Sequence record: KJ190158
DNA from: Escherichia phage FFH2
Strand: one strand, 5' to 3'
Length of the DNA stretch: 64,000 bases
Shown here: positions 1 through 64,000 of the stretch, piece after piece
Layout of the letters: every line of letters starts with the position of its first letter
Numbering within the stretch: the first letter of the stretch is position 1
Made by a program: the position numbers and the translations under genes
Notes under the pieces: model-generated
Seen by the model: only the letters and a program-made list of their open reading frames with translations
Told to the model about the DNA's origin: nothing
The model's database searches: none

Positions 1-30
1 TTTGCTACCGGATTGTTCATTAAGCACCCC

Positions 31-609
31 TCAGCGTTCATAGTAAATCTTATTTAACATTACCTCATCCTTTGCAGAAAGGATATCTAGATATGCATCA
101 CCGAATCTACCTGCAACAACCTCTGCATGATACATCACTTCGTTAATATCGTCAAGAGTGATAACTGGATGACCGTATCTCTCTGAGTATTGTCTCAGAG
201 TGCGATGTAGGGAGTCATCATCATAGGCAGACTTTTTAATATCACAAACACGACGAATAGCCTTGATGTCGAAAAACCCTGTACGATACCAACCAAGAAA
301 AAGGTTTCGTGCAGTGTCAACATCTACATCAATACCATTAAGAACCTTATCTACAAGATAGCTGTCATCCTTTGGACCAGCTTCCTTAGTGCGAATGTAG
401 TTGCCATCTTTTCCAGGTGACATCTCCTTCTCATCACCAACCTGCATGCCATCATTTGGCGGTGTTAGCCACTTATCCGGATGCTTACGATCACGAGCGT
501 TAGAATGATTACGCTGGAAACCAGGCTTCCACTTGAAAGTTTTCTCCATCTGTTCTTCATTCTGATAACGTTTTGCAATCTTTTCACGGTCATCTTTGCG
601 TGAACCCAT
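31..609 (-). CDS. hypothetical protein (192 aa)
   Basis: Long ORF at window edge; no recognisable motif. Confidence 0.4.
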   Translation of the reverse strand: MGSRKDDREKIAKRYQNEEQMEKTFKWKPGFQRNHSNARDRKHPDKWLTPPNDGMQVGDEKEMSPGKDGNYIRTKEAGPKDDSYLVDKVLNGIDVDVDTARNLFLGWYRTGFFDIKAIRRVCDIKKSAYDDDSLHRTLRQYSERYGHPVITLDDINEVMYHAEVVAGRFGDAYLDILSAKDEVMLNKIYYER

Positions 610-1012
610 AGCTGCCTCCTCTTCAAGTTATAGAAAAACTCACTGTATCACTTTGTAACGAGCTTTTCTATCAAACTGGTGCGATTGCATTACCTGGTAT
701 AGTTTATATAGCTGTGGAGCGATTTAGGGGCCTTCTTGTCAGTTTCCACACATAAACTTCATCCAAGCTCGCGCGGGAGACTCTCAACCGACTCCTTACT
801 GCGCTGGCAAGCTTTCGTCGGTGGTCCACATCAGTGCTCGGCCTTTGGCCTGCGCTATCGCTTCGCTCCCACACATGTTAACAGACCTGCATGTATGCAC
901 TTCTGTTATTGTGTGCACCAAGGAGGCCCGGCATCTCGCCCCTCGTAGGCGAGTGCCAATGAAGGGCCGACACTACCTATAGTAAGTAATAATTTTAAAA
1001 CATGGTACTTAG

Positions 1013-1084
1013 GATCTAGTATATTCTACATAAGTTAAGTATATGTACTTAGTATCATAAGTACTAGATCTTTTATTTTTTATT
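1013..1084 (+). terminator. putative intrinsic terminator (nested inverted repeats followed by T-run)
   Basis: gatctagta(1013-1021)/tactagatc(1062-1070) outer stem, inner stem gtactta/taagtac, then ttttattttttatt. Confidence 0.45.
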
Positions 1085-1113
1085 ATTTAGTTATTTTAGT
1101 TATATTCTTTATG

Positions 1114-1172
1114 TGTCCGTATTACGGGCAGATGTGTCCGCGTGACGGACAGTAGTGTCCGTATCACGGACA
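1114..1172. promoter_or_regulatory. three tandem palindromic operator-like sites (TGTCCG-N5-CGGACA) with 21-bp periodicity
   Basis: tgtccgtattacgggca / tgtccgcgtgacggaca / tgtccgtatcacggaca read directly at 1114, 1135, 1156. Confidence 0.5.
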
Positions 1173-1247
1173 GTTACTGACCTCTGTTCCAGAGCGAACA
1201 TAAAACATACGAATCCTTATAGTACAGATATTTAAGTTTTTACTGGT

Positions 1248-1598
1248 CTAACCAGTTGTTGACATTCGAATAACCTCTTCTGGTGGCAAAACTTTGGAAA
1301 ATGTACATCTTTTACCTCTCCCTTGTGTGGATATTTCAACCACTCCTGCACATTCTAAAGTTTTAACGCACGCTGCTGCTTTTGTTTTCTTTATCCCAAC
1401 ATCTGCTGCAATTTTCCTTGTGCTTGGTGTGAAGCGTGAATTTCCTCCAAGCTTATACCAGTTGTGCAGGTAGCAGTATACGATCTTGTCATATAAGTCA
1501 AGAACAACAACCTCCCCAGTTGTGTCATTCAAAACTTTTGACATAGACAGTATTTCAAGGGGGACTTTAAGATATAGCAGCTTATCCCCATCTTTCAT
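1248..1598 (-). CDS. hypothetical protein, possible DNA-binding (HTH-like segment)
   Basis: 116-aa ORF; basic segment IAADVGIKKTKAAACVKTLECAG resembles an HTH; lies next to the operator-like triplet. Confidence 0.3.
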   Translation of the reverse strand: MKDGDKLLYLKVPLEILSMSKVLNDTTGEVVVLDLYDKIVYCYLHNWYKLGGNSRFTPSTRKIAADVGIKKTKAAACVKTLECAGVVEISTQGRGKRCTFSKVLPPEEVIRMSTTG

Positions 1599-1645
1599 AT
1601 CTCCTGATTCTCCTTGTGTGGCAATTTTCTTTAAAATAGCAGGGA

Positions 1646-2200
1646 TTACTCCCCGCTGTCAATAGCAAGACTCATTGCAATACGGTATGCCTCTTCTAAT
1701 GGTAAGAGTCTCCCCCACACATCCCAACCGACATCAAACTGCCTGCCAAACAACTGCTGTGTGGTTCCGTGAGCATGACCGAACAGTTGGACTGATCCGT
1801 GAGGCTTTCTGTTCCACTTTGCAAACTGGTAATGGCTCATACAGATCAAATTCTTGTTGTGGCGAAGCTCGTAATAATCTACAACCTCATGACCGAACTC
1901 TTTCATAATTCTGACAGTCGTCCTTGTGTCATGGTTACCACGAACAAGAATAATATGTCCGTTCAACATATTTAGAACATCTGGGAGCAATTTGTTGATA
2001 TTCTTATCATTAGTGCACGCAATATCTCCCAAGTGAAACACAGTGTCTGCAGGTGACACAACAGAGTTCCACTTGGTGATGATTCCCGCATTCATACTGT
2101 CAAGATTGTGATCATACTGAGATCTGTGTTTTTGACATGAATCGAACTCCATGACCCGCTGGTGGAGAAAGTGTGTGTCGCTTGTTACAAAGTATTTCAT
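1646..2200 (-). CDS. calcineurin-like metallophosphoesterase (putative RNA 3'-phosphatase of the repair module)
   Basis: Motifs SDTHF (DxH), HLGDIA (GD), GNHD; start reassigned to ATG at 2198-2200 (MKYFVTSDTHF), 7 nt after the kinase stop. Confidence 0.7.
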   Translation of the reverse strand: MKYFVTSDTHFLHQRVMEFDSCQKHRSQYDHNLDSMNAGIITKWNSVVSPADTVFHLGDIACTNDKNINKLLPDVLNMLNGHIILVRGNHDTRTTVRIMKEFGHEVVDYYELRHNKNLICMSHYQFAKWNRKPHGSVQLFGHAHGTTQQLFGRQFDVGWDVWGRLLPLEEAYRIAMSLAIDSGE

Positions 2201-2207
2201 ACATTCC

Positions 2208-2618
2208 TCATTTAAGTTTAATGCAGTTTTTAAGCTGGCGTTCCATACGATCCACAACCCTGTCTGGAACATCATGAATGCTTTTATTACCATGGCGGTT
2301 TTCAACCACGATCACGGTATAACTATACCCATGACTGATCGCCATGTCAATATATTCTTGCACATATTTTTCTTTTGTAAACGTATTACTTACCACGATA
2401 CGGTCGTATCCCATACGCATCATATCTTCTACGTTATCTTTGCACCATTTTGCTGCAAGTGTTACTTTACTTGCATCCCAGTTATAATTTCCATCATCAT
2501 CGTACCAGAACATGTCGTTCTCAAAATGTGGATACAGACCTTCTAAAGATAGCGCATTTGCCAGTGTTGATTTGCCAGACCCTGGCAGACCACGCACGAT
2601 ATATAGCATTTTAGACAT
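2208..2618 (-). CDS. P-loop polynucleotide kinase-like protein (T4 Pnk kinase-domain-like)
   Basis: Walker A GLPGSGKST near N-terminus; start reassigned to ATG 2616-2618 with GGAGG SD 6 nt upstream; directly upstream of the phosphatase. Confidence 0.65.
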   Translation of the reverse strand: MSKMLYIVRGLPGSGKSTLANALSLEGLYPHFENDMFWYDDDGNYNWDASKVTLAAKWCKDNVEDMMRMGYDRIVVSNTFTKEKYVQEYIDMAISHGYSYTVIVVENRHGNKSIHDVPDRVVDRMERQLKNCIKLK

Positions 2619-2718
2619 AGCAATCCTCCGTTTTAATTTTAATGATAGTATACCTAACTGTTTTGTTAATTTCAAGTGTTGACACTAGGTTATTTGTGTG
2701 GCAGGATAGACTGACAAA

Positions 2719-3654
2719 ATGACAAATGAGGAACGTATGATGAAGTATTTTAATGCAGATGACCTAGTAGACAAAGGTCTTGTAACCAGTCGGTATTATC
2801 CAGATCTTGGATTAAAGATCTATAAATATGCCAGAAAAGTATTCTACAACAATCTGTGGCATTTGTCTCCGCGTTTACTGGAGTGCCGAGGTATTGTTGT
2901 TGGCAATGAGGGGAATGTTGTGGCATGGCCTTTCACAAAAGTATTCAACTTAGGAGAAAACTCCACCAATCTACCGGACAGTAAACTTGTTACTGCGGTA
3001 GAGAAAAAGAACGGATTCCTCGGTGTGGTATCATCTCATAAAGGTGAACTATTGTTCTCAACAACCGGGTCTCTTGATTCCCCATATTGTAACCTCGCAA
3101 AAGAAACCATCAGGGAGCAATGTGGTAATTTAGATCTTATCAAGAAGGTTATGGGCAATGAAAACATGACATTCATGTTTGAAATTTGCCACCCTTCAGA
3201 TCCGCATATTGTTCAGGAAGATCATGGCGCATATTTGATAGGTTGCAGATATAATGATTCTGGAATAATGCTACCAGAAGCAGCTTTAGATGGGATTGCC
3301 AAATACCTTGGTGCAAAACGTCCTCACACTGTGCGTGAAATTCCGTTCAGCTATGCAAAAGAATTAGCTGCAGAAACAAGAGGTGAAGGGTATATGATTC
3401 GTAAGCCTTACTACCCTTATGATCTGCAGCTGAAGATCAAGTCTCCATACTATCTGGCACGGAAGGCAGTAATGAGGGGTAAAGCTTGGAAGATTTGGGA
3501 TGATGATATCTTTAAACGTGTTGACGAAGAGTTTTACGGTATGGTAAAATTTATTCGTAGCAACTATACAGAAGATGTGTGGAATTGCTTATTAGAGCAG
3601 GAGCGTCGTGAGATACTGGACTACTATTTCCACAACGAGGACTATATGCAATGA
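2719..3654 (+). CDS. rnlA: RNA ligase, T4 Rnl1 (gene 63) family
   Basis: LLECRGIVV, KVFNLGENS and nucleotidyl-lysine motif VEKKNGFLGVVSS match T4 Rnl1 (ECRGIMF, KFFNLNENP, ILTKEDGSLVS) as recalled. Confidence 0.8.
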   Translation: MTNEERMMKYFNADDLVDKGLVTSRYYPDLGLKIYKYARKVFYNNLWHLSPRLLECRGIVVGNEGNVVAWPFTKVFNLGENSTNLPDSKLVTAVEKKNGFLGVVSSHKGELLFSTTGSLDSPYCNLAKETIREQCGNLDLIKKVMGNENMTFMFEICHPSDPHIVQEDHGAYLIGCRYNDSGIMLPEAALDGIAKYLGAKRPHTVREIPFSYAKELAAETRGEGYMIRKPYYPYDLQLKIKSPYYLARKAVMRGKAWKIWDDDIFKRVDEEFYGMVKFIRSNYTEDVWNCLLEQERREILDYYFHNEDYMQ

Positions 3655-4001
3655 AGAAGTGGATTGTGTGGCTTGATGATTTTAGAGATCCGTCAGATTA
3701 TGGACTCCCAGACGCTCTGTGGCTAAAGAATTCTTCTGAGTTTATGGATTTTCTTAATGATAAGAGAAAGCTCTACAGACGCGTATCTGAGTGGTATTTT
3801 GACAATGATCTAGGTGAAGTGCTTGAAGGGTACGACTGCTTCTCTGCGCTAGAGGAGAAACTTGTATTCGGAAAGCCACCACTTATTGACAACGTGATTA
3901 TTTTCGTGCATACTTCTAATCCATCGGCAGCTCGTAAATTTATGCTTGCTGCTGACTCATTCAAGAAGTTTGGAATAGAGATTAAACAAAACATCTACTG
4001 A
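3651..4001 (+). CDS. hypothetical protein (116 aa), translationally coupled between rnlA and the sirtuin
   Basis: ATGA overlap with rnlA stop; 8 nt before sirtuin start; no recognised motif. Confidence 0.45.
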   Translation: MKKWIVWLDDFRDPSDYGLPDALWLKNSSEFMDFLNDKRKLYRRVSEWYFDNDLGEVLEGYDCFSALEEKLVFGKPPLIDNVIIFVHTSNPSAARKFMLAADSFKKFGIEIKQNIY

Positions 4002-4009
4002 GGACACTT

Positions 4010-4771
4010 ATGCGACGACTGATTATTATCTCCGGTGCTGGTTTGAGCGCTGAATCTGGTATTCCCACTTTCCGATCTGGTAGCACTGCAATGTGGGAGA
4101 ATTTCAGCATCGATGAGGTGTGCAACATCCACACCTTTGCCAAGAACTACTATAAGGTGCATGACTTTTACAATGCACGTCGTGTAGCTCTGGGCAGTGT
4201 TGATCCTAACCTTGCACATCTTCGGATCGCTGAGTGGTATTCCCGCTGGTCTGGTCGTGTGATCAACCTTACCACCAATGTAGATGATTTGCTGGAGCGT
4301 GCTGGTGTAAAACATGAAGATATTTTACATGTCCACGGGTATTTGCCTGAAATCACCTACGAAGATGCTGAAGGTAATGATGTAATTAAAAATATCGGAT
4401 ACACGGAGGTAGATACAGGCAAGTATACCTGGGTTAAGCCCAATGTAGTGTTCTTCGGTGAGGTTGCTCCTAAGTATACAGACATGTATGACCTGTTGAC
4501 ATCTCTCACAAGCAATGATATGGTGATCCTAGTAGGTTGTTCTAACACAGTTATTAATTTTAACTGGGAATTGTTTCCTGCTACTTGTAAAGGCACAAAA
4601 CTGCTGATTGTAAACAAGTATGACTCGCAGAGTGCAGATGGAAGTGGCATTTCACGTAGCGACCTTTATCAATATGAGGATCGCGGGATCCCTGTATGGT
4701 TTAACGGTGCTGTTGACGCTTTCTCTGATAAAGCATTTATTGAAACTGTAGAAAACTTTATGGAACTTTAA
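4010..4771 (+). CDS. Sir2/CobB-family NAD-dependent deacylase (sirtuin)
   Basis: GAGLSAESGIPTFR, FYNARR, PNLAHL, TTNVDDLLERAG, catalytic HVHG, VVFFGE; near-collinear with E. coli CobB as recalled. Confidence 0.8.
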   Translation: MRRLIIISGAGLSAESGIPTFRSGSTAMWENFSIDEVCNIHTFAKNYYKVHDFYNARRVALGSVDPNLAHLRIAEWYSRWSGRVINLTTNVDDLLERAGVKHEDILHVHGYLPEITYEDAEGNDVIKNIGYTEVDTGKYTWVKPNVVFFGEVAPKYTDMYDLLTSLTSNDMVILVGCSNTVINFNWELFPATCKGTKLLIVNKYDSQSADGSGISRSDLYQYEDRGIPVWFNGAVDAFSDKAFIETVENFMEL

Positions 4772-4784
4772 AAGGAGACCTTTA

Positions 4785-5498
4785 ATGCTGAATACTAAAC
4801 TGATCGACAACCTGGAAAAACTGTCTCAGCCTGAAAACTACCTTTGGTCTGCCAACTGGGTGGAAAACTGGAACCGTGTGGCAGCTAAAGTGAAAAAATC
4901 ATACACACCATTCGAATTACAGCTTAGCTTCATTGAGGAAGAGTTCAATGAGGTTTTGGAAGAGCTGGAGAAAGGTGATGGTGGAGATCACCTGCTAAAA
5001 GAGGCCTGCGATCTTCACGTTGTCACAAGTTATGCCGCTTATCTTGTTAATGATAATCACGAAAAGTGGTCAAACCTGTTTGATAATCCACGAGGTCTTA
5101 AGTTCAAGATCGGTGAGTTCTATGATACACTGATCGCTGCGAAAAACACATCCAAGCAAAGAGCGTCAGCTTACCGCTTAGCGGAGTTGTCAACAGCTTT
5201 GCTGTTCCAGCTTCGCGGCGATGTGTGTGGGATGATGCGGAAGGTTCTCAAATCGAATGACAGCAAGTTTGCACGGGTCAACCATCTACGGTATTCACAC
5301 GGTGCCAGTGCAGATATGCCTGCTGAACAACTCATCGAGTTGGAGATTAAAGATCTTGAGCGACGCTTTGATGGTCGATATGAAGGTTTTGTTGCTAAGG
5401 AAGAATTCTACAACGGTAATAAAGTTATCATATTCCTTGACAGTAAAGGTAAGATCATGAAGCCTTCAAGCTTCAAGGATGTAACAGAGTATATTTAA
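4785..5498 (+). CDS. hypothetical protein, possible MazG-like all-alpha NTP pyrophosphohydrolase
   Basis: Acidic EEEFNEVLEELEKGDGGDHLLKEACDL segment resembles the MazG/HisE E-x-x-E ... D motif; weak. Confidence 0.3.
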   Translation: MLNTKLIDNLEKLSQPENYLWSANWVENWNRVAAKVKKSYTPFELQLSFIEEEFNEVLEELEKGDGGDHLLKEACDLHVVTSYAAYLVNDNHEKWSNLFDNPRGLKFKIGEFYDTLIAAKNTSKQRASAYRLAELSTALLFQLRGDVCGMMRKVLKSNDSKFARVNHLRYSHGASADMPAEQLIELEIKDLERRFDGRYEGFVAKEEFYNGNKVIIFLDSKGKIMKPSSFKDVTEYI

Positions 5499-5538
5499 CA
5501 ACATAGCCGGGGATCACCCGGCTTTACTTGTTGTACAA

Positions 5539-5862
5539 GTGAGGCAGATAGTTATGTACAAGCACTCTAGAGATCTTGAAAACGATGCTGTGTTTGGAGA
5601 TCAGATGAAAGAGTTGGTTAAACTCATAGGCAGGATAGAGGATAAGTTTGACACTAAGATCTACATCGACAGCAAAGTATTCAACCACAAAATATGGACA
5701 AATCTGTGTGTTGGACTCCATGGAGATAAAGATGTGGTAAATTTAGTTGTAATTAAGTTCATAGTGTGGCAGAATAAAACTATAAATTATTACGATCCAC
5801 ACCTGCTTGTTTACCCGATAAAAGACCTATTAGATAAGGAGGACTGCAATGCCGTTATTTAA
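5539..5862 (+). CDS. hypothetical protein (107 aa)
   Basis: Co-oriented ORF in operon context. Confidence 0.3.
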   Translation: MRQIVMYKHSRDLENDAVFGDQMKELVKLIGRIEDKFDTKIYIDSKVFNHKIWTNLCVGLHGDKDVVNLVVIKFIVWQNKTINYYDPHLLVYPIKDLLDKEDCNAVI

Positions 5863-6118
5863 TCTTGCTAAACCTGTAGAAGCACACCAGTTTGATGGAA
5901 GCTCTTCATCAGTATCTGATCTGCAACGGTGGATTGATACAGGTGTGTTTACATCGTCACCTGTTCGGACCAGAGATATTCGTCGCATGTGTGAGCTTGT
6001 CGAGCCGTTTGGTAACCTGGTCTTGTACCAGGGAGATTGGTTAGTTGACTTTATGGGAGACTGGTTGGTAATGAGTAAAGAAGAGATGTTTAACATTTTT
6101 AAGGAAGAGGCCGAGTAA
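5849..6118 (+). CDS. hypothetical protein (89 aa)
   Basis: Co-oriented ORF; stop overlaps ligase start. Confidence 0.35.
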   Translation: MPLFNLAKPVEAHQFDGSSSSVSDLQRWIDTGVFTSSPVRTRDIRRMCELVEPFGNLVLYQGDWLVDFMGDWLVMSKEEMFNIFKEEAE

Positions 6119-7401
6119 TGCATCAGATCAAAACAACACTGTACGCACTGAACAAAGATGGCAGCTACCAACAGTGGAAAGTATTCACGGATGGTGATAA
6201 GGTTATCGTAGAGTTTGGCAAGCTTGATGGTAAACTGCAATACAAAGAGACGATCTGCACACCTAAGAACGTGGGTCGCGCCAATGAAACTACAGCTGAG
6301 CAACAGGCCGAGCTGGAAGCGATCAGTAAGTGGGAAAAACAGGTCCGACTCGGGTACGTGGAGAGTATGGAAGATTGTGAGCAAGGTGTTGATCTTTTAC
6401 CCATGTTGGTGCATGACTACCTGAAGCGTGGCAAGGCACTTAAATTACCTTGCTGGATCTTGCGTAAGTTAGATGGCCTTCGTCTACTTGTTGTTTTCCA
6501 GAATGGTGAGCCTAAATTTATTTCCCGTGGTAATAAGTCCTACCCTATTCAAGGGAAGCTTCTGGAGCAACTTCGCTCTTTCCACCTAACCACCGGGATT
6601 AAACAGCTCGACGGAGAGCTCTATATTCATGGTCTGCCTCTGCAGAAAATAGTGTCTCTTGCTAAACGGTGGCGCACACAGGAAGAAATTCAGGCCGAGA
6701 TCGATAAAGACTACAAGGCAGATAAAAAACGCCGTCAGGCTGCTATTAAAGCAGGTTTAGCAACATACAAAAACTTCAACAAGATGGACATTCCTGTTGA
6801 TGTTGAGCCTGTTCGTGATGATTTGCGTTACGGAGGGTACTGCAGCTACGACTTAGAGTATCATATTTTCGATATTCCTAGCGATAAGGTGTGGTGGGAT
6901 CCTGAAACAGAGTCTGGACGCTGTAAGGATCTTATGGAGGCAAATGGTGCTATTGCTTCTTTGATGCTTGATCATATTAAGGTTGTTGATGCAGAGCTTG
7001 CATACACAGTTGATCGGTGCGAAGAGTCTGTTGGTATATTTATGTCTGAGGGATATGAAGGTACCATTATGCGTAACTTCTGTGGTAAATATGAGTATGG
7101 TCAGCGAACATCTGAAGCATTGAAATGGAAAAAGTTCAACGACGCAGAGGTGAAAGTTATTGACGTTGAGAAAGATAAGAATGATGAAGGTGTTCTTATC
7201 TGTGTTGACAAGGAAGGTGTTATTGTTAAAATGAAGATGAAAGGCACGCACGAGGAGCGTAGCTATGACAGGATGCAGGAAATGATCGGCAAGTTTGTCA
7301 CCTTCAAATATCAATCAAGGACAGAAGACAACAACTACCAATTCCCTGTCGGTATCTGCGTCCGAAATGTTAACCCAGACACTTGGGAGGTGCTGGAATA
7401 A
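6118..7401 (+). CDS. ATP-dependent DNA ligase
   Basis: Motif I KxDGxR (RKLDGLR), motif III (QLDGELY), motif IV (EGTIMRN), motif V (KWKKF). Confidence 0.75.
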   Translation: MHQIKTTLYALNKDGSYQQWKVFTDGDKVIVEFGKLDGKLQYKETICTPKNVGRANETTAEQQAELEAISKWEKQVRLGYVESMEDCEQGVDLLPMLVHDYLKRGKALKLPCWILRKLDGLRLLVVFQNGEPKFISRGNKSYPIQGKLLEQLRSFHLTTGIKQLDGELYIHGLPLQKIVSLAKRWRTQEEIQAEIDKDYKADKKRRQAAIKAGLATYKNFNKMDIPVDVEPVRDDLRYGGYCSYDLEYHIFDIPSDKVWWDPETESGRCKDLMEANGAIASLMLDHIKVVDAELAYTVDRCEESVGIFMSEGYEGTIMRNFCGKYEYGQRTSEALKWKKFNDAEVKVIDVEKDKNDEGVLICVDKEGVIVKMKMKGTHEERSYDRMQEMIGKFVTFKYQSRTEDNNYQFPVGICVRNVNPDTWEVLE

Positions 7402-7543
7402 TTTAGGTATGTTTAGTAGCCAATTGAATAAGTGTTTTCAATTTGCACCTACATATGCCCTGATGTATGAACTGTGCAACCTAGCCACACCACACAGTGG
7501 TGCTGATCGGGGCTCGTTATGAGTGAACTGGAGAGTATGAAAA

Positions 7544-8014
7544 ATGAAACTTGATAAAAATGTTCAACGAAAGGCTTTCTTGGATATGATCGCATATTCG
7601 GAAGGCACAGATAATGGTAGACAACCTACCAAGGATCGGGGATACGATGTCATAGTCGGAGGCAAGCTGTTCAGCGATTACAGCAAGCATCCCGGTGTTT
7701 ACGTTAAGCTAAATGCTAAACTTACCTCCTCCGCTGCTGGGCGTTACCAGGTTTTGGAGAAGTTTGCTAAACACTACATGGAACAGTTAGGATTGCCAGA
7801 TTTTGGCCCTGCCAGTCAGGACAAGATTGCGTTGCAACTGATCCGTGAGTGCAAGGCTCTCGCCGACATTGACGAAGGGCGTATCCACGAGGCTATCCAT
7901 AAATGCCGTTCCCGCTGGGCTTCGTTGCCTGGTGCTGGATATGGTCAGCATGAACAGAAGATTGAGAAGTTGATCGAGGTGTTTAAAAAGGCAGGCGGTG
8001 TTGTCCTTGATTGA
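7544..8014 (+). CDS. endolysin, lambda R-like lytic transglycosylase
   Basis: QRKAFLDMIAYSEGTDNGRQ...GYDVIVGG...AGRYQ...WASLPGAGYGQ is near-collinear with lambda R as recalled. Confidence 0.85.
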   Translation: MKLDKNVQRKAFLDMIAYSEGTDNGRQPTKDRGYDVIVGGKLFSDYSKHPGVYVKLNAKLTSSAAGRYQVLEKFAKHYMEQLGLPDFGPASQDKIALQLIRECKALADIDEGRIHEAIHKCRSRWASLPGAGYGQHEQKIEKLIEVFKKAGGVVLD

Positions 8015-8077
8015 TCATTGACATAACCACACGGACGTGGTATTGTTACCTCATAAAATGTTTAGGAGGGTTTAACC

Positions 8078-8284
8078 ATGAAAGACTTTCTGTTGGCAAT
8101 TTTGTTCATGGCAGCATGTCTGGCCTGTGGTGTCGTGTTTGCAGGTGAAACAGCGTATCTTGTCGATGTATATCGGGACAATGGTAAACGTATTTGCCTT
8201 TATGAGACAAGTCAAGGTGAGCTCTACGAGCTTGTGAAACAAGGCGAGGCTGGATCTTGTCCTCGCACCCATTTCTTTGAGTGA
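8078..8284 (+). CDS. small secreted/lipoprotein-like protein (possible lysis accessory)
   Basis: N-terminal hydrophobic segment with Cys (LFMAACLACG); immediately downstream of the endolysin. Confidence 0.35.
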   Translation: MKDFLLAILFMAACLACGVVFAGETAYLVDVYRDNGKRICLYETSQGELYELVKQGEAGSCPRTHFFE

Positions 8285-8293
8285 GGAGAATAC

Positions 8294-8758
8294 GTGGAAG
8301 ACGGACGTTTAATGAAGTCTGAACGCAGGCTTATTGTGCAACTGATCCCAGAAACAGCTTGGTATAATAACCTCCGAAACGCTGTGAAGAAGAGTGAGTG
8401 GGATAAGATCCGCAAGAAGTGCTATAGAGAAGCCAACTACACCTGTGAGGTGTGCGGCGGTAAAGGAAGCAAACACCCAGTGGAGTGTCATGAACTTTAC
8501 ACTTTCGAAGAGGGAGTGATCCGGCTTGTCGGACTGATAGCGTTGTGCCCAGATTGCCACACATCGGTGCATCCTGGGTTAGCAAATATCCGTGGAAAGT
8601 ATGCTCAGGCAGTTAATCAGTTGGCTAAGGTGAATAAGATCACCAAAGGTATGGCAGAGGCGTATTACCGAGACTGCTTTGCAGAGTGGCGTGAGCTTAG
8701 TAAAGTTCCAGAATGGAAGACTGACTTTTCGTGGATAGAGGGTTACCTTGATGGCTAA
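8294..8758 (+). CDS. HNH-type zinc-finger nuclease-like protein
   Basis: CEVCGG ... ECHELY ... CPDCH..VH cysteine/histidine pattern. Confidence 0.45.
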   Translation: MEDGRLMKSERRLIVQLIPETAWYNNLRNAVKKSEWDKIRKKCYREANYTCEVCGGKGSKHPVECHELYTFEEGVIRLVGLIALCPDCHTSVHPGLANIRGKYAQAVNQLAKVNKITKGMAEAYYRDCFAEWRELSKVPEWKTDFSWIEGYLDG

Positions 8759-9041
8759 GAGACCTGTAAAAGAGAAATTCGATAAGACAGCTTTTGTATT
8801 CGATACACCTCTGGACGATATCATCAGAGGTATGCAAGCCTTGTATAGGAAGGCTGAATCTGAGCAGTTGTCTGAATCAGAACTTTACTGGCTTGGTTGG
8901 TGGGAGTTAAACCTGCCTAAAGCTGAAAGTTCTTGTCTGAGAACTGTTAAAACGTGCGCCCAAGAAAACGCTGCACTTGGAATCTACCACAAAAGGAAAA
9001 GATCAACAAAAAGCTCTCCAAGAAAGACTAAAAAGTCTTGA
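8748..9041 (+). CDS. hypothetical protein (97 aa)
   Basis: Co-oriented ORF. Confidence 0.3.
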   Translation: MMAKRPVKEKFDKTAFVFDTPLDDIIRGMQALYRKAESEQLSESELYWLGWWELNLPKAESSCLRTVKTCAQENAALGIYHKRKRSTKSSPRKTKKS

Positions 9042-9067
9042 CAAAAGTGTTATTAATCTGATATTAT
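9038..9067 (+). promoter_or_regulatory. sigma70-like promoter (TTGACA-18-TATTAT)
   Basis: Hexamers read directly; upstream of ORF 9101. Confidence 0.45.
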
Positions 9068-9100
9068 CGGTCAGATATCTATAAACTAGGAGAACTAGAT

Positions 9101-9409
9101 ATGCTTAAAATTTTTATTATTGAAGATAAAGATATTGTCCAGTTGTATGCAAACGAGAATCATAAAGGTATGATTCTGAAGAAGGCAAGCAACCTTCATG
9201 AAAACACAATTCAACCTGGCGATGTAATTAAGATCTGTGGTTATATGATACCAGACTCCTTGATGAAAATAACCCACCACTGGGGGTCTAATCCGTTCCT
9301 TTTTGAAAAGTATTGGGATGTTGAGTCACTTATTGCAGAGAGTGATGATGCATTCCATTACAGCATTCAACCATCTTGCAGAATAACTAACAGGAGGGTC
9401 TTTGAGTAG
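9101..9409 (+). CDS. hypothetical protein (102 aa)
   Basis: ORF with AGGAG SD. Confidence 0.4.
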   Translation: MLKIFIIEDKDIVQLYANENHKGMILKKASNLHENTIQPGDVIKICGYMIPDSLMKITHHWGSNPFLFEKYWDVESLIAESDDAFHYSIQPSCRITNRRVFE

Positions 9410-10541
9410 AGAATATCCACTTATTGAGTCCATAGATTGTCTGGCTGATCTTCTTGAACCTGACGCTATAGTTTATTATGACTTCGATCAGGTTGCATAT
9501 CAAGCTGCAGCAAGTTGTGAAAAAAGGACAATTGAGGTAACACACAAAGCCTCCGGACGTAAGAAGATGTTTAAAACACGAACAGAGTTCTGGGGGCGGC
9601 AGAAGAACACCGTTGGTGGTTGGTTAAAAGCTGAGAATACCAACCGTGAAGCTGCATGTAAAAAGGCTGGCAAGGAGTTTATTCCGTGGACACGGGAAGA
9701 TTTTGATGTCTTGGATATCCAAACCCCTGATCCTGTAGAGAACTGCTTGCACACAATTAAGTGTAAAGCTAATGCAGTCCTTAATTATCTCGGTATTCCG
9801 GAAGATCGGTGCGTGGGGGTACTTGGAGGCACAGGTAATTTCAGACTAGATCTTCCCATGCCGGAAAGATATAAAGCCAACCGTAACAATACTCTTCGAC
9901 CACTGCTGCTTGGAGATGCAAGACAGTATCTCCAAAAGCAGTATAATGCTCAAGTGATCAACGGTATCGAGGCTGATGACTGGTTAGCTATCCAGCAATT
10001 TGAAGGTTGGAACCACTACCAAAAAACAGGTAAGTTCAACAAGTTTATTATCTCTATTGATAAGGACCAAAGAACACTACCGGGGCTTGTGTTCGATCCC
10101 ATGCGAAACGATAAGGGAGATTTTGTAAGGGAAACCCCTATGCTGATCGATAACGGTATGGGTAACATCTTCATGAAGCCTAATGGAGAGGTTGGTGGTT
10201 ACGGAATGCTGTTCTTCGGATACCAAATGCTGTGTGGTGACTCTGCTGACAACATCAAGCCGTATCAAGGACTTATCGGTAAGGGTAAGTTCGGGGATGC
10301 CTCAGCATTCTACCTGCTGTCTCAGTGCAGCACTCCAAAGGAGATGTGGGTGGCTATTATTGATCAGTACAAGAAGTGGTTCCCGAAAGGTGTTGTTAAG
10401 TATACTGATTTCAATGGTATTGATCGTAGAATTTCCGTAGGTCAGTGGATGAGTATAATTTTTGACTGTTTGTATATGAAGCGAACATTCAATGATCAAA
10501 CAAAACTTGTTAACGTTCTTAGAAATGTTGGAGCAATTTGA
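9402..10541 (+). CDS. 5'-3' exonuclease / flap endonuclease (FEN, RNase H-like)
   Basis: ERYKANR and GIEADDWLA match the YKxxR and G-EADD motifs of 5' nucleases; TTG start with AGGAGGG SD. Confidence 0.65.
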   Translation: MSREYPLIESIDCLADLLEPDAIVYYDFDQVAYQAAASCEKRTIEVTHKASGRKKMFKTRTEFWGRQKNTVGGWLKAENTNREAACKKAGKEFIPWTREDFDVLDIQTPDPVENCLHTIKCKANAVLNYLGIPEDRCVGVLGGTGNFRLDLPMPERYKANRNNTLRPLLLGDARQYLQKQYNAQVINGIEADDWLAIQQFEGWNHYQKTGKFNKFIISIDKDQRTLPGLVFDPMRNDKGDFVRETPMLIDNGMGNIFMKPNGEVGGYGMLFFGYQMLCGDSADNIKPYQGLIGKGKFGDASAFYLLSQCSTPKEMWVAIIDQYKKWFPKGVVKYTDFNGIDRRISVGQWMSIIFDCLYMKRTFNDQTKLVNVLRNVGAI

Positions 10542-10873
10542 TGACTAAAAACTCTGTAGATAGTGCAATTATGGAAGCTGTTTTTGAGGATGATCATACA
10601 ACAGGGGCCATTAAAACAAAAAATACATTCGTTGTTGCCACAGGTATGTGGCGGTTGTATGAAGATGACACCATTTCATACATCCTGTACACAGATGATT
10701 ACGCAGATGACCGTGTATGGTCTGCTGTTTTAAAAGAGGATTGTGAGTTGATTGAGGGCGAGCGGTTATGCATGTTCACCAGTGTGGAAACAGATGTTAA
10801 GCTTTGCTCTCTCGTCTTGTTCAAAGATAAGGCTTATGCTCCTGATGAAGGAGAGGAGGATGAGGAAGCATGA
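10538..10873 (+). CDS. hypothetical acidic protein (111 aa)
   Basis: Overlapping start/stop with neighbours. Confidence 0.35.
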   Translation: MMTKNSVDSAIMEAVFEDDHTTGAIKTKNTFVVATGMWRLYEDDTISYILYTDDYADDRVWSAVLKEDCELIEGERLCMFTSVETDVKLCSLVLFKDKAYAPDEGEEDEEA

Positions 10874-11499
10874 GAGAGCGTCTATTATCCATAGACCAGT
10901 CGTTGACACACACAGCTTGCGTTGTATGGGACGATGGAAAGCCTGTTCATAAGGTTGTGTTACGAACTCAAAGCTCATCTGCAAAAGAGAAGAAACCAGG
11001 GACGGTTTCTTTTGCAACAGCTGCTGAGCGTATTGACTGGATCTGCAAACAGGTCAGATATTATATCCACACGCATCACGTTGACACCGTGGTTATGGAA
11101 GGGCTTTCCTTTGGATCACGCGGGGATGCCACACGTGAACTGGCTGGGTTGTTTTACGGTCTTGAAATTATGCTTTGGGATGCCTTAGCTGATTGTGAAA
11201 ATGACGGCCTGTTTAAGGTCCACACAGTGACACCAACAACTGCCAAAAAGTTTGCTCGTAGTCATCTTCCTGAAGAACTTGCTTTTGAGGAGAAGAAAAA
11301 GCTTGACAAAAAGACAGGTAAAGAGCATACTGTGAAGAAACCTGTTACAATGGATAAAAAGTTGATGGTTAAGGCCTGCGAAGTATCTGAACCTGGGTTC
11401 CTAGACGGGATCAATTTGGTACAAGGTAAGGCCGATCTCGCAGATGCTTATTGGATAGGCAGGGCTCATCTGGAGGGATTATCGCAAAGCGTAAAATAA
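10870..11499 (+). CDS. putative RuvC-like Holliday junction resolvase
   Basis: N-terminal SIDQSLTHTACVV resembles the RuvC GIDPG...G.. strand-1 motif; weak. Confidence 0.4.
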   Translation: MRERLLSIDQSLTHTACVVWDDGKPVHKVVLRTQSSSAKEKKPGTVSFATAAERIDWICKQVRYYIHTHHVDTVVMEGLSFGSRGDATRELAGLFYGLEIMLWDALADCENDGLFKVHTVTPTTAKKFARSHLPEELAFEEKKKLDKKTGKEHTVKKPVTMDKKLMVKACEVSEPGFLDGINLVQGKADLADAYWIGRAHLEGLSQSVK

Positions 11500-12056
11500 G
11501 AAAGAAAGCTGTCAAAGCCCCAGTTCATAACGGGTGGTTAAAAGATTCTAAGGACATAGCCAACTTTCGAAAAGAATTGTCAGAGGAGCAGGATGGTCTT
11601 GATCCGATCTTGTGCGAGCCACTTCGTAAGCCTTGTTTAGATCATGATCATCTGACTGGTCGTTGCAGGGGTGTTTTGTCTCAATGCACTAATACCTTTG
11701 AGGGGTATGTGCTTAAATACTGGATGAAATACTGTAACGAGTATACAGATTGCAGTTTATCAGAGGCGTTGCGCCGGATGGCTGACTATTTGGAGAAAGA
11801 CTACAGCGACTTCCCGCTCCACAAAAACTACAGAGATGATATGACAAAGTTCTTGAGGAGATGCTCTAAAGCTACGATTATTGCACGAGCAGAATCAGAT
11901 CTCAATCTTGTCATTGATCCGGAGTGCACCAAGCATGAGGCTATTGAGTTCTACATGCAAGAGTTTATAAAGAAAACTGAGGAGAGAGATTTCTATGGGG
12001 ATGAAAAAGGTATTCAATCCTTGCGACTCGGTCCTGATCAGGATGAAATACCGTAA
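11451..12056 (+). CDS. endonuclease VII-like (T4 gp49 family) protein
   Basis: CLDHDHLTGRCRGVLSQCTN matches the Endo VII Zn/HNH-like core (DHDH.TG..RG.LC..CN); annotated start overlaps upstream gene. Confidence 0.55.
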   Translation: MDRQGSSGGIIAKRKIRKKAVKAPVHNGWLKDSKDIANFRKELSEEQDGLDPILCEPLRKPCLDHDHLTGRCRGVLSQCTNTFEGYVLKYWMKYCNEYTDCSLSEALRRMADYLEKDYSDFPLHKNYRDDMTKFLRRCSKATIIARAESDLNLVIDPECTKHEAIEFYMQEFIKKTEERDFYGDEKGIQSLRLGPDQDEIP

Positions 12057-12216
12057 CTGGAAAGGTGTTGTTGCAGATCGCTGCGTTACTGAGCCTAATT
12101 TATGGTTTGGCTCTACAGAGTATCATAAAGAAGAGCAGTGGTTGATGCGTGCCTTCGATGTAGACAAGGGCGAATATCGTGACTTCGCTTTAAAAGACAT
12201 TCTTCAGTTTTACTAA
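11995..12216 (+). CDS. hypothetical protein (73 aa)
   Basis: Co-oriented ORF. Confidence 0.3.
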   Translation: MGMKKVFNPCDSVLIRMKYRNWKGVVADRCVTEPNLWFGSTEYHKEEQWLMRAFDVDKGEYRDFALKDILQFY

Positions 12217-12228
12217 GGAATCTTAACG

Positions 12229-13212
12229 ATGATGACAAAGTTAACTCTTGAGCAAATTTTAACACTAAAGCAACAGGGATACACTAATAGACAAATTGCT
12301 CGTGAATTTTTAGGCCGTGAGTCACGTGAGAGCTGGATCCGACTGCAGCTTAAACGTGCACAAGAGAATATGTCAGAGATTGTAGGAGAAGCAACGGAGC
12401 GCTTCCTTGAAGAGCACAAAGGTGCTAAAGTTTGGGTGTATGATACAGAGACATCTCCAACAAACGGCTGGTTCTTTGGGCACTATAAGACCAACATTCA
12501 AACCTGCGGTATTGAAATTATGCCATATATGCTAACTTTCGCAGGTAAGTGGTTAGACAGTCCTAGTGTGGTTGACTGCGCTCTTCCTGATTATAAAATG
12601 TGGAGCGAAGATATTCACAATGATCTTGAATTGATTCAGGACTTGTGGTATTATCTTGATAAATGCGATGTAGCAGTAGCCCACAATTCAGGTTTTGACT
12701 GTGGGTGGGCCAACCAACGATTTGCATTTCACGGGTTGCCTCCAACAAGCTCCTACAAAGAGGTTGACACCCTTAAAATGATCAAGAAGGCATTCCGTTT
12801 GAATGCAAACACTTTAGAGTATGCATGCAAATACTTCCAACTGGCCCGACAGAAACTGATTGACCACACATTTGAAATGTGGATCAAGTGTGTCCATGGC
12901 GATCTTGAGGCATTTAAACAGATGCGGGAGTATAATGTTGGTGATATCCTGTCTCTGGAAGGCTTGTATTTGCTGGCTCGCCCGTTTGCTAAGCAGCACC
13001 CAAACATGTCATTGTACTACCAGGACGAGGAGCCAAAGGTTCGTTGCCCACGCTGTGGTGGAGAACACCTTCACGAGGAAGAAGCTTTGGCGTATACTCA
13101 GCTGAGTGCATTTAAAACATACCGCTGCGAAGGTTGTGGATCTGTTGTTCGTGATCGTAACAACATCCGTACCAGAGAAGAGATGAAAAACACCCTGATT
13201 CAGATAATCTAA
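12229..13212 (+). CDS. DEDDy 3'-5' exonuclease with N-terminal HTH and C-terminal zinc ribbon
   Basis: Exo I VYDTETS, Exo II HNSGFD, Exo III YNVGD; CPRCGG...CEGCG. Confidence 0.6.
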   Translation: MMTKLTLEQILTLKQQGYTNRQIAREFLGRESRESWIRLQLKRAQENMSEIVGEATERFLEEHKGAKVWVYDTETSPTNGWFFGHYKTNIQTCGIEIMPYMLTFAGKWLDSPSVVDCALPDYKMWSEDIHNDLELIQDLWYYLDKCDVAVAHNSGFDCGWANQRFAFHGLPPTSSYKEVDTLKMIKKAFRLNANTLEYACKYFQLARQKLIDHTFEMWIKCVHGDLEAFKQMREYNVGDILSLEGLYLLARPFAKQHPNMSLYYQDEEPKVRCPRCGGEHLHEEEALAYTQLSAFKTYRCEGCGSVVRDRNNIRTREEMKNTLIQII

Positions 13213-13216
13213 CAAG

Positions 13217-13248
13217 TAGAGGGAGGCTTGCGCCTCCCTTTTCCTTTT
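13217..13248 (+). terminator. intrinsic terminator-like hairpin (GGGAGGC ttgc GCCTCCC + T-rich)
   Basis: Read directly; overlaps the annotated non-ATG start of the next ORF. Confidence 0.45.
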
Positions 13249-14076
13249 GGAGGCACTTTGAGCAAGAAAGAGTCTAACGACAAATACTACACAAACCCTG
13301 AGTATGCAGAATATCTTGTTGGTAGAGTAAAAGACAAGTATGGGAATTGTGCATACGTTGAGCCTTCTGCTGGAAGGGGTTCTTTTTCAAAACTATTTTC
13401 AGAGATACTGTCGTACGATCTAGTACCAGATCCTGAATTTGAAGGACCAACACCGTGCATTCAGGCAAACTTCTTGGAGGTGCATCCCAAGGCAGATGTC
13501 TTCATAGGTAACCCACCATTTGGCAAGAATTCATCTTTAGCTTGCAAATTCTTTAACCATTGTGCATCGTTGCTAGATCTTGGCGGGGCTATAGCCTTCA
13601 TCTTGCCACGGACATTTGAAAAAATATTTTTTGCAAACAAACTGGACATGTCTATGCACCTTGTCTACAGCGAAAGGTGCCCTAAGAACTCGTTTTTACT
13701 TAATGGCAAACCTTATGACGTGCCATGTGTTTTCCAAATTTGGGAGAAAAAGGCGTGCAATAGGGATCCTGTAGAGATTGGAGAGAATAGGTTATTTTCT
13801 TTTAGCACACCAGATGACTACGACTTCTGTGTAAGACGTGTTGGGTATAATGCTGGAAAAGTATTGGGTGATGATGACCCAAAATCTAAAGAATCTACAT
13901 ATTTCATAAAATCTTTAGTTGACGGTGTTGACAGAGTGTTTGCTGAATGCTATTCTTCTTTTCAAGAAGAAGCAGGTAAGACTGCTGGAATGAAGAGTAT
14001 AGGCAAGAAAGAACTACAATACATTTTGGAGACCCGGTATGATCAAAAGTATAGACTTGACCAAAGAACTTACTGA
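13228..14076 (+). CDS. N6-adenine DNA methyltransferase-like protein
   Basis: AdoMet motif VEPSAGRGSF and catalytic NPPF (FIGNPPFGKN); non-ATG start, exact start uncertain. Confidence 0.6.
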   Translation: MRLPFPFGGTLSKKESNDKYYTNPEYAEYLVGRVKDKYGNCAYVEPSAGRGSFSKLFSEILSYDLVPDPEFEGPTPCIQANFLEVHPKADVFIGNPPFGKNSSLACKFFNHCASLLDLGGAIAFILPRTFEKIFFANKLDMSMHLVYSERCPKNSFLLNGKPYDVPCVFQIWEKKACNRDPVEIGENRLFSFSTPDDYDFCVRRVGYNAGKVLGDDDPKSKESTYFIKSLVDGVDRVFAECYSSFQEEAGKTAGMKSIGKKELQYILETRYDQKYRLDQRTY

Positions 14077-14497
14077 TGCAAAAGCTTTTGGTGAGACAGC
14101 AGTACAAAGGGGGCAGGCGATGGGACTGGCACTACCTTTCGTCTTAAAAGAGCACTTTACAGATTTTCAACTTATCAAGGGTGATAAGGGAATGCTTATC
14201 CTGGAGCATAAGTTGAGTAAGAAACGCTATAAAGTTGTTTTTAATTCTAAAGCTCCAACAAAACTGGGATTCAGAACTTACAATCTTAACCCATCCTACA
14301 CTAAGGGTGTTGGAAGGGTAGAACAACAGCATTTCAGTGCCAGAGCTTCTTTAGCCCCTTTGATGCTAAATTTCTCAGGGGTGGCTTTAGGATACCTTGA
14401 TAAGAAAAGAGTTCTTCATGTCCGTTTCACAGACTTTGTAACGCTCTTAGCTAACAACGAGGTTGATGAAAAGGGACGTGTAAAAACAAACTTCTAA
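14039..14497 (+). CDS. hypothetical protein (152 aa)
   Basis: Co-oriented ORF. Confidence 0.35.
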   Translation: MIKSIDLTKELTDAKAFGETAVQRGQAMGLALPFVLKEHFTDFQLIKGDKGMLILEHKLSKKRYKVVFNSKAPTKLGFRTYNLNPSYTKGVGRVEQQHFSARASLAPLMLNFSGVALGYLDKKRVLHVRFTDFVTLLANNEVDEKGRVKTNF

Positions 14498-14512
14498 TAA
14501 CGCATAGTATGA

Positions 14513-14716
14513 TTGGAGACCGAAATGACACTAAAGTTAACAATTCCAGACAGCTTTTCAGAAAACTTTATCCCAGAAATGATGAGTAAGATGCGATCAT
14601 TGCTTGATCAGATTGAGGAGGCTGTTTGGGAAGACGATGCTGTAGTGGCTAACGAGCTGGTAGATAAGTGTAAAAGTATTATTGATGCAGTTGAAGAATA
14701 CCACGGAGGTTTTTGA
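14513..14716 (+). CDS. hypothetical protein (67 aa)
   Basis: ORF; ATGA overlap with next gene. Confidence 0.35.
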   Translation: METEMTLKLTIPDSFSENFIPEMMSKMRSLLDQIEEAVWEDDAVVANELVDKCKSIIDAVEEYHGGF

Positions 14717-15330
14717 TGGATATTATTGTTCTTAACGCCCCACCCAGCAGTGGTAAGGATCACATTGCAGATCTCTTGTTGGAAGCTATTCCTAACTCAC
14801 ACCACCGCGAGGTTAAGGAGATGCTCTTTAGTGTGGCAATTAAGGCAGCTGGTGTAACTCCTCAACTCTGGAATGCACTTTATGACCGCCACTACAAAGA
14901 AGAGCCTTGCCCTTTCTTAATGATAGACGGCAAGCATGTTTCTCCGCGAGAATGGATGATCCATTGTAGTGAAAATCTGATTAAACCTATCTTTGGTGAA
15001 GATGCTTTCGGTAAAGCCGCAGTCGCATCTTTGAAGAAAGATTTCCCTAAAGGTAAAGGGGTTGTTGTTTACTCCGATGGTGGATTCAAAGAGGAGCTGG
15101 CATGCCTTAGCGAGTACGCATACAGCACAGGTGGAGATCTGTTGTTGTTCCGTATTCACCGTGTCGGATATGACTGGGGAAATGATTCCAGAACCTATCT
15201 AAGTCTGGAAAAGAACGGAATAAAAGGAATTGAGTTTGATGTTGTAAACCCTGAAGGTGCACCTTGGGAATGTGCATCGGAGATTGTGTGCAAGTATATT
15301 GATGCTAAAGAGGCCCAAGAAGAATGTTAA
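14713..15330 (+). CDS. deoxynucleoside monophosphate kinase-like P-loop protein
   Basis: N-terminal IIVLNAPPSSGKDHIADLL resembles the T4 gp1 dNMP kinase P-loop (SGKD..AD). Confidence 0.5.
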   Translation: MMDIIVLNAPPSSGKDHIADLLLEAIPNSHHREVKEMLFSVAIKAAGVTPQLWNALYDRHYKEEPCPFLMIDGKHVSPREWMIHCSENLIKPIFGEDAFGKAAVASLKKDFPKGKGVVVYSDGGFKEELACLSEYAYSTGGDLLLFRIHRVGYDWGNDSRTYLSLEKNGIKGIEFDVVNPEGAPWECASEIVCKYIDAKEAQEEC

Positions 15331-15917
15331 TCGGAATTGATGTAGATTTGACACTGGTAGATTCAGGAACAGCATGGTGGGAGTGGTTGGAGCGTTTGTA
15401 TGGTCCAGCCAGTAAGACAGTCGCTAAACCTTCTAATGGACTGATGTATTACGATCTGTCAAAGTATTGGCCTGATCGCCCCAAAGAAAACATCATAGGG
15501 CCTTTTGATTTCTGGAGTGACCCATTCCTCTACGACTTTCTTAAGCCTGAAGAGGGGGCTATTGAGGTTATGAAAGATTTGGTGGCTCGTGGTCACAAGC
15601 TTGCATTTATCTCGGTATGCAAGAAAGGTCACCTTGCATCTAAATCAAGGTTCTTAAAGCGTTGGACCAGTGATTTTATGGATCTGGACGATCACACCCA
15701 GGGTCACGGCTTCTACGCCACACATTTCAAAGGAAATGTGGCTGTAGATGTTATAATTGACGACAGGCATGAATACCTTAACCAATTCGCTTCACGACCT
15801 GAAGTTATTAAAATCCTAAAAGATACGCCTTATGAGCAATTCGAGGAGTTAAAGGTCAGTGTTGACTATACCGCTAATAGTTGGTATAAAATAGGAAAGT
15901 TTTTAGAAGGTATTTGA
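15324..15917 (+). CDS. HAD-superfamily phosphatase (putative 5'-deoxynucleotidase)
   Basis: N-terminal DxDxT motif (GIDVDLTLVD). Confidence 0.45.
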   Translation: MLIGIDVDLTLVDSGTAWWEWLERLYGPASKTVAKPSNGLMYYDLSKYWPDRPKENIIGPFDFWSDPFLYDFLKPEEGAIEVMKDLVARGHKLAFISVCKKGHLASKSRFLKRWTSDFMDLDDHTQGHGFYATHFKGNVAVDVIIDDRHEYLNQFASRPEVIKILKDTPYEQFEELKVSVDYTANSWYKIGKFLEGI

Positions 15918-15918
15918 A

Positions 15919-16119
15919 ATGGGCAGATGTTCTAAAGGTGGCGATCCTGTAGTCAGATACGGTGACTGGCTGGAGGTATATGATCTGGGGGGTAAGCTAG
16001 TGTATGCCTCCAGGATCACCCAAGATATGTGCTCTGATATGTTTAACAGATACCTTGCATTTAAGGCCAATATAAACCCAGACGAAATTTCCAAAATTAA
16101 AACAAGGAGAGCTAAATAA
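15919..16119 (+). CDS. hypothetical protein (66 aa)
   Basis: ORF abutting thyX. Confidence 0.3.
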   Translation: MGRCSKGGDPVVRYGDWLEVYDLGGKLVYASRITQDMCSDMFNRYLAFKANINPDEISKIKTRRAK

Positions 16120-17102
16120 TGCTAAAACTGTGCACTGCAAAGATCATTGCTGACAGCATTTCCGAGAAAGGTAAGCGTATCACCACTTTTGAACTAGAGT
16201 ATCCTCGAATTATTCACTCAGAGCTTATGACGCACCGAGTATTCAGCCGAAACGCCATGTCTTCCCGTGCAGTGCCTGTCGGCAAGATGCTGCAGCAGAT
16301 TGTGGAGAATCCGGCAATGCCAGTTCGCTTCGGTGTAAATAAGCGAGGGATGGAAGATGGTGGGGAACACGATCAAAAGATCCGTGTAGAGTACACTGAC
16401 ATGGAGCTAACCCCTGAAGAGTTTTGGAAAGAAGCTGCAAAAAACGCCGCTTGGCATGCAGAGAAGTTCGCCCTTGCTGGTTACCATAAACAAGTATGTA
16501 ACCGCTTAGTGGAGCCGTTTCAGCGCATGAAAACAGTTGTAACAAGCACAGAGTGGAATAATTTTTTCCATCTCCGTTGCTGGCACGATGCGGATCCTAC
16601 GATTCAGATGTTGGCTAATTGTATGTGGGAAGCTCTTGTGAATAGCACTCCTGAAATCCTTAAACCAGGTCAATGGCACACTCCATATGTAGAGCACGTT
16701 TATTTGGACGGAGAGTTTAACTACGCTGTACGTGACACAGAAGGAAAGCTCTGCATTCTTGATACTAAAGAAGCTCTGTCTATTAGTGCTAGTTGCTGTG
16801 CACAAGTATCTTATCGAAATATTGACAGCACGTTTGAAAAGGCAGACAGTGTGGCTAAAAAATTGATTGGTGGGGATCGTATTCATGCAAGCCCTTACGA
16901 ACACCAGGCAACACCTATGGATCATGATAACGCAATGGAACGTTTAAACTACTACCTATCTTCATGTGAAATCACACAAGACATTAGTACTTGGCAGGAA
17001 GGTGTAACCCATCAAGACCGTGATGGTAAATTCTGGTCTGCCAACTTTTGTGGGTGGGTTCAGCACAGACAACTGCTTAATAACCACTTCGTGAAAGGTT
17101 AA
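16119..17102 (+). CDS. thyX: flavin-dependent thymidylate synthase ThyX
   Basis: ThyX signature RHRxxSxxxxSxR present (THRVFSRNAMSSRAV). Confidence 0.85.
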   Translation: MLKLCTAKIIADSISEKGKRITTFELEYPRIIHSELMTHRVFSRNAMSSRAVPVGKMLQQIVENPAMPVRFGVNKRGMEDGGEHDQKIRVEYTDMELTPEEFWKEAAKNAAWHAEKFALAGYHKQVCNRLVEPFQRMKTVVTSTEWNNFFHLRCWHDADPTIQMLANCMWEALVNSTPEILKPGQWHTPYVEHVYLDGEFNYAVRDTEGKLCILDTKEALSISASCCAQVSYRNIDSTFEKADSVAKKLIGGDRIHASPYEHQATPMDHDNAMERLNYYLSSCEITQDISTWQEGVTHQDRDGKFWSANFCGWVQHRQLLNNHFVKG

Positions 17103-17131
17103 TCCTATCACAGCGATAGGTAACTTTTGTG

Positions 17132-17160
17132 TTGACTAATAGTATCAGATAATCTATAAT
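17132..17160 (+). promoter_or_regulatory. sigma70-like promoter (TTGACT-17-TATAAT)
   Basis: Read directly; immediately upstream of ORF 17162. Confidence 0.5.
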
Positions 17161-17161
17161 A

Positions 17162-17662
17162 ATGGCTCACTTTGTTGGTGAGCCAGAAATGGAGACAGAT
17201 ATGAGTAATGTTATGATTCCTAAAAAGACATTTATTTCAGTTACTTTAGATTTCCTAGCTACCGTCCCTGGGTTTAACGTTCGCACACGAAACGGTCTCC
17301 GAGCTGCACTCTTCGCCGTAGGGTTTGATTTAAAAAATATTGATGTTCTTCGTGGAAAAAACGTTAGATGCAAAAATAAGCCAACCCATTATCGAAAGGC
17401 AGATGTATTTGCTGGTGTCATGCGTGCAGACTTTAGATACCCACAAATGTATAACGGTGTAGATATTTTAGATGTAGATAAAGCACCTGGTGAGGCAATG
17501 CTTGTTCAAGATCTTCCGTATGATATCCCTGTAGAGGATCGTGTTAATGTAAGAAAGTATACAAAACAATCTGAAAAGGCTGAAGATATTCATATTGTTG
17601 ATGAACCTTTCAATTTTGAAGATCTGCATCGCCTAGAAAAATTATTCGGTATTGAAAGCTAA
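17162..17662 (+). CDS. hypothetical protein (166 aa)
   Basis: ORF downstream of consensus promoter. Confidence 0.4.
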   Translation: MAHFVGEPEMETDMSNVMIPKKTFISVTLDFLATVPGFNVRTRNGLRAALFAVGFDLKNIDVLRGKNVRCKNKPTHYRKADVFAGVMRADFRYPQMYNGVDILDVDKAPGEAMLVQDLPYDIPVEDRVNVRKYTKQSEKAEDIHIVDEPFNFEDLHRLEKLFGIES

Positions 17663-17903
17663 GGTGGTGAAGATGAGTCATAACTCCAAGTGGAAGGATC
17701 TTGGTTTTGCAAGTCGGGCAGAATATGTTGGCTGGCTTTGGTTCAACGGCCTGACAAACGATATTAAAATGTATGATGATGTTTATTATGACGAGTATAC
17801 AGGTAAAATTATAAATATCTCTGTAGAAGAGGATACCTTTGTCCAGCAAGATACTGATACCTGCCTTGATAAATACGTTAATGAAGCGGAGGAAGCAAAT
17901 TGA
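17652..17903 (+). CDS. hypothetical protein (83 aa)
   Basis: ORF overlapping nrdA start. Confidence 0.35.
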   Translation: MKAKVVKMSHNSKWKDLGFASRAEYVGWLWFNGLTNDIKMYDDVYYDEYTGKIINISVEEDTFVQQDTDTCLDKYVNEAEEAN

Positions 17904-20215
17904 TCACCAAGGTAATTAAAAGCAACGGATGTGAAGTGGCATTCGATCCAGAACGTTTAAATAAGGCAGCTATTTTCGGTGACGACGGTAACGGCAATTG
18001 GTCACACATTGCACTGGATGCATACAAACGACTGTATGATGGATGTACAACCAAAGAAGTTAACCAAGCTATCATAGACTCCTGTGTTAGCCGTAAAGAC
18101 GAAGCACATTCCCGTATGGCTGGTCGTGTTCTTATTGGTCAGATTTATAAAGAGGCTTTTGGAGGGTTTACAAAGATCCCTTCCTTACCATCATTCTACA
18201 ATACCATGGTTGAGAAAGGGTATTGGGAGGATATGGGCTATAGCTTTACCGAGCTAAACACTTTAGACGCTGTTATTGACCACAGTAAAGATCTCGGTTA
18301 TGGCTATGCAGTCCTTAAACAGTTTCGCGACAAATACGGGATCAAGGATACTCTTAAAGACACCTTGTTTGAATCTCCCCAGATGATGTTTATGGGGATA
18401 GCAATGGCTGTCATGAAGAATATGCCGAAAGAACGTCGTATCAACGATGTTGTAAAATTATACACTTATCTGTCCGACTTAAAGATCAATGCCCCGACAC
18501 CGTACTTAAACGGGCTGCGCACAGGTAAGACAGGGTATGCATCTTGTTGTGTAATAAAAGCTGATGATACAGCAAAATCTATTGGTGTGGCACGTGAAGT
18601 TGCGTACACAATGACGGTTAACCAAGCAGGTATCGGCTACTATTTATCATCAAGATCTGCAGGCGATGGTGTTCGTGGTAACACTATTAAACACATGGGT
18701 AAGATTCCATATTATCGAGGTATTGATGCTGGGGTTAAGGAGAACAGACAACAATCACGTGGCGGTTCTGCAACAGTATCATTCCTTGCACTAGACCCGC
18801 AGATTGATGAGCTAATCCGTTTGAGAAACCCTATGACTGTTGCTTCAAAAAGAATCAACACCATGGACTACTCTATAGGTATTAATAGGTCGTTTATCAA
18901 CCGTGTGGCTAAGAATTTAGATTGGATGCTTGTTTCTTATAAGCACGCGCCTCAACTGCATGAAGGTATCTTCACCATGTCTATGGAGGAGTTTGATGCA
19001 GAGGTTGATCGTATCGCTAAAGATGACAGTATTCCTAAAACATGGATCCGAGCTAGAGATCTTGCTGTTGAACTGCTCACGCAGCGTATTGAGGTTGGAA
19101 GGCTGTTCGTATACTGGACAGACGAGATGAATAGACATACACCTTTTAAAGATGTGATCTATTCAAGTAACCTGTGTGCAGAAATAGCCCTCCCGACAAA
19201 AGGCTATTCAGATATGCGTAATATCTTCAAGCACGATGTTGATGATGGCGAAGTTGCATTGTGCTTCCTGTCATCACTTGTAGCTGGAAGGGTTACCCCA
19301 GAGGAGTATGAGGATGTTGCATATTACACGGTGCTTATGATTGACAATGTTATGGAAATCATGACATATCCGTATGAAAATATGGAGAGCACTGTTAAAA
19401 AACGCAGATCCATCGGAGTTGGCCTTACCAATGTTGCACATTTTATTGCCAGCCACAAGGTTACTTACGGATCTCCTGAAAGTAAACAGCTTGTTCACGA
19501 TCTTGCAGAACTTCACAGCTACAGCTTGCATAAGGCAAGTTTACGGTTGGCAAAAGAGCGTGGTGTCTGCGAGTGGATGCATAAAACAAAATATCCAGAA
19601 GGTTGGTTACCAATCGACACCTATAACAAAGAGGTCGATAGCGTGGTGAAAGATCCTTCTCTTAAACAGGATTGGGAAGGGTTACGTAAAGAAATCATTG
19701 AAAATGGTGGGCTACGTAATAGCGTTCTTGAAGCATATATGCCTAATGAAAGCTCTTCGCTGGCAACAAACACCACTAATGGGGTTTATCCTGTCCGTGA
19801 GCACATTATCTTTAAAAAATCGCCACAAGGGCAGGTGCTGTTTATCGTTCCTGACTATGATGAGTTGAAAGAGTATTACACCTCGGCTTGGGACGTTGAT
19901 ACTAACGACATGATCGATATGTATGCTGTGATTCAAAAATTCACAGGTCAGGCAATCAGCGCGGATTTATACATAGACTACACCAAGTTGAAAGATGGTA
20001 AAATTTCAATGAAGGAGCAGCTAGGGTATCTTATCCGTGCCACTAAATTCGGGATGAAGACATGGTATTATTTAAACTCCAGGGTTGGTGCTGGTGACTC
20101 CTTGGCAGAGGAACTTCATGCCAAGAAACAGGCTGAAGATGAAACCAGAAAGAACTATCCTTTGATTGCAGATAGTTCAGTTGAAGATCCGTATTGCGAA
20201 AGTTGTGCACTATAA
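17900..20215 (+). CDS. nrdA: ribonucleotide reductase class Ia alpha subunit
   Basis: 771 aa; N-terminal ATP-cone (VIKSNGCEVAFDPERL); C-terminal Cys pair (CESCAL); TTG start with GGAGGAAG SD. Confidence 0.88.
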   Translation: MITKVIKSNGCEVAFDPERLNKAAIFGDDGNGNWSHIALDAYKRLYDGCTTKEVNQAIIDSCVSRKDEAHSRMAGRVLIGQIYKEAFGGFTKIPSLPSFYNTMVEKGYWEDMGYSFTELNTLDAVIDHSKDLGYGYAVLKQFRDKYGIKDTLKDTLFESPQMMFMGIAMAVMKNMPKERRINDVVKLYTYLSDLKINAPTPYLNGLRTGKTGYASCCVIKADDTAKSIGVAREVAYTMTVNQAGIGYYLSSRSAGDGVRGNTIKHMGKIPYYRGIDAGVKENRQQSRGGSATVSFLALDPQIDELIRLRNPMTVASKRINTMDYSIGINRSFINRVAKNLDWMLVSYKHAPQLHEGIFTMSMEEFDAEVDRIAKDDSIPKTWIRARDLAVELLTQRIEVGRLFVYWTDEMNRHTPFKDVIYSSNLCAEIALPTKGYSDMRNIFKHDVDDGEVALCFLSSLVAGRVTPEEYEDVAYYTVLMIDNVMEIMTYPYENMESTVKKRRSIGVGLTNVAHFIASHKVTYGSPESKQLVHDLAELHSYSLHKASLRLAKERGVCEWMHKTKYPEGWLPIDTYNKEVDSVVKDPSLKQDWEGLRKEIIENGGLRNSVLEAYMPNESSSLATNTTNGVYPVREHIIFKKSPQGQVLFIVPDYDELKEYYTSAWDVDTNDMIDMYAVIQKFTGQAISADLYIDYTKLKDGKISMKEQLGYLIRATKFGMKTWYYLNSRVGAGDSLAEELHAKKQAEDETRKNYPLIADSSVEDPYCESCAL

Positions 20216-20254
20216 TTTTAAAGGGGCTTCGGCCCCATTTTAGAGGTTAGAATA

Positions 20255-21343
20255 ATGGCTGTATTTAATGCTGAGAACACCGCTCATAAAACTGGTGACT
20301 ATCCGCTGTTTCTAGGACAGCAAATGGGTATGTACGACTCTATCAACAAAAAATATCCACAACTGTTTGAACTATACAAAAAACAAAAAGAACAAGACTG
20401 GGCAGAGGATGAAGTGGATTTGTCGCAATCTATTTCAGATTTTGTAACATGCTCCAAGTCAACTTATGATGTGATGGTGCAGACCTTGATGTGGCAATGG
20501 GAGGCTGATAGCGTTGCGGCAAGATCGATCATCTGCCTCTTTTCACCATTCATCACTAATAGTGAGCTTTTCACTCTATTGATGAAACAGTCAGAGATTG
20601 AAGTTCTTCACGCACTAACTTACTCAGAGATTGTTAGACAATGCCTCCCCAATGCCCGTGAGATTATAGAAGAGATTCAGGAAAACCAAAACGTTCTGAG
20701 CAGATCTGGCGTTATTGTCAAATACATGCAAGAGCTTGAGGTTATTGGTGCAAAATACCGACTGGATCCTTCTAGTGTTAAAGAAGATATTGTGCGGAAA
20801 TGCATTCTTAGAGCGCTTTTTGCACTTTTAGCCCTGGAAAGTATTGAGTTTATTGCAAGTTTTGCATGCACTTTCGCAGTAGCTGAACAGGGTATTTTTG
20901 TTCAGGTGGCGCAGCTTGTTCAAAAAATCATGCTTGACGAAATGCTACACTCGAAAGGTGATTTTGCCATCATTGATATCCTGCTTAATGATCCGGCATG
21001 GGAGAAAAGCTTCCTTGAGATAAAAGGGGAGTTAAAAGAGATTCTTGATGAAGTACGAACCAAAGAGTACGGTTGGAGTGACTATATTTTCAGCGAAGGA
21101 AGAGCGATTATAGGTCTTAACTCACCGTTGCTTAAAGAATGGGTTGACTATAACTGCTCACCAATTTATGATTACTATGGCATCGACAAAGACTTTGTGC
21201 CGCCAACAAAGGACCCTCTACCGTTTATGCAGGTGTGGATGAAACCTTCATTGCAACAGACGGCGAACCAAGAAATGTCGAACACTGACTACCGCGTCAA
21301 CACAACTGTTAACGACGCTGAAGAAGAAATTTGGGAGTTTTAA
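20255..21343 (+). CDS. nrdB: ribonucleotide reductase class Ia beta subunit
   Basis: 362 aa directly after nrdA; ExxH iron-ligand pairs (EVLHA, DEMLH). Confidence 0.82.
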   Translation: MAVFNAENTAHKTGDYPLFLGQQMGMYDSINKKYPQLFELYKKQKEQDWAEDEVDLSQSISDFVTCSKSTYDVMVQTLMWQWEADSVAARSIICLFSPFITNSELFTLLMKQSEIEVLHALTYSEIVRQCLPNAREIIEEIQENQNVLSRSGVIVKYMQELEVIGAKYRLDPSSVKEDIVRKCILRALFALLALESIEFIASFACTFAVAEQGIFVQVAQLVQKIMLDEMLHSKGDFAIIDILLNDPAWEKSFLEIKGELKEILDEVRTKEYGWSDYIFSEGRAIIGLNSPLLKEWVDYNCSPIYDYYGIDKDFVPPTKDPLPFMQVWMKPSLQQTANQEMSNTDYRVNTTVNDAEEEIWEF

Positions 21344-21346
21344 TAT

Positions 21347-21625
21347 ATGAGCTGTGAAAAATCTTTTTTCTTTATTATTTACGGTAAAGATAACTGCCCA
21401 CATTGTGTAAGAGCAAAAGAATTTGCAGTCAGTAAGGGTCTGCCTTTTGTATATAAGACACTTGGCGAGGGTTACACAAAAGAAGAGCTTATTGAGAAGT
21501 GCAGTCCAATCGTACCCAGAACGTTGCCGCAGATCTTCTTAGAAAGTAATCTTGAAAGTGTCCATATAGGCGGTGCCGACGATTTCATCTCTTTTGTTAA
21601 AAATGGTTTTGGAGAGAAAAAGTGA
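21347..21625 (+). CDS. glutaredoxin/NrdH-like redoxin
   Basis: CxxC motif (DNCPHCVRAKEF); between nrdB and nrdD. Confidence 0.6.
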   Translation: MSCEKSFFFIIYGKDNCPHCVRAKEFAVSKGLPFVYKTLGEGYTKEELIEKCSPIVPRTLPQIFLESNLESVHIGGADDFISFVKNGFGEKK

Positions 21626-22482
21626 AAGTTGTAAAACGGGACGGTAGAGAAGAGTTCTATAACGGAATTAAGGTGATCAAGGCGGCAGAGTCCGCCTTAC
21701 TTGAGTCTGGACATACTGAAGAAGAAGCTTACCGGATCGCCTGCGCGGTTAATGAAGTTGTTGCTAACAATCTACCAACCGACCAGTGCACGATCTCTGT
21801 AAAAAATATCCATATCCTTGTTGAAGACGCTCTTATGGATATGGGTTTAAAATGTGCAGCCAGAGAATACATCCAGTATAGGCAGACAAGAGATAATAAC
21901 AGAGAGGCAGGTGGAAAACTGCTTGCAGATATTAGTGGCTTCTTGGATCGCACTTGTGATGAATTTACAAAAGAAAACGCAAATAAGCCTACCAATCATG
22001 TACACACTCATCGTGACCTGCTTGCAGGCATCCTTAGCAAACACCTTGCATCAACACAGATCCTGACAGACCGTGTCTCAGAAGAGCACAATAAAGGCTT
22101 CATCCATGTGCATGATCTTGACTACTTGATCAGTCCGTTAACAAACTGTTGTTTGGTAAATTATCCAGATATGTTGGAAAACGGATTCAACATTGGTAAC
22201 GCCCATGTCAGTAAGCCGAAGTCAATAGGGGTTGCAACAACAATCCTTAGCCAAATCTCTAGTGCAGTAGCTAGTGCTCAATATGGAGGTCAGACTATGA
22301 GCCATATTGATCATTATCTGGCACAGTATGCTGAAGCGACCTATGAGAAGAACCTTAAATTTTGCCAGGAACATTGGTTGCCAGATGCTGAGACTGTTGC
22401 AATGCAAATGACAGATAAAGACGTATTTGACAGCATGCAGACTTTGCTCTATCAAATCAATACGTTAACCTCTGTCAACGGT
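21622..22482 (+). CDS. nrdD: anaerobic ribonucleotide reductase NrdD, exon 1
   Basis: ATP-cone N-terminus (VVKRDGREEFYNGIK); reading frame ends ...SVNG then stop at the proposed 5' splice site (exon ends in U). Confidence 0.75.
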
Positions 22483-23280
22483 TAACAAACTGGCCGTTGT
22501 AAAACTCTCCTAACCTCATAAGAGGGGTCGGTAAATCCGGCTAACGGGGAACGCTAAGGCGAAAGCTATGCCAATCCCGTGACTAGTTCTTACAGGAGTT
22601 GGAACGGTTGTAACGACTAACGAAAGGCAGAGATGCTTGACAAACATTTCTGAACCAAGTAGTGTAGAGGTTAGTTGAAATACTAACTTCGAAATGGAGA
22701 GGCTCTATGAAAAAGATCATTCTTAATGGTGAAGAATCAAACTATGTGATTGATGAGGTTGGAAACGTATACGGAAAACGTGGAATGCTACACCCAATAT
22801 TGTGGGGAGGTTATGGAAAAGGTAACAAGCATGTTAAACGCCGTTATATGTACTCTTTCAACCACAAAGGTAAAAAGATTCGAATCCAAACCTCAAGGAT
22901 TGTTGCCTTGTATTGTTTGCCAGATGTCCCAGAAGACCCTGAAAACTGGGAAGTGAATCATAAAGACGGCAATACATTGAATGATCATCCGTCTAACCTA
23001 GAGTGGGTTTTGCCGGAAGATAATAAGAGACATGCTTTCCGAACAGGGCTTTGCCCAGGCAAGTGCTATAGGAAAGTGCAGGCATACAAAGGGAAAACCT
23101 TGGTGGGTGAATATCCTTCACTCTATGCCTGTGCAAAAGCCTTAAATTTGAACGTAGGTAACGTTCATAGGGCTATCGAAGGAAATGCCGAAGGTAAGCA
23201 TCTCACAATAAAGGGTTATTATCTTATTGAAGTAGAGTAAGAGATAGTCTGGCCCTGTGGAAACACAGGGGAGGAGACAG
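22483..23280 (+). mobile_element. putative group I intron interrupting nrdD, with internal HNH endonuclease ORF
   Basis: 798-bp insertion; splicing after T22482 and G23280 joins ...SVNG to QTPFITLSLG in frame; structured GC-rich flanks. Confidence 0.6.
22707..23240 (+). CDS. HNH homing endonuclease (intron-encoded)
   Basis: EVNHKDGNTLNDHPSNLEWV HNH motif; sits in the nrdD gap. Confidence 0.7.
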   Translation: MKKIILNGEESNYVIDEVGNVYGKRGMLHPILWGGYGKGNKHVKRRYMYSFNHKGKKIRIQTSRIVALYCLPDVPEDPENWEVNHKDGNTLNDHPSNLEWVLPEDNKRHAFRTGLCPGKCYRKVQAYKGKTLVGEYPSLYACAKALNLNVGNVHRAIEGNAEGKHLTIKGYYLIEVE

Positions 23281-24543
23281 CAGACTCCATTCATCACATT
23301 AAGTTTAGGACTGGATACCTCGGTCTTTGGTAGAATGATTACCAAAAATTACTTGAAAGTCCACAAAATGGGTCTTGGTGAAGAACGTATCACACCTGTG
23401 TTCCCTAAAGTGCTGTTCTTCCTAGAAGAGGGTGTCAACATGAACCCTGGAGATCCTAACTATGATTTGAAAAGATTGGCTCTGGAATGCTCTGCAGAGC
23501 GGATTTATCCTGACTTTGTTTCTGTTCCACTAAATCGTAAAGTGACAGGCTCGACAGATGGTAAAGTAACGAGCATGGGTTGCCGGAGTTTTCTTAGCAA
23601 ATACAATGACTTGGAAACAGGCGAGGAGAAATACCTTGGCAGATTTAACTTAGGCGTTGTTAGCCTTAACCTGCCAATGATTGCGGCAAAAGCTAAAACG
23701 GAAGGTGTTGATTTCTTTGCAGTTCTTGACGAATACTTGGATCTTGCATACGAGGCTCACCTTGTAAGGGTTAACCGTCTAAAAGGAACAAAGGCAGGGC
23801 AGAACCCTATCATGTGGTGTGAAGGCGCTCTTGCTCGCCTGGATCCTGAAGAGAGTATTGATAAACTCTTCTATGACGGGTACGCTTCCATCAGTATTGG
23901 GTATATTGGTGTGTATGAAACCTGTCAGATTTTGGGCAGAGAGGGTGACAAGGCTTTAGCTCTTGGAATCCTTCAGCACATGAAAGATGCTTGTGAGCGA
24001 TATAAGAAGGAAAGTGGACTAGCATTTAGCTTGTACGGCACCCCTTCTGAGAGTTTATGCTATAAAGCTGCAACCTGTCTGGATCGTGAATATCCAGAAG
24101 TGTTGAAGCACGAGCATGAATACCTCACCAACAGTTTCCATCAGCCAGTATGGATCAATAGTTCACCTTTTGATAAGTGGAAGTATGAAGAAGGTTTTGC
24201 TATGATCTCTTCTGGTGGCAACATTGGATATATAGAGACACCTAACCTGAAAAACAACCTGGATGCTTTAGAGGCTCTTGTTGACTTCGGGTATAAACAC
24301 ATTATGTATTTTGGTATTAACCAACCTGTGGATAAATGTCTCAAGTGTGGTTTCTCTGGTGAGTTCAGTGCAACAGCTAAAGGCTTTGTATGCCCAGAGT
24401 GTGGAAACCATGAAGAGGGAACGATCAGTGTAATTCGACGTGTGTCCGGATACCTTTCCAGTCCTAACTCCCGTCCTTACAATAAAGGTAAGCAAGCGGA
24501 AGTTATCGAGCGAGTTAAGCACTATGGAAGTTGTAGTTGCTGA
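23281..24543 (+). CDS. nrdD: anaerobic ribonucleotide reductase NrdD, exon 2
   Basis: C-terminal glycyl-radical motif RVSGY and Zn ribbon CLKCG...CPECG. Confidence 0.78.
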   Translation, partial: QTPFITLSLGLDTSVFGRMITKNYLKVHKMGLGEERITPVFPKVLFFLEEGVNMNPGDPNYDLKRLALECSAERIYPDFVSVPLNRKVTGSTDGKVTSMGCRSFLSKYNDLETGEEKYLGRFNLGVVSLNLPMIAAKAKTEGVDFFAVLDEYLDLAYEAHLVRVNRLKGTKAGQNPIMWCEGALARLDPEESIDKLFYDGYASISIGYIGVYETCQILGREGDKALALGILQHMKDACERYKKESGLAFSLYGTPSESLCYKAATCLDREYPEVLKHEHEYLTNSFHQPVWINSSPFDKWKYEEGFAMISSGGNIGYIETPNLKNNLDALEALVDFGYKHIMYFGINQPVDKCLKCGFSGEFSATAKGFVCPECGNHEEGTISVIRRVSGYLSSPNSRPYNKGKQAEVIERVKHYGSCSC

Positions 24544-24606
24544 TACTTGACAAAAGCTACAAGGATGTGGCATATTATTGACACACAGTGAGCTAGGAGG
24601 TACAGT

Positions 24607-24723
24607 ATGTCTACAGGTATTTATAAAATTTGCAAGTGTGGTTGTCGTTGCAATCTTCGTTGGTGCAAGGCACTGGACGATTTTATTTGGCATTGCCCTA
24701 AATGTGATGCGGAGTATCTATGA
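24607..24723 (+). CDS. small Cys-rich zinc-ribbon-like protein (38 aa)
   Basis: AGGAGG SD; CKCGCRC ... CPKC; ATGA overlap with nrdG start. Confidence 0.4.
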   Translation: MSTGIYKICKCGCRCNLRWCKALDDFIWHCPKCDAEYL

Positions 24724-25193
24724 ACATTGCCGGATACACAGAAATATCTTACACCGAAGGACCAGGTATTAGAACTGCCTTATGGGTATCTGGGTGCCCA
24801 CACGCTTGCCCTGGTTGCTTTAATCAGGCATTTTGGTCAAAAGATAAGGGGAGAGAGTTTACTGAAGAAGATTTGCAAAAAATCTTGTCAGATTTAGATA
24901 ACCCGTCTGTGTGCGGTATCTCTCTGCTGGGTGGAGAACCATTAGCATACTATAATGAGCCAGATATTATTAGCCTGATGGAGAAAATTAAGGAAAAATT
25001 TGGTGACAAGAAAACTATTCTTGTATATACTGGGTTCACATTTGACCATATCTCTAGTGATGTTCTTAAACTGGCTGATATCATCATTGACGGTAAGTAT
25101 GTAAAAGATTTACCAACCAAGAAACCGTTCCGAGGTAGCGATAACCAAAGAATGTTTAAAAAAGTAGCAGGCGGTTGGGTTCAGGTAGACTAG
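24720..25193 (+). CDS. nrdG: anaerobic RNR activating protein (radical SAM)
   Basis: CPHACPGC (CxxxCxxC) in GPGIRTALWVSGCPHACPGCFN. Confidence 0.85.
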   Translation: MNIAGYTEISYTEGPGIRTALWVSGCPHACPGCFNQAFWSKDKGREFTEEDLQKILSDLDNPSVCGISLLGGEPLAYYNEPDIISLMEKIKEKFGDKKTILVYTGFTFDHISSDVLKLADIIIDGKYVKDLPTKKPFRGSDNQRMFKKVAGGWVQVD

Positions 25194-25196
25194 TTG

Positions 25197-25226
25197 TTGA
25201 CAAAGCTTTGTTTAGATAGGTATAAT
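25197..25226 (+). promoter_or_regulatory. consensus sigma70 promoter (TTGACA-18-TATAAT)
   Basis: Perfect hexamers read directly. Confidence 0.55.
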
Positions 25227-25257
25227 TATCGTAAAATGAAAGAAGAGGGGGTGCCAA

Positions 25258-25371
25258 ATGGCTAAAAAAGCCTTGAAGAAGGCGTACAAAAAAGAGATTG
25301 CGCTTGAGCTTAAGAAAAAACACAAGCGTGAAAAGAAATATCATGAGGATGAAGAGGGGGTGCAACAGTGA
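25258..25371 (+). CDS. small lysine-rich protein (37 aa)
   Basis: Below ORF-track cutoff; SD present; stop overlaps the GTG start of the next gene. Confidence 0.35.
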   Translation: MAKKALKKAYKKEIALELKKKHKREKKYHEDEEGVQQ

Positions 25372-25718
25372 CACAAGAACGTATCGATTTGGCTAATAAG
25401 TTTGTAGATCTCATTTTGCCACGGTTAGTTACTCAACATGCAGATGCTATTTCTACTAATCTTGATGGCTTACGTCTAATGCTGAATCGCACAGATGACC
25501 CTCGTATTCGGGCTGATTTAGAAGCCTCTGCCAACAAACTGGAAAAGTTCTTGCAAGTGGACACGCAAGAAGCCTTGCACAAGATCATGGTGGAAGGTTT
25601 CTCTAAAGAATTTACCGTTAAAGAGCTTAAGGAGCTGATCCACCAAGAAGAGATGAATATCCGAGTTCAGGCTGTTGCAAGCAGCATGGAAGCGGCTATT
25701 GAAAAACTGTTGCAGTAA
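25368..25718 (+). CDS. hypothetical protein (116 aa)
   Basis: Co-oriented ORF. Confidence 0.4.
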   Translation: MTQERIDLANKFVDLILPRLVTQHADAISTNLDGLRLMLNRTDDPRIRADLEASANKLEKFLQVDTQEALHKIMVEGFSKEFTVKELKELIHQEEMNIRVQAVASSMEAAIEKLLQ

Positions 25719-25756
25719 AAGTACTTGGCACATCTCAATCTGAAAGGAGTCCCAAC

Positions 25757-26545
25757 ATGGGTCGAGCTAAAGAAACAAAACGCATGCGTGATGAAGCTAG
25801 AGAGGCTCGCAAATCTGATCGCCTGCGTAAGGCTGCTGAGAAATTTGCTGACGAAAGAGAGCACACTGCTCCAGCTCTCCGACCAATGAATAAGAAGCAG
25901 CAAAAGTATCTTGATTATCTAGGGTCACGTAAGATTATTATTGTAAACGGTGTGTTTGGATCCGGTAAGACGTTCATGGCATCTGCATATGCAGGTGATC
26001 TTCTGCGTAAGAACGAGATTGATAAGATCATTGTTGCACGTCCTTACGTTCAGACAGGAAAGACTTCAGGATTTAAACCTGGAAATGCAATGCAGAAACT
26101 GTGGCCCTATCTTCGAAGCATGATGGACACGATTTGTCGTCGTGTTGGCAAAGGTGCTTTTGCCGCAATGCTGGGAGACGGTCAGAACAGCCGTATCGAG
26201 ATTTGTGAGGTTGAAAGCATTCGTGGTCGTAGTTTCGATGAGCGATGCTTTGTCCTGATTGACGAGGCACAGCAAACTAACCCTGAAGAAATGTTGTCAA
26301 TTATCACAAGGATCTCTGATCAGGCCACCCTTGTAATTATGGGCGATAATAGCCAACGTGACATCCCTGGTAAATCTGGCCTTGCATGGGTGACGGATTT
26401 CTTTACTCGTCATCCAGATCCTGAGGTTGGAATGATCAGCTTTGATAGTCCAGACGATGTTGTTCGTTCCGGGTTGGGTCGTCAGATTGCACTCAATCTT
26501 ATTGAGGATCGTGCAAATCATATTTGGACCCCTGTTTCCGAGTAA
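25757..26545 (+). CDS. phoH: PhoH-like ATPase
   Basis: Walker A GVFGSGKTF; PhoH-like length and layout. Confidence 0.8.
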   Translation: MGRAKETKRMRDEAREARKSDRLRKAAEKFADEREHTAPALRPMNKKQQKYLDYLGSRKIIIVNGVFGSGKTFMASAYAGDLLRKNEIDKIIVARPYVQTGKTSGFKPGNAMQKLWPYLRSMMDTICRRVGKGAFAAMLGDGQNSRIEICEVESIRGRSFDERCFVLIDEAQQTNPEEMLSIITRISDQATLVIMGDNSQRDIPGKSGLAWVTDFFTRHPDPEVGMISFDSPDDVVRSGLGRQIALNLIEDRANHIWTPVSE

Positions 26546-26589
26546 TACAGAAGGGTGGTTATTCCACCCTTAGATATCTAAAACAGCTG

Positions 26590-26618
26590 TTGACAAACAG
26601 GTAAGATTTAGATATTAT
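26590..26618 (+). promoter_or_regulatory. sigma70-like promoter (TTGACA-17-TATTAT)
   Basis: Read directly. Confidence 0.45.
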
Positions 26619-26648
26619 TACCGGACAAGACAAGGAGAAGGAGATAGT

Positions 26649-26960
26649 ATGGCTACAATACAAGAGAGGCTGAATAAAATATACTGCCTGTTTGTCTATA
26701 ACGGCGAGACAATTTTGGCATATAAAGGATCCAAGAATGTATGGATCAAGGACAGTGGTGGTAATATAATCAACTTAGCGTTGCTACGTGAGCGCCGACA
26801 CAGATTCTTTATCGAGTCTCGGATTATTGAAAGCAACACCTGCTACAGAACAGGCGATAAAGTGATTGTTGACAATGATACGTGGTATGTGGTAGACTGG
26901 CAATCATTGAGCTGTGATGCTTCTGACAATCGTAAGTATTCCCTAGTGATTGCTAAATAA
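26649..26960 (+). CDS. hypothetical protein (103 aa)
   Basis: ORF with GGAGAAGGAG SD. Confidence 0.4.
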   Translation: MATIQERLNKIYCLFVYNGETILAYKGSKNVWIKDSGGNIINLALLRERRHRFFIESRIIESNTCYRTGDKVIVDNDTWYVVDWQSLSCDASDNRKYSLVIAK

Positions 26961-27020
26961 AGGTAAATGTGAATCAGGTTTAAATAAATAGCTTTCAACT
27001 TCCAATATTAAGGATTTCTC

Positions 27021-28070
27021 ATGAATTTAACACCTCGCAGCACCATGGTACACGGCATGAAAGAAAAACAGAACGGTTTCGAACCTATGAGTAATAAAAT
27101 GTTTGGTATGCCGGGTGGTATTATGGAAACATACAGCTACCCAACACCTGTTGTTGACCACGTTCTTTATATCGACGATTTGGAAGACTTACAAGATCAT
27201 ATGTCTCGTCTGCAGACGATCCGTATGGCTCAGCCGGAAGAAAGCATTCGGGTGATCATCAATAGCCCTGGGGGTTGCGTGCACATTGCAATGGCTTATC
27301 TGCAGGCATTCCGCGAGTCTCAGGCAAGCGTTGTTGCACATGCCGAAGGGATGTGTTGCTCTGCTGGAACAATCTTATGGCTTGGTTGCAAAGAACGTAC
27401 TGTGGCTCCGGACACAGAATTTATGTTCCACTACTATCAAGGTGGCACTTATGGTAACGGTGTGAACATGAATACTCAGGTCAGCTACTGGAAAAAACGT
27501 TTTGAACGCCTGATCGAAAAATACTACGGTGGGGTGCTGACAGAAGATGAGATCGCATCCATCACAGCTGGTGGCGAAGTGTGGTTGGACGGAGAAGAGC
27601 TGGCAGCACGCACTGGAGCTATTATTCTGGATGAAGGCAACATACAACGCATCCAGAACGGACAAAAACCGAAAAAGCTTCTGGCAAAAGGTGATGAGGA
27701 AGGCGTGTTAGGTGAAGCAGGTCTTCCGGAGATTCACCAGTGCACATCTTTAGATGAGTTAGTTCATGCTGTTGAATCTGCAAAAGCGGGCGGTTCGAAA
27801 GGTGATGTTCACACCGTGTTCCTGAACCTGCAGATGGAAAGTGGCGAGACCGTCAGAATTGCCCTGGGTGAAATTACTTCAGAAGATCTGCAGAGATTCT
27901 CTGTCGTTGAACTTCAGGATATTCTGTCTCAATTGAAGACTACTCTGAACGGCGGTGAAGAGGTTAAGGTGAAAGATAAGACTCGCAAGCGTCTGGTGGA
28001 TAATATTATTAAAACAGCAAAAGAGCTCAATGAAAAAATCCTGGGTGCAGGAATTGTCGAAGAAGTTTAA
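27021..28070 (+). CDS. ClpP-family serine protease with C-terminal extension
   Basis: INSPGG, active-site Ser context GMCCSAGT, His context MFHYYQGG parallel ClpP. Confidence 0.7.
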   Translation: MNLTPRSTMVHGMKEKQNGFEPMSNKMFGMPGGIMETYSYPTPVVDHVLYIDDLEDLQDHMSRLQTIRMAQPEESIRVIINSPGGCVHIAMAYLQAFRESQASVVAHAEGMCCSAGTILWLGCKERTVAPDTEFMFHYYQGGTYGNGVNMNTQVSYWKKRFERLIEKYYGGVLTEDEIASITAGGEVWLDGEELAARTGAIILDEGNIQRIQNGQKPKKLLAKGDEEGVLGEAGLPEIHQCTSLDELVHAVESAKAGGSKGDVHTVFLNLQMESGETVRIALGEITSEDLQRFSVVELQDILSQLKTTLNGGEEVKVKDKTRKRLVDNIIKTAKELNEKILGAGIVEEV

Positions 28071-28082
28071 ACATTAATTCTA

Positions 28083-28106
28083 AAGCCCTCTTCGGAGGGC
28101 TTTTAT
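28083..28106 (+). terminator. intrinsic terminator (AGCCCTC ttcg GAGGGCT + TTTT)
   Basis: Read directly after the protease gene. Confidence 0.7.
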
Positions 28107-28121
28107 GATCTGGAGATTTGC

Positions 28122-28655
28122 ATGACTTGTGCTAGAAAACCTGATGAACAACGTAACGCCTACGATGAGTATGTGACACCGGAGTGGTGTGCAGAAGGGC
28201 TGTATGACCTTATTCCGTTCCCAGAAGACTGGACCTACTTAGAGCCTTGCAGGAATAGTGCCTCAGGTGTGTTCTACTCCCGTATGCCGTTAGGATCTGC
28301 ATGGGGAGAAATCCAAGAAGGTGTTGACTATCTGAATACAGAATACAACCATGTTGACTGTATTATCACCAACCCACCATACAGCTTGGCTCGTGAGTTT
28401 GTAGACAAGGCGTTGAAAGATGCTGACGTAGTTATTATGCTTTTACGTCTTAATTTTCTGGAAAGCAAAGCCAGATTTGAATGGTGGCTTGATAATGCAC
28501 CTACCACTGTGATCACAATATCTAAGCGTCCATCATTTCAATCAAATGGTAGAACTGACGGGCAAGCATATGCATATTTTGTATGGGACAAGAAAAACCG
28601 TCTAGACTTGCCGCCATTTATGTGGTTGGCACCACCAGAGGCAGATTTGAAATGA
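28122..28655 (+). CDS. small N6/N4 DNA methyltransferase-like protein
   Basis: DCIITNPPY (DPPY catalytic motif) and EPCRNSASGVF (motif I-like). Confidence 0.55.
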   Translation: MTCARKPDEQRNAYDEYVTPEWCAEGLYDLIPFPEDWTYLEPCRNSASGVFYSRMPLGSAWGEIQEGVDYLNTEYNHVDCIITNPPYSLAREFVDKALKDADVVIMLLRLNFLESKARFEWWLDNAPTTVITISKRPSFQSNGRTDGQAYAYFVWDKKNRLDLPPFMWLAPPEADLK

Positions 28656-28936
28656 AAATGAGTGCTAAGGACAAGTTGCACCAGTTAGCGCTAAAACGTC
28701 CTGTAACGCTCCCTGACGAGCTTAACTCCATTTATGATGCGATTGTAGGGGAGATACAAAATAAAGCGTTAGCAGGCTTTCTGGGATGCGGATTTTCGAT
28801 AAATCTACCCTCGCATCTCTCAGATTACTTCCCGCACATTGTTGGGGATTTGAGGGCAGGAGGTCTGCAGGTGGATGTTGTTGGCATCTCTCCGGAGAAA
28901 AATAACACAGTTGCCTACTTGACAGTGACCTGGTAG
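28651..28936 (+). CDS. hypothetical protein (about 95 aa)
   Basis: Start reassigned to ATG overlapping the methyltransferase stop (ATGA). Confidence 0.35.
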
Positions 28937-28938
28937 TA

Positions 28939-29211
28939 GTGTATTTTGTTTTCAACAAGAGGGGGTCATTTATGTACAAGTCATTCTCAATCTACTCAAG
29001 ACAGGCGAAACACTACACAGAGATCCTGATCACTCAGAAAAAGTCTGTAGAAGGTGAGTGGGAGTATCACCATAAAATGTTGCGTCCAGATTGGGTTTTT
29101 GATAGACTTATTGCTATGATCCCTCTTGGAGAAGTATACCCTCTGACAGGTCATAGGGATGCTTGGGATTTAATTGATTACATAGATTCATTTAAGGAGC
29201 CCAGTGTATGA
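28939..29211 (+). CDS. hypothetical protein (90 aa)
   Basis: Co-oriented ORF. Confidence 0.35.
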   Translation: MYFVFNKRGSFMYKSFSIYSRQAKHYTEILITQKKSVEGEWEYHHKMLRPDWVFDRLIAMIPLGEVYPLTGHRDAWDLIDYIDSFKEPSV

Positions 29212-29606
29212 AGATTGAGATCACTAAAGAAGGTAAGAAAGTGTCTGGAGACTATGCAACAGTAATTCGAGATTTAATGTTTGAAACCACCAAGTTCGGC
29301 ACATCTAAAGTTGGTCAAACTGTTAGTGTGCAAGGCAATATCACCACAGGGGAGAAGATAATCATCGTGATCAAAGGACAAGATCCTGTGGAAGGAACAG
29401 TGGGCCGAGGAGGCTACCTGTGCATTTCTGAAGAACCGCGCATGCTGGTTGCTGATAACTCCACAGGTAAAAAGCGGGTATGTAACACGGACGAGGTGAT
29501 GATTATCTATCCAGTCAATCCAGATGATCCGGCAACATGGATTGTGGGAAATGAAATCTTCTCTTTAGAAGAGTTATCCTTTCCAGCTCCGCGCTCTGTT
29601 CAGTAA
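29208..29606 (+). CDS. small protein in the acidic small-gene array (MKIEIT N-terminus)
   Basis: N-terminus MKIEIT like ORFs 36728 and 40177. Confidence 0.4.
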   Translation: MKIEITKEGKKVSGDYATVIRDLMFETTKFGTSKVGQTVSVQGNITTGEKIIIVIKGQDPVEGTVGRGGYLCISEEPRMLVADNSTGKKRVCNTDEVMIIYPVNPDDPATWIVGNEIFSLEELSFPAPRSVQ

Positions 29607-29645
29607 TAATTTATCTTACCAGGGACGGTAGAAGTAGGAGGTAGC

Positions 29646-29879
29646 ATGAAAGTTAAATTTCTTACAGATTTAGGGTACCCTTCCTTGGTTGACTGCATTG
29701 GTAAAATTGTGGAAGCAAAACGGCTATCTGCAAACGATAATGTTGTCATGGTTAAGGGAAAAGATTTATTAGCTGCAGGTGCAGAGTCTGGCAGGATCTC
29801 TCCTGACTATACATATTACTTATCTTTAAGTAATCTACCAGAACGAGGCGGCAAAGGCCTTGAAGTTGTGGAGGAGTGA
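29646..29879 (+). CDS. small acidic protein, paralogue group A (MKVKFL ... GKDLLAAGA ... VVEE)
   Basis: Shares motif layout with ORFs 33306 and 33523. Confidence 0.45.
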   Translation: MKVKFLTDLGYPSLVDCIGKIVEAKRLSANDNVVMVKGKDLLAAGAESGRISPDYTYYLSLSNLPERGGKGLEVVEE

Positions 29880-30421
29880 CAGGTATGCTTCTGATTAACT
29901 GGGAAGACCTCTATGGGGACAAAGACCCTGTTGCGTTTGTTGATCGTAGATGGAGATACACTGAAGAACAACTGGCTGCAAAAAATTTAACTGCGAAACG
30001 CAGAAAGATCATCCAGTGCAAGTACAAATACGCACAATTTGCTGCAAAAGTGTCTCCACAAATCGAGAGTTTTGTACTTAAATTGTATGACGAATACCTC
30101 AAGTTCAAATTGGATTTTGTACAGGTGTACCGTGCACAGGTACGCCCAGATACCAACATATGTAGATGGAAGGTTGTTTGTGACGGTAAAGATTTGCCGC
30201 TCAGCTTGACAATTGAGTGGCGTTATGGGTATCATGAGTGTGGTCTGTATGATACTTGGGATGTCATTGTAGATCCTGCTAAGTACCTGAACACAGAGGA
30301 GCTGGAATATATCAATAAGGTTATTCTCGATATGTTTTTCAGATACACCCGTGAAAACTCTGAGAAAGAACGGGATGATTTTCTTGACACCATCAGCAAC
30401 CATCTGCAGTATACAATTTAA
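29876..30421 (+). CDS. hypothetical protein (181 aa)
   Basis: Co-oriented ORF. Confidence 0.4.
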   Translation: MTGMLLINWEDLYGDKDPVAFVDRRWRYTEEQLAAKNLTAKRRKIIQCKYKYAQFAAKVSPQIESFVLKLYDEYLKFKLDFVQVYRAQVRPDTNICRWKVVCDGKDLPLSLTIEWRYGYHECGLYDTWDVIVDPAKYLNTEELEYINKVILDMFFRYTRENSEKERDDFLDTISNHLQYTI

Positions 30422-30439
30422 CCTACAAAGGGAGGGCTA

Positions 30440-30664
30440 ATGAGTATAAATGTTGTGCTAATAGGCTACCTGGTAATAGCCGTTATAACAGCGGTATTCT
30501 TGACAGGTATATGCATCGTGTCTAGACGAAAGGTGAAGTTTGATGATTTTATCACCATCATCACTGCTGCACCTTTTTGGCCTATTGTTATCTTCATCGT
30601 AATAATGTGCCTAGTTGATTACTACAAGAATATTCGTAAGGAGAAAAAGGAGAGTAGGGATTGA
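30440..30664 (+). CDS. small membrane protein (74 aa)
   Basis: Two hydrophobic helices. Confidence 0.4.
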   Translation: MSINVVLIGYLVIAVITAVFLTGICIVSRRKVKFDDFITIITAAPFWPIVIFIVIMCLVDYYKNIRKEKKESRD

Positions 30665-30877
30665 GACCGCACCTAAAACTGTTTATACTGTTCTTAAAGA
30701 GATTGCGTTCTACGCAGATCTTAGCCAGGCACCTTTATGGGAAAAGAGCATGTATTTAAAATGGTGCGTTAATTTAGGGAGACCTTCCAGTGTTTCAAGC
30801 CATGTTTATTGAGATGCTATCTGGGGTATTGTTACTGGTAGCCATCTTAGGTGGTGCAGTTCTGATGTATAACTATC

Positions 30878-31081
30878 TTGAAAAAGGAGACAGCAATGGC
30901 AAAAAATAAATCTTTAGAGCAGGCTGAAAACCTTCTCCACGAGCTGGTAAAGGAGTGGAAAGTTGAATACTCAGATTTTAATGCACGAGAGGGTGAAGAT
31001 TATTGGCCTACGGAGCGCTCAGAGGGCGAATGGTATCAAGATTTTATAGAGTGGTTATATCAGACGTGCGATGAGGGGTGA
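30878..31081 (+). CDS. hypothetical protein (67 aa)
   Basis: ORF with GGAGA SD. Confidence 0.35.
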   Translation: MKKETAMAKNKSLEQAENLLHELVKEWKVEYSDFNAREGEDYWPTERSEGEWYQDFIEWLYQTCDEG

Positions 31082-31539
31082 CGATGTTTGTTAAATATGT
31101 AAAAACGTGCCTCAACAGTCTTGGCAGAGAGCATTGGTACACCTTACTTGAAAAAGGAGAAATTTTAACAAAATCTGGAAAGATAACTTTGATACCCTTG
31201 GACGATAAAGACCCGTCACTCCTTGTCATAGATGATTACGTTACAGGTGTGTCGTACGAGGTCTCTGTGGAGAGGTTAATACGCAGAGCTGGCGGCCCTT
31301 GTGATCAAAGAGAGTATGTTTTCGATTCCGTTACAGAGAGGGATCATCCGTCTTTAATGTTCAGGATGGTAATCAGGGATATGAGGTCATCTATAGATAG
31401 GATCGTAAAGGACATTAAGGAACCTTTTAGGGTAAAAGTTAAGAAGTTTTTTGATTCTAAGATTAACATACTTGCTGTTGTGCTAGGCGTAATTCAACTT
31501 CTGTTAATTTTGCACTATTTTGAACTGTTGTTTAAGTAG
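31078..31539 (+). CDS. hypothetical protein with C-terminal membrane anchor (153 aa)
   Basis: C-terminal hydrophobic helix. Confidence 0.4.
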   Translation: MTMFVKYVKTCLNSLGREHWYTLLEKGEILTKSGKITLIPLDDKDPSLLVIDDYVTGVSYEVSVERLIRRAGGPCDQREYVFDSVTERDHPSLMFRMVIRDMRSSIDRIVKDIKEPFRVKVKKFFDSKINILAVVLGVIQLLLILHYFELLFK

Positions 31540-31599
31540 TGTGCAACAAGGCACAAAGGATGTGCCATAATTAAACAAATTAAGAAAGAGGTAGAGAGA

Positions 31600-31947
31600 A
31601 TGTCAAAGATTAAATCGATATTAATGTGGGTAGCTGTTGTGGCTTTTGTAGGATACTGGACTTGGGAAACTGAATTAAAAGATATCGGATATACCAGTCT
31701 TGAGAGCAAGGCATGCATTGGCATAACCGATGCATTCAGGCAAAATGCTATGGATCACGAATGTGTCGATGCAGATATAGATGAGAAACTGTCTAAGGAC
31801 AAGGATTTTTACCATGGTCATGCCTTGCTTGATAGTGGTGACACTGTAGAATTCTGGTCGTGGTTCCGTGAAGATGGAACAATAAAGACAGCAGTAAAGA
31901 TTTCCAACAAAGAGTTAATGCTGTTGCAGCAGAAGGAGGTGCAATGA
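31600..31947 (+). CDS. hypothetical protein with N-terminal membrane anchor (115 aa)
   Basis: N-terminal hydrophobic helix. Confidence 0.4.
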   Translation: MSKIKSILMWVAVVAFVGYWTWETELKDIGYTSLESKACIGITDAFRQNAMDHECVDADIDEKLSKDKDFYHGHALLDSGDTVEFWSWFREDGTIKTAVKISNKELMLLQQKEVQ

Positions 31948-32231
31948 TTTGGATATCCTACACTGATGGCACCATGCTGTATACTGCAGGTACTAGGTAT
32001 GAAGTTCAGGAGGACGATAAAAAATTTATCGTAAAAACATTTGACAAGGACGACAACCTTTTGTTAGAATTGACTTACAAGGTTGGGGAGGTATCTAGCA
32101 TCCAATTGGATTGCGGTCATAAAGATAACCCGCTCAAGAAACCTGGGGTAGGTAAAGCTTCAGAAGAACGCCTGTCTCGTATTGCAGAAAGCGTTTCTGC
32201 ACAAAAATCTAAGAAGAGGATTAGAAAATGA
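31944..32231 (+). CDS. hypothetical protein (95 aa)
   Basis: Overlapping start/stop. Confidence 0.35.
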   Translation: MIWISYTDGTMLYTAGTRYEVQEDDKKFIVKTFDKDDNLLLELTYKVGEVSSIQLDCGHKDNPLKKPGVGKASEERLSRIAESVSAQKSKKRIRK

Positions 32232-32428
32232 GTGACAAAATTCTTAAATTTAATACCTACTATGAGAATGATTTGAACGATCTGTATTATATAGTGCGTA
32301 GCGAAAACCCAAATGTAGTACTGTTTTGCCGAGAACCTTTCAAAAAAGAGGAGATTGAATCTACCATGGATGTGGATCAGATTTCACACCTGCTGCTCCT
32401 TGGATCATTAAAAGAGGCAGTATTCTAA
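32228..32428 (+). CDS. hypothetical protein (66 aa)
   Basis: Overlapping start/stop. Confidence 0.3.
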   Translation: MSDKILKFNTYYENDLNDLYYIVRSENPNVVLFCREPFKKEEIESTMDVDQISHLLLLGSLKEAVF

Positions 32429-32447
32429 ACCAGGATGGAGGGTTTTT

Positions 32448-32633
32448 ATGAAGCACTATTGTCTGTCTGGTAGAATGGGTGCAGATTGTGATTGGGTTTT
32501 CTTAAAACTTGTCAGCATTCGAGAGTCCATTTCAGAGGAAGAGCAAGAAAGTGAGCTAATGTCCTGGATCAACCATTACGGTAACACTTTTCGGCATGTT
32601 AAGGTAGAAGAGTTGCCAAGTGAGGCTGATTGA
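32448..32633 (+). CDS. hypothetical protein (61 aa)
   Basis: Co-oriented ORF. Confidence 0.3.
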   Translation: MKHYCLSGRMGADCDWVFLKLVSIRESISEEEQESELMSWINHYGNTFRHVKVEELPSEAD

Positions 32634-32728
32634 CTATGATTGCATCAATATTAACGTTTATGGGTGGCGTGGCATTCGGATTCATTGTTTGCCTGTTTAT
32701 AGTGATTATGTCTATGCGAGGCTGAATT

Positions 32729-33025
32729 ATGAAACTTTTTGAGTGGTTTAAAAAGTTTAAATATAAAGCTGTAGCCATCGTGCCGTGGTCCATTCAGTGG
32801 GTTGATGAAGGTGGTCTACCAATACCTGGTGACAAAGATACTGGGTACTGGATTATGATGGAGAACGGGTTTGGAAAGCGAAAGTATACGTGCACAAACT
32901 CTACTCGATCTGCGCTTAATAGAGTGCCTGGTTACAAACTTATGGTTGTGTGGAAAATGTCAGGCGTGCCTCCAGCTAATGCTCAATTTCTTACTGACAA
33001 TCCGACCACGGTAGAGGAAGATTGA
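32729..33025 (+). CDS. hypothetical protein (98 aa)
   Basis: Co-oriented ORF. Confidence 0.35.
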   Translation: MKLFEWFKKFKYKAVAIVPWSIQWVDEGGLPIPGDKDTGYWIMMENGFGKRKYTCTNSTRSALNRVPGYKLMVVWKMSGVPPANAQFLTDNPTTVEED

Positions 33026-33309
33026 TAATGAAAAAGATTAACAGTGGTGAAGTTGAGTTTAAACTTGTCGGGAAAGGCACTTACTGGGAAGTTCGTCAAA
33101 AGGTATATTTGTTCGGTCTTATTCCCTATTGGTCTAAATTCTACTGGGGAGCTAACGAGTGGGGAAGATACGCCACCAAATCAATGGCACTTATTGGTAT
33201 AGCAGAGTACATTGCAGCCAGAGATAGGGTTGGAGACACTTATTACTATACTGCGGACGATATTCGTAACAGTGTTTACGTCCCACAACCACCTGATGGA
33301 GACCGTTGA
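33022..33309 (+). CDS. hypothetical protein (95 aa)
   Basis: Overlapping start/stop. Confidence 0.35.
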   Translation: MIMKKINSGEVEFKLVGKGTYWEVRQKVYLFGLIPYWSKFYWGANEWGRYATKSMALIGIAEYIAARDRVGDTYYYTADDIRNSVYVPQPPDGDR

Positions 33310-33533
33310 TGAAAGTTAAAGTTTTAGATTCAAGCTTCTATATTGGTCAGGAGCCTTTAGTAGGAAAAGTGTTTACTGCTGTCCCTAACGAAGATTACCC
33401 TGACCTTTTAAAAATAAAAGGAGCAGATCTTATTGCCGCTGGTGCATCTCAGGAATGCTTTGACAGTCAGTGGACCTACAACTTTGCCCTAGGTGAGGAT
33501 GTAGAGGTAGTGGAGGACGATCATGAAGGTTAA
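33306..33533 (+). CDS. small acidic protein, paralogue group A (MKVKVLD ... GADLIAAGA ... VEVVEDD)
   Basis: Clear paralogue of ORFs 33523 and 29646. Confidence 0.5.
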   Translation: MMKVKVLDSSFYIGQEPLVGKVFTAVPNEDYPDLLKIKGADLIAAGASQECFDSQWTYNFALGEDVEVVEDDHEG

Positions 33534-33777
33534 AATTCTTGATTCTAACGTCTACTTGGGACAATCCTTCCTGAATGGAAAGGTCGTTCCTGCGGTATAC
33601 TTTGAAGGGTTGCCGTGGGATGATCCTGTGCGGCAACATCACAGTTATGTAGGCCACAACGTGGTGTTTATCTTGGGATCAGACCTGATCACCGCTGGTG
33701 CACCTGAATATTATTTCGGGGAAGAGTCCTACTATGCCTTTGGGGTAGGGTCAGATGCAGATATTGTAGAGCTGTGA
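33523..33777 (+). CDS. small acidic protein, paralogue group A (MKVKILD ... GSDLITAGA ... DIVEL)
   Basis: Tandem duplicate of ORF 33306. Confidence 0.5.
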   Translation: MKVKILDSNVYLGQSFLNGKVVPAVYFEGLPWDDPVRQHHSYVGHNVVFILGSDLITAGAPEYYFGEESYYAFGVGSDADIVEL

Positions 33778-33789
33778 TGGGTAACCGTT

Positions 33790-34188
33790 GTGAAAAATAA
33801 ACTGTTTAAAGTTACAATGAAAATTCGCGGGGCTTGGAGCGTAAAGCAAGGGCGTATTCCAGAATTTGAGAAAGACTTCTACGTAGTCTCCACCTCGGAG
33901 GAGGCTGCATGCTGGCAGGCTGGCTATGCCTATGCAAGAACCTGGTACGAAGGGTACCAGACTGGGGGCTATGACGGAGAAATTATCAGCAAGGGTGTAG
34001 AAGAAATTAATGTGTTGACAAGTGAAAAAGTTTTTGTTATAGTGCATCCAGATTCCAGAGTGAAGCATTACTGGAATGCCAGAACAAAAACTTGGACACC
34101 GTTTGCAGATTCTGCTACGCCACTTTTAAACCAGAAAGCTCTTGACTCTGCCCCAAGTTATGGGGTTGTTGAAGAAAAGCTAAACTGA
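33790..34188 (+). CDS. hypothetical protein, paralogue group B (HP.S...YW...WTP)
   Basis: FVIVHPDSRVKHYWNARTKTWTP parallels FVMRHPHSNIAYYWDVLNNEWTP in ORF 35995. Confidence 0.45.
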   Translation: MKNKLFKVTMKIRGAWSVKQGRIPEFEKDFYVVSTSEEAACWQAGYAYARTWYEGYQTGGYDGEIISKGVEEINVLTSEKVFVIVHPDSRVKHYWNARTKTWTPFADSATPLLNQKALDSAPSYGVVEEKLN

Positions 34189-34205
34189 AACAGTGAGGTG
34201 TCACC

Positions 34206-34496
34206 ATGATGGATTTAATTCTAAATATTGATAACGCAGGAGAGTTTAAAGACGATGGTGTAACAAGCATGGACAAACCCTGCTCTGCTAAGGTTGACTC
34301 AAAATGGACCTACAAGTTTGACGGAGAGATCTTCGCAAATGATGAGAAGGTTGTAGATGCTGCAGCCATTTTAAACGCTCTAGGGTACGACCCTGTGAAT
34401 TCTTTGATCAAGGATCCTGTTGAGTTTGCAGAGTATGTTCGAAAAATGGCAGATCTTGCTGTGGATATTTTAAAAACTATCGACAACAAGCTGTAA
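34206..34496 (+). CDS. hypothetical acidic protein (96 aa)
   Basis: Co-oriented ORF. Confidence 0.35.
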   Translation: MMDLILNIDNAGEFKDDGVTSMDKPCSAKVDSKWTYKFDGEIFANDEKVVDAAAILNALGYDPVNSLIKDPVEFAEYVRKMADLAVDILKTIDNKL

Positions 34497-34502
34497 AAAC
34501 TG

Positions 34503-34531
34503 TTGACACAACGCTTCAGATTTAGTATCAT
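34503..34531 (+). promoter_or_regulatory. sigma70-like promoter (TTGACA-17-TATCAT) for the HPF-like gene
   Basis: Read directly; followed by 5' UTR hairpin GAGGGtttggttCCCTC. Confidence 0.45.
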
Positions 34532-34578
34532 TGTTTTCAAAGAGGGTTTGGTTCCCTCTTCTTTAAAAGGAACACGTT

Positions 34579-34896
34579 ATGCAAATTGAAATCACTGGCA
34601 ACGTAGAAATCACTGAAGGTATGGTGTCTTTCATTTCCCACAAAATGTCTAAGCTGGAGCGTTTGCACCCCTCTGCCAACTATGCACGTGTGAGTGTAAA
34701 AGTTGAAAATGATCACCAGGAAGTTATGGCGCTCATTTTTGACAATTCTGGAAAAGAAGTTATTGCCAGGGCTAAAGGTAGTGATGCTTACGAGGCAACT
34801 GACCGTATGGTAGATGTTGCAGCACGTCAGCTGGCTAAATGCGGTGGAAAGAAAGGTAAGGGGAAAGGCAAAGTAAAGATTGACTTTGGAGAATGA
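34579..34896 (+). CDS. hpf: ribosome hibernation promoting factor / RaiA (YfiA) family protein
   Basis: MQIEITGNVEITEGM...KLERLH...VSVKVEN...GKEVIARAKGSDAYEATDRMVDVAARQLAK parallels bacterial HPF/YfiA (MQLNITG.NVEIT...KLE.....V.V.....HA...D.Y.AID...KL.RQL.K) as recalled. Confidence 0.75.
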   Translation: MQIEITGNVEITEGMVSFISHKMSKLERLHPSANYARVSVKVENDHQEVMALIFDNSGKEVIARAKGSDAYEATDRMVDVAARQLAKCGGKKGKGKGKVKIDFGE

Positions 34897-34905
34897 GGTG
34901 CTACA

Positions 34906-35007
34906 ATGGGCGTGATTAAGAAACTAGTCCCAAATGTAGAGATTGCATGCTTTGAAATTATGTTTGCAATCGCAGTTGTAGTTAATGTGTTAGGTTACGG
35001 CTATTAA
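34906..35007 (+). CDS. small hydrophobic peptide (33 aa)
   Basis: Below cutoff; GAGGTG SD; single transmembrane-like helix. Confidence 0.25.
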   Translation: MGVIKKLVPNVEIACFEIMFAIAVVVNVLGYGY

Positions 35008-35033
35008 TATCAAATAATTGAGGAGACCTCTAA

Positions 35034-35303
35034 ATGAAAATTAAATTATTCAAAACTGAGCTGGCAGACAAAAACTGTGGACTGGTTGAAGGCATGATTG
35101 TCGAAGCACGACCAGTTGACTATATGAAGGTGGTTCGTGATGCCCTGGGTGAAGGTTTTGATCTGATGGAGCCAGCTCTGCGAGAAGATGTTATCGAGAT
35201 GGCTAAAAAGCACACACCTGAAGGAATGGTGGTGTTTGTTGCACCAGGTAACGGAGAAGAGTTGATTGTAACTCCGGATGTGTATGAGATTGTAGAGGAA
35301 TAA
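35034..35303 (+). CDS. small acidic protein in array (MKIKLFK ... EIVEE)
   Basis: Similar termini to neighbouring small acidic ORFs. Confidence 0.4.
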   Translation: MKIKLFKTELADKNCGLVEGMIVEARPVDYMKVVRDALGEGFDLMEPALREDVIEMAKKHTPEGMVVFVAPGNGEELIVTPDVYEIVEE

Positions 35304-35394
35304 TCCTGCTTGGATTAGCATACTTCCTCGACAAGGAAGGTTTGTAATTATTTGTGGGAAAGGAATCCCAATCTCTTACCATAGGTGATACTAT

Positions 35395-35658
35395 ATGATT
35401 GTTTATTTTAAAACTTCAGGTGGATACCCTGATTCTCAAAGCTTGATCGGAAAAACGTGCACAGCATACTCACCTCTTGATGAGGAGGTAGGCGATATTC
35501 TACGAAATATGTATCGGATTGATCCCCAAGAAGCCTTTGATCAAAACCTTGTATTTGTCAAGGGCTCAGACATGAAGTCTTTGGGAGCATTCCCTGAAGC
35601 AGATGATGATGCCGTTTATTCGTTCATGACCCCTTTTGAAGCTATGGTTGTCGGGTGA
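35395..35658 (+). CDS. small acidic protein in array (YPDSQSLIGK ... VFVKGSDMKSLGA)
   Basis: Resembles ORF 29646 (YPSLVDCIGK ... VMVKGKDLLAAGA). Confidence 0.45.
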   Translation: MIVYFKTSGGYPDSQSLIGKTCTAYSPLDEEVGDILRNMYRIDPQEAFDQNLVFVKGSDMKSLGAFPEADDDAVYSFMTPFEAMVVG

Positions 35659-35995
35659 TAATATGAAAGTACGCTTTATTGGTGAAACAATTCCTGTGCA
35701 TCTCCGGTCGCCTGAAGATTCTGCAGATCTTGCATCTCAGAAGGCGAGAGGTTATGATAAGAAAGTAATCTCAACCGATGTAGAACTTGAGGCTACTAGT
35801 CTACCTGACCCTGCTGCATTCTTTAATCATTATGGATACTATTTCAGCAATCTGATGAATATCGGTGAGCTTGTGTTTATTAGTGGTGGAGAAATTGTTA
35901 GCAAGCTTGGCGGCGATCCGGATGTCTTTCATGAAACCTGTCCTTTTGCATTTGTGGTAGGTTCAGATGTGGAAGTTATTGAGGAGGTGCGGTAA
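35636..35995 (+). CDS. small acidic protein in array (119 aa)
   Basis: C-terminus VVGSDVEVIEEVR like group A tails. Confidence 0.4.
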   Translation: MKLWLSGDNMKVRFIGETIPVHLRSPEDSADLASQKARGYDKKVISTDVELEATSLPDPAAFFNHYGYYFSNLMNIGELVFISGGEIVSKLGGDPDVFHETCPFAFVVGSDVEVIEEVR

Positions 35996-36390
35996 TGGTA
36001 AGCCTATACCGTGTTGAGTATAGCTCAGATACTGTGTACAACGTAAGAAGCAAAGATCGCAGCGACAGAGTGCAAGAAATGTATGTTCTTGCCGACAGTC
36101 CGTTATCTGCAGCGTTCAAGGCAGGGGCTCTTGCATCTCGTTGGAAATTTGAAGGCGGATCTTTCTATGAAGAAACCCTTGAAGATTCTGTTGTTATTTC
36201 TTCTGTAGAGGTTTCAGATGACTACGAAGGGAAAAAGTTCGTAATGCGGCACCCACACAGCAACATTGCGTACTACTGGGATGTTCTGAACAACGAGTGG
36301 ACCCCAGATCTTCAGAAGGCTACTGTGCTAACACCGTTTTTGGCAGATAAGTTCCCACCAGAAGGTAATTTATCCGCACTGTTTCAGTAA
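35995..36390 (+). CDS. hypothetical protein, paralogue group B
   Basis: Paralogue of ORF 33790. Confidence 0.45.
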   Translation: MVSLYRVEYSSDTVYNVRSKDRSDRVQEMYVLADSPLSAAFKAGALASRWKFEGGSFYEETLEDSVVISSVEVSDDYEGKKFVMRHPHSNIAYYWDVLNNEWTPDLQKATVLTPFLADKFPPEGNLSALFQ

Positions 36391-36408
36391 TTTTCTTGCA
36401 CACAGGTG

Positions 36409-36437
36409 TTGACAACACCAACCCTGTGTGAAATAAT
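36409..36437 (+). promoter_or_regulatory. sigma70-like promoter (TTGACA-17-AATAAT)
   Basis: Read directly. Confidence 0.35.
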
Positions 36438-36466
36438 ACCTTCATCTTAACAAGACGGGAGACTGA

Positions 36467-36727
36467 TTGATGAAGATTAAACTGAAAAACCTTGAAATGG
36501 CAGAGATTCAGGATGGTGTTGATTTCCGCTCTAAAGATGGTGACATCTTAGAGGTAAATCTTCCAACCTACGAGCTGATTAAAGGTTTTGGCAACGTTCA
36601 GGAAGAGGATATTCCAGAAATTCTTATGATGTTGATTCTTGACGGAACTGTGTTTGTAGGTGAAGGTGAGAACGCTATTGCAATCCCAGGCCATTTTTAT
36701 GAAGTAGTTGACGAAGAGGTGCTGTAA
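36467..36727 (+). CDS. small acidic protein in array (MKIKLKN ... EVVDEEVL)
   Basis: Acidic C-terminus. Confidence 0.4.
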   Translation: MMKIKLKNLEMAEIQDGVDFRSKDGDILEVNLPTYELIKGFGNVQEEDIPEILMMLILDGTVFVGEGENAIAIPGHFYEVVDEEVL

Positions 36728-37078
36728 ATGAAAGTAGAAATTACCGGTTTTGATGTGAATGTGGTTCCGGAAGATATTTTAGCTAAACTTCCAGAAGGTT
36801 TTGGTAACGGCGTTGTGGTGGATGCTGTTCCTCCTACCAAAGACATTCTGCTGCAGTATGGTGTAGCAGAGGAAGATGTCGATAAAGTTCTTACAATGAT
36901 GGCAATCGATCGTGTTGTCGTTGTTAAAGGTCTCGATAATTTTGAGAGTGATCCACTGATTATTCGTGGAGATGACTACAAAATCATCGATAATGAAGGC
37001 CAAGAGTTCTATGAGCCTTGTGCAGAAGATATTCTTAACTTATTACTGGAAGCAGGCACCGAAGAGGAGGACGAATAA
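36728..37078 (+). CDS. small acidic protein in array (MKVEITG ... TEEEDE)
   Basis: Acidic C-terminus. Confidence 0.4.
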   Translation: MKVEITGFDVNVVPEDILAKLPEGFGNGVVVDAVPPTKDILLQYGVAEEDVDKVLTMMAIDRVVVVKGLDNFESDPLIIRGDDYKIIDNEGQEFYEPCAEDILNLLLEAGTEEEDE

Positions 37079-37407
37079 TGAAGATTGACCCGTTACTGAA
37101 GGCTCGTGCAGAAAAAGCGTACACCATTAAGTTGACCAACTTGGTTCCTACTTGTCATCCGGATGTAGGTTGGCCCGAAGGTTTGGTGGAGGGAACTGTA
37201 ACAGCTGCATACCTTCCTAACATCAAATACCTCATGGAAATCTTGGAGCTGGATGAGGAAACGGCAGAAGAGTTCCAGTTGGACATGAAACAAAGTGGGA
37301 CTCTGGTTATTCACGGGTGGTATAATACTAAAGATGCAGAAGACCCTCTGGTAACTTCTAATCTGGCATATGAAATCTTAGGGCCTTTGAACCTGGAGGA
37401 AGACTAA
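37078..37407 (+). CDS. small acidic protein (109 aa)
   Basis: Overlapping start/stop. Confidence 0.4.
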   Translation: MKIDPLLKARAEKAYTIKLTNLVPTCHPDVGWPEGLVEGTVTAAYLPNIKYLMEILELDEETAEEFQLDMKQSGTLVIHGWYNTKDAEDPLVTSNLAYEILGPLNLEED

Positions 37408-37694
37408 TGAAAGATCTGGTTAAGATTAAGATTAAAGATACCAATGGAGAACTCAGTCATTTTGGAATTAATGATGGTGACGAGCTGATCGCACACCTGC
37501 CTACCAAGGAGGTTGTAAGCAAAGCAGTTGCCGGAGAAGAAGCTGCAATGCAGGCTGCAGGTGTGGATGAAAACTATGTAGCTATGTGCATGTGCCGAGA
37601 TCAGGTTGTTCTGTATAAAGCGTATCGACCAAACGGAGCCACGGAGTGGCTTGTATTCCGACCCGAAGGATATGAAATCTTAGAGGCACTATGA
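37407..37694 (+). CDS. small acidic protein (95 aa)
   Basis: Overlapping start/stop. Confidence 0.4.
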   Translation: MKDLVKIKIKDTNGELSHFGINDGDELIAHLPTKEVVSKAVAGEEAAMQAAGVDENYVAMCMCRDQVVLYKAYRPNGATEWLVFRPEGYEILEAL

Positions 37695-37783
37695 TAAATC
37701 TTGCCAAGGTTGCAACGGCACTGTTAATTATTTGCTGGTCAGTAACCTTAACACTGTGTCTTGTATTTCAGTGAGGTGCTTGT

Positions 37784-38047
37784 ATGAACATCCTGATGTG
37801 GGTTATAGCAGTGGCGTTTGTTGCATGTTTTTGCTGCTGGGTTGCGGTGAGGATTTCTGTAGCTACCCTTCGGAAGTTGGGGTTCTCAGAATGGGATATT
37901 AATATCCTTTCTTTTCGCAATGAAACAATCTCAGCCGCCCTGCTTTGTAAGAAATTTAAGTGGGAACCTTGTGAGGTCATGAGCTATCTAAGAACAGGCG
38001 ATATCCCTGAAAGATTTAAAAAAGTTCTTGACGGCAAGGATAAATGA
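37784..38047 (+). CDS. small membrane protein (87 aa)
   Basis: N-terminal transmembrane helix. Confidence 0.35.
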   Translation: MNILMWVIAVAFVACFCCWVAVRISVATLRKLGFSEWDINILSFRNETISAALLCKKFKWEPCEVMSYLRTGDIPERFKKVLDGKDK

Positions 38048-38202
38048 CAGTATAGTGACTAACAAGAGGTGAGGGGTGACTGATTTTACTGAAGCTTTAA
38101 TGATGGCCTTGTCTGTTTTAGCGCTATCGGTGTGTTTTGGGGCGTTATTCACATCTCTGGTTAAAGTTTTACATACAGTATTATTACCCAAGGAGCGCAG
38201 TA

Positions 38203-38454
38203 ATGACGAAGATTGACTTGAATGCTGGTGATCATGTTGTTGTCAAATGCATTGGAGATTATCTTGGATTCACAATCGGCAATACTTACGAGGCGGTAGT
38301 GGCGAAGGTTTATCATGATAAAGTCCTCAGTCTTGTATTTGACTGTGATGATGACGGAGATGACCGTTACGTCTGTGAGGTGCTGGCTCGTGACGATAGT
38401 GAAGACCAGAAATTCCTGGTTATTGAACTGAACGGTATTTTTGTAGAACGTTAA
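38203..38454 (+). CDS. small acidic protein (83 aa)
   Basis: Start reassigned to ATG 38203 with AGGAG SD. Confidence 0.4.
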   Translation: MTKIDLNAGDHVVVKCIGDYLGFTIGNTYEAVVAKVYHDKVLSLVFDCDDDGDDRYVCEVLARDDSEDQKFLVIELNGIFVER

Positions 38455-38482
38455 TTTAAAACAACATAAGGAGACTCTTACT

Positions 38483-38788
38483 ATGGCTAAATCTAAAGTT
38501 GAACTGTTCACCTCTCTTCCTTCTGACACTGCAGAGCGTGATCGCCTTCGCAAAACAATCGAAGAACTGGTGGAACTCCAACTTCAGATTAAAGATCTGA
38601 AAGATGCCATTAAGGATATCATTCTCGTTGAGAAGCAGGATCACCTGTATTCTCCTAAATTCATCAAATCTCTGGTTGCTACCGAGTTTGATATTCGCTA
38701 TGAGGCTGAAAAACGTCGAGCTAAAATCGAAGAAGAGGTTGAGCACATGTCCGAGGCAGACATTCTGTTCAAACGCTCTGTAGAATAA
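38483..38788 (+). CDS. hypothetical coiled-coil protein (101 aa)
   Basis: ORF with AGGAGA SD. Confidence 0.4.
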   Translation: MAKSKVELFTSLPSDTAERDRLRKTIEELVELQLQIKDLKDAIKDIILVEKQDHLYSPKFIKSLVATEFDIRYEAEKRRAKIEEEVEHMSEADILFKRSVE

Positions 38789-38793
38789 TGACA

Positions 38794-38822
38794 AAGAGGG
38801 GGGCTTGGGCCCCTCTTTTTAC
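38794..38822 (+). terminator. intrinsic terminator (GAGGGGC ttgg GCCCCTC + TTTTT)
   Basis: Read directly. Confidence 0.6.
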
Positions 38823-38843
38823 TATCTATGGAGGAGATTTAAG

Positions 38844-39176
38844 ATGGGTATACCGATCACTGTAAAAGAATTGAATGAACGTGATGCAGGTGGTCTATGG
38901 CCTGCACGAAAAATACGCTGCATCCGTATGAAAGAGAACCTTGAGCATCTTGAGCAACAGAAACGGATTGAGGTTGGCGATATTTTCGAAGTATTTTATT
39001 CTGATCGCCGTAACTGGGAAACCATTCAACCTTCCGGTTTTGTTCTTGCTAAGCTTGACACTGGAGAAGTGATTGTTCCTGGGTTGGATATTGTCTTCGA
39101 AATTATACAGGAGTGGGATCCGGACAAGATTAGATACGAAGAGCTATTCGGTGAAGGTATTATCAAACCTGTGTGA
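38844..39176 (+). CDS. hypothetical protein (about 110 aa)
   Basis: Start reassigned to ATG 38844 with GGAGG SD. Confidence 0.4.
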   Translation: MGIPITVKELNERDAGGLWPARKIRCIRMKENLEHLEQQKRIEVGDIFEVFYSDRRNWETIQPSGFVLAKLDTGEVIVPGLDIVFEIIQEWDPDKIRYEELFGEGIIKPV

Positions 39177-39484
39177 GGTGGATTATGTCTACAAAGGCGG
39201 CTAAATACTCCTATATGCCATCAACCTCTGCAGAGGTAGACTTTAGTTTCGATGTGTTTCCACTGTTTGAGGTGGTTCTGGCATACCCAACAATACTATC
39301 TACTCCTGAATCACTTGTGCCTGTTAAGTTGCAGAACGCTATGCATTACATGCACTACAACAACAAATGTAGGCACAGATGGTGTCAGGACGAGGAAAAA
39401 GATTTGGATAGTTTGAGAGATTTTGACAGTCACCTTTTGACACCTTTCAGCTACTCCAACCTTGATAAGCCCTCGTGGGTATAG
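39173..39484 (+). CDS. hypothetical protein (103 aa)
   Basis: Overlapping start/stop. Confidence 0.35.
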   Translation: MRWIMSTKAAKYSYMPSTSAEVDFSFDVFPLFEVVLAYPTILSTPESLVPVKLQNAMHYMHYNNKCRHRWCQDEEKDLDSLRDFDSHLLTPFSYSNLDKPSWV

Positions 39485-39506
39485 CAAAATATCAAATTTA
39501 AGACAC

Positions 39507-39535
39507 CTAGGACGCTCTGTGGCGTCCTTTTCTTT
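39507..39535 (+). terminator. intrinsic terminator (GGACGC tctgtg GCGTCC + TTTTCTTT)
   Basis: Read directly. Confidence 0.6.
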
Positions 39536-39844
39536 ATCTGGTGCACGATTGCATACCTTGGGTAGTTAATCTCATTACAGAGCGTTTAAGAGCTCCCTAC
39601 AAACAACTCCATATTTCGAGCGTAGCGAGAACGCACGTCCGTTTTGACCCAAATCACCATACGCTCGGATTTTAACCAAACCCTCGCGGCGTTTCTGTGG
39701 ACACATTACCGATCCAGTGATAGTATCCACACATAGTTTGTAGAATATGGAGTACACAATGAGAACATTGTCCGAAGTTTTAGTGGTGATCCTGATGATC
39801 ATTACGTCCATAGCGGCTGTTGCCGGAATACTCACGGGTGGAAC

Positions 39845-40057
39845 ATGATCAACACACATGCATCTGAAGAGACATCCGAAGGAGTTACCATCTGTCCCTT
39901 GGCTGAGCCAGTGAAAGAGGAAAACTTCGATTCTGAAGATTATCCATCTCCGTCCCAGGTAGATCCTGAGGCTGATGACCTAACGTGGGAAGACATCGTA
40001 GATATCTGGTTCTCTATTATGCCTGAGCACGAAGAGTTCAGGGGTGGTAGACTATGA
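39845..40057 (+). CDS. small acidic protein (70 aa)
   Basis: Start overlaps (ATGA) the stop of a 33-aa hydrophobic mini-ORF at about 39749-39850. Confidence 0.35.
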   Translation: MINTHASEETSEGVTICPLAEPVKEENFDSEDYPSPSQVDPEADDLTWEDIVDIWFSIMPEHEEFRGGRL

Positions 40058-40176
40058 AGCACCGAGCCCACACAGGTTCCTCATACTAAAGCATGGCCTG
40101 AAGAGGCAAACGTGCATAATTCCTGCGCATTTGGACGTATAATCCTGTTCACACTCTCATTTCCAGAGGAGATTTT

Positions 40177-40392
40177 ATGAAGATAGAAATATTTGGTGGA
40201 GCTGACAACACTCGTGGCCTGATTTACCTTGAATTTGATGAATCATACCTGCCAGAGGTGTTAAATATAGACTCTGTTGCTGAGGCTTTGGGAGTAAACC
40301 CTAAAGAACTCCACTCTTGTGCTGAGATCGATGGTTGGGAAGAGACCATGAACATTGATTTCAGTGAAGTAGAGGATGAACCGCTGGACTGA
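40177..40392 (+). CDS. small acidic protein (71 aa; MKIEIFG N-terminus)
   Basis: GGAGA SD; last gene of the rightward block. Confidence 0.4.
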   Translation: MKIEIFGGADNTRGLIYLEFDESYLPEVLNIDSVAEALGVNPKELHSCAEIDGWEETMNIDFSEVEDEPLD

Positions 40393-42805
40393 CACACAAT
40401 TAGCTGCCCGGCTAAAGTGCTGGAAGCACCTATAACACATCTTTCAACTAAATTTCCTACCACCACAATCACTTACCTCCCACACATGACTGTTTGCTTG
40501 TTTAGTGAGCAGTCATGCCTTGACATTCTTGCCTATCCTGATAAAATTAAGTTCTTCTCTTTTCTTTTACCGAGTAATTCGGGTTTTCTGTTCTCTTCGG
40601 TTTGAAGGGGTATAGAGATACACCTGAGTGAACAGGGTGAACAACCGAACATTTGGCTATGGCATTAGCATGGCGAAGCGGACGGGTGACGAAAGAGGGG
40701 CCGGAGGACACCAGTCACTGCCATATGATATATGGGTGATAACCTGAAGAGTCTGAATAAGTGTTTAAGTACCAGTCAGAGGAAAAGGTGAATGGTAGCC
40801 GAAGGGGGAGGGGGGTTTCTTGTATCTTTAATTTGTATATTATGTATACACTTGTAAACCAATCTCATCTGAATTTGTTTACCACACAAAGTGGATAGGG
40901 ACAAATATTACCTATTAAACTTGAATTATTTATAGAAATACCACAACACCACTTAAGTCTTTGATTTTACACACAAATCCTACAGATATTCACCCTCCAT
41001 ATTTAACATACCTGTAACATATTCCATACCCTACCTGACCGATCAATTCACCCAACTACATCCCCATATTTTCCCTGTCTGTACTACCCCTGCCCCGCCG
41101 GGAGTCCCGTCATATCTGGCTTTCCAGCAAATATCACACCCACAAATATCATTGCCTGAAGAGGGTTTCATCCCATAATACATGCCTTACCTGAAGAGCG
41201 CTTCATACACCACGTAAATTTTTTAATTGACCCCCTCCCCGCCGCCGGAGAGGTTGGCTTTTCCCACACAGACCTGAAGAGTCAGCCAGAAATATCTGAA
41301 CAGGTCCAGCTATGCCACGATTTTGTGCTTGTCCTACAGGAGTGCCTCCCTGTCAGGAGCCGGTAGCGACTGGAGTGCTGCCAGGCGGACGAAATGGGAA
41401 TCATTCTCATTCTTATAACAATTCTCAAATATCGAGGCAGTGAGGCAAATTAATAGGTGAGGCCGTTCACACAATGGCACAACATTTGCAACCTATCTTG
41501 TGGGAGTGAATGAGAATACCTATCATTGTGAGAATAGTTATCATTACGGGCAATTTAACATAATACCCATTATGCGCACCACTGGCGATCCATACAGGGA
41601 TTGATAACATGGGTTACTGTTTACACACATAACAATTATATTTCTTACTATTTGTGTGGGATATAGTTAGCAGCCGATAGATTAGATATTGACCTGTAGA
41701 CTTCCAACCGTCCAGACGTCTAAACGCCCACACAACAAGGGTTATACATACACAACTGAATGTAAACAGGGCCGCAAAAATGCTACCATACAAGCTTGTA
41801 AATTTTTCATGCAGCACTTGACAAAGAGGAGGAAAACTTGTCTGACACTTTAGACACAATAGTGACATAATATGACATAATGGTGACACTGAACATAATT
41901 GACATGCCTGACTGTTTACATAGCTAACTATTCATACAGAAATGATAAGCCATGCCATTCGTTTGCATGATAATAATTAACTTGTTTACAATAGATGACA
42001 TAATATAAAAGCAGGGCAACTATTAGAAGATCTATAGTTGCCTTGCTTGTTATGTCATGATTAACTAAATACAAGGCAACTATGATCTGATTAATAGTTT
42101 GCAGACAAACTATCACGGGGGTGATGGTTACTGCTTTTATATTATGTCGCGACTCCGTCGCGCCATGCCATTCGTTTGCATAGTTGCCTTATTGTTACAG
42201 ATAAAATAATTGTATTGTTAATTATTTCTTATCTTTCTCTTAGTCATCTAATGATTCCAGTCAGTATAGTAATGTACAGTAAACATTAGACGACTAAAGA
42301 TTTCTCTGTTTATTATAACTTACCGTGACAATTTCAGGCTGTTTACGAAAAATGTTGACACCTGGGCCGATTTATGTTATGCAGTTTACACGAATAATTA
42401 TTTTATGCAGGTATTGACTATTCCGTTATTCTATGGTTGGAATAAATACTTAGCAGACTATAGAATGGTGAGCGTACGTAAATTCTGAGATCTGGCGGCT
42501 ATAGTTATACTCGATTTTTCACGTAGAACACGCTTTTGTTAGTGTGTAAGTGTATGACTTATAAAGATTTTTAGTTGTTGACAAGATATTGAAGATGTGC
42601 ATCAGGTTAAATTTTGTGCAATAGCGGCATTACGTGCAATTTTGAGAGAGAAAACGGGTAAAAATGGCCTTGCTATCACACAATGAAAAATTATGCAATA
42701 GTTATTTTACATGTATGTTTGTACAGTGTGTGGGATTGATGGCTAGTCAATTATTCCACTTGCCAGGCTGGGCCGTTTGTGGTAGGAGAAATACAGACAA
42801 AAAGA

Positions 42806-42830
42806 AAGGGGCCTTTTAAAGCCCCTGATA
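42806..42830 (-). terminator. intrinsic terminator for the leftward block (GGGGC tttaaaag GCCCC + T-run on minus strand)
   Basis: Read directly just downstream of the stop of ORF 42845..43264. Confidence 0.55.
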
Positions 42831-42844
42831 GTTTAGTTAAGAAA

Positions 42845-43264
42845 TTATAATGATTCGTATATTTCATAGATTCGATTTGCCAGGTCGTTACGGTAGCGGA
42901 ATTTTTCCTCACGTTTGATCATCAGATCTTTAAAGCCATATTCTTTAAGCACTTCATTAACTTTATGGCGGCATACCTTCATATTATCCTGTGCGTCACC
43001 AATAAACCTGTTGCTATGGTGCATGGCTTTAATTTCTTCTTCCAGGACCAGAGCAACTATGCGGACCGGATCAAGCTGATAGGCGGTAACATCCATGCGG
43101 CATTGTAAACGACTTTTTACGTCTGCCACCGGATATACTGCAACCTCTTCCCCGTCAACATTGACAATAATTAGTTTACCATCGATTTCGAATCCTTTCG
43201 CCGCCGGACCGTGACAAAAAGCGTTATCAAAGCTATATGCCGGATTATTAGATTTAATGTTCAT
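42845..43264 (-). CDS. hypothetical protein (139 aa)
   Basis: AAGAGG SD; promoter TTGACA-17-TATATT upstream. Confidence 0.45.
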   Translation of the reverse strand: MNIKSNNPAYSFDNAFCHGPAAKGFEIDGKLIIVNVDGEEVAVYPVADVKSRLQCRMDVTAYQLDPVRIVALVLEEEIKAMHHSNRFIGDAQDNMKVCRHKVNEVLKEYGFKDLMIKREEKFRYRNDLANRIYEIYESL

Positions 43265-43410
43265 GGTGTTTTTACCTCTTAGTTAATTTTCTTACAACTT
43301 CCCTTCAAAAAAGAATATAGCAAAACTGCCGATCCTTGTCAACCAAGGATAGCATAATTTTTATGTGATCAAGGGGCTTTATTGCCCCCCTGATCGTGCA
43401 ACTTGTTGTA

Positions 43411-43674
43411 TTATTTGTTGCTCATCCAGTTTTCCCAAGCTGCCTGATAATCTGCCTCACTGCGGCGGATCTCTTCTTGTTCTTCAAGCCGGATCTCTTC
43501 TTCCAGGTACCCCAGGATATCGGCTTTTTTGGTCTGGCGTAACATCCAATCATCTTTTTTACGAGTAAAGATCTTATAAGCTTTCTCGCAAACCTCTTTT
43601 TTGCTACCTTTTTGGACTTCAAGAACACGATAAGCCATATATTGAACTAGTTTGAGCTGGTCAAGACGTTTCAT
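43411..43674 (-). CDS. hypothetical protein (87 aa)
   Basis: Strong SD. Confidence 0.4.
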   Translation of the reverse strand: MKRLDQLKLVQYMAYRVLEVQKGSKKEVCEKAYKIFTRKKDDWMLRQTKKADILGYLEEEIRLEEQEEIRRSEADYQAAWENWMSNK

Positions 43675-43734
43675 AGTGTTTTCCTCTTTGTGCGGTTCTG
43701 ATTAGTGGGCCTTTTGGCCCGTGTCATTATCTTA

Positions 43735-44007
43735 TTACTTATGGCGGCAGAATTCAAGCGTTTTTAATTGATAATCTTCCTCAGCCTGGAGTACTACCGC
43801 CTCGATCATTTCGTTGGCATTGTTAAAGCCATAACCTTTAGCGAACTCATCCGCGCCACCTTCGTGATCATGTTCTGCGTTCATCGCTTCCACAAAATGG
43901 AATTCCAAATTGTTGAGGTAGGGGCTTGATGTTCCGTCCTCTTTTTCGATGAGATCCCAGATAGCATTAAAACGTGATTCGACTTCTTGATTAATCCAGC
44001 TTGACAT
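43735..44007 (-). CDS. hypothetical acidic protein (90 aa)
   Basis: Promoter TTGACA-17-TAACAT and 5' hairpin upstream. Confidence 0.4.
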   Translation of the reverse strand: MSSWINQEVESRFNAIWDLIEKEDGTSSPYLNNLEFHFVEAMNAEHDHEGGADEFAKGYGFNNANEMIEAVVLQAEEDYQLKTLEFCRHK

Positions 44008-44218
44008 AATGTTTTCCTCTCTTCTGGTTGTTGTGTGGGCACTTTTGCCCCTTCAAGATAAATGTTACCCCACCCCCTGGCAGATGTCAACGGTTTTTAT
44101 AGTTCTTATATGACAGGCAGGCCCGGTGATTGTCTCCCCCCGTCGCCAGGTGCCTGCCGTTGAATAAGTATAACAAAAAACAGGACCATTGCAAGCCCTG
44201 TTTTCTAGTCAATAAGGA

Positions 44219-44410
44219 TTATATTTTTTCGCCTATGTAGTCCGGTCGGTTTTTCTCTGTCATGCGCTTTAGCAATTCTTGCATGTTACTTATGGCTTGT
44301 AGTGTATCCCCTTCCAGGCTTGAATCAACATAATCAGGATCGTCTATGACCTTTCTATGATTATGATAACGCAGTACCGCTAATACCTTTCTAACTTGTT
44401 CGATATTCAT
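44219..44410 (-). CDS. hypothetical protein (63 aa)
   Basis: ORF followed by terminator-like hairpin. Confidence 0.35.
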   Translation of the reverse strand: MNIEQVRKVLAVLRYHNHRKVIDDPDYVDSSLEGDTLQAISNMQELLKRMTEKNRPDYIGEKI

Positions 44411-44559
44411 TTTTACCGCTCTTTAAAACAAGGTGCCAACCGTTTCCAATAGATCACTGACTACCAGGACAATACTGATCAGCACATACCTAACCATAAG
44501 GGGAAAGAGCGCCAGCGATCCCGCCACAATCCCCAAGGTGATGATTATCTTTCTCATGG

Positions 44560-44844
44560 TTAACGGTTTACGTAAGCTTTACCGTTTACGGTGATGGGCA
44601 GATCTTCCAGGTCTGGATCTTCCTTAAGGTCGCGAGCAAGCTCACCGCACCGGATACCCTCGAATCCGTAGTACTCTGTCGTGCCGTCCTGGAAAGTTTT
44701 AGCGGCAAGGCATAAGCGATAAGTAACCCCGATTTGATTGACGGCATGAATATCCGTTAGATTAACCTCTTTTGCCAGCTCTTTAGCCATTACAGGCGCA
44801 TTAAGTCCAACAACCAGGGCAACCACTGCGATCATCTTTTTCAT
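44560..44844 (-). CDS. secreted small protein with signal peptide (94 aa)
   Basis: N-terminus MKKMIAVVALVVGLNAPVMA. Confidence 0.45.
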   Translation of the reverse strand: MKKMIAVVALVVGLNAPVMAKELAKEVNLTDIHAVNQIGVTYRLCLAAKTFQDGTTEYYGFEGIRCGELARDLKEDPDLEDLPITVNGKAYVNR

Positions 44845-44935
44845 TGTGTCTATCCTCTTTCTGCTACGTTTAAGGCGGCGGTAACCGCCTGTTTATGCTT
44901 TGTTGGTTAATTTTCGGGTATCGGTATAAATTAAA

Positions 44936-45151
44936 CTATGCTGTACGCTCAACTATAACAACGGTTTGGGGGATCTCCCCTTCCACCACTAGTAAGGCCT
45001 TTTTCTGCGTGATAGATATCTTTACCCGTTGCAGCGTGGCGGTGAAGTCTTTCATTTCGTCACGTGGTGTTTTAGTGCAATGCCAGATTTCAGGCTTGCC
45101 GATCTGTAAGTTGCGTAAAAATTCTGTTTTTCCTGTTTTGTTAGTGATCAT
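44936..45151 (-). CDS. hypothetical protein (71 aa)
   Basis: Co-oriented ORF. Confidence 0.35.
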   Translation of the reverse strand: MITNKTGKTEFLRNLQIGKPEIWHCTKTPRDEMKDFTATLQRVKISITQKKALLVVEGEIPQTVVIVERTA

Positions 45152-45160
45152 TTGTCAACC

Positions 45161-45265
45161 TCACCCGATACCGTTGGAAGACAAGATCACATTAGCCATG
45201 GTTGCAATCAGGCCAATACCTAAGGCAATAACCAGGATCACAGCATCAATTAATTTTTGTTTCAT
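45161..45265 (-). CDS. small hydrophobic peptide (34 aa)
   Basis: Below cutoff; AGAGAATAAACACC-ATG SD context shared with neighbours. Confidence 0.3.
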   Translation of the reverse strand: MKQKLIDAVILVIALGIGLIATMANVILSSNGIG

Positions 45266-45342
45266 GGTGTTTATTCTCTTCTGTTAGTAACCTTATTCAT
45301 GGGGCCGTAGCAGCGGCCCCAGGGTAAGGCGGCTATATGCTT

Positions 45343-45588
45343 TTAGTGTTTCATTCCAACCATCGCGGCACGGATCGCCGTAGTGCTGTACTTGAAGCCG
45401 TCCGGGGTCTTATCTTGTCCGGTTAGCTCCAGAAAAAGCATCATATCCCGCGCCGCATCATTACGATTAGCATTGGCGTTAATAAAGCCTTGGGCCAACC
45501 GGTACAATGACTCATCGTTATTAATCCAAAGGCTTACATTCCAATGAGTTTTGTTTTTGTAACCGTTATAACCTTTATTGCTTTTCAT
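45343..45588 (-). CDS. hypothetical protein (81 aa)
   Basis: Strong SD (AAGAGGTAAACACC). Confidence 0.4.
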   Translation of the reverse strand: MKSNKGYNGYKNKTHWNVSLWINNDESLYRLAQGFINANANRNDAARDMMLFLELTGQDKTPDGFKYSTTAIRAAMVGMKH

Positions 45589-45679
45589 GGTGTTTACCTC
45601 TTCTTTGTTCCAGGTGGCGGATCATTCTACCACCTTATGTATTATGCTTTGTTAGATGGTTGTTTGTTGTCAAACTATT

Positions 45680-45859
45680 TTAACGATAATCATCATATGC
45701 TTTATTGACCTGGCGAATATAACATTCAAAAGCTAGATCAATAGATTTATATTCACGGATATATTCACCGTAGGAAACCACATACATTTCTATAGCTTCC
45801 TCATATGCGAGTAGAATAGAATCTAAGCCTACGATCTCAGTCTTTGCAATAATAGCCAT
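45680..45859 (-). CDS. small protein (59 aa), below ORF-track cutoff
   Basis: AAGAGGA SD; fills an otherwise empty 346-bp gap. Confidence 0.3.
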   Translation of the reverse strand: MAIIAKTEIVGLDSILLAYEEAIEMYVVSYGEYIREYKSIDLAFECYIRQVNKAYDDYR

Positions 45860-45934
45860 GATTTTTATCCTCTTTGTGGTTGGTGGGGCTTGTTGCCCCC
45901 TTTGATTTATATATTACAGTCTTATATGGTCATG

Positions 45935-46168
45935 TCAACTATTTTCAAAAAATTTTTCTGCTGTGATATTCTTCCCGGTAGGGTTCGCTACTTTCAAAAT
46001 TTTATCATGCACTGGACGCCCAAAAGAATAAGCGCCGTACACAGTAAACCAATAATCGCCGTCAGGTTGTACTATTACCGCCGCATATGGTACGCCTTTT
46101 TCGTTTTTGCTGACAAAATAGATCACATTGCCATTAATAGCCTCAGCGCGTTTAATTTGTTCCATCAT
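45935..46168 (-). CDS. hypothetical protein (77 aa)
   Basis: Strong SD. Confidence 0.4.
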   Translation of the reverse strand: MMEQIKRAEAINGNVIYFVSKNEKGVPYAAVIVQPDGDYWFTVYGAYSFGRPVHDKILKVANPTGKNITAEKFFENS

Positions 46169-46222
46169 GATGATTTACCTCTCTTTATTTTCATAATTGG
46201 GGCCTTTTCGGCCCCGCCAGGT

Positions 46223-46507
46223 TTATTTATTGATAGCGTGCAGTGGGAAAGGTACGCCAGGTTGATAAATAACCTTTACAACCTCATCAGGACAAAAGAA
46301 GTTGCAGAACTCACCGCAATATGCCTCATCCTCTTTCAACTCTTCATCAACATACTCAAAAAAGTAGTCGATGCTTGGATAATCCTGGCCGGGATTATAG
46401 TCAACCATCGTTAATAATAACTCTTGATCATTCCGTAGGATGTGCATACCCGCTTTTAAGTATTTTGCTTCCATTTCTACTACATCGCCAGCGGTAACAA
46501 TAGCCAT
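46223..46507 (-). CDS. hypothetical acidic protein (94 aa)
   Basis: ORF with GGAG SD. Confidence 0.4.
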   Translation of the reverse strand: MAIVTAGDVVEMEAKYLKAGMHILRNDQELLLTMVDYNPGQDYPSIDYFFEYVDEELKEDEAYCGEFCNFFCPDEVVKVIYQPGVPFPLHAINK

Positions 46508-46637
46508 GATTTTAACTCCTATCTATCTGGTCAACGATTGGGGGCCTCCCCCTCGACAACTCTTATTATCCATATTGTCGGGAATGATGCAAGTACTTCT
46601 TTAAAAATTTTTTAAGCGCCCCGTATGCCGTTGTAAC

Positions 46638-46673
46638 GCCAAAATAATAAAGGCCATGCGGTTGCATGGCCTT
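46638..46673 (-). terminator. intrinsic terminator (GGCCATGC aacc GCATGGCC + TTTATTATTTTGG on minus strand)
   Basis: Read directly. Confidence 0.6.
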
Positions 46674-46709
46674 TATGTGATTATATTGCTGCAGGCCCTG
46701 CTAGGGGCC

Positions 46710-47060
46710 TTATTTTGCATTCTTGCCTGTATTGCCGCCACGGTACCAGCGTCTGCGGTGAAAATGGTAATAATCACCCTCGGCATTAAACATCAGATGA
46801 TTTTCAATAACCAGCTTACGAAGGTAGGCCGGATCTTGTTCCATTCTTGCCAGATTCCAGCGGCTGTTACGTAAGCGTATAAATTCCATATTCAGGCCGT
46901 TGATTGCAGTATGGATGTCAAAGTAACCACCTTTGAGACGTTCACGCATGGCGTTAAGCTCAACACAATATACAGATTTCTCACAAATCAAGGTATTAGC
47001 TATGGCGCGGACCTGGGCAAGGGGGTTAAGCTCATTAAGGTAATATAGTTTTATTTTCAT
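46710..47060 (-). CDS. hypothetical protein (116 aa)
   Basis: Co-oriented ORF. Confidence 0.4.
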   Translation of the reverse strand: MKIKLYYLNELNPLAQVRAIANTLICEKSVYCVELNAMRERLKGGYFDIHTAINGLNMEFIRLRNSRWNLARMEQDPAYLRKLVIENHLMFNAEGDYYHFHRRRWYRGGNTGKNAK

Positions 47061-47077
47061 AAAATCACCTGCTGAAA

Positions 47078-47386
47078 TTAGTTTGAGAAAACATCGTTCA
47101 CAATAGCGATCACAATGCCGCCCACCTTGTCACGGTCAACAACGCACAAATCACCATAGATCATGCGGTAGTCTGGATGATCTTTCACAGAATAGTCAAT
47201 AAGTGTTTTCTTGTCGTCCAGCTTCGTAACTTCCATTCTCATAACGATATGAGAATCATCAAAGGCATTATTCCGAAAAGTCATAGCCTGACCGCCAGGG
47301 CACCCGGTGATCTCCACTTCCACACCATCTACGATCTGACCATCAAAGAAATAAAGATTATTAGCCTGGATAAACATGTCTATCAC
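47078..47386 (-). CDS. hypothetical protein (102 aa)
   Basis: Preceded by the conserved promoter-hairpin repeat. Confidence 0.4.
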   Translation of the reverse strand: MIDMFIQANNLYFFDGQIVDGVEVEITGCPGGQAMTFRNNAFDDSHIVMRMEVTKLDDKKTLIDYSVKDHPDYRMIYGDLCVVDRDKVGGIVIAIVNDVFSN

Positions 47387-47424
47387 TCCTTGTTAACTGC
47401 GTGGTCTTTTAACAGGGTTTAAAT

Positions 47425-47470
47425 TTACTTTATTGATGGCCCTGAAGTCAAGGCCATCTAAAAATAAATT
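47425..47470 (-). repeat. conserved 45-bp promoter-associated hairpin element, copy 1
   Basis: tttactttattGATGGCCctgaagtcaaGGCCATCtaaaaataaatt; minus strand carries TTGACT in the loop and TAAATT 18 nt downstream. Confidence 0.5.
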
Positions 47471-47671
47471 TTACAGGCCTACAATCTCTTTGATTCGTTT
47501 AACCGCCGCCTCAGCGCCTTGGGGGTAAAAATTATGGTAACCAATCACGCGAGTGATACTAATCGCCGTTTGATGATCTTCATAGTCGCCCTTGAAGATT
47601 TCTTGACCGTCAATCAGCACGGCAATTTTTTCTTCTTTTTTGAAGTTAATAACGCGGATATTGTTGCTCAT
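47471..47671 (-). CDS. hypothetical protein (66 aa)
   Basis: Strong SD. Confidence 0.4.
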   Translation of the reverse strand: MSNNIRVINFKKEEKIAVLIDGQEIFKGDYEDHQTAISITRVIGYHNFYPQGAEAAVKRIKEIVGL

Positions 47672-48149
47672 TTTTGTTTCTCCTTTCTGGTTTTTGTGTT
47701 GGTGGGGATGTTTCCCCGTTGATTGTTATTATCCATATTGCGGACCAGATTGCAACACCCTGGAAGAAAAATTTTTTGAAAAAGTTAAGCCCCCATGATC
47801 GGGGGCGTTATCAGTTACTTATAGCAATAAAGTACATTCCTACCCCTAACAATATTTCAAGGGCGATGATCTCAAGCCATACCATAACACGGCGCACCTT
47901 ATCAGCGCATGGCTTATCCTTGGTTGTCATCGTCTCCCCCTTCCCTCCTGTTAGTAGTGACGTGGTTTACAATGGCCCCCAGGAGTCCTATCACCACGCA
48001 CACCACAAGAAAAATTATCTCCGCTGTTGTTCGATCCATTGTTATAAAATTCCTCAAGATCAGGCCTGAAAATAAAGCGTTCGTTATTGAATCCGTCACG
48101 CCAGGCGGCTGGCTTCAAATCTTCACTAAAGGGATTAATTAACGTGACG

Positions 48150-48521
48150 TTATTTAAACGGCTGGTCCACATATTTTCTATTCCTCTCAAATAGGCGATC
48201 CGCCTCAGTTAAACATATCTCATGGGCTTGGTCTCTGGTTTTAGCCTCATCAAAAACCTGTTGTGCCAGGCTGCAGCGTAGGGAGACTGGAAGATCACTA
48301 TAATAGGCGTTGACAAACGTTTGTGCGTCATACAGGTCGGAAAACACTTTACCCTTTCTATTATCGCCCTTGTCAACAATTGCAAGGATAACCAATACAA
48401 TAGTTGCAACCACTCCCAGGAAAATAGATATAACAAACCATAGAAAAGCGGATCTACCTATCTTGCCAGCGATCCAGGCGTTGAACAAGGCAACTACTAC
48501 AGCCAAAATAATAAATTCCAT
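48150..48521 (-). CDS. small membrane protein (about 123 aa)
   Basis: Start reassigned to internal ATG 48519-48521 with AAGAGG SD; 2-3 hydrophobic helices. Confidence 0.4.
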   Translation of the reverse strand: MEFIILAVVVALFNAWIAGKIGRSAFLWFVISIFLGVVATIVLVILAIVDKGDNRKGKVFSDLYDAQTFVNAYYSDLPVSLRCSLAQQVFDEAKTRDQAHEICLTEADRLFERNRKYVDQPFK

Positions 48522-48585
48522 TCTATGTACCTCTTTTGCAGTTCTGTTTAACAATAAGGCGGCAAATATGCCGCCTGTTACCTGA

Positions 48586-48966
48586 TTAAAAATTATCGCC
48601 GTAAATCTTTCCGCTTTCTGCCCACACCACCACGCGGGGCATGTTATCCCATACATCTTGTTTCAGATTTAACGCGTGCAATTCTTCGGTGGTGCTCATA
48701 CCAGGCACGGGCTGATTGTATACTGCAAAACGACCACCTGCATAATCATAGGCCAGGGTTAAATCACACTGAATCATCTTTTTGATCATGGCGTTGAGCA
48801 TAGCGTTAGCCGCATACTGGTCACGTTTTAAAGGCAACTCTTTGATTAGTTTGCGATAGTTTTCAATGTGATCGCACACTGTTTCACGTGGAAGATCTTT
48901 CATATCCTCGCGAAAGGTAACCAGGTTAAACATAACGGTGTCAATAGCTTTAGTAGTGTTTTTCAT
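48586..48966 (-). CDS. hypothetical protein (126 aa)
   Basis: Promoter TTGCAA-16-TATATT and 5' hairpin GGGGGCAAGacgtttGCCCC upstream. Confidence 0.4.
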   Translation of the reverse strand: MKNTTKAIDTVMFNLVTFREDMKDLPRETVCDHIENYRKLIKELPLKRDQYAANAMLNAMIKKMIQCDLTLAYDYAGGRFAVYNQPVPGMSTTEELHALNLKQDVWDNMPRVVVWAESGKIYGDNF

Positions 48967-49055
48967 AATGTTTTCCTCTTTGTTTTGTGTGGGGCAAACG
49001 TCTTGCCCCCTTGAGTTTTAATATAGCAGGTTTTTAGATTATTGCAACACTTTAT

Positions 49056-49679
49056 TTATGAAAAACTCATCTCTCCATATTCATCTACATCAAACCGCCA
49101 ATCATTGGCCTCAATAAGGCCGATCAGGTTTTCGGTAGTGAACTGCTCTAGATAGGCCTCCTCCAGGTCTACGTAAACCTTGCGGGATAGCTCCCGTACC
49201 GTCTCGGTGATCAGCTCTTCCAGGTCTTCCACTTTGTTTTCTTGTTTGGCGGTCAGATCTAGCCAGGTGGTATCAATGTATCCGCTTACAGTGTTTTCAT
49301 GGCTGTAATGGCTGTACTTGTCGCGTTCAATACTGGCTGATAACTCGCCATCGTGCATTGTGCCGAACAAGTGACGAATTGATCGGAACTTGGTCAGGGC
49401 CTTTACTTTACGCAAGAATTTTTCTAAATCCACGTTTTCAGCACTGATTGACGCGCCGTCACCCTGGCACCAAAAGCCGGACCAATGTACATCGGTATCT
49501 TCAAGGCCGTACTCTGGAAAAACTTGTTCTTTATAATATTCAATTACACTTTCTGCGAAAAAATCCTCTCCGCTGTGTTCTTCTCTTTCGCGGACCATTT
49601 CAATAGCTTTTTCTTTTTGTTCGTCGGTCAGCACGTCGAAAGATAAATTGCAACCTGTGGTAATGTTAACGGTGGTCAT
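49056..49679 (-). CDS. hypothetical acidic protein (207 aa)
   Basis: Promoter TTGACA-16-TATAAT and 5' hairpin upstream. Confidence 0.45.
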   Translation of the reverse strand: MTTVNITTGCNLSFDVLTDEQKEKAIEMVREREEHSGEDFFAESVIEYYKEQVFPEYGLEDTDVHWSGFWCQGDGASISAENVDLEKFLRKVKALTKFRSIRHLFGTMHDGELSASIERDKYSHYSHENTVSGYIDTTWLDLTAKQENKVEDLEELITETVRELSRKVYVDLEEAYLEQFTTENLIGLIEANDWRFDVDEYGEMSFS

Positions 49680-49736
49680 GATATTTTCTCCTGTTTTCTT
49701 TGTTAGTGGCGGGAAGTTTTCCCGCCTGTGTGTTTA

Positions 49737-49764
49737 ATTATACTTATTGAGATTTACTTGTCAA
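49737..49764 (-). promoter_or_regulatory. sigma70-like promoter (TTGACA-16-TATAAT) followed by 5' stem-loop GGCGGGAAaactTCCCGCC (49708-49726)
   Basis: Read directly on minus strand. Confidence 0.5.
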
Positions 49765-50014
49765 CACTATTTTTTAAATTATTGTGGCGCAAAATGTTTA
49801 AAATCTCTTCAACGTCATCAACACGGCGGCAATTTTTAAACGCTACCAATTGCCCCATGATTTTAATCACTGGGCGGCCTTGCCAGTGCCCCTGGAGAAA
49901 GCGCGCCTTGACTTTATCGGTGGGACTATCACGCCACCAAATGGCCTTGTTATTGCAGTAGTAAAAATTATTCAGGACAATATCAACTTTATCAAAATTT
50001 TTTAATTTACGCAT
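49754..50014 (-). CDS. hypothetical protein (86 aa)
   Basis: Co-oriented ORF. Confidence 0.35.
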   Translation of the reverse strand: MRKLKNFDKVDIVLNNFYYCNNKAIWWRDSPTDKVKARFLQGHWQGRPVIKIMGQLVAFKNCRRVDDVEEILNILRHNNLKNSVDK

Positions 50015-50259
50015 AGTGTTTACTCCTTCCTTCTTGCTTTGATGTGGTTAGTATATCCGGACTATTCCAAGGTGTCAAGCTTTAAATAAAATCACTGTCA
50101 ATGATATTTTTAACACCATAAAACGGCCCTAGGCGATGTTTTCAGGTTAATAAAGGGGATTGCATAGGTAGGGGCTTTTGTGGCGTTTGTGGGGCCAACC
50201 AGGGGCGCTATTCGTAGGATAGAAATAAAAAGCCCCGCACAATGGCGGGGCGTTGGTTG

Positions 50260-50481
50260 CTATTTGTCTTTGTGGCGGTATCGTTCCGCCTGTCGTTCAC
50301 GTTCCAAAAGCAGGCCCGGTAATTTGCGATCATAGTGATTTCTCCAGATCTTCCCGAACCTTTTCGGTTTATTCAGTTTATTGTTACGCTGGCGGCGTTC
50401 CGGCAGCTCTTCGGAATCGTGGGGGCGCTTTACAATTTTTTCGAAATTAATTTTCATAAACGCCCCCTTTACTGATCTCAA
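50260..50481 (-). CDS. small highly basic protein (73 aa)
   Basis: Arg/Lys-rich; possible nucleic-acid binder. Confidence 0.35.
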   Translation of the reverse strand: MRSVKGAFMKINFEKIVKRPHDSEELPERRQRNNKLNKPKRFGKIWRNHYDRKLPGLLLERERQAERYRHKDK

Positions 50482-50818
50482 TATTTGCCTGAATCGCCCG
50501 GATACGACGTTTTATAGTCTCCTGATCCTTGCAATCATATCCCCAAAAGTCTACGATTTTTGCGCCGCCAGCCTTTAAGCGGTATAATGTTTCTTGCATC
50601 TTGTAAGCTGGGATCGGTCTCGGTGTTACCTGGTCCCCTTTCCCATCCTTGTACTTGATAATGTAGTCTTCGTTGTCGTTGAATACCCAAAATGGGTATT
50701 CTGTAAGCGCGTTGCTCTCTTTTTCGTTTTTGGATTGGATCTTGTTTACAATTAAAGCCGTAGCAATAGCGCCAATAATAAAACTTGCCCCGCTGATCAT
50801 GTTACTTTCTCCTTTCAT
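50447..50818 (-). CDS. membrane-anchored protein (123 aa)
   Basis: N-terminal hydrophobic helix. Confidence 0.4.
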   Translation of the reverse strand: MKGESNMISGASFIIGAIATALIVNKIQSKNEKESNALTEYPFWVFNDNEDYIIKYKDGKGDQVTPRPIPAYKMQETLYRLKAGGAKIVDFWGYDCKDQETIKRRIRAIQANIEISKGGVYEN

Positions 50819-50876
50819 TGTGCTGATAAACTATCTTTATAGATGGCCCTGCCACCAGGACCACCGAAAAAACAGT

Positions 50877-51122
50877 TTATTTGACGATACCGACAAAACA
50901 GATCCCGCCTTCCCCTATATAGGCAATATCGGTAATTTTATAATTTGTCAAGATCCGCGTGTTCAGATCATTAATAAAATCGGTCATCGCGTTGGTGTAG
51001 TTGTCTTCCGTGTCTAAGGCATAATCCCAGGTGTAAACCTTTTTACGTCCGAAGCCTTTTACCATGATACGGGCGCTTTTGGTGTTGGTAGGGGCATAAT
51101 ATTTGGTAATTAGTGCGGCCAT
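50877..51122 (-). CDS. hypothetical protein (81 aa)
   Basis: Preceded by conserved promoter-hairpin repeat copy 2. Confidence 0.4.
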   Translation of the reverse strand: MAALITKYYAPTNTKSARIMVKGFGRKKVYTWDYALDTEDNYTNAMTDFINDLNTRILTNYKITDIAYIGEGGICFVGIVK

Positions 51123-51165
51123 TGTTTTAACTCCTCTATATTAGTTCAGTGTTAACAGTGTAAAG

Positions 51166-51213
51166 TTTACTTTATTGATGGCCCTGGAGTCAAGGCCATC
51201 TAAAAATAAATTT
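51166..51213 (-). repeat. conserved 45-bp promoter-associated hairpin element, copy 2
   Basis: Near-identical to copy 1 (ctggag in place of ctgaag). Confidence 0.5.
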
Positions 51214-51553
51214 ACTCGTTTTCTTCCAGTTCTGCAAGCTCTTCTTTCACTTCTTCAAGCTCTGTCTGTAATTCTTGGTATTCTTCATCGTCCTCAATAT
51301 CCAGGCTGTCGATGTAGTCGCTAAATCCGCAGCGGTAAGCGATAGGATCTAGCTCCTTGAGGATACGCGACGGAAGAAAAGAAATGTTTCCGATCATAAT
51401 TTCGCCGTAGATCTCGTCTAACCATTCATCATAGTTTTCGTCGTACTTGTCCTCGTCGATTTCAAAGTTATCGATCTTATTCTCAAGGTCTGCGATCTGT
51501 TTTTTCAGCGCGGCGATCTGCATGGCTTTTTCTGCGGCGGTCATAGTAGTCAT
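51212..51553 (-). CDS. hypothetical acidic coiled-coil protein (113 aa)
   Basis: Promoter TTGACA-18-TACTAA and 5' hairpin upstream. Confidence 0.4.
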   Translation of the reverse strand: MTTMTAAEKAMQIAALKKQIADLENKIDNFEIDEDKYDENYDEWLDEIYGEIMIGNISFLPSRILKELDPIAYRCGFSDYIDSLDIEDDEEYQELQTELEEVKEELAELEENE

Positions 51554-51631
51554 GGTGTTTTCTCCTTTTGTGTGTTCTGGGAAGTTTTCCCGTTTATGTG
51601 TTTAGTATACTGATCTAAGTTAGCTTGTCAA

Positions 51632-51751
51632 TTAAAAGTTTAAGAAAAATTTTGCGATACCGTTGGCGCTACCCATCAACATTTGCGCCAGGATGTAACC
51701 AATGATGCAAACGATAATAGTTACCTTTGTGTGCTGGCGTGTAGTACTCAT
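51632..51751 (-). CDS. small hydrophobic peptide (39 aa)
   Basis: Below cutoff; AAGGAGG SD; downstream of promoter-hairpin repeat copy 3. Confidence 0.3.
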   Translation of the reverse strand: MSTTRQHTKVTIIVCIIGYILAQMLMGSANGIAKFFLNF

Positions 51752-51783
51752 CTTCAAGCCTCCTTTTAGCTTAACTGGGATTA

Positions 51784-51830
51784 GTTTACTTTATTGATGG
51801 CCCTGGCGTCAAGACCATCTAAAAATAAAC
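51784..51830 (-). repeat. conserved 45-bp promoter-associated hairpin element, copy 3
   Basis: Near-identical to copies 1 and 2. Confidence 0.5.
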
Positions 51831-52226
51831 TTAGTAAGTTTTCAGTACTTTCCCGTCCAATCTGTCAAGCTGGATCTCGATAGCTGCAGAAAACCTATTA
51901 TAAACCACATCGCCCATGGAGTCCAGCCAATCTATGACGTTATACACCTGCTCTTTATTCTTGCAAGTCCGGATCCGTTTCATTACGTAAGACGGATCAA
52001 TATTAGTGCTCTCGTTGTTGTGGTCATGCGCCTGGCCTGCTGCATTAGTTATAGATTTTACAACCACCTGAAAGGGCTTTAAGGTGCCTTTTGCGTTCAT
52101 CTCACGCGCTTTTGCGGCGCGGTTGTTATATGTTACACAACGGCGGCAAATGTTGACCAAATGCATATCAATAATTTTTTCATCGTTTGCCAGTTCGTTC
52201 ATGATGCGGCGTACGTTCTTATTCAT
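51831..52226 (-). CDS. hypothetical protein (131 aa)
   Basis: Promoter TTGACA-16-TAAACT and 5' hairpin GGCGGGAAtgttTCCCGCC upstream. Confidence 0.4.
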   Translation of the reverse strand: MNKNVRRIMNELANDEKIIDMHLVNICRRCVTYNNRAAKAREMNAKGTLKPFQVVVKSITNAAGQAHDHNNESTNIDPSYVMKRIRTCKNKEQVYNVIDWLDSMGDVVYNRFSAAIEIQLDRLDGKVLKTY

Positions 52227-52312
52227 GATCTTTTTCCTTTGTGTTGGCGGGAAACATTCCCGCCTTTTGTGCCCAGTTTACTTTAATTTTGCAGCGTGTC
52301 AATAATTTTTTT

Positions 52313-52711
52313 TTATTCGTGGGCGCATGTCACAATGTGCTTTTTATACCCCAGGTGGGCAGCAAGTGCTGACAAAAACTCATCTTCATAGATCCAGCCG
52401 TTGGCAGTGATCCCCATAGCATTTAACGCGCTTTCAAGTGCTGCATTGGCCTTATCATAACCGTGACCGCTCGCCTTGCCACCAGTATAACCGTACTTGT
52501 TGTTCTTGCTGTCGTGCATCCAAAAGACGCAATAATGAGTGTTACCGCTGGAGGCGGCATAGTACCGGATCTCCGCTACTTCGTGCAAATTATTATCATC
52601 GTCCAGGCCAACCAGATTATAAGCCTTGTAAAATCCACGATCACGGCGGCAGTTCTTGACATCAGAAAAAGAGAAGTCGGCATTGTCAAAATTAAAGGTT
52701 GTGGTTTTCAT
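52313..52711 (-). CDS. hypothetical protein (132 aa)
   Basis: Co-oriented ORF. Confidence 0.4.
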   Translation of the reverse strand: MKTTTFNFDNADFSFSDVKNCRRDRGFYKAYNLVGLDDDNNLHEVAEIRYYAASSGNTHYCVFWMHDSKNNKYGYTGGKASGHGYDKANAALESALNAMGITANGWIYEDEFLSALAAHLGYKKHIVTCAHE

Positions 52712-52775
52712 GATTTTATCCTCTTAGTGTCTTTTGTGATTTCAGTATATTTTGTGTCGGGGCGTATGTCAATAC

Positions 52776-52973
52776 TTATTTTTTATTAAACCAGTGATTG
52801 ATCTGACCTTTTGTCAGGGCGCAACGATTAAGTTGGTGCCGGGTATAGCTCTGACCGCGACGGAATTTATAAAGGCCTTGCCCGTTGTTGATGGTTACGT
52901 CCACCTGGCAAACCATTTGATCGGTGACCACCTGGCGAGCGTTGCGACGTACTTTGATTCCGTAGGCGTTCAT
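52776..52973 (-). CDS. small basic protein (65 aa)
   Basis: Co-oriented ORF. Confidence 0.35.
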   Translation of the reverse strand: MNAYGIKVRRNARQVVTDQMVCQVDVTINNGQGLYKFRRGQSYTRHQLNRCALTKGQINHWFNKK

Positions 52974-53058
52974 GATTTTTTATCCTCTCTGTTAATTAGT
53001 GTGGTGTTGTTCACCTTGCGAGGATAAGAATAACAAGAACTGTCCGAGCTGTCAACTA

Positions 53059-53235
53059 TTAGTTAAAATTATTTTTTGGGCGGAATTCTCCAGCCGCCGC
53101 CCCTGCCAGGTTAACCATCATTTTTTCGTACTCTTCTTTATATTCCAACGCTCCCGCTATAGCCTTTTCAACCAGGGCGATAGCCTCAGCGTCATTAATA
53201 GCTACATTTTCCAGGGGGATCATATTACCTTTCAT
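53059..53235 (-). CDS. small protein (58 aa), below ORF-track cutoff
   Basis: GAGGAGG SD; Ala-rich. Confidence 0.3.
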   Translation of the reverse strand: MKGNMIPLENVAINDAEAIALVEKAIAGALEYKEEYEKMMVNLAGAAAGEFRPKNNFN

Positions 53236-53394
53236 TTTTGTACCTCCTCTTCAATTGTTACCTATCCTATAGCATAGGCCCACCAGGTTTACAAGCCTTC
53301 ATTCTCTCCTACCTGGTCAGTTAGGTCCTGCCAGGCTGGCCCCACTAGGTTGCAGCGGTTAGTGCATCAGGTTAGAAAAATTTTTTGAAAAGTG

Positions 53395-53520
53395 TTGACA
53401 GCGGCCCCGCCAGGTGGCACAATATACCTATCGAAAGGACGGCAGGCACCGGTGACGGGGGAGACAACCACCGGGGATGGGCGCTGCATAAAATGAGAAC
53501 GGTTATCATTATCATTTAAA
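53395..53520 (+). ncRNA. candidate small RNA unit 1 (promoter, GC hairpin with GGGAGACAACCACCGG, then GAGAACGGTTATCATT tail)
   Basis: TTGACA at 53395; shares hairpin and tail motifs with unit 2. Confidence 0.3.
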
Positions 53521-53538
53521 AATTTATGCAAAAAATCC

Positions 53539-53660
53539 TTGCTTTCTTTGTCCTGTGTGATACTATAATAACAAGCCGGGGCAACAGGGGCCGGGAGACA
53601 ATCACCGGGCCTGCCCGTTATTCTGCAAACGAGAATGATTATCATTCAAAATTCTAAATG
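53539..53660 (+). ncRNA. candidate small RNA unit 2 (TTGCTT ... TATAAT, GGGAGACAATCACCGG hairpin, GAGAATGATTATCATT tail)
   Basis: Tandem to unit 1 in a non-coding island. Confidence 0.3.
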
Positions 53661-53762
53661 AGAACTCCTCGCATTTAATAAATTTAATTAGCACGCTAAT
53701 TACACTCCGTAACAATTTACTATAAAATAGTATCCACTAAAATATTCCCATATAGAAATTTT

Positions 53763-53950
53763 AAAAATCCATTTCTGAAAACGAAAAATCGATTTCGTCC
53801 CTAAAAATTTCAGGCCTAGATCCGGAACGATTTCCAGAAAATCCGATTCAGAAAACGAAAAACAGATCGAGTACTGAGAAATTTATCGAGAAAAATTTTC
53901 AGAAAATCCAAGCCCTGAAATGAAAAGTAGATCGAGTACCTGGAAAGCTG
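53763..53950. repeat. three degenerate tandem direct repeats (about 65 bp each; core AGAAAATCC ... CTGAAAACGAAAA ... GATCGAGTAC)
   Basis: Read directly; inverted partial copies at 54112-54215. Confidence 0.55.
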
Positions 53951-54251
53951 CACCGCAACTTCAAGATAGTGGTTAGATTGTTACCATAGAAGGTCAAGGG
54001 TAAGTGGAGGAAGTTCTAGTAGAGGGAGGTTAGCATGTGTGGGAAATCTATAATGGTGGCCTGGAATATAGTGCAAACGATAGGATGAGTTATTCAGCTT
54101 GTCGCGCCTACTCTGAAAAATCCATTTTAGTTTTCGATCCATTTTCTGATTTTCTAAGAATTTTAAAATATCCGGCCCGGTGAAATATCAAAAGGAGGAA
54201 ATCCATTTTAGAAATCCCCCTTATACTTGATATGCCAGGAATTTTCAAGTA

Positions 54252-54581
54252 TCAGCTGTCTTTGTTTTTAGGTTTGTACATGCGCAGAGGTATGGTCTTT
54301 GTAACATTCCATTTCCTCAACCCTTCCCAGCTCCAGTTGTGGGCGTGATACCCGGTTATGCATGCACTGCTGGCGTGATCATAAGCATAAGAGAACGCTA
54401 TGTGCACCAGGTGGGGCCAGTCCTTCCACGGCTGTGGACCGTAAGCCTTTCTCCAACACCGACACAAACTAATTGTCTCAAGAATAGGGAGAATAACAAT
54501 TCCATATACCACCACCAGAATGGTCAGTGCAATGATTGTCAGGAACACATACCCTGCAGTTGAAATGATGATCTCTGTCAT
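54252..54581 (-). CDS. membrane protein (109 aa)
   Basis: Two hydrophobic helices. Confidence 0.4.
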   Translation of the reverse strand: MTEIIISTAGYVFLTIIALTILVVVYGIVILPILETISLCRCWRKAYGPQPWKDWPHLVHIAFSYAYDHASSACITGYHAHNWSWEGLRKWNVTKTIPLRMYKPKNKDS

Positions 54582-54781
54582 TTGTCGTCCCCTTTCTTAC
54601 GAATATAGATGTGAGAGCCTGCCTGTATATAAATTTCTCGACCATCCTCTGCAAAGATATGAAATACACGATCACCTTCGTACTCGATACGAGATATCTT
54701 CATAATGGTCTTTCCACCTGGGATACGGATCTCGTCCCCCACAGCGATGTTCCATGCAGATTTAAGCTTAAACATCTGCAC
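54578..54781 (-). CDS. hypothetical protein (67 aa)
   Basis: Overlapping start/stop. Confidence 0.35.
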   Translation of the reverse strand: MQMFKLKSAWNIAVGDEIRIPGGKTIMKISRIEYEGDRVFHIFAEDGREIYIQAGSHIYIRKKGDDK

Positions 54782-55013
54782 CCTCCTTTGGGAACTTGAA
54801 CTCTGGCATAGCCATATACGCTACAACAGGGTTGTGATCAAAGTAGAACTGACCGTTAATTATCCCGGTTTTGTCCACATAGTTACCAGATCCTGCAAGA
54901 ACAACCTCGCAAGCTCCGAAATCCACATTGCCATTCTCATCTGCCATGGCTACAATATACTTTCCTAGAGGCATGTTTTTAACGCCGTCTACAAATGTCC
55001 ACCCTTTGTTCAT
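54768..55013 (-). CDS. hypothetical protein (81 aa)
   Basis: Co-oriented ORF. Confidence 0.35.
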   Translation of the reverse strand: MNKGWTFVDGVKNMPLGKYIVAMADENGNVDFGACEVVLAGSGNYVDKTGIINGQFYFDHNPVVAYMAMPEFKFPKEGADV

Positions 55014-55034
55014 AACTTTATCTCCTGGACTTTC

Positions 55035-55367
55035 TTAAGGTAACCAGTAAACAATTTCGCCTTTCAGTTCCATGTCGTTACCGACATAGATTTTCCAGCC
55101 ATCCATTTTAGCCACTGCAGGAGTGAAGTCCGAAGAACCACTAACCTCTTTCCAAGTCCCGTAGTCAGGTTGCCAGATATAGAATCCACCTTCCTTGTCC
55201 CATGCTCCATATACCACATCGAGCAGGTTGCCCATTGCAACAATAGTAGGCCGTGGGAACAATGCATCTACAGATGCGCCACAATATCTAGTATCTTTTA
55301 AATTGCACTCCCAAAAGATGTCTGCCAGTGTGGCGGCGATAGCTTTACGTCTTTCTAATGTTACCAT
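55035..55367 (-). CDS. hypothetical protein (110 aa)
   Basis: Co-oriented ORF. Confidence 0.4.
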   Translation of the reverse strand: MVTLERRKAIAATLADIFWECNLKDTRYCGASVDALFPRPTIVAMGNLLDVVYGAWDKEGGFYIWQPDYGTWKEVSGSSDFTPAVAKMDGWKIYVGNDMELKGEIVYWLP

Positions 55368-55374
55368 ATCATAC

Positions 55375-55566
55375 TCACTTGTTGTTGATAAGTTCTAAAA
55401 CTTTCTGTCTTACTTTGTCAAGGTCTGTGGATTCAAAAACTGTACGATATCCCCAACTTTGCCCATAGGAGTGACTGCAATCCCCGTAGCACCATTGCTC
55501 AATTTGATAGTATTCAAGGAACGGGTGCTGTCTAACTATGATACCATCCCGGTTAAAAATTACCAT
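55375..55566 (-). CDS. hypothetical protein (63 aa)
   Basis: Co-oriented ORF. Confidence 0.35.
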   Translation of the reverse strand: MVIFNRDGIIVRQHPFLEYYQIEQWCYGDCSHSYGQSWGYRTVFESTDLDKVRQKVLELINNK

Positions 55567-55629
55567 AATACATCACTCTCTGTTAGTTTATGCATATATT
55601 ATACACTGCAGTTTTCAGATGTCAATCTT

Positions 55630-55881
55630 TTACAGGTTACTCCAGTATAATCGGCATTTACATTTTGGGCAATAAGGTTCTTTTATGTAATAACCATCAG
55701 TCTTTGGAACACTTTTTGGTGCAGTTTTAAGATTGTACCTGGTAAAACATCGGAAGCAGGTTACCTCTCCCACCTGTTGATCGTTGATCCACTCACCAGA
55801 GTAAAGCTCTTTCTTGTTTCTCATAATTCTCTCCCAAATCCTCTGCAATCTTATACCAAAATCTCCAGCCAGAAAGCACAC
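55630..55881 (-). CDS. small Cys-containing protein (possible zinc ribbon; start uncertain)
   Basis: CFRCF ... CPKCKC. Confidence 0.35.
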   Translation of the reverse strand: MCFLAGDFGIRLQRIWERIMRNKKELYSGEWINDQQVGEVTCFRCFTRYNLKTAPKSVPKTDGYYIKEPYCPKCKCRLYWSNL

Positions 55882-56074
55882 GGGAACACTTTGAGGATTG
55901 AATCTTTACTTGGCTCGGAAGTTCTTTTTCCGTATGGTAGGTAGAAATACCCTCCTGCAGACTCTAACACAGCCCCTTCGGTTGTATCTATCACAGCCAG
56001 AATTAAGATTTTAGTCTCCATAGTGCTCCCTCTCTCAATCGTTGTGGTGACTATACCATCTCAAAAACCAGCTG

Positions 56075-56614
56075 TCAACACTTTTTGTACTCCACCACGA
56101 TAATATCCATATCAAAAGTGGCAAGGTTAATAACGTCCTCTACGTGCTCCCACTTCAAACCGCCTATGCCGCACCCGATCTTAGGGATGTAGAATGGTAA
56201 AGTCGATCCACTGAATACCTCATTGACTAGCTCAAAGCCTTTCAGGATTGAGAAATATTCAGCATTAGGTCCTGGGTAGAACTGAGTATACAGATTGATT
56301 CCGTAGACAATACCTCTCGGAGATAAGTGCTCCCATCGGGAGAACGCACCCAGTTTACTTAGGCAACCATGTCTGGTCTCTTTGTCAGCTGCCAATGCTT
56401 GAGGGAACTCACGGGCAATCTGTTTTGCTATCCCCTTGCCCATTGTGTGGAAGCAGTTACAACCGTGGATCAGGTGACCAGCACCACTCTTAAAAAGGGA
56501 GATTAAATCTCCCTCTACAGTATCAATAATCACGGTATGCCAGCTCCTCTTCCACAATTTCAAAAAACTCATCCCAACCTTGTGGCATATTTGAGTTACC
56601 GAAGTGGCTTTCAT
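56075..56614 (-). CDS. macro-domain protein, Poa1p-like (ADP-ribose derivative phosphatase/hydrolase family)
   Basis: HGCNCFHTMGKGIAKQIAREFP and IPKIGCGIGGLKW match the Poa1p-like macro signatures (N-C ... MG.GIA and GCG.GGL.W); start uncertain (possible GTG near 56533). Confidence 0.65.
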   Translation of the reverse strand: MKATSVTQICHKVGMSFLKLWKRSWHTVIIDTVEGDLISLFKSGAGHLIHGCNCFHTMGKGIAKQIAREFPQALAADKETRHGCLSKLGAFSRWEHLSPRGIVYGINLYTQFYPGPNAEYFSILKGFELVNEVFSGSTLPFYIPKIGCGIGGLKWEHVEDVINLATFDMDIIVVEYKKC

Positions 56615-56948
56615 AGTAAAGGTTCTTACCGCTAGGAAGGTAGAAATCTGTTACCTCATAAAATCCACAATCGTCGCACTCACCTTCTTCAAACTTGGCC
56701 TTAACCTTAATACCGAGGAAGGTGAAAAGTTTATGGACATCTTCAGTTTCGAACTCCCAGGGAATGTTGTTTTCCGCATCGGTGTAGAACTGGATCAGCA
56801 GACCATTGTCCAGTTTACCAAAATACTCTGTGAAGTAACTTCCTTCCCAGAAATCTTTATGACAAATAATATCCATGCGTTTGCCCATAATAATGGTGTG
56901 AGCGTTTTGGGCATCGTCACGAATCAGTTTTGGCATTTCATAGATCAT
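56523..56948 (-). CDS. hypothetical acidic protein (141 aa)
   Basis: Co-oriented ORF. Confidence 0.4.
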   Translation of the reverse strand: MIYEMPKLIRDDAQNAHTIIMGKRMDIICHKDFWEGSYFTEYFGKLDNGLLIQFYTDAENNIPWEFETEDVHKLFTFLGIKVKAKFEEGECDDCGFYEVTDFYLPSGKNLYYESHFGNSNMPQGWDEFFEIVEEELAYRDY

Positions 56949-57016
56949 CTTAGTTCTCCGGGTTCAACAGGTGGTGGCGCTACAGGAAGATCATAAAACA
57001 TAGCTATCACAGTCTC

Positions 57017-57214
57017 TTACACAGGAATTGCTTCAAACAGGCCGTTATCTATACCGTCCTTCAGATAGAGATTATATTCTATGTCGGTATCTGTGTAAAG
57101 GGCAGCATCCAGCATTCTATCTGTGAGTCCATCCATTGGGTGGAGAAACCACCACCCACGCCAGTCAAAGTAACAGCCTGGTGCATCTTCTCTTACACGG
57201 ATTCGATAAATCAT
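57017..57214 (-). CDS. hypothetical protein (65 aa)
   Basis: Co-oriented ORF. Confidence 0.35.
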   Translation of the reverse strand: MIYRIRVREDAPGCYFDWRGWWFLHPMDGLTDRMLDAALYTDTDIEYNLYLKDGIDNGLFEAIPV

Positions 57215-57310
57215 GGGCAGTGGCCTCCTGTTAGTTATACATCCCAGTTTTCTTCGTTCATCACGTCCTCCCGTTCTATGAAGTTATAATTGCACACCTT
57301 TCAACCTGTG

Positions 57311-57727
57311 TCAACAGAAAACTTCAACAAATTCTTCCACAGTTTTAATGTCGTGGGAAAAAGGTTTACGGCTATAACGGGCAATAGCACTATCAACCAC
57401 CGCCCGGTACTCTAAATCTTCAGAGTATTTCATGAAGCATTGTAGCGTCTCTGGACAGATAGCTAAATAGCTCCACCACCCCTCTTCAGATTGGTAGTCG
57501 AATCCCATACTCTCCAACCATGAAGCGTACACACCTGCACCCTCTAGCCAGTGGGTATTTTCATCAAGAAATTTATTCACCGACATGTGTGCTTCCAGGC
57601 ACTCGTCAAGCTCTTTTCCGTTAACCAGCCATGCACTGACTGTGGCGCATCCGAGGTCTACAGATTGAGTTGACAGGTTGTATTGGTCATAGTTCTCAGG
57701 TTTAACAATGATATCTTCTAATGTCAT
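57311..57727 (-). CDS. hypothetical acidic protein (138 aa)
   Basis: Co-oriented ORF. Confidence 0.4.
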   Translation of the reverse strand: MTLEDIIVKPENYDQYNLSTQSVDLGCATVSAWLVNGKELDECLEAHMSVNKFLDENTHWLEGAGVYASWLESMGFDYQSEEGWWSYLAICPETLQCFMKYSEDLEYRAVVDSAIARYSRKPFSHDIKTVEEFVEVFC

Positions 57728-57789
57728 TTTTCAGATCTCCTTATACAAAAATGCCCCACCCTTTCGGGCAGGGCTATGTTAACTAGATG

Positions 57790-59016
57790 TTAAAACGGTA
57801 TGTCATCATCAAAGGCGTACTGTGCTGGATTCTGATCCATCGGGTCATCTTCCTCATCATTTACAGGAGGAGCGTCTACAGTGTTTTGCTGTGGAGCTGC
57901 TTCCTGTTTGGCAGCCTGAGGTTCTTGATGGTCAGTTGACCCAGCACCGTTCTTGATCCAATCGTACAACGGCTCAGCCAGATTAGTCAAGACATCTTTT
58001 GCTTCTGCAGTAATTGCCACTGCAAAATCATCAACTTTCGTTTTCTTGTCAATACGGCGACAAGCGTTCAACACCGCATTACCGACACTGGCACCTACTT
58101 CATCTTCAGTTCGGTTGGTGGCTTGAGCATACTCTTTCTTAAGCTCAATGGTGACTACGTGCAGTGTTTTAGCCACTCCCAGTGGGTCGTCTACCTTAAA
58201 CCCGCGATCCAGGATGATCTGCAACGCATTGATGCTATGCCCCGTTTCCACACCGATAGGGTCGTAAGAGGATTTACGCTTGCCACCAGATCCTTGAGTG
58301 CCGTTCTCTGCCTTAGGGGGATAGGCCTTGAAACCACTGATAATGTTTCCGGTGTCTTTGTCAACAATGGCTGCAACACGACCACCTACCACCAGGTCTT
58401 TAAGCTGCTCATCAGTTACAACCATAGCACCTTCGCCAATCTTGTGGTCATTAACAGTAACCACGTTGCCAACAATCTGAGTCACATCACCATAGATGCG
58501 TAAAACGTCCTGATTGGCATTCTGCTGAGGTTTCTGCTTCTGGCCTTGTGATTGTGCACCTTGTTGCTGTTTTTGCTGCTGAGTCGCTGCTGGAGCCTCT
58601 CCTGCACCCAGCTTAACCATCTTAGCCAGTGAGCCCTTGTAATAGGTCTTACCGTTATGCTCGTTTGCCTTCAAAGGGATATTTACGATCCATCCTGGCG
58701 TTACGGTTTCCCACTTGTCATCAATCTTAACAGAGACAGAGTCTTGATGACCTGGTTTAAGCAGCTTATCACCCATGCTGATCCAGACTTCTTCACCACC
58801 TTGAAGCAGGTTATCAGAGGAATCCAGTTCAGAAATCAGTAAAGAGATGGTGTGGCTGGATTCAATTTTCTTACCTTGCCACACAGTGGTTTTAATACCT
58901 GTTGTAGGATCAGCACCTTTAATAGGCTTGATGCTAACACGTTTAATCATGCCGTGAGCTAGTAAAACAGTTTCACGCGGATTCATTGGGTTAGCGAATT
59001 GTTGAATAACGCTCAT
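57790..59016 (-). CDS. putative ssDNA-binding protein with bacterial SSB-like C-terminal tip (DDDIPF)
   Basis: C-terminus ...AFDDDIPF matches the E. coli SSB acidic tip; Gln/Gly-rich linker; sits in the replication cluster near the DNA polymerase. Confidence 0.55.
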   Translation of the reverse strand: MSVIQQFANPMNPRETVLLAHGMIKRVSIKPIKGADPTTGIKTTVWQGKKIESSHTISLLISELDSSDNLLQGGEEVWISMGDKLLKPGHQDSVSVKIDDKWETVTPGWIVNIPLKANEHNGKTYYKGSLAKMVKLGAGEAPAATQQQKQQQGAQSQGQKQKPQQNANQDVLRIYGDVTQIVGNVVTVNDHKIGEGAMVVTDEQLKDLVVGGRVAAIVDKDTGNIISGFKAYPPKAENGTQGSGGKRKSSYDPIGVETGHSINALQIILDRGFKVDDPLGVAKTLHVVTIELKKEYAQATNRTEDEVGASVGNAVLNACRRIDKKTKVDDFAVAITAEAKDVLTNLAEPLYDWIKNGAGSTDHQEPQAAKQEAAPQQNTVDAPPVNDEEDDPMDQNPAQYAFDDDIPF

Positions 59017-59381
59017 TATTTGTCTCCTTGTTCTTCGTTAGTGCTTGCCGTGTGTGCGAACCCTGCTTGAATTAATTTGTCCTGAACTTGAGCCAACAGG
59101 CCCATTGCAAAACTTGTGGTCCCAGAGAGGGCCATCAGCATATCCCGTTGTTGAGCTACCCAACCTAAGGCATAGTCCAAACGACGATATTTTTCTTCTT
59201 CACGCAGAGCCTGAAATAATTGTTCAGCCTCCGGTTGTTGTGTGAGCTCCTGAAGTCTTCCCATGAAAGAAGAAAGCACTAGCAAAAGAGACACTTGATC
59301 TTTACTTAACCCTAAGAAAAATTCTTGAGGTTGTTCTTGCTCGTTCATCGCAACCGACTCTTGATCGTTCATTTGTTCCAT
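59016..59381 (-). CDS. hypothetical protein (121 aa)
   Basis: Start/stop overlap with neighbours. Confidence 0.4.
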   Translation of the reverse strand: MEQMNDQESVAMNEQEQPQEFFLGLSKDQVSLLLVLSSFMGRLQELTQQPEAEQLFQALREEEKYRRLDYALGWVAQQRDMLMALSGTTSFAMGLLAQVQDKLIQAGFAHTASTNEEQGDK

Positions 59382-59464
59382 TATGGAATCTCCGATTTTA
59401 TTTGAACAACATAGAAGGAGACACTATTTTAGCATCCCCTTCTGTAAATTACAATAGGTATTTG

Positions 59465-59710
59465 TTAGCCAATCACTTCGAAAGTTCCCCAATTCCCGTC
59501 CAGCAGGCAGGTGATCGGATCCCCATCGTCGTCAAAGATTTCAAAGTTTTCAGCATCCAGGATGTGGCCCTCGAACACAATACTTTCGTCGCCACCACCA
59601 GAGATAACAGCGTATTCCTTACCTTGAGTCAAGTTTTGACACCCTTTGCCACCAAAACCTACTTCAACACAACGTACTTTCTGTCCTGCGCGAGCAACTA
59701 CTTCAGTCAT
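59465..59710 (-). CDS. hypothetical protein (81 aa)
   Basis: Co-oriented ORF. Confidence 0.35.
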   Translation of the reverse strand: MTEVVARAGQKVRCVEVGFGGKGCQNLTQGKEYAVISGGGDESIVFEGHILDAENFEIFDDDGDPITCLLDGNWGTFEVIG

Positions 59711-59727
59711 CTTAAGGTCTCCTGATA

Positions 59728-60048
59728 TTAATCGTCAAGTTCAAAATAGATTTTAACAGCTTCATCGAAGATTGGAATCCCGATGTTGTTGATAAGCTGC
59801 CAAACTACCATATCTTTACCTGGATCTGGGAGAATGTCAACCTTTCTCCATGCGCTGTATACCCAGTTCGGACCGCCTTCTGCACTAACTGGCAGATTTT
59901 CACCAGCCTCCTGTAGATACTTATACAGCAAAAGATATTCTGGATACTCCAGAACACTGTCCTCTGTAGTATATAGCAGTTCACGGTATACTTTTAAGAA
60001 CCCTGCTGGGGTGATGTTTTCAGTCTTCATTTGCTGCTTCTCCTGCAT
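59728..60048 (-). CDS. hypothetical protein (106 aa)
   Basis: Co-oriented ORF. Confidence 0.4.
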   Translation of the reverse strand: MQEKQQMKTENITPAGFLKVYRELLYTTEDSVLEYPEYLLLYKYLQEAGENLPVSAEGGPNWVYSAWRKVDILPDPGKDMVVWQLINNIGIPIFDEAVKIYFELDD

Positions 60049-60409
60049 TCATCAGATCTGCCATAGCGTCACCCACGAAGAGAACAACCACATCGTTTAC
60101 CGCGTCAGCATCATCTTTGTTGACGTTGCTGAATTTAGGACACACAGCAATAATCATATAGACACCGTTACCCACCTGAACTGTCCGTGTGGTGCACATC
60201 ATGGCGGTATTTGTGCCTTCTTTGAAGGCGAAGCCTTGAAGACGCTCCTCTAGAGTGTTACCGGTAGACTTCAGAAGCGCCAGCTCGTCCAAGGCATAGA
60301 TGATATCTCCGGAAGTTAGTGTTGCCTTGCCATCAGACACCATAATCACTCCATCAGCACCGTCAAGCTTAGAGGCTTCAAAGATATCAATATCCCAAAT
60401 ATTTTTCAT
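60020..60409 (-). CDS. hypothetical protein (129 aa)
   Basis: Co-oriented ORF. Confidence 0.4.
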   Translation of the reverse strand: MKNIWDIDIFEASKLDGADGVIMVSDGKATLTSGDIIYALDELALLKSTGNTLEERLQGFAFKEGTNTAMMCTTRTVQVGNGVYMIIAVCPKFSNVNKDDADAVNDVVVLFVGDAMADLMNAGEAANED

Positions 60410-60741
60410 TACGCTTCCTCGTCGTCTAAGTAATCATCAAGAGAGGTGAAGATTTCACCGAAGTATTCTAAGATTTCTAGCTCACGTGTGGTGCAGCAAA
60501 CATAATCGCCTTGGTCGTCCTTAATAGTGGCCTCTTTACCCAGAATATCTACTTCAAGTTCATCGTTCAACAGGACGGCCCCTGTGTAAACTTTGTCAGC
60601 TGTGCAGTCCCGAAAAGCAGAGTCCTTCTCCAGATAGTCTGGCTTAACCTTGGCTTTAATTCGTTGGTATTGTTTGGTCATTGTTGTGGTCCCCTTTCGT
60701 TTTGATAGGACCATTGTATTAGGTCCTATCGCTGTTGTCAA
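60409..60741 (-). CDS. hypothetical protein, tandem paralogue with 60745..60999
   Basis: KPDYLEKDSAFRDCTADKVY vs KPECVANDRAFKDCTVGAIY. Confidence 0.45.
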   Translation of the reverse strand: MTTAIGPNTMVLSKRKGTTTMTKQYQRIKAKVKPDYLEKDSAFRDCTADKVYTGAVLLNDELEVDILGKEATIKDDQGDYVCCTTRELEILEYFGEIFTSLDDYLDDEEA

Positions 60742-60744
60742 GTA

Positions 60745-60999
60745 TTAATGTTCAGGTTTTACAAAAACGACTTCATTAACAGTGCACCAGACAGAGTCTC
60801 CTTCATCATCTTTAAAGGTAAGGCACTGTGCTGAGTTTTCCAGCTCATCGATCTCTTCTTGTGATAAAGGGGCCCCTTCTTCCAGAAGGGCTTTTACCAG
60901 AGGGTTCTCACAAAACTCTGCTTCATAAATTGCACCGACTGTGCAATCTTTAAAAGCTCGGTCATTTGCAACGCATTCTGGCTTCAAAGTAATTTTCAT
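60745..60999 (-). CDS. hypothetical protein, tandem paralogue with 60409..60741
   Basis: Shared motif and acidic tails. Confidence 0.45.
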   Translation of the reverse strand: MKITLKPECVANDRAFKDCTVGAIYEAEFCENPLVKALLEEGAPLSQEEIDELENSAQCLTFKDDEGDSVWCTVNEVVFVKPEH

Positions 61000-61075
61000 C
61001 TTGGCAGTCTCCTTAGTTATTTAAAAATCACCGATCTGTTTGTGTGAAGCATCTTATATCTAATCTTACTTCTTG

Positions 61076-61474
61076 TCAATGGCTATTTTCAATCAGCCAC
61101 ACAGGGTCGAGGTAAATTTGTTGGCGTGTTGCCCAATGACAAACTTCATTGTACATCTGAATCTCTTTGTCCGTCAGTTCACGAATAGGCTCATCTATAC
61201 CCTCATTTTTGTGGTAATCCCAGTCGGCATCGATTTCCCACAGCCATGACTTGTTGTCACCACGCTTACGCACACAGAAGTCACCGGGACGGCCTGCCAA
61301 TGCATTTAAGAACTCGTTCTCCGCTCGCTCTTGGAGAATACTAAGGAGCAAAACGTTAGAACATGACCGTAGAATATGCTTCAGCTCACAATCATCAATC
61401 TCAACTTCAATACGTTGTTTGACTGTGTGGGTACCTTTTACTAACATCCTACCTCCTCTAAACGAACTCTGCAA
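61076..61474 (-). CDS. hypothetical protein (132 aa)
   Basis: Co-oriented ORF. Confidence 0.4.
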   Translation of the reverse strand: MQSSFRGGRMLVKGTHTVKQRIEVEIDDCELKHILRSCSNVLLLSILQERAENEFLNALAGRPGDFCVRKRGDNKSWLWEIDADWDYHKNEGIDEPIRELTDKEIQMYNEVCHWATRQQIYLDPVWLIENSH

Positions 61475-61652
61475 GGGTTGTGTTGTTCACTGCACCGCAG
61501 TAAATGGAGTATCCCAGCCCATTAGAGTGCAGAAACCACGGCGTTCCGAAATTATCTTTCACGTAGACATCGCCGTTGCTTGTAAAGGGCCAATATTCTT
61601 CGCCAAGGGTAAAATACCTACTCATACCTTCAGCAAGATACTTTACTTTCAT
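61458..61652 (-). CDS. hypothetical protein, tandem paralogue with 61649..61876
   Basis: GTPWFLHSNGLGYSIYCGA vs GIAWFISHLANGEYHIYGT. Confidence 0.4.
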   Translation of the reverse strand: MKVKYLAEGMSRYFTLGEEYWPFTSNGDVYVKDNFGTPWFLHSNGLGYSIYCGAVNNTTLAEFV

Positions 61653-61876
61653 AGGTCCTCTTCTACAGCTACAAACTTGGCAAGCAGGGTGGTTCCGTAG
61701 ATATGATACTCACCGTTTGCCAGATGGGAGATAAACCAGGCAATCCCTTCCTCGTCTTTAATCATCTTGTTTGCACGATTTTTATCGTAATAAACCTCGT
61801 AGGTCTTTCCTTCTTTAAAGAATGACAGGTCTGTCATCTTTTCTTCTACAAAAGTAGCTTTAACCAAAGTTGTCAT
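61649..61876 (-). CDS. hypothetical protein, tandem paralogue with 61458..61652
   Basis: Shared motif. Confidence 0.4.
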   Translation of the reverse strand: MTTLVKATFVEEKMTDLSFFKEGKTYEVYYDKNRANKMIKDEEGIAWFISHLANGEYHIYGTTLLAKFVAVEEDL

Positions 61877-62190
61877 TGATCGGTCTCCTTCTTGTTAAGT
61901 CTGAATACTGCAATAATAACATTCCCAAGGTGCAGTGTCAAATCATTTCCAAGATACCACAACATTCCACGGTCATCTTTGATGAAAGGGTAACAATCTG
62001 GTGCCTTCCAGACATTGTACACTTTCCCAACCTGAAAGAAATCAGGCCCTGTTGGGATTTTGGTACCAGGCCACACTTGAGATACCTGAACACACTCCAC
62101 CTGCATAATAACAGGGATAGTCATAGATGTAAATGTTTTTGTTGGTTCTACTACCATAAAAGTCTCCTCTTTGCTCAACAACACTTCCAT
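61873..62190 (-). CDS. hypothetical protein (start probably internal ATG after polymerase stop)
   Basis: Annotated ORF overlaps the polymerase 3' exon by 40 nt; internal Met gives a non-overlapping start. Confidence 0.3.
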   Translation of the reverse strand: MEVLLSKEETFMVVEPTKTFTSMTIPVIMQVECVQVSQVWPGTKIPTGPDFFQVGKVYNVWKAPDCYPFIKDDRGMLWYLGNDLTLHLGNVIIAVFRLNKKETDQ

Positions 62191-62206
62191 GTGTTGATAG
62201 TTTACA

Positions 62207-62560
62207 TTAGTGACAATCACCCCAATTACGACCACACAAGTATTCACCTGTGATCTGGAACGGGACTCCCATCATTTTAGAAGCTTGCCAGAAGCAATGT
62301 ACCACCATTTCGCCCACAGGACTCCAGATAAGTTCAAGCTTTCCGTCATCGTTCAAGATAGGATCGTACACCGTGTTTCCGTCTCTGTCAACCACTTCGT
62401 TTCCGTCCTCATCCTTGCGTGCCTTTTTGTACTTATGACCGTCGAACACATGAAGTTTGGCCTCCTGCTCTGCCTTAAATGCTTCCAGTTCTTCGATTGT
62501 GTCGAAGGTGTACACAGTCTTATACTTCGGTGTGTCAGGGACTTGAAGCTGATATTCATC
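62207..62560 (-). CDS. family A (T7-like) DNA polymerase, 3' exon (motif C to C-terminus)
   Basis: Spliced junction reads YYH/DEYQLQV (motif C HDE); C-terminus ...GRNWGDCH parallels T7 gp5 ...GPNWAICH as recalled. Confidence 0.7.
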   Translation of the reverse strand, partial: DEYQLQVPDTPKYKTVYTFDTIEELEAFKAEQEAKLHVFDGHKYKKARKDEDGNEVVDRDGNTVYDPILNDDGKLELIWSPVGEMVVHCFWQASKMMGVPFQITGEYLCGRNWGDCH

Positions 62561-63403
62561 CATCTGTTCAGGTAGGTCGTTAAGCTACCCCGCACCATTA
62601 CGTGCATAGCCATACAGTTTCCTGTATGGATCGGACTACCTCACTGCCTTGGTAACAAGGCACCTCCCATTTCGACCGCACTTGCTGGCCTACTCTACTC
62701 GCTTCTTCACACCAACCTATGTTGGAGCTATGCTTTCGATAGTCTCTGAACGTTACTACCAGGTGTAGTTTTTAGAGATATGTTTCCACTGTCTTCTTTG
62801 CTTTATAGCCCTGACGGTCTCATAAGGATATCCAAGATCCCTAATCTCGCATTGTCGTAGACCACTCTGCAACAGTTCGCAAATCTCTATTACCTCATCT
62901 TCTGTCAGCACAGCGTTAGCATTATACTCACCAACTGGCCTTACTCTGAGGTCATTATCATAGGCGTGCTTGATATTTCCACCAGGGGTGGTCCATTCTA
63001 GGTTCCAGTATGCATTGTTGTACTTATTCCCATCCTTATGGTTCACCCATGTGAGTCTTTCAGGATCTGGGTTTGATACAAAGCATTCAGCAACCAGGTG
63101 GTGGACACCTTTTGTGCACTGCTTCCCCTCGATTAGCATGGTTACGCAAAGGTAACCTCTACCATTATCAAAACAAAACATTGTTGTATGATCACGTTTC
63201 GATAAAGGTATTGTTCCATCATCAAACACGGTATACCCGTGATAATCAGCTGTTCTAGCCATTTTAACTACACCCCTTTAGTCTTCGCTGCGGATTAGCA
63301 TATTGAGCTTTTACCATACTCAGGTGTAAAAGTCAACTTAGCTTCCCCGTCAATTAAAGAGGTTATTCGACATAGATTACTCTATGAAGCCACAATGTTA
63401 TTT
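62561..63403 (-). mobile_element. putative group I intron in the DNA polymerase gene, carrying an HNH homing endonuclease
   Basis: 843-bp insertion exactly before motif C; upstream exon ends in U (CAT), intron ends in G; the upstream frame stops immediately after the junction. Confidence 0.6.
62756..63262 (-). CDS. HNH homing endonuclease (intron-encoded)
   Basis: VNHKDGNKYNNAYWNLEWT HNH motif, similar to the nrdD-intron endonuclease. Confidence 0.7.
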   Translation of the reverse strand: MARTADYHGYTVFDDGTIPLSKRDHTTMFCFDNGRGYLCVTMLIEGKQCTKGVHHLVAECFVSNPDPERLTWVNHKDGNKYNNAYWNLEWTTPGGNIKHAYDNDLRVRPVGEYNANAVLTEDEVIEICELLQSGLRQCEIRDLGYPYETVRAIKQRRQWKHISKNYTW

Positions 63404-63997
63404 ATGGTAATAAATAATACGACGAACACCTTCATCGTACCACCCACGCTTCACCATTTGGTGGTGCATGAGTATCCCAACTAAGTCACACAACGATGCA
63501 CCACCATTTTGTTGGTATGCATTAAGTAAAGAGTGTTTAGATCGGGTCCAGATGGCATGACCATCAAAAGAGTAGATAAACTTCTTACCCGTTGCTTCCC
63601 AGAATTTCTCCAGATCCTCTTTACGGCCCTTAAGACCAGGGTTGGCATCCCAAAGCGCATCGATTACCCTTTGTCCCAACTCTGGAGAGATGTCCAGCAT
63701 ATCTGCAACTTTATCTTTTTGTGCCCCGTACATAACCCCATACGTGATAGGTTTACCGTCGTTACGGGACACCTCTCTGCCTGCTACTTTTGTATATGCC
63801 TCAGCATTGTTTTGGTGTGCGTCTCCGTTACTTACAACATCATAATACAAGCCGTTGTCGAACTCAAAGGCACCCCAAGCCCCGATAAGCTGCTCTAAGT
63901 TGGACCCGTCAATACCGATCTCAAAGTATCCAGGAGGAACACCCCACAGACTACGCATCTCTTTACCCATAACCACTTTAGGAGATGGTTTAGGCAT
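63404..63997 (-). CDS. family A (T7-like) DNA polymerase, 5' exon fragment (motifs A and B); N-terminus lies beyond window end
   Basis: GIDGSNLEQLIGAWG...FDNGLYYDVVSNGDAH (motif A region) and RNDGKPITYGVMYGA (motif B) parallel T7 gp5 GLDASGLELRCLAHF...RDNAKTFIYGFLYGA as recalled. Confidence 0.75.
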
Positions 63998-64000
63998 GTT

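Follow-up and report, generated by a model that had tools for sequence, protein, structure and literature searches.

A candidate replication-origin module and a structured non-coding element in an intergenic gap of the rV5-like coliphage FFH2

What does an rV5-like coliphage do with a 638-bp gap between two genes that point the same way? The gap lies near the start of the window, the whole 64,000-nucleotide stretch of Escherichia phage FFH2 DNA (record KJ190158) that was analysed. The window belongs to Vequintavirus, the rV5-like coliphages; its first 3 kb are 96-99% identical to about 115 genomes of that genus. Two minus-strand genes bound the gap: a 192-aa ORF (31-609) and a 116-aa ORF (1248-1598). 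The gap DNA is 87-99.5% identical across 117 phage records and is confined to Vequintavirus. Both flanking proteins are restricted to the genus as well: tblastn against phages and a search of IMG/VR returned no homologues beyond it; a search of 5.8 billion proteins gave just five clusters; and an exhaustive HMMER search gave weak HTH_36/DUF6945 matches alone.

Conventional annotation has little to say about the gap. An earlier, sequence-only reading of this DNA saw no credible ORF in 610-1247, and that judgement holds, as the plus-strand ORFs 736-948 and 821-982 are broken in relatives by stop codons or a frameshift. (Several GenBank records carry spurious "hypothetical proteins" over the gap.) ARAGORN found no tRNA or tmRNA, no Rfam 15 family matched at its gathering threshold anywhere in the 64-kb window, and a permissive Rfam search of 600-1260 gave chance-level matches only (best E = 0.11, 17 bits against a threshold of 100). 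Nor does the region contain any DnaA box or IHF core site. A promoter scan, which does not reach non-canonical promoters, found no sigma-70-like promoter on either strand of 610-1247. The features that are present are collected in Table 1. The first of them, the dyad at the edge of the gap, is nearly invariant in 10 relatives; it adjoins the structured element and may not be part of it.

Table 1. Features of the gap and of the adjoining gene, in window coordinates
Feature	Position	Strand	Description
Dyad ATAGAAAAACTC / GAGCTTTTCTAT	630-671		Arms of 12 nt around an 18-nt gap; lies upstream of the 192-aa gene
Leader motif ATTGCAT-N10-AGTTTAT	684-707	+	Possible promoter or protein site for the structured element
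Box ATTTAGGGGCC	722-732	+	Common to plasmid leaders (CCATTTAGGGGGC); probable 5' region of the structured element
Module K	771-875	+	Stems 779-782/823-826 (lower) and 787-792/817-822 (upper)
Hairpin H	870-915	+	Base stem CACACA/TGTGTG
Module T	922-975	+	Outer stem 925-929/964-968; inner hairpin 930-933/954-957 plus 935-940/948-953; conserved tail GGGCCGACAC
AT-rich block	1003-1112		Candidate DNA-unwinding element; inverted repeat, GTACTTAG repeats, T-run
Three 17-bp dyads TGTCCG-N5-CGGACA	1114-1172		21-bp phasing; candidate iterons or winged-helix protein sites
Gene for the 116-aa winged-helix protein (rV5 gp075)	1248-1598	-	Candidate dyad binder

The dyad array is the natural place to begin. 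The triple palindrome described in the sequence-only reading is present, with one arm mismatch (CGGGCA) in its first copy, TGTCCGTATTACGGGCA (1114-1130). Dyads 2, TGTCCGCGTGACGGACA (1135-1151), and 3, TGTCCGTATCACGGACA (1156-1172), are both perfect, and the start-to-start spacing is 21 and 21 bp. With up to two mismatches allowed, the pattern has six matches in the window against 1.24 expected, a count reached in none of 100 shuffles; the only matches with 0-1 mismatches are the three clustered copies. A search for the palindrome elsewhere in the genome, proposed along with that reading, was run on the rest of the rV5 genome and returned no further 0-1-mismatch copy and a single two-mismatch site (124,418, equivalent to window position 60182).

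Comparison with ten relatives gives dyad copy numbers of two (YN3), three (the window and A135), four (rV5 and most others), and six (O157 typing phage 14). The copies are spaced at 21-22 bp throughout and the arms are invariant, while the 5-nt spacers differ (TATCA, TATTA, CGTGA, CGTGG, or TCTCA); overall, the dyads have 0.062 variable sites per nt in 11 genomes. Invariant arms, variable spacers, and variable copy number together suggest sequence-specific recognition of half-sites by a protein dimer, and an array in which unequal recombination is tolerated. Since 21 bp corresponds to two helical turns, all of the dyads would present themselves on the same face of the DNA. Judged by these sequence patterns, the dyads are likely to be protein-binding sites.

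Abutting the dyads, positions 1014-1113 have 18% GC, the lowest value of all 100-bp windows in the 64 kb. An iteron origin combines multiple phased copies of one site that is unique in the replicon with an adjacent AT-rich DNA-unwinding element; here there is such an array of sites and, next to it, an AT-rich candidate for the unwinding element. Within the block, GATCTAGTA (1013-1021) pairs with TACTAGATC (1062-1070), each arm containing a GATC site, and the T-run TTTTATTTTTTATTA follows (1071-1085, plus strand). Just seven of the block's 110 positions vary in 11 genomes, or 0.064 per nt, whereas the linkers 976-1002 and 1177-1247 reach 0.31-0.33; nowhere is the gap less variable than in the block and the dyads. 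The inverted repeat and T-run (1013-1084) exist as first described, but to call them a compound terminator was to read too much into them. An intrinsic terminator needs a G+C-rich stem as well as a U-run; here the T-run is present, the stem is AU-rich, the 1013-1085 hairpin (-18.8 kcal/mol) has z = -1.7, and a terminator scan reports no site at 1013-1085.

What might bind the dyads? The ORF at 1248-1598, put forward earlier as a candidate regulator, does encode a winged-helix protein and is the obvious choice. It matches PHROG 12838, "replication initiation protein" (E = 2.5e-80; the PHROG label is a name, not a functional test), and more weakly the initiator PHROGs 8102, 428, and 270, whose labels likewise are names. 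In Pfam it stays just below the cut-offs for DUF6945 (27.1 against 28) and HTH_36 (24.5 against 25), and its distant relatives are HTH_36/DUF6945 proteins. There are also weak GntR/MarR/CodY-like matches; a match to PDB 4ro3, a hypothetical protein (E = 1.4e-6); and a non-significant one to solved RepA_N initiator chains (E about 1.2). The protein is a DNA-binding domain alone, and its single-sequence AlphaFold model is unusable (pLDDT 42). Its identity is at least 88.8% overall and at least 95% in 115 of the 117 records, against a divergence of up to 13% in the adjoining DNA. The dyads start 75 bp past the stop codon of its gene: they are downstream of the gene, not upstream.

These features suggest that 1003-1172, together with gene 1248-1598, forms a phage replication-origin module of the iteron/DUE type, a reading to which we give a probability of roughly 0.45. 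In its favour, the array is unique in the genome and abuts the AT-richest 100 bp, both are low in variability, the adjoining gene carries an initiator label, and a parallel layout is seen in plasmids beside the plasmids' own iterons (described below). Dimers of the 116-aa protein would bind the phased dyads, and the resulting nucleoprotein array would destabilise the adjoining AT-rich block. The T7-like DNA polymerase and the primase-helicase, both of which rV5 has, could then be loaded at the opened block. The K-H-T element (about 722-975) would be transcribed towards the AT-rich block, which would be the end point of the transcript if K through T is transcribed. Transcripts take on activation or priming at the origins of T7 and T4, and the element's RNA may do likewise here; alternatively, it may confer specificity, have a regulatory function, or serve something unrelated.

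Nucleotide composition offers a further hint, confounded by gene orientation. Cumulative GC skew in a composite rV5 genome is lowest overall at 66.6 kb, which puts the minimum 1.5 kb from the array (65.1 kb). That minimum falls where transcription diverges and is therefore no independent pointer to an origin. The rV5 genome paper likewise applied skew analysis in search of an origin, identified none, and noted the coincidence with divergent transcription (PMC3606486). Several considerations count against the origin: DnaA boxes and IHF core sites are lacking; the 116-aa protein consists of a DNA-binding domain alone, with Pfam scores under the cut-offs and no significant similarity to RepA_N initiators; the plasmid iterons are direct repeats rather than dyads; a second large non-coding region, at 39.5-42.8 kb of the window (104-106.6 kb in rV5), is an alternative location for it; and dyad symmetry in binding sites is as characteristic of repressors as of initiators, if not more so.

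The latter point leads to a repressor-operator or roadblock array, at which the winged-helix protein, bound to the dyads, would control transcription. It might repress a non-canonical promoter in the AT-rich block; stop minus-strand transcription of its own operon from reading through into the 192-aa gene and the tRNA cluster; or block plus-strand transcription antisense to its own mRNA. Dyad-symmetric sites with invariant arms suit a dimeric helix-turn-helix protein, and a small protein of that kind, with its GntR/MarR/CodY-like matches, is encoded next door. Because the flanking genes share a strand and the 192-aa gene has no recognised promoter, read-through across the array is plausible. 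The palindromes had indeed been called a classic repressor/operator layout, and they do look like protein sites. Other points tell against an operator: operators overlap or flank a promoter, and no sigma-70-like site lies on either strand of 610-1247; the dyads sit downstream of the regulator gene rather than at its promoter; and an operator leaves unexplained both the neighbouring block, the AT-richest and most constrained, and the parallel with plasmid iterons. The AT-rich neighbour, the position downstream of the gene, the variation from two to six copies, and the plasmid parallel are the reasons for favouring an iteron/DUE module; an operator or roadblock array is the main rival, plausible but less likely.

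The remainder of the gap raises a separate question: what is the GC-rich segment that would point at this module? Its 100-nt windows between 751 and 950 have 56-58% GC against a window mean of 42.7%, and 770-969 is the 200-nt stretch with the highest GC in the 64 kb. Relative to shuffled controls, the segment folds with z = -3.4 on the plus strand and z = -2.7 on the minus strand. GC windows and fold scores thus confirm that it is GC-rich and hairpin-dense. The sequence-only reading went on to propose a structured ncRNA or leader, of which the first half stands, the segment being non-coding, structured, and conserved. A leader, however, it is not: the flanking genes are both minus-strand genes, and on the plus strand no coding sequence follows the element.

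Ahead of the hairpins stands the leader motif, with a second copy at 39548 (two matches in the window, 0.02 expected). It takes the form ATTGCAC-N10-AGTTAAT in the plasmids, and many phage relatives have ATTGCCT, so it is not fully conserved. Module K follows. Its 24-nt loop (793-816, TCCTTACTGCGCTGGCAAGCTTTC) is the same in phages and plasmids save for two positions, alignment columns 32 and 34. The upper stem, in contrast, passes from ACCGAC/GTCGGT in the phage to GCTGCC/GGCAGC in the plasmids, three pairs having changed on both sides; in the lower stem, an A-to-G change gives a G-U pair on the plus strand only. In the K alignment 99.3% of cells are paired, compared with 38-74% when the partners are slid. 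On the 3' side of the hairpin come the box GGTCCACAT, small hairpins, and the module end CCCACACA (868-875). Searched with a covariance model of K, each phage or plasmid genome yields exactly one copy.

Hairpin H has an 18-nt deletion in several relatives, including rV5, that removes its distal part and keeps the base stem. Module T has the lowest variability within the GC-rich part. Plasmid NZ_CP020521 and the phage give T an identical fold, and two of its pairs are compensated: from phage to plasmid, G931/C956 becomes T/A, as does G938/C950. The compensatory pairs expected of a conserved structured RNA are present, although they come from essentially two lineages (phage and plasmid) plus the variants K', P, and Y described below. 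K and T are very probably real structured elements, whether RNA or folded single-stranded DNA, and the K/H/T element as a whole is probably a plus-strand non-coding RNA built of hairpin modules. The strand is assigned from three observations: the plus-strand terminator of the plasmid arrays; the G-U pair on the plus strand; and the phage T-run, also on the plus strand. K/H/T belongs to no described family and is a previously undescribed element; a literature search with RNA-seq and sRNA terms listed nothing naming Vequintavirus. In full text, Vequintavirus occurs together with an origin of replication in two papers, the one listed being the BASEL phage-collection study, and together with satellites in one general review of anti-phage defence.

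Several more specific proposals for the element were considered and set aside. K could form an H-type pseudoknot (GCGC.GGAG with CTCC..GCGC), but the invariance of every one of its pairs leaves it unsupported. Several relatives carry uncompensated changes that disrupt a long-range closing stem, 728-738/919-929. The K loop has no consistent antisense target site in phage or plasmid. Processing of the RNase P type, at a hairpin plus CCA formed by CCCACACA, is at odds with the register of the CCA relative to the stems, which differs between cassettes. Finally, the hairpins themselves differ between cassettes, for which reason CRISPR-repeat-like and type III toxin-antitoxin interpretations were rejected.

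The relatives that inform these comparisons were unexpected. A blastn search found segments 82-85% identical to the GC-rich element, and 82-84% identical in module K, in circular E. coli plasmids of 13.2-13.7 kb, and eight plasmids or contigs were compared. A metagenome pattern search added two plasmids and two Vequintavirus contigs; a 16-mer scan of genome contigs used a pattern that was too short, giving at least 120 chance matches in unrelated bacteria. The plasmids are present in 7 of 5426 complete E. coli genomes, always extrachromosomal.

Their arrays share one order: a leader; two to five small-hairpin cassettes, each ending in CCCACACA; a canonical plus-strand terminator; and plasmid-specific iterons. 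The leader contains a TGCAATTGCA palindrome and the box CCATTTAGGGG, the counterpart of the phage box at 722-732, and the homologues of K and T lie between it and the iterons. Cassette content varies between plasmids that are otherwise about 94% identical. Cassettes P and Y each have three tandem mini-hairpins with completely exchanged stems. In three of the eight plasmids the first module is K', which differs in hairpin and loop but precedes the same TCCACAT box; none of the phage records contains a match to K'. The plasmids have neither the dyads nor the AT-rich block, and their iterons are direct repeats. Rfam finds nothing in the plasmid array, nor in the second non-coding region of the phage, where (at 39.7-41.8 kb of the window) the CCCACACA motif also punctuates cassettes.

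Besides K, the plasmids share with the phage a leader motif and two further short non-coding patches. They encode their own major capsid protein; homologues of rV5 gp048 (50% identity), of the neck protein gp056 (45%), and of the tape measure gp049 (25%); and a 303-aa winged-helix protein with weak matches to the replication-initiator PHROGs 428 and 391. No terminase is annotated in them. Both phage and rV5-related replicons, then, have a same-strand hairpin element pointing at an element-specific repeat array near a winged-helix gene. One could extrapolate further: K/H/T and the plasmid cassette arrays would form a new class of structured RNA, or of folded single-stranded DNA, that is modular, sits at replication origins, and couples a so far unrecognised family of plasmid-borne satellites to a lytic Vequintavirus helper; K and K' would be specificity alleles, and cassettes bounded by CCCACACA would be exchanged between elements. 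This wider generalisation is doubtful.

The same plasmids suggest that K, and perhaps T, could be a cis signal for part of the Vequintavirus machinery, such as the terminase, for which it would be a pac site, or a factor acting in replication or transcription. The plasmids would have copied the signal for their own mobilisation or activation, and the dyads and AT-rich block could belong to the same region of packaging or recognition. In favour, the plasmids carry virion-type genes and no annotated terminase, and what they have in common with the phage includes K, the leader motif, and the two short patches; the locus is also about 4 kb from the terminase gene. Among the annotated accessions shared across K and K' plasmids, no protein tracks the K or K' allele, which fits a partner encoded off the plasmid. 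But K' replaces K in three of the eight plasmids and has no phage counterpart, so K is dispensable in cis for the plasmid family; the dyads and AT-rich block are absent from the plasmids; and compensatory changes in the stems speak for a folded single strand rather than a duplex site. A shared signal for the helper's machinery is accordingly improbable.

Another rival dispenses with the origin and places everything at the level of RNA. The dyads would be REP-like 3' stabilisers or terminators on the winged-helix mRNA, and the AT-rich hairpin with its T-run the terminator of a plus-strand sRNA. Each dyad can indeed form a 6-bp hairpin; the array starts 75 nt after the stop of gene 1248-1598; the imperfect arm of dyad 1 still pairs through G-U on the plus strand; and the T-run is 3' of the AT-rich hairpin on that strand. 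However, the arms are invariant across copies and genomes where RNA stems would be expected to covary; phasing at 21-22 bp has no rationale in RNA; the AT-rich hairpin has little stability and goes undetected in the terminator scan; and near-invariance extends over 110 nt, unpaired parts included. We regard this account as quite improbable.

That the GC-rich segment encodes the 56-aa protein annotated in rV5 (RefSeq) as gp074 (minus strand, 704-874) is scarcely credible: the frame is open in 11 of 11 Vequintavirus sequences (one with an in-frame 3-nt deletion), yet about 17 of its 56 residues vary although the genomes differ at just 29 nt positions in the ORF, the substitutions are mostly non-synonymous and purifying selection is not evident, the start is GTG with no Shine-Dalgarno sequence seen upstream, the plasmid counterpart is a different, truncated frame, and the phage-plasmid differences are paired stem changes that make no sense for a protein.

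An iteron/DUE origin module remains the preferred reading of the dyads, the AT-rich block, and the winged-helix gene, with the K/H/T element beside it. The origin of rV5-like phages has so far been unmapped, and the locus offers a precise candidate for it together with a candidate initiator, in phages widely used in the typing, biocontrol, and therapy of E. coli O157. The GC-rich element adds a structured motif, absent from Rfam, that is common to a lytic phage and to small plasmids with homologues of rV5 tail and neck genes. If these plasmids are satellites, the shared element would be a direct handle on how satellites recognise or exploit a virulent helper phage.

Several known systems resemble parts of the locus. 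The cassette organisation recalls the PeSLs of T4-like phages, mobile regulatory cassettes of variable regions in which short repeated boundary motifs and stem-loops lie on either side of small modules that can be interchanged; the modules flanked by PeSLs are small ORFs, and each PeSL has an early promoter. The CCCACACA motif similarly punctuates cassettes in the plasmids and at 39.7-41.8 kb of the window, although most cassettes here are non-coding hairpins and CCCACACA is not promoter-like.

At the level of single modules, the conserved loop and covarying stems of K are shared with antisense and immunity RNAs: ColE1 RNA I, R1 CopA, P4 CI RNA, and P1 C4 RNA. K and K' occupy one position as alternative alleles, as specificity determinants do. 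For the K loop, in contrast, no complementary target was found in phage or plasmid, and no Rfam family matches the module at gathering score.

A putative transcription unit that points into an AT-rich unwinding region is also the arrangement of the T7 primary origin and of T4 oriF and oriG, and ColE1 RNA II is, as predicted here, a highly structured RNA upstream of an origin. The comparison has its limits: no promoter was found in the gap, and neither sequence comparison nor Rfam links the element to RNA II.

The dyads and the AT-rich block find their closest parallels in lambda ori, SPP1 oriL, and iteron plasmids, which have phased 17-19-bp sites with internal dyad symmetry. As in origins of the lambda type, an AT-rich block with an inverted repeat adjoins the sites, and a winged-helix gene lies beside the presumed sites. 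The lambda origin is inside the O gene, and the O protein recruits the helicase loader through a second domain. Here, in contrast, the sites are 75 bp downstream of a gene for a 116-aa, single-domain protein, and no sequence homology to O is shown. By analogy, the dyad and AT-rich layout may work like lambda and other iteron origins, perhaps also like the transcript-activated origins of T7 and T4.

Circular E. coli plasmids of 13.2-13.7 kb, found in 7 of 5426 complete genomes, form one family; the L149 record is a trimer. These plasmids encode their own major capsid protein, along with homologues of three proteins of the Vequintavirus rV5: gp048, the tape measure protein, and gp056, a neck protein. 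None of their genes is annotated as a terminase. The plasmids and Vequintavirus have non-coding modules in common. The family appears to be a satellite of rV5-like lytic phages that is carried on plasmids and has not been described before.

A second large region of the phage genome, window 39500-42800, is mostly non-coding, with small ORFs. Its rV5 counterpart lies at about 104.0-106.6 kb, where the RefSeq record carries no annotation. Several short elements lie within it (see table), and cumulative GC skew reaches a local maximum there. The region could be another cis-acting centre; it is also an alternative candidate location for the origin, or for a pac site.

Sequence features and plasmid records
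Feature	Window position or record	Remark
Dyad ATAGAAAAACTC-N18-GAGCTTTTCTAT	630-671	nearly invariant; just upstream of the 192-aa gene start
Leader motif ATTGCAT-N9-AGTTAAT	39548	same leader motif as in the region of the GC-rich element
CCCACACA punctuation	40067, 40479, 41263, 41727	within the 39500-42800 region
21-nt patch	41151-41171	common to all the plasmids
24-nt patch	41410-41433	common to all the plasmids
Plasmid family members	L148 (NZ_CP020521.1), L150, L151, L152, L154, L160-L162	

The dyad ahead of the 192-aa gene, a minus-strand ORF, may have a regulatory role, or it may form a hairpin in the 5' UTR.

Four phage records (L002, L004, L005, and L007) annotate short "hypothetical proteins," including ORFs of 102 nt and 144 nt, across the GC-rich hairpins (window-equivalent 704-874) and over the array of three 17-bp dyads (window-equivalent 1113-1215). 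Such gene predictions are in all likelihood spurious. Eighteen GenBank records (MG0656xx) are titled "Campylobacter phage" but share 98% identity with Vequintaviruses of E. coli; A135, the record inspected from this set, carries an UNVERIFIED flag. Wrong host labels or contaminated preparations are the probable explanation.

Position 1 of record MG065672.1 (phage A141) directly adjoins the dyad array, and the query match stops at about window 1176. Linearisation at this point probably reflects an assembly break at the repeat; a physical end is a possible alternative. Outside the window, the rV5 terminase large-subunit gene (58027-60872) is annotated as a join of three pieces and has an HNH endonuclease ORF within it; it is an interrupted gene.

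The conserved loop of K, the first of the GC-rich hairpin modules, lies at window 793-816 in the phage; it begins with CUCCUUA there and with CCUCCUU in the plasmids. This sequence corresponds to the anti-Shine-Dalgarno 3' tail of 16S rRNA, a match that may be either coincidence or functional mimicry.

Follow-up and report, generated by a model that had tools for sequence, protein, structure and literature searches.

Gene organisation of the locus

The window (the whole 64,000-nucleotide stretch of Escherichia phage FFH2 DNA that was analysed; record KJ190158) contains a cluster of six genes, which are arranged in two divergent groups and accompanied by promoter-like and terminator-like elements:

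1646–2200, minus strand: phosphoesterase ORF (184 aa), stand-alone binuclear metallophosphoesterase
2208–2618, minus strand: kinase ORF (136 aa), minimal PNK-like P-loop 5′-kinase
2322–2350, minus strand: sigma-70-like promoter within the kinase ORF, directed towards the phosphoesterase gene (TTGACA-17-TATAGT; consensus match only)
2647–2675, minus strand: sigma-70-like promoter between the divergent kinase and ligase genes, upstream of the former (TTGAAA-17-TATACT; consensus match only)
2719–3654, plus strand: RNA ligase ORF, short Rnl1-clade, ATP-dependent (311 aa when read from 2719)
3651–4001, plus strand: cREC gene (Pfam cREC_REC, 9.1e-14)
4010–4771, plus strand: Sir2 gene, class III-like sirtuin (Pfam SIR2, 6.9e-28)
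4785–5498, plus strand: MazG-like gene (237 aa; phrog_671, 5.4e-22)
5505–5523, no strand assigned: GC-rich hairpin, terminator-like on both strands (pattern match only)

The kinase and phosphoesterase genes are separated by 7 nt (2201–2207), and the ligase gene is divergent from this pair, with a 100-nt intergenic region between them. All three ORFs were found at the coordinates, on the strands and with the 7-nt spacing given in a preliminary description of the locus, and the annotations of the near-identical phages EmilHeitz and rV5 agree with these gene models. Published rV5-like Vequintavirus genomes, which are 98–99% identical to the window, annotate a polynucleotide kinase, a phosphoesterase and an RNA ligase, and 116 phage records retain the gene arrangement with a nucleotide identity of >90%; we judge it not to be a product of chance.

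The preliminary description ended the module at 3654, but the unit runs on via the cREC, Sir2 and MazG-like genes to the hairpin at 5505–5523. The ligase stop codon overlaps the cREC start by 4 nt (ATGA, 3651–3654), and we take cREC to be translationally coupled to the ligase; the gaps that follow are also short (8 nt from cREC to Sir2, 13 nt from Sir2 to the MazG-like gene). The hairpin, which has a 7-bp stem with six GC pairs and, on the plus strand, a T-rich stretch after it, is terminator-like and would close the ligase-cREC-Sir2-MazG unit. On the minus strand, the element at 2322–2350 matches the consensus at 11 of 12 positions, was the top site of the scan and corresponds in position to promoter P80 of the rV5 annotation, which also places a sigma-70-type promoter just upstream of the kinase-phosphoesterase pair; the element at 2647–2675 matches at 10 of 12 positions. 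No convincing plus-strand sigma-70 promoter was found for the ligase, and none passed the promoter scan.

The RNA ligase

Initiation of the ligase at ATG 2737, giving a protein of 305 residues, is more likely than at ATG 2719, since the former has a GAGG Shine-Dalgarno sequence 5 nt upstream (the latter has none), the N-termini of homologues start at the equivalent position, and the EmilHeitz ligase is annotated likewise. The span of 2719–3654 given previously therefore exists as an ORF, but its start is probably misplaced.

The protein matches Pfam RNA_lig_T4_1 (PF09511) with 55.5 bits (gathering score 28.3; E 9.3e-15). A PDB search with the single sequence returned nothing useful, a profile and a model being needed; the only PDB match of the ligase family profile was T4 Rnl1 (1.8e-12), and hhalign of the ligase against T4 Rnl1 gave 97.5%. 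The ligase residues R57, K74 and F76, which align with R54, K75 and F77 of T4 Rnl1, are invariant in the family alignment, whilst K96 and G99 (T4 K99 and G102; motif I, KxxG), E155 (T4 E159), E223-G224 (T4 E227-G228), and K239 and K241 (T4 K240 and K242) are invariant in 38 homologues. Mutagenesis by the Shuman laboratory is reported to have yielded a list of residues essential in T4 Rnl1, including the N-terminal R54, K75 and F77. All ten conserved T4 residues are on it; the ligase retains the lysine that is adenylylated and most of the essential positions.

The resemblance to T4 Rnl1 is not complete. The T4 K119 position is occupied by Thr116, within a family-invariant TTG; alignments to T4 Rnl1 end at about residue 247, the T4-like C-terminal domain for tRNA specificity (residues ~255–374) being absent, and the ligase is ~65 aa shorter than its T4 counterpart. 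In the AF2 model (pLDDT 90.8), the C-terminus consists only of a ~65-aa helical tail. Against the NCBIfam T4 RnlA equivalog TIGR02308, the ligase scores 37.6 bits (cut-off 242). Foldseek searches with the model gave Trl1-LIG and T4 Rnl1 as the top matches, with the fungal Trl1 ligase domains (E 4e-12) and T4 Rnl1 (E 6e-12) effectively tied. Thus, the earlier designation as a T4-type ligase is borne out at the level of the Rnl1 family, by the profile and the PDB match, but not beyond it, the protein being equally near to Trl1. Alignment and model together place it in the Rnl1 clade (T4 Rnl1 / Trl1-LIG) of predicted ATP-dependent RNA ligases, an assignment that we consider to hold.

The kinase

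The kinase matches Pfam AAA_33 above the gathering score (2.7e-10), and has a P-loop of the form GxxGxGK(S/T) at G10–T18. Here too a PDB search with the single sequence gave nothing useful, a profile and a model being required; the best structural and profile matches are polynucleotide kinases and tRNA kinases, and the fold is nearer to those of known polynucleotide kinases than to those of other P-loop kinases. K16, S17 and D35 align with K15, S16 and D35 of T4 Pnkp; the last of these, the catalytic aspartate following strand 2, is invariant in 35 homologues. Membership of the polynucleotide kinase family, as proposed at the outset, is upheld by these features.

The profile comparison with T4 Pnkp also revealed differences, so that the expected correspondence is partial. 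At the position of the essential T4 R38, which contacts the 3′-phosphate of the 5′-terminal nucleotide, the kinase has W38, and this position is aromatic throughout the family. The position of the T4 lid arginine (R126) is variable in the family (K112 here), and the near-invariant R108 aligns instead with T4 R122; R108 may be an offset lid arginine. Invariant motifs peculiar to this family are R9, W58-C59 and ENRHG..H115.

The protein consists of the kinase domain only, without the HAD-type (DxDxT) 3′-phosphatase domain of T4 Pnkp. Kinase and phosphatase are indeed separate proteins of 136 and 184 aa, as the preliminary description had it. The only HAD-like protein noticed in the window is an NT5C-type 5′-nucleotidase (15324–15917). 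No T4-type Pnkp was present in the parts of the rV5 annotation that were examined, which lie outside 50–62 kb and 121–138 kb.

A 737-aa protein family, phrog_8238, with similarity to the kinase in its N-terminus and to the ligase in its C-terminus, was at first taken as a kinase-ligase fusion. It was rejected as fusion evidence for this family, given the weakness of the kinase match (1.3e-5) and a spacing like that of a T4-type Pnkp-Rnl1 fusion. Multi-domain architectures were absent from the top 120 homologues of each of the kinase, ligase and phosphoesterase, so there is no Rosetta-stone support.

The metallophosphoesterase

The phosphoesterase matches Pfam Metallophos_2 (1.7e-6) and Metallophos (4.1e-6), both over their gathering scores, and phrog_547 (5e-51). 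The motifs D8xH10, G58-D59, G88-N89-H90-D91, H123 and G141-H142-x-H144 are invariant or nearly so in 31–58 homologues. With all metal-binding motifs kept, we assign the protein to the calcineurin-like binuclear metallophosphoesterase superfamily, in agreement with the family named initially. Among solved structures its one close relative is aq_1665 (1XM7; 7e-16), a protein of no known function. When searched against all PDB sequences (E ≤ 0.1), the family profile reached aq_1665, 6UNC, GpdQ-type phosphohydrolases and YfcE, but neither the Clostridium thermocellum Pnkp (CthPnkp) nor lambda phosphatase. The proposed likeness to the phosphatase of bacterial Pnkp hence extends to the superfamily motifs, which are all that the two have in common, and not to the CthPnkp clade.

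The protein is a candidate 2′,3′-cyclic-phosphate / 3′(2′)-phosphate end-healing enzyme. Its homologues occur in 1352 phage records and those of the kinase in 620; as the phosphoesterase family is the wider of the two, it may have other substrates.

The accessory genes

The cREC protein scores 52.3 bits against PF20274 (cut-off 27), and its acidic motifs LDD (D9, D10) and DxDLG (D51, D53) are conserved in a small alignment of six sequences. A role for cREC in cyclic-phosphate processing has been predicted (PMC7824862; PMC9503650).

The sirtuin has E. coli CobB (1S5P; 3.2e-21) as the nearest solved structure, and keeps the GAGxS, TxNxD and HG motifs (NAD-binding and catalytic His). The segment aligned to the zinc-binding cysteines of CobB contains no cysteine, and scores against the NCBIfam deacylase models all fall far under their cut-offs. 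The synteny of the sirtuin gene is retained in ~147-kb relatives. Elsewhere in the window is a Macro-domain gene (56075–56533).

The MazG-like protein had no Pfam, NCBIfam or PDB sequence match. It is annotated as a nucleotide pyrophosphohydrolase in the rV5 RefSeq record, and since its assignment rests on this annotation and one PHROG match, we regard it as weak.

Taken together, these three genes hint at NAD-linked processing of the 2′/3′ end, whether as a supplement or as an alternative.

Linkage and distribution among viruses

The surroundings of the ligase were surveyed in 80 diverse viral loci, with ligases of the short Rnl1 subfamily that are 35–89% identical. A kinase is nearby in 74 of the 80 (92%; median gap 117 nt), and in 42 of the 43 loci having full flanks; a phosphoesterase is nearby in 62 (78%; median gap 315 nt). 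When the set was made non-redundant, as 41 clusters at 70% ligase identity, both kinase and phosphoesterase accompany the ligase in 33. This tight linkage supports the earlier claim that the three genes jointly serve broken RNA. The phosphoesterase occurs in 35 of the 41 clusters (85%), whereas the sirtuin, cREC and MazG genes each occur in only 4–6 (10–15%).

In a corresponding survey of 80 kinase loci, the phosphoesterase is beside the kinase in 57 (71%) and an RNA ligase is near it in 46; neither partner is nearby in 14. The RNA ligases are either Rnl1-type (28 loci) or of an unrelated type comprising PHA02142-OB and PF09414 (19 loci), and the two types are almost mutually exclusive. That one ligase type takes the place of the other suggests that RNA sealing is what these loci have in common. 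The linkage of kinase, phosphoesterase and ligase recurs in distant viral contigs, at 35–50% protein identity. The high frequencies of kinase and phosphoesterase at ligase loci, together with the use of an unrelated ligase elsewhere, lead us to regard the heal-and-seal triad as the conserved core of the cassette.

Neither tRNA genes nor Rfam families were found in the window. Both rV5 and EmilHeitz have a tRNA cluster ~1.3–1.8 kb to the left of the position equivalent to the window start; it includes Tyr and Arg in each, with Lys in EmilHeitz and Ser in rV5. Within 10 kb of the kinase, tRNA gene clusters were present in 13 of 60 kinase loci.

Comparison with known RNA repair systems

T4 Pnkp and Rnl1 together reverse the cleavage of tRNA-Lys by PrrC. 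The cassette shares with this pair the logic of a 5′-kinase, a 3′-end phosphoesterase and an Rnl1-clade ligase, as well as the kinase fold with its catalytic aspartate and the nucleotidyl-transferase residues of the ligase. It differs in that its kinase is a stand-alone protein of 136 aa without an Arg38 equivalent, and its phosphatase a separate binuclear metalloenzyme. Among bacterial RNA repair systems are CthPnkp (with Hen1) and the Capnocytophaga Pnkp1-Rnl-Hen1 system. In these the three modules are fused and accompanied by the Hen1 methyltransferase, whereas in the cassette the genes are separate and no Hen1 was seen. The fungal and plant system consists of Trl1 (ligase-kinase-CPDase) and the 2′-phosphotransferase Tpt1. 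The operon offers a parallel to the CPDase and Tpt1, in that it encodes cREC, a putative cyclic phosphodiesterase, and the sirtuin, an NAD-using enzyme; however, these two proteins, whose activities are predicted, have folds unrelated to those of the 2H CPDase and Tpt1, and all the proteins are separate.

The locus is already in print. Iyer, Burroughs, Anantharaman and Aravind (2022; Viruses 14:1977, PMC9503650) described a type 2 sirtuin-centred phage RNA-repair neighbourhood, with Escherichia phage V5 and Proteus phage Mydo as prototypes, comprising a T4-like tRNA ligase, cREC, a nucleotide kinase, a sirtuin, a MazG pyrophosphatase and a calcineurin-like phosphoesterase. All six genes are within 1646–5498, where the window is 97.8% identical to V5, so that the observation cannot be presented as new. 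Our counts reverse the emphasis of that account, in which the phosphoesterase is ‘occasional’ and the sirtuin central. The Pakpunavirus Pseudomonas phage Adele carries a putative polynucleotide 5′-kinase and two RNA ligases, which have been read as tRNA repair (PMC12846349); as here, a stand-alone kinase without a 3′-phosphatase domain adjoins an RNA ligase, but that phage has a ligase of a further type, and its description mentions no sirtuin, cREC or MazG. Pseudomonas phages of ~90 kb have homologues of both the kinase and the phosphoesterase of the window.

Proposed function and alternatives

We consider it probable that the phage uses the cassette to heal and seal RNA ends, namely those of tRNA cut by a host ribotoxin or anticodon nuclease. 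The proposal starts from the observed gene structure, family membership, catalytic-residue conservation, fold similarity and conserved linkage. Cleavage of host or phage tRNA by the nuclease would leave 2′,3′-cyclic phosphate and 5′-OH ends. The PNK-like kinase would then phosphorylate the 5′-OH, whilst the metallophosphoesterase, possibly with the help of cREC, would open the cyclic phosphate and remove the terminal phosphate to give a 3′-OH; the ligase, adenylylated on K96, would close the break. In the rV5 lineage, cREC, the sirtuin and the MazG-like protein plausibly add an NAD-linked route for 2′-phosphate ends or clear by-products. We infer the substrates, the sequence of events, how phosphoesterase and cREC share the work, what the sirtuin does and which biological target is served. 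The same reading has been published for the neighbourhood (PMC9503650), for the linkage of cREC with the ligase (PMC7824862) and for the Pakpunavirus homologues (PMC12846349); our literature search found no biochemical study of the cassette enzymes.

An unlikely alternative, although the best of those considered, is that repair proceeds mainly by an NAD-dependent route of the Trl1/Tpt1 kind, with the phosphoesterase peripheral. cREC would open the cyclic phosphate to a 2′-phosphate, kinase and ligase would seal the break with a 2′-phosphate remaining at the junction or end, and the sirtuin, like Tpt1/KptA, would transfer the 2′-phosphate to NAD, with the resulting ADP-ribose cyclic phosphate cleared by MazG, cREC or the phosphoesterase. 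The operon order (ligase-cREC-Sir2-MazG), with its coupled start and short gaps, the sirtuin motifs, and the fact that the ligase is as near to the ligase domain of fungal Trl1, which requires a 2′-phosphate, as to T4 Rnl1, are consistent with such a route, and the Macro-domain gene at 56075–56533 could process ADP-ribose phosphate products. On the other hand, with the sirtuin, cREC and MazG genes so much rarer than the phosphoesterase among the ligase clusters, most cassettes must finish repair without NAD chemistry. Moreover, we know of no sirtuin with RNA 2′-phosphotransferase activity, nor did our literature search find a report of one. NAD-dependent 2′-phosphate removal was explicitly proposed for V5-type neighbourhoods by Iyer et al., who, in the same work, treat cREC as uncharacterised (PMC9503650).

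A narrower suggestion, which we regard as doubtful, is that the zinc-less sirtuin is an RNA 2′-phosphotransferase like Tpt1/KptA with an unrelated fold, and cREC a new, metal-independent 2′,3′-cyclic phosphodiesterase. If so, rV5-like phages would run a full Trl1/Tpt1-style tRNA repair from non-homologous parts beside the metallophosphoesterase route, a reading likewise put forward in 2022 (PMC9503650).

It is quite improbable that the kinase, phosphoesterase, cREC, Sir2 and MazG proteins have small nucleotides or NAD-derived signalling molecules as substrates, and so degrade or modify host immune second messengers or NAD metabolites rather than RNA ends, the ligase being nearby incidentally. 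In structure and profile comparisons the kinase is matched best by polynucleotide and tRNA kinases, the linkage is near-universal when viewed from the ligase side, with two unrelated ligase types interchanging at kinase loci, and no PADLOC or counter-defence family matches the cassette, only weak P-loop matches being obtained.

Healing of DNA ends (3′-phosphate, 5′-OH), as by mammalian PNKP, for the ATP-dependent DNA ligase encoded at 6118–7401, 620 nt downstream of the cassette, is very improbable. T4 Pnkp acts on DNA as well as RNA, and the phosphoesterase has a weak match to the NCBIfam ligase-associated PdeM (E 2.4e-4), but the score of 20.6 is far under the cut-off of 150, the adjoining ligase is of the Rnl1 clade, and of the 80 kinase loci only 6 have a DNA ligase homologue nearby, whereas 46 have an RNA ligase. 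Finally, many GenBank entries, by homology only, name the ligase ‘RNA ligase and tail fiber protein attachment catalyst’ after the second activity of T4 gp63, but that this is its main role, with unrelated neighbours, is scarcely credible given its conserved nucleotidyl-transfer residues, the end-healing enzymes linked to it in nearly all relatives, and its position away from tail genes, among non-structural ones (transcription regulator, DNA ligase, nucleotide metabolism).

The cassette is thus real and conserved, but not new, being known already as a prediction; for a genome scan the result is modest, since the locus was correctly read, had been annotated before and is discussed in print. 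Its interest lies in the biology. Defences that cut tRNA (PrrC, RloC, PARIS, retron/PtuAB) are a major barrier to phages, and to our knowledge only the T4 Pnkp/Rnl1 counter to such cutting has been worked out biochemically. The cassette should be easy to test, as it is found in phages of the BASEL collection, which can be plated on E. coli K-12 and manipulated genetically. It seems to represent a second solution, one in wide use, whose parts are a minimal kinase, a metallophosphoesterase of an uncharacterised clade and a short Rnl1; new RNA-end chemistry might come to light through the accessory genes for cREC and the sirtuin.

Organisation of the cassette

The phosphoesterase, kinase and RNA ligase genes were found, on re-examination, at the positions and on the strands assigned to them in the preliminary description. 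The module of 1646–3654 that it had delimited contains this triad but is too short, omitting the cREC, Sir2 and MazG-like genes that extend to a terminator-like hairpin.

Features of the cassette
1646–2200, minus strand: phosphoesterase ORF; Pfam Metallophos_2 above threshold
2208–2618, minus strand: kinase ORF, 7 nt from the phosphoesterase; Pfam AAA_33 above threshold
2719–3654, plus strand: RNA ligase ORF, divergent from the kinase; Pfam RNA_lig_T4_1 above threshold
3651–4001, plus strand: cREC_REC protein (Pfam, 9e-14); start overlaps the ligase stop
4010–4771, plus strand: Sir2 (Pfam, 7e-28), 8 nt after the cREC gene
4785–5498, plus strand: MazG-like (phrog_671, 5e-22), 13 nt after the Sir2 gene
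5505–5523: terminator-like hairpin, end of the ligase–cREC–Sir2–MazG unit

A GGAGG or GAGGA ribosome-binding site precedes both the kinase and the phosphoesterase, with one promoter-like site upstream of the kinase and another within the kinase ORF, ahead of the phosphoesterase. For the ligase, ATG 2737 is a likelier start than 2719, since a GAGG lies 5 nt upstream of the former, which also agrees with homologue N-termini. An ATP-dependent DNA ligase (6118–7401) and an endolysin (7544–8014) are encoded shortly downstream; an NT5C-type 5′-deoxynucleotidase of HAD fold (15324–15917), located among nucleotide-metabolism genes, is not a Pnkp-type phosphatase.

Megablast with window 1200–5500 matched 120 phage records, all rV5-like Vequintavirus genomes, 116 of them at ≥80% query coverage and >90% identity. 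The three genes are annotated as ‘putative phosphoresterase’, ‘polynucleotide kinase’ and ‘RNA ligase’ in EmilHeitz, and as ‘phosphoesterase’, ‘ATPase’ and ‘RNA ligase 1 and tail attachment protein’ in rV5. The closest GenBank records (99.0% identity) are unannotated ‘Campylobacter phage’ entries (MG065654, MG065666, MG065676 and others) with Campylobacter jejuni as listed host; as their sequences are essentially identical to those of E. coli rV5-like phages, mislabelled hosts or contaminating phage are suggested.

Elsewhere in the window, a 640-nt gap between longer ORFs holds a GC-rich island (750–950; 57% GC versus 42% for the genome) and an adjoining, very AT-rich stretch (1000–1100; 22% GC). 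On either strand, the folding stability of 700–990 exceeds that of shuffled controls (z −2.8, −2.9). No Rfam match was found for the 700–1100 region, and relatives carry only tiny hypothetical ORFs there; the stretch may encode a structured RNA or have a regulatory role. Cumulative GC skew peaks near 38–40 kb and then declines (38000–42000), coinciding with a plus-to-minus gene switch in the rV5 annotation.

Relationships of the three enzymes

T4 Rnl1 was the sole match of the ligase family profile across the whole PDB (1.8e-12; hhalign, 97.5%). Ligase residues R57, K74, F76, K96, G99, E155, E223, G224, K239 and K241, which correspond to T4 R54, K75, F77, K99, G102, E159, E227, G228, K240 and K242, are invariant in 38 homologues, whereas the position of T4 K119 is occupied by Thr. 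The predicted structure (pLDDT 90.8), with a C-terminal tail forming a short helical bundle, is as near to fungal Trl1 ligase domains as to T4 Rnl1, with Rnl3 enzymes next, and the sequence falls far short of the cut-off for the NCBIfam T4 RnlA equivalog. The ligase belongs to a short subfamily within the Rnl1 clade.

The best PDB matches of a 35-sequence kinase family profile include Pnkp1, T4 polynucleotide kinase, C. thermocellum Pnk and PSTK. In the hhalign alignment with the T4 kinase domain (probability 96.4%, E 1.3e-9), K16, S17 and D35 superimpose on T4 K15, S16 and the catalytic D35. Profile and alignment place the protein with polynucleotide kinases, and not with the generic AAA/ATPases that the preliminary description had allowed for. 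Unlike the T4 enzyme, the window protein has W38 at the position of Arg38, an offset lid arginine and no HAD domain, and its family has invariant residues of its own (R9, W58-C59, ENRHG..H115); it belongs to a separate minimal clade of PNK-like kinases and is no T4 Pnkp orthologue.

The phosphoesterase has kept each of the five motifs of binuclear metallophosphoesterases. Among solved structures its one close relative is Aquifex aq_1665 (1XM7, 7e-16), which comes from structural genomics and is without known function. The phosphoesterase family profile found neither Clostridium thermocellum Pnkp nor lambda phosphatase in the PDB, so the proposed likeness to bacterial Pnkp holds at the superfamily level, through the motifs, but not below it.

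Linkage across viral loci

Linkage is the strongest functional evidence for the cassette. Around 80 ligase homologues (35–89% identity), the kinase was nearby in 74 loci (median gap 117 nt), including 42 of the 43 with full flanks, and the phosphoesterase in 62 (median gap 315 nt). After collapsing at 70% identity, the 41 ligase clusters had the kinase in 37, the phosphoesterase in 35 and both in 33, bearing out the grouping of the three as one module; cREC (6), Sir2 (4) and MazG (4) were rare. The conserved core consists of the triad, to which the sirtuin block is a lineage-specific addition.

Near 80 kinase homologues (43–51% identity) we found the phosphoesterase in 57 loci, Rnl1-type ligase in 28, Nudix in 25, cREC in 21, a PHA02142-OB + PF09414 ligase in 19, MazG in 4 and Sir2 in 3. 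The two ligase types are unrelated and co-occur in a single kinase locus. The alternative type, a PHA02142 OB-fold domain with a PF09414 RNA_ligase (motif KIHGTN; viral loci L005, L012, L020–L022, L024, L050, L052, L058, L059, L061, L066–L068, L082), is almost mutually exclusive with Rnl1. That one ligase type replaces another beside this kinase indicates a common task, RNA sealing.

An NAD-dependent main repair route is unlikely, the chief counterargument being the absence of the sirtuin from most cassettes. The near-universal linkage to RNA ligase argues against small-molecule substrates, which are less probable still, and against repair of DNA ends, which is very improbable. Service of the ligase in tail-fibre attachment is the most remote of these readings.

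Proposed mechanism and significance

We infer, from homology and linkage, that the triad would be a divided counterpart of the T4 Pnkp–Rnl1 pair, in which the kinase would act on the 5′-OH end, the metallophosphoesterase on a 2′,3′-cyclic phosphate or 3′-phosphate, and the ligase would seal the break. In rV5-like phages, cREC, sirtuin and MazG may treat 2′-phosphate ends or ADP-ribose by-products. The sirtuin, proposed to act on 2′-phosphates like KptA/Tpt1 (Iyer et al. 2022; PMC9503650), retains NAD-binding motifs and the catalytic His, with no Cys in the segment aligned to the CobB zinc-binding cysteines. A Tk.4-like Macro-domain gene (56075–56533, minus strand; Pfam Macro 28.3 bits, cut-off 22) lies ~50 kb from the cassette; its product could act on ADP-ribose phosphate or O-acyl-ADP-ribose from the sirtuin, consistent with an ADP-ribose-processing network.

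The 64,000-nt window contains no tRNA genes, and tRNA clusters lie within 10 kb of the kinase in 13 of 60 loci. In EmilHeitz and rV5, a cluster on the kinase strand is located ~1.3–1.8 kb left of the position of the window's first base (1–512 and 159–629 of their loci L001 and L002), with Tyr and Arg in both, Lys in EmilHeitz and Ser in rV5. Given this proximity, the phage may pair replacement tRNAs with tRNA repair.

The preliminary interpretation was largely right, if incomplete in extent and over-specified in its phosphatase, and is not new, as both the cassette and its RNA-repair reading are already in print. Iyer et al. 2021 (PMC7824862) defined cRec, noted its linkage to RNA ligases and reported that calcineurin-like phosphatases can stand in for HAD phosphatases in some phages. 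A homologous stand-alone kinase and ligases of a Pseudomonas phage were read as tRNA repair in the Pakpunavirus paper (2025; PMC12846349), whose authors note the missing phosphatase domain. No biochemical or genetic test of the cassette proteins was found in the literature. The value of the cassette is as a widespread putative counterpart of the T4 repair system that is open to easy experimental test, as is the sirtuin and cREC chemistry predicted in this system.

Follow-up and report, generated by a model that had tools for sequence, protein, structure and literature searches.

What is a sirtuin doing in the genome of a lytic coliphage, and why does it sit beside an RNA ligase? The question is raised by Escherichia phage FFH2 (sequence record KJ190158), of which a stretch of 64,000 nucleotides was analyzed, called here the window. 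It belongs to a Vequintavirus, 97.6% identical in DNA sequence to phage V5 and 98.3% identical to phage LL12.

The genes for the ligase, cREC, Sir2, and the MazG-like protein form a single tightly packed operon (Table 1), divergent from the genes encoding a P-loop kinase and a metallophosphoesterase. As claimed in the original prediction, the first three open reading frames exist and overlap or abut. The stop codon of the ligase (TGA, 3652-3654) shares an ATGA with the start of cREC (3651-3653), and the cREC stop lies 8 nt upstream of the ATG of Sir2, an arrangement that bears out the translational coupling suggested for Sir2, the small ORF, and the ligase. Ribosome-binding sites are found in both the 8-nt and the 13-nt spacers: GAGGA spans the cREC stop codon, and AAGGAG follows the stop of Sir2, ahead of the ATG of the next gene at 4785. 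A terminator-like hairpin stands 3' of the fourth gene, and from its sequence it is probably a bidirectional terminator that closes the operon. The divergent intergenic region presumably holds promoters, to judge by a TTGACA at about 2680 and by minus-strand matches to promoter-like consensus at 2675-2647 and 2669-2642. No tRNA genes and no Rfam families were found within the window. The tRNA cluster of rV5 maps to a position just past its left end, about 3-4 kb from the operon.

Table 1. Features in and around the sirtuin operon of phage FFH2, with positions given within the window
Feature	Position	Strand	Remarks
Calcineurin-like metallophosphoesterase	1646..2200	-	184 aa from the ATG of rV5 gp076; mechanical ORF extends to 2305
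P-loop nucleotide/polynucleotide kinase-like protein	2208..2618	-	136 aa; mechanical ORF extends to 2675
Divergent intergenic region, 100 nt	2619..2718	.	Separates the kinase/phosphoesterase pair (minus strand) from the ligase operon (plus strand)
Rnl1-type RNA ligase	2719..3654	+	311 aa, ATG start; first gene of the operon
cREC protein	3651..4001	+	116 aa, ATG start; receiver fold, predicted metal-independent cyclic phosphodiesterase
Sir2, zinc-less class III-like sirtuin	4010..4771	+	253 aa, ATG start
MazG-like nucleotide pyrophosphohydrolase	4785..5498	+	237 aa; final gene of the operon
GC-rich hairpin with T-rich tails, both strands	5505..5523	.	Terminator-like site, AGCCGGGGATCACCCGGCT
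ATP-dependent DNA ligase	6118..7401	+	Pfam DNA_ligase_A_M, OB_2

The ORFs for the RNA ligase, cREC, and Sir2 are under strong purifying selection, with dN/dS values of 0.04-0.05, 0-0.08, and 0.03-0.11, respectively. Values this low mean that Sir2 and the 116-aa ORF are both functional genes.

The placement of a sirtuin amongst RNA repair genes was thought to be unusual. It is not. The gene is already annotated in more than 100 near-identical genomes, and the operon was described and interpreted in 2022, by Iyer, Burroughs, Anantharaman, and Aravind (Viruses 14:1977, section 3.7.3; PMC9503650). Their type-2 sirtuin RNA-repair neighborhood, "prototyped by Escherichia phage V5 and Proteus phage Mydo", comprises a sirtuin, a T4-like ligase, cREC, a nucleotide kinase, MazG, and a calcineurin-like phosphoesterase, and the sirtuin was predicted to remove RNA 2'-phosphates in an NAD+-dependent manner, like Tpt1/KptA (PMC9503650). 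All six genes lie within 1646-5498 of the window, with no Macro partner. The gene set is identical to that of V5, with no substantial difference, and in rV5 and FFH2 alike the kinase and phosphoesterase are transcribed divergently. The arrangement is real, conserved, and already known as a 2022 prediction. The find itself adds little, since the genes had annotations and the hypothesis had been published. No experiments on phage sirtuins or on cREC appear in the searchable literature. A 2026 paper on NARP3 deals with host Sir2-HerA rather than with phage Sir2.

What, then, do the individual genes encode? The ligase matches Pfam RNA_lig_T4_1 (9.3e-15; 55.5 bits vs 28.3) and PHROG 562 (1e-65), and it carries the nucleotidyltransferase motif I, KKNG, at residue 96. 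Its score against TIGR02308, the T4 RnlA equivalog, is 37.6 bits where the cut-off is 242, so it is a divergent member of the T4 Rnl1 family. A search of PDB sequences with the ligase gave nothing significant. The phosphoesterase, counterpart of rV5 gp076, matches Pfam Metallophos and Metallophos_2 (4e-6 to 5e-6) and PHROG 547 (5e-52), with motifs DTH at 8, GD at 58, GNHD at 88, and GHAH at 141. It is a candidate RNA 3'-end healing enzyme. A candidate for the 5'-OH kinase is the P-loop protein, counterpart of rV5 gp077, which has a Walker A motif (GLPGSGKS at residue 10) and matches Pfam AAA_33 (4.7e-10), PHROG 2071 (1e-58), and the polynucleotide kinase phrog_505 (5e-10). The last gene of the operon matches PHROG 671, "nucleotide pyrophosphohydrolase" (5e-22), and no Pfam family or PDB sequence. 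The metal-binding pattern of MazG, EExxE...ExxD, is matched in it by EEFNE (at 52) and EACD (at 73). The gene is syntenic in PVP-SE1 and in Phapecoctavirus ukendt.

The 116-aa partner of the sirtuin was called unknown. In fact it matches Pfam PF20274, cREC_REC (E=9.1e-14; 52.3 bits, cut-off 27), as does every near-full-length homolog among the matches listed. The name stands for cyclic-phosphate processing receiver domain, an experimentally uncharacterized family predicted to be cyclic phosphodiesterases (PMC9503650). The protein has the receiver fold with conserved aspartates. It differs from CheY-like receivers in having only 9-19% identity to them, an HTSNP motif, and no histidine kinase nearby as partner, and its context is RNA-repair and NAD/ADP-ribose operons. 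A search of PDB sequences with cREC gave nothing significant, and no solved cREC structure was found. When 1.84 billion representatives were searched by profile, about 1400 clusters came up, mostly of standalone proteins. The ten longer proteins that were scanned have no other Pfam domain, so fusions are uninformative as to substrate.

The sirtuin itself matches Pfam PF02146 (E=6.9e-28; 98.2 bits, cut-off 24). The original prediction credited it with the full set of sirtuin motifs, and as far as NAD binding and the catalytic histidine go this is correct: GAGLS (9-13), FR (21-22), FYNARR (53-58), TTNVDD (88-93), HVHG (107-110), FFGE (148-151), and GCSN (176-179) are all in place. The catalytic core is intact throughout the clade, with G9, A10, G11, F21, R22, N90, D92, and the histidine, H109, invariant across 55 sequences. 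Also present is the Tyr-x-x-Arg acyl-carboxylate pocket of class III, FYNARR of the phage protein aligning with FYNARR of CobB. A2 shows no variation at Y54 or R57, and in A1 the one exception at R57 is a Leu, in the jumbo Yersinia phage. R58 is invariant in the alignment as well. The zinc ribbon is another matter. No cysteine occurs between residues 39 and 176, so the four zinc-ribbon cysteines are missing and the motif set is not complete. The positions of CobB's zinc cysteines are occupied by other amino acids in 20 out of 20 aligned phage sirtuins, a conserved IGY...W.VKPNV segment replaces the ribbon region, and the peptide staple of CobB, VYPA, has become VINFNWELFP clade-wide. The small domain is still a beta-sheet in the structure model (pLDDT 89.6).

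Then there is the matter of where this sirtuin is found. Homologs occur in about 1010 phage records, from several families. Amongst 185,579 bacterial and archaeal species the clade turned up at two loci, both on contigs from metagenome bins, so nothing can be learned of a cellular context. The full ligase/kinase/phosphoesterase cassette surrounds Sir2 in 11 of 64 IMG/VR loci, with cREC detected in 8 of the 11, and also in PVP-SE1 and the locus L077. The linkage of ligase, small ORF, and sirtuin, whose conservation in relatives had been put forward as a check, holds in V5 and PVP-SE1 and fails in phi92-like phages, where Sir2 stands apart. PVP-SE1, a Seunavirus, has all the genes collinear, with the kinase between cREC and Sir2. 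Elsewhere the company changes. A gene for HAD_SAK_2, a phosphatase described as "Swiss Army Knife RNA repair", adjoins Sir2 in 28 of the 64 loci; in the T5-like phage Th1, where HAD_SAK_2 is matched at 4e-20, it overlaps the Sir2 stop. The gene immediately 3' of Sir2 in the jumbo Yersinia phage encodes a Nudix-cREC fusion; the Sir2 of this phage shows about 41-43% identity. A recognizable partner is absent from 13 of the 64 loci (about 20%), and the immediate neighbors of Sir2 there mostly have no Pfam match. No Macro domain was seen among neighbors of Sir2.

I propose, tentatively and with the chances somewhat short of even, that the sirtuin operon supplies the NAD+-dependent arm of an RNA repair cassette in the phage, the RNA probably being tRNA. 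The mechanism is adopted, as the most likely, from what Iyer et al. (2022) predicted. Ends with 2',3'-cyclic phosphate and 5'-OH would be generated by anticodon nucleases of the host or by other metal-independent RNases. The kinase would phosphorylate the 5' end, the phosphoesterase or cREC would open the cyclic phosphate, and the Rnl1-type ligase would seal the break. Where a 2'-phosphate is left over, the sirtuin would move ADP-ribose from NAD+ onto it, carrying out the two chemical steps of Tpt1/KptA in a manner parallel to normal sirtuin deacylation. cREC would open the resulting ADP-ribose cyclic phosphate, and the product would be degraded by the MazG-like protein or, in other phages, by Nudix (jumbo phages) or HAD_SAK (T5-like phages).

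Several observations speak for RNA repair. The genes are organized as an operon, all six type-2 components are there, and the core of the sirtuin is intact and under purifying selection. Support comes also from the partners that recur in distant phages (cREC, HAD_SAK, and Nudix-cREC), which favor the processing of RNA ends or ADP-ribose phosphates and which all fit a single chain for the disposal of ADP-ribose cyclic phosphate. Yeast disposes of its own through Tpt1, Cpd1, Poa1, and Ysa1. The absence of a Macro partner, the lost zinc ribbon, and the replacement of VYPA are compatible with a substrate that is not a peptide, and the anion-binding pair Tyr54/Arg57, retained from class III, could hold a phosphate.

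Other observations weaken the case. In ukendt the repair module, cREC included, is next to tRNA genes, and Sir2 is about 33 kb away. T5-like phages have Sir2 without an Rnl1-type ligase (289 Sir2 hits vs 14 ligase hits in Salmonella phages), and there are the 13 loci without partners. Moreover, a kinase, a phosphoesterase, and Rnl1 make up a complete heal-and-seal pathway in the style of T4, which yields no 2'-phosphate. With a median pI of 5.1 and a net charge of about -12, the clade resembles CobB in being acidic, and the FFH2 protein, with a pI of 4.9, is unlike Tpt1, which is basic. Finally, the clade keeps every residue that ordinary deacylation of lysine requires.

It is instructive to set the cassette beside the systems it resembles. 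In T4, tRNA heal-and-seal by Pnkp and Rnl1 counters the anticodon nuclease PrrC. FFH2, likewise a lytic coliphage, has an Rnl1-family ligase, a candidate 5'-kinase, and a candidate 3'-end phosphoesterase. The differences from T4 are that FFH2 encodes kinase and phosphatase as two proteins, that its phosphatase is of the calcineurin-like type and not HAD, and that cREC, the sirtuin, and the MazG-like protein have no T4 counterpart. What the sirtuin shares with Tpt1/KptA is the genomic company of RNA ligases and cyclic phosphodiesterases. It does not share their ADP-ribosyltransferase fold: no match to the KptA/Tpt1 fold was found, SIR2 was the only Pfam hit, and the fold matches were sirtuins, with their Rossmann fold, so that any kinship is one of functional analogy only. 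No sirtuin is known to have RNA 2'-phosphotransferase activity.

I am more doubtful of the fuller form of the proposal, according to which the sirtuin is an RNA 2'-phosphotransferase convergent with Tpt1/KptA and cREC is a cyclic phosphodiesterase on a receiver scaffold, together a branch of tRNA repair that consumes NAD+. If it were true, this would be the first sirtuin shown to act on a nucleic-acid phosphate, sirtuins would gain nucleic acids as a class of substrate, and cREC would add a class to the known cyclic phosphodiesterases. Phages would run a yeast-like 2'-phosphate repair of tRNA beside the T4 route, and there would be an explanation for the zinc-less sirtuin in about 1000 sequenced phages. 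The matter is relevant to how therapeutic phages of E. coli, Salmonella, and Klebsiella (rV5-like, T5-like, and Mydovirus) evade defenses that cleave tRNA or target NAD+.

An alternative view is that the sirtuin is an NAD+-dependent protein lysine deacylase (deacetylase or desuccinylase) of the CobB/SIRT5 type, with host or phage proteins as its targets, such as metabolic enzymes or the lysine-dependent ligases whose genes adjoin its own, and that its position in a repair operon reflects the timing of expression, not shared chemistry. I consider this unlikely, though it has much to recommend it. CobB and SIRT5 (PDB 1S5P, 6RXQ, 3RIY) are its nearest relatives in sequence and in fold, sharing the Rossmann fold and small domain, the NAD-binding motifs, the catalytic histidine, and the class III Tyr/Arg pair, which in those enzymes recognizes succinyl or malonyl groups. 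E. coli CobB gives the best fold matches to the model (TM 0.74-0.85), and deacylase models are the best NCBIfam matches. The deacylase toolkit is conserved entire (His109, F21, N90/D92, FFGE, Tyr54/Arg57), the pI is acidic as in CobB, and in phi92-like and other phages no RNA-repair genes are linked to Sir2, while in PVP-SE1 Sir2 is between the RNA ligase module and DNA ligase. A deacylase, however, would have lost its zinc cysteines clade-wide, with one strand of the pair that grips the peptide rewritten, in a clade restricted to phages. Identity over the fold matches is 26-27%, and the scores fall far under the cut-offs for CobB equivalogs (104 vs 320 bits for NF040867, 122.6 vs 243 bits for NF001753). 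Nor does a deacylase offer any obvious reason for the recurrent partners cREC, HAD_SAK, and Nudix-cREC, and E. coli already supplies CobB.

A third possibility, distinctly improbable in my view, is that the sirtuin serves host takeover or counter-defense as an ADP-ribosyltransferase or NAD+ glycohydrolase. It might ADP-ribosylate a nuclease or a translation factor of the host, or alter the pools of NAD+ and nicotinamide in concert with phage enzymes of NAD+ salvage, with cREC, Nudix, and HAD enzymes clearing the ADP-ribose by-products. Some sirtuins are known to act as ADP-ribosyltransferases (PMC9503650), and enzymes of NAD+ metabolism are near Sir2 in several other phages. In the loci L068 and L073 the gene directly upstream is that for NAMPT; the jumbo Yersinia phage has NadM-Nudix and NAMPT 3.5-5 kb upstream; Seunavirus/Mydovirus-like loci have both NAMPT and PRPP synthetase no more than about 8 kb away; and L077 has a NADAR domain 6 kb downstream. 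Against this, neither NAMPT nor NadM was found in the window, a Macro partner of the SirTM type is absent, and the models for defense NADases of the Sir2 kind gave no match. In larger phages NAMPT is for the most part far from Sir2 and encoded on the other strand, so the linkage may reflect no more than a general region of nucleotide metabolism. Consuming NAD+ also seems counter-productive for a phage.

The framing of the sirtuin as kin to bacterial defense effectors is rejected: no PADLOC profile for defense Sir2 matches it at E<=0.01. The defense NADases (DSR1/2, ThsA, Sir2-HerA, Sir2-pAgo) share with it the NAD+-binding domain of the Sir2 superfamily, whereas the FFH2 protein has no fused or adjacent sensor, is encoded by a phage, and is nearest to class III deacylases. 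The suggestions that it modifies proteins, modulates NAD pools, or acts as a decoy fit the recurring partners less well than does a pathway of RNA 2'-phosphate and ADP-ribose cyclic phosphate. The idea that the gene is a cobB recently captured from the host, or a pseudogene in decay that does nothing specific for the phage, has nothing in its favor except general similarity to CobB and is refuted by an identity of just 26-34%, dN/dS of about 0.1 or lower, intact catalytic residues, and the roughly 1010 phage records against two cellular hits.

Further observations concern the ligases and neighbors of Sir2. Pseudomonas phages account for 177 ligase hits and are absent from the Sir2 groups among the matches listed, which likewise counts against the RNA repair reading. 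In phi92-like phages the ORF phrog_9509, conserved upstream of Sir2, was considered as a possible divergent phosphoesterase; the idea was dropped, as the protein matches nothing in Pfam, is very acidic, and has a CxxC motif. The DNA ligase lies 0.7-2.3 kb 3' of Sir2 in every full-cassette locus and 6.6-6.9 kb away in two partial ones. It is a conserved neighbor of the cassette, not necessarily a member.

The three open reading frames lie where the original prediction had placed them, each on the plus strand and beginning with ATG. RNA ligase, the 116-aa ORF, Sir2 and a fourth gene, encoding a MazG-like nucleotide pyrophosphohydrolase of 237 aa, form one compact operon, because the ligase stop and the start of the 116-aa ORF share ATGA (3651-3654), the next two spacers are 8 nt (GAGGA spanning the stop codon) and 13 nt (including AAGGAG), and a hairpin follows the last gene. 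The kinase and metallophosphoesterase diverge from a 100-nt intergenic region.

Features of the Sir2 region (window positions)
Feature	Position	Strand	Remark
Metallophosphoesterase	1646-2200		divergent from the ligase operon
P-loop kinase	2208-2618		divergent from the ligase operon
RNA ligase	2719-3654	+	ATG start
116-aa ORF (cREC)	3651-4001	+	ATG start
Sir2	4010-4771	+	ATG start
Fourth gene	4785-5498	+	13 nt after Sir2
GC-rich hairpin	5505-5523		T-tails on both strands; 3' of fourth gene

The region is 98.3% identical to that of Escherichia phage LL12 and 97.6% to that of phage V5 (rV5), identities that place the window in Vequintavirus. It is matched by 119 phage records, most already annotated with "Sir2-like protein" or "NAD-dependent deacetylase". 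Some 18-25 records named "Campylobacter phage" (GenBank MG0656xx) match window 2600-5600, share 98-100% identity with E. coli rV5-like phages and have Sir2, cREC and ligase proteins 100% identical to theirs. Wrong host labels or contaminated samples probably account for this.

Sir2 matches Pfam SIR2 with an E value of 6.9e-28 and contains GAGLS, FR, FYNARR, TTNVDD, HVHG, FFGE and GCSN. The sirtuin motif set is still not the full one claimed for it: this protein lacks the four zinc-ribbon cysteines of CobB, as do all 20 of the diverse phage homologues in the alignment. In their place stands a conserved IGY...W.VKPNV segment, and the VYPA strand of CobB becomes VINFNWELFP. Among solved structures Sir2 is nearest to E. 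coli CobB and SIRT5, with a sequence E of about 3e-21, a fold TM of 0.74-0.85 and 26-27% identity, and it keeps the class III Tyr54/Arg57 pair. Sir2 scores far below the NCBIfam CobB cut-offs and matches no PADLOC defence model. Its clade, acidic throughout (median pI 5.1), extends over about 1010 phage records and, among 185,579 bacterial and archaeal species, only two metagenome-bin contigs. Sir2 belongs to a phage-specific, zinc-less branch of class III sirtuins.

The 116-aa ORF can no longer be called unknown. It has a cREC domain (PF20274, "cyclic-phosphate processing receiver") at 9.1e-14, over the curated cut-off, and the structure prediction originally suggested for it, an AlphaFold2 model, has a pLDDT of 92.3. 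The family, defined in a 2021 jumbo-phage paper from the authors of PMC9503650, conserves D9/D10, D51/D53, an HTSNP motif and K96. Ten other cREC proteins (P0214, P0231, P0234, P0247, P0248, P0287, P0291, P0292, P0295 and P0315) are extended at the N or C terminus by about 90-185 aa without a Pfam match; these extensions may be uncharacterised partner domains.

How general is the linkage of ligase, ORF and sirtuin? A survey of 64 IMG/VR Sir2 loci and annotated genomes bears it out in part. A cassette of RNA ligase, kinase and phosphoesterase surrounds Sir2 at 11 loci, with cREC detected in 8 (also PVP-SE1 and locus L077). In 28 T5-like loci, a HAD_SAK_2 "Swiss Army Knife RNA repair" phosphatase lies directly 3' of Sir2; that of phage Th1 (4e-20) overlaps the Sir2 stop. 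In a jumbo Yersinia phage, the gene directly 3' of Sir2 (a homologue about 41-43% identical) encodes a Nudix-cREC fusion, and NadM and NAMPT lie upstream. On the other side, 13 of the 64 loci have no recognisable partner, and in Phapecoctavirus ukendt the cREC-phosphoesterase-ligase-kinase module adjoins tRNA genes, about 33 kb from Sir2. The phyletic patterns of ligase and Sir2 also differ: Salmonella phages give 289 Sir2 matches versus 14 for ligase, and Pseudomonas phages give 177 ligase matches. The operon structure, the identities of the domains, the conserved residues and the recurring linkage are matters of observation.

The feature is real and functional, yet it has already been annotated and interpreted in print for a V5-type phage. 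Iyer, Burroughs, Anantharaman and Aravind (2022, PMC9503650) proposed that the sirtuin acts like KptA/Tpt1, removing 2'-phosphates from RNA, and that partner enzymes either open 2',3'-cyclic phosphates or further process the ADP-ribose cyclic phosphate so formed. The Tpt1-analogue model is a known hypothesis, not a discovery of the present analysis. Searches of the literature turned up no experimental test of a phage sirtuin or cREC; "phage Sir2" occurs in a 2026 NARP3 paper, but the subject there is host Sir2-HerA, and the paper was rejected as phage evidence.

I tentatively favor the Tpt1-analogue model as the likeliest account, since the recurrent partners fit one chain and sirtuin chemistry parallels that of Tpt1. 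In both steps of Tpt1 the parallel holds: an oxygen nucleophile attacks C1'', then a His-activated 2''-OH attacks an electrophilic center. The neighbors of Sir2 vary by lineage (cREC, HAD_SAK, Nudix, MazG-like), and all fit a single NAD+/ADP-ribose-phosphate chain. A phosphate monoester would be ADP-ribosylated at the expense of NAD+ (step 1), and later the cyclic phosphate ring would be opened (step 3), followed by dephosphorylation (step 4) and cleavage of the pyrophosphate (step 5). The yeast counterpart of this chain is Tpt1, Cpd1, Poa1 and Ysa1. The substrate, products and biological target are inferred. Should biochemistry confirm them, this would be the first case of a sirtuin that acts on RNA, accompanied by a receiver-fold phosphodiesterase, a notable result.

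The main rival, an ordinary CobB/SIRT5-like protein deacylase, is somewhat unlikely. It draws on the retention of every deacylase residue, on the acidity of the protein and on linkage to repair genes that is not universal. A role as ADP-ribosyltransferase or in NAD pools, linked to NAMPT/NadM, is considerably less probable. In its favor, at 3 of the 64 loci NAMPT and/or NadM lies 2-9 kb from Sir2 with no repair gene, and NAMPT adjoins Sir2 in locus L073; the window contains no NAMPT, NadM-Nudix, PRPP synthetase or NADAR. A pseudogene or recent capture of cobB is excluded. Comparison with two relatives gives dN/dS of 0.03-0.11 (Sir2) and 0-0.08 (116-aa ORF), values that mark both as working genes.

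Other neighbors of Sir2 deserve mention. NAD+ salvage genes (NAMPT, NadM-Nudix, PRPP synthetase) adjoin it or lie within a few kb in several unrelated phage lineages (L007:792-3966, L068, L073:6080-7525, L077:1-1581), and L077 has a NADAR domain 6 kb downstream. In phi92-like phages a conserved, very acidic phrog_9509 protein of 157-195 aa precedes or overlaps Sir2 (Stephanstirmvirinae L001:5522-5995, L005:5444-6013, L039, L041, L042, L045, L046); an acidic phrog_9509 ORF was counted 5' of Sir2 at 5 of the 64 loci. The protein combines a CxxC...C motif with a poly-Asp/Glu tail, matches nothing in Pfam, and may be a regulator or nucleic-acid mimic acting with the zinc-less sirtuin. T5-like phages encode two DUF7415 proteins in tandem after the Sir2-HAD_SAK pair (L003:7312-8142, Th1; L059:11214-11654), and the two are retained in a locus where HAD_SAK was not detected. 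In Seunavirus PVP-SE1 an HNH homing-endonuclease gene (L004:3646-4287) sits between the cassette phosphoesterase and RNA ligase, and Sir2 identity does not track genome relatedness (56-58% for T5-like, 47-50% for phi92-like phages). The insertion and the discordant identities suggest that cassette genes move horizontally.

A six-tRNA cluster lies in rV5 just past the position matching the window's left end; within the 64-kb window no tRNA gene or Rfam family was found. At 690-1000, inside an ORF-poor gap (610-1247), is an island of 53% GC between flanks of about 40%, annotated in rV5 only with a 56-aa hypothetical protein. It matches no tRNA or Rfam family, but its fold is more stable than that of shuffled sequence, with z=-3.4 for the minus strand and z=-2.95 for the plus strand, and the island may encode a small structured RNA.
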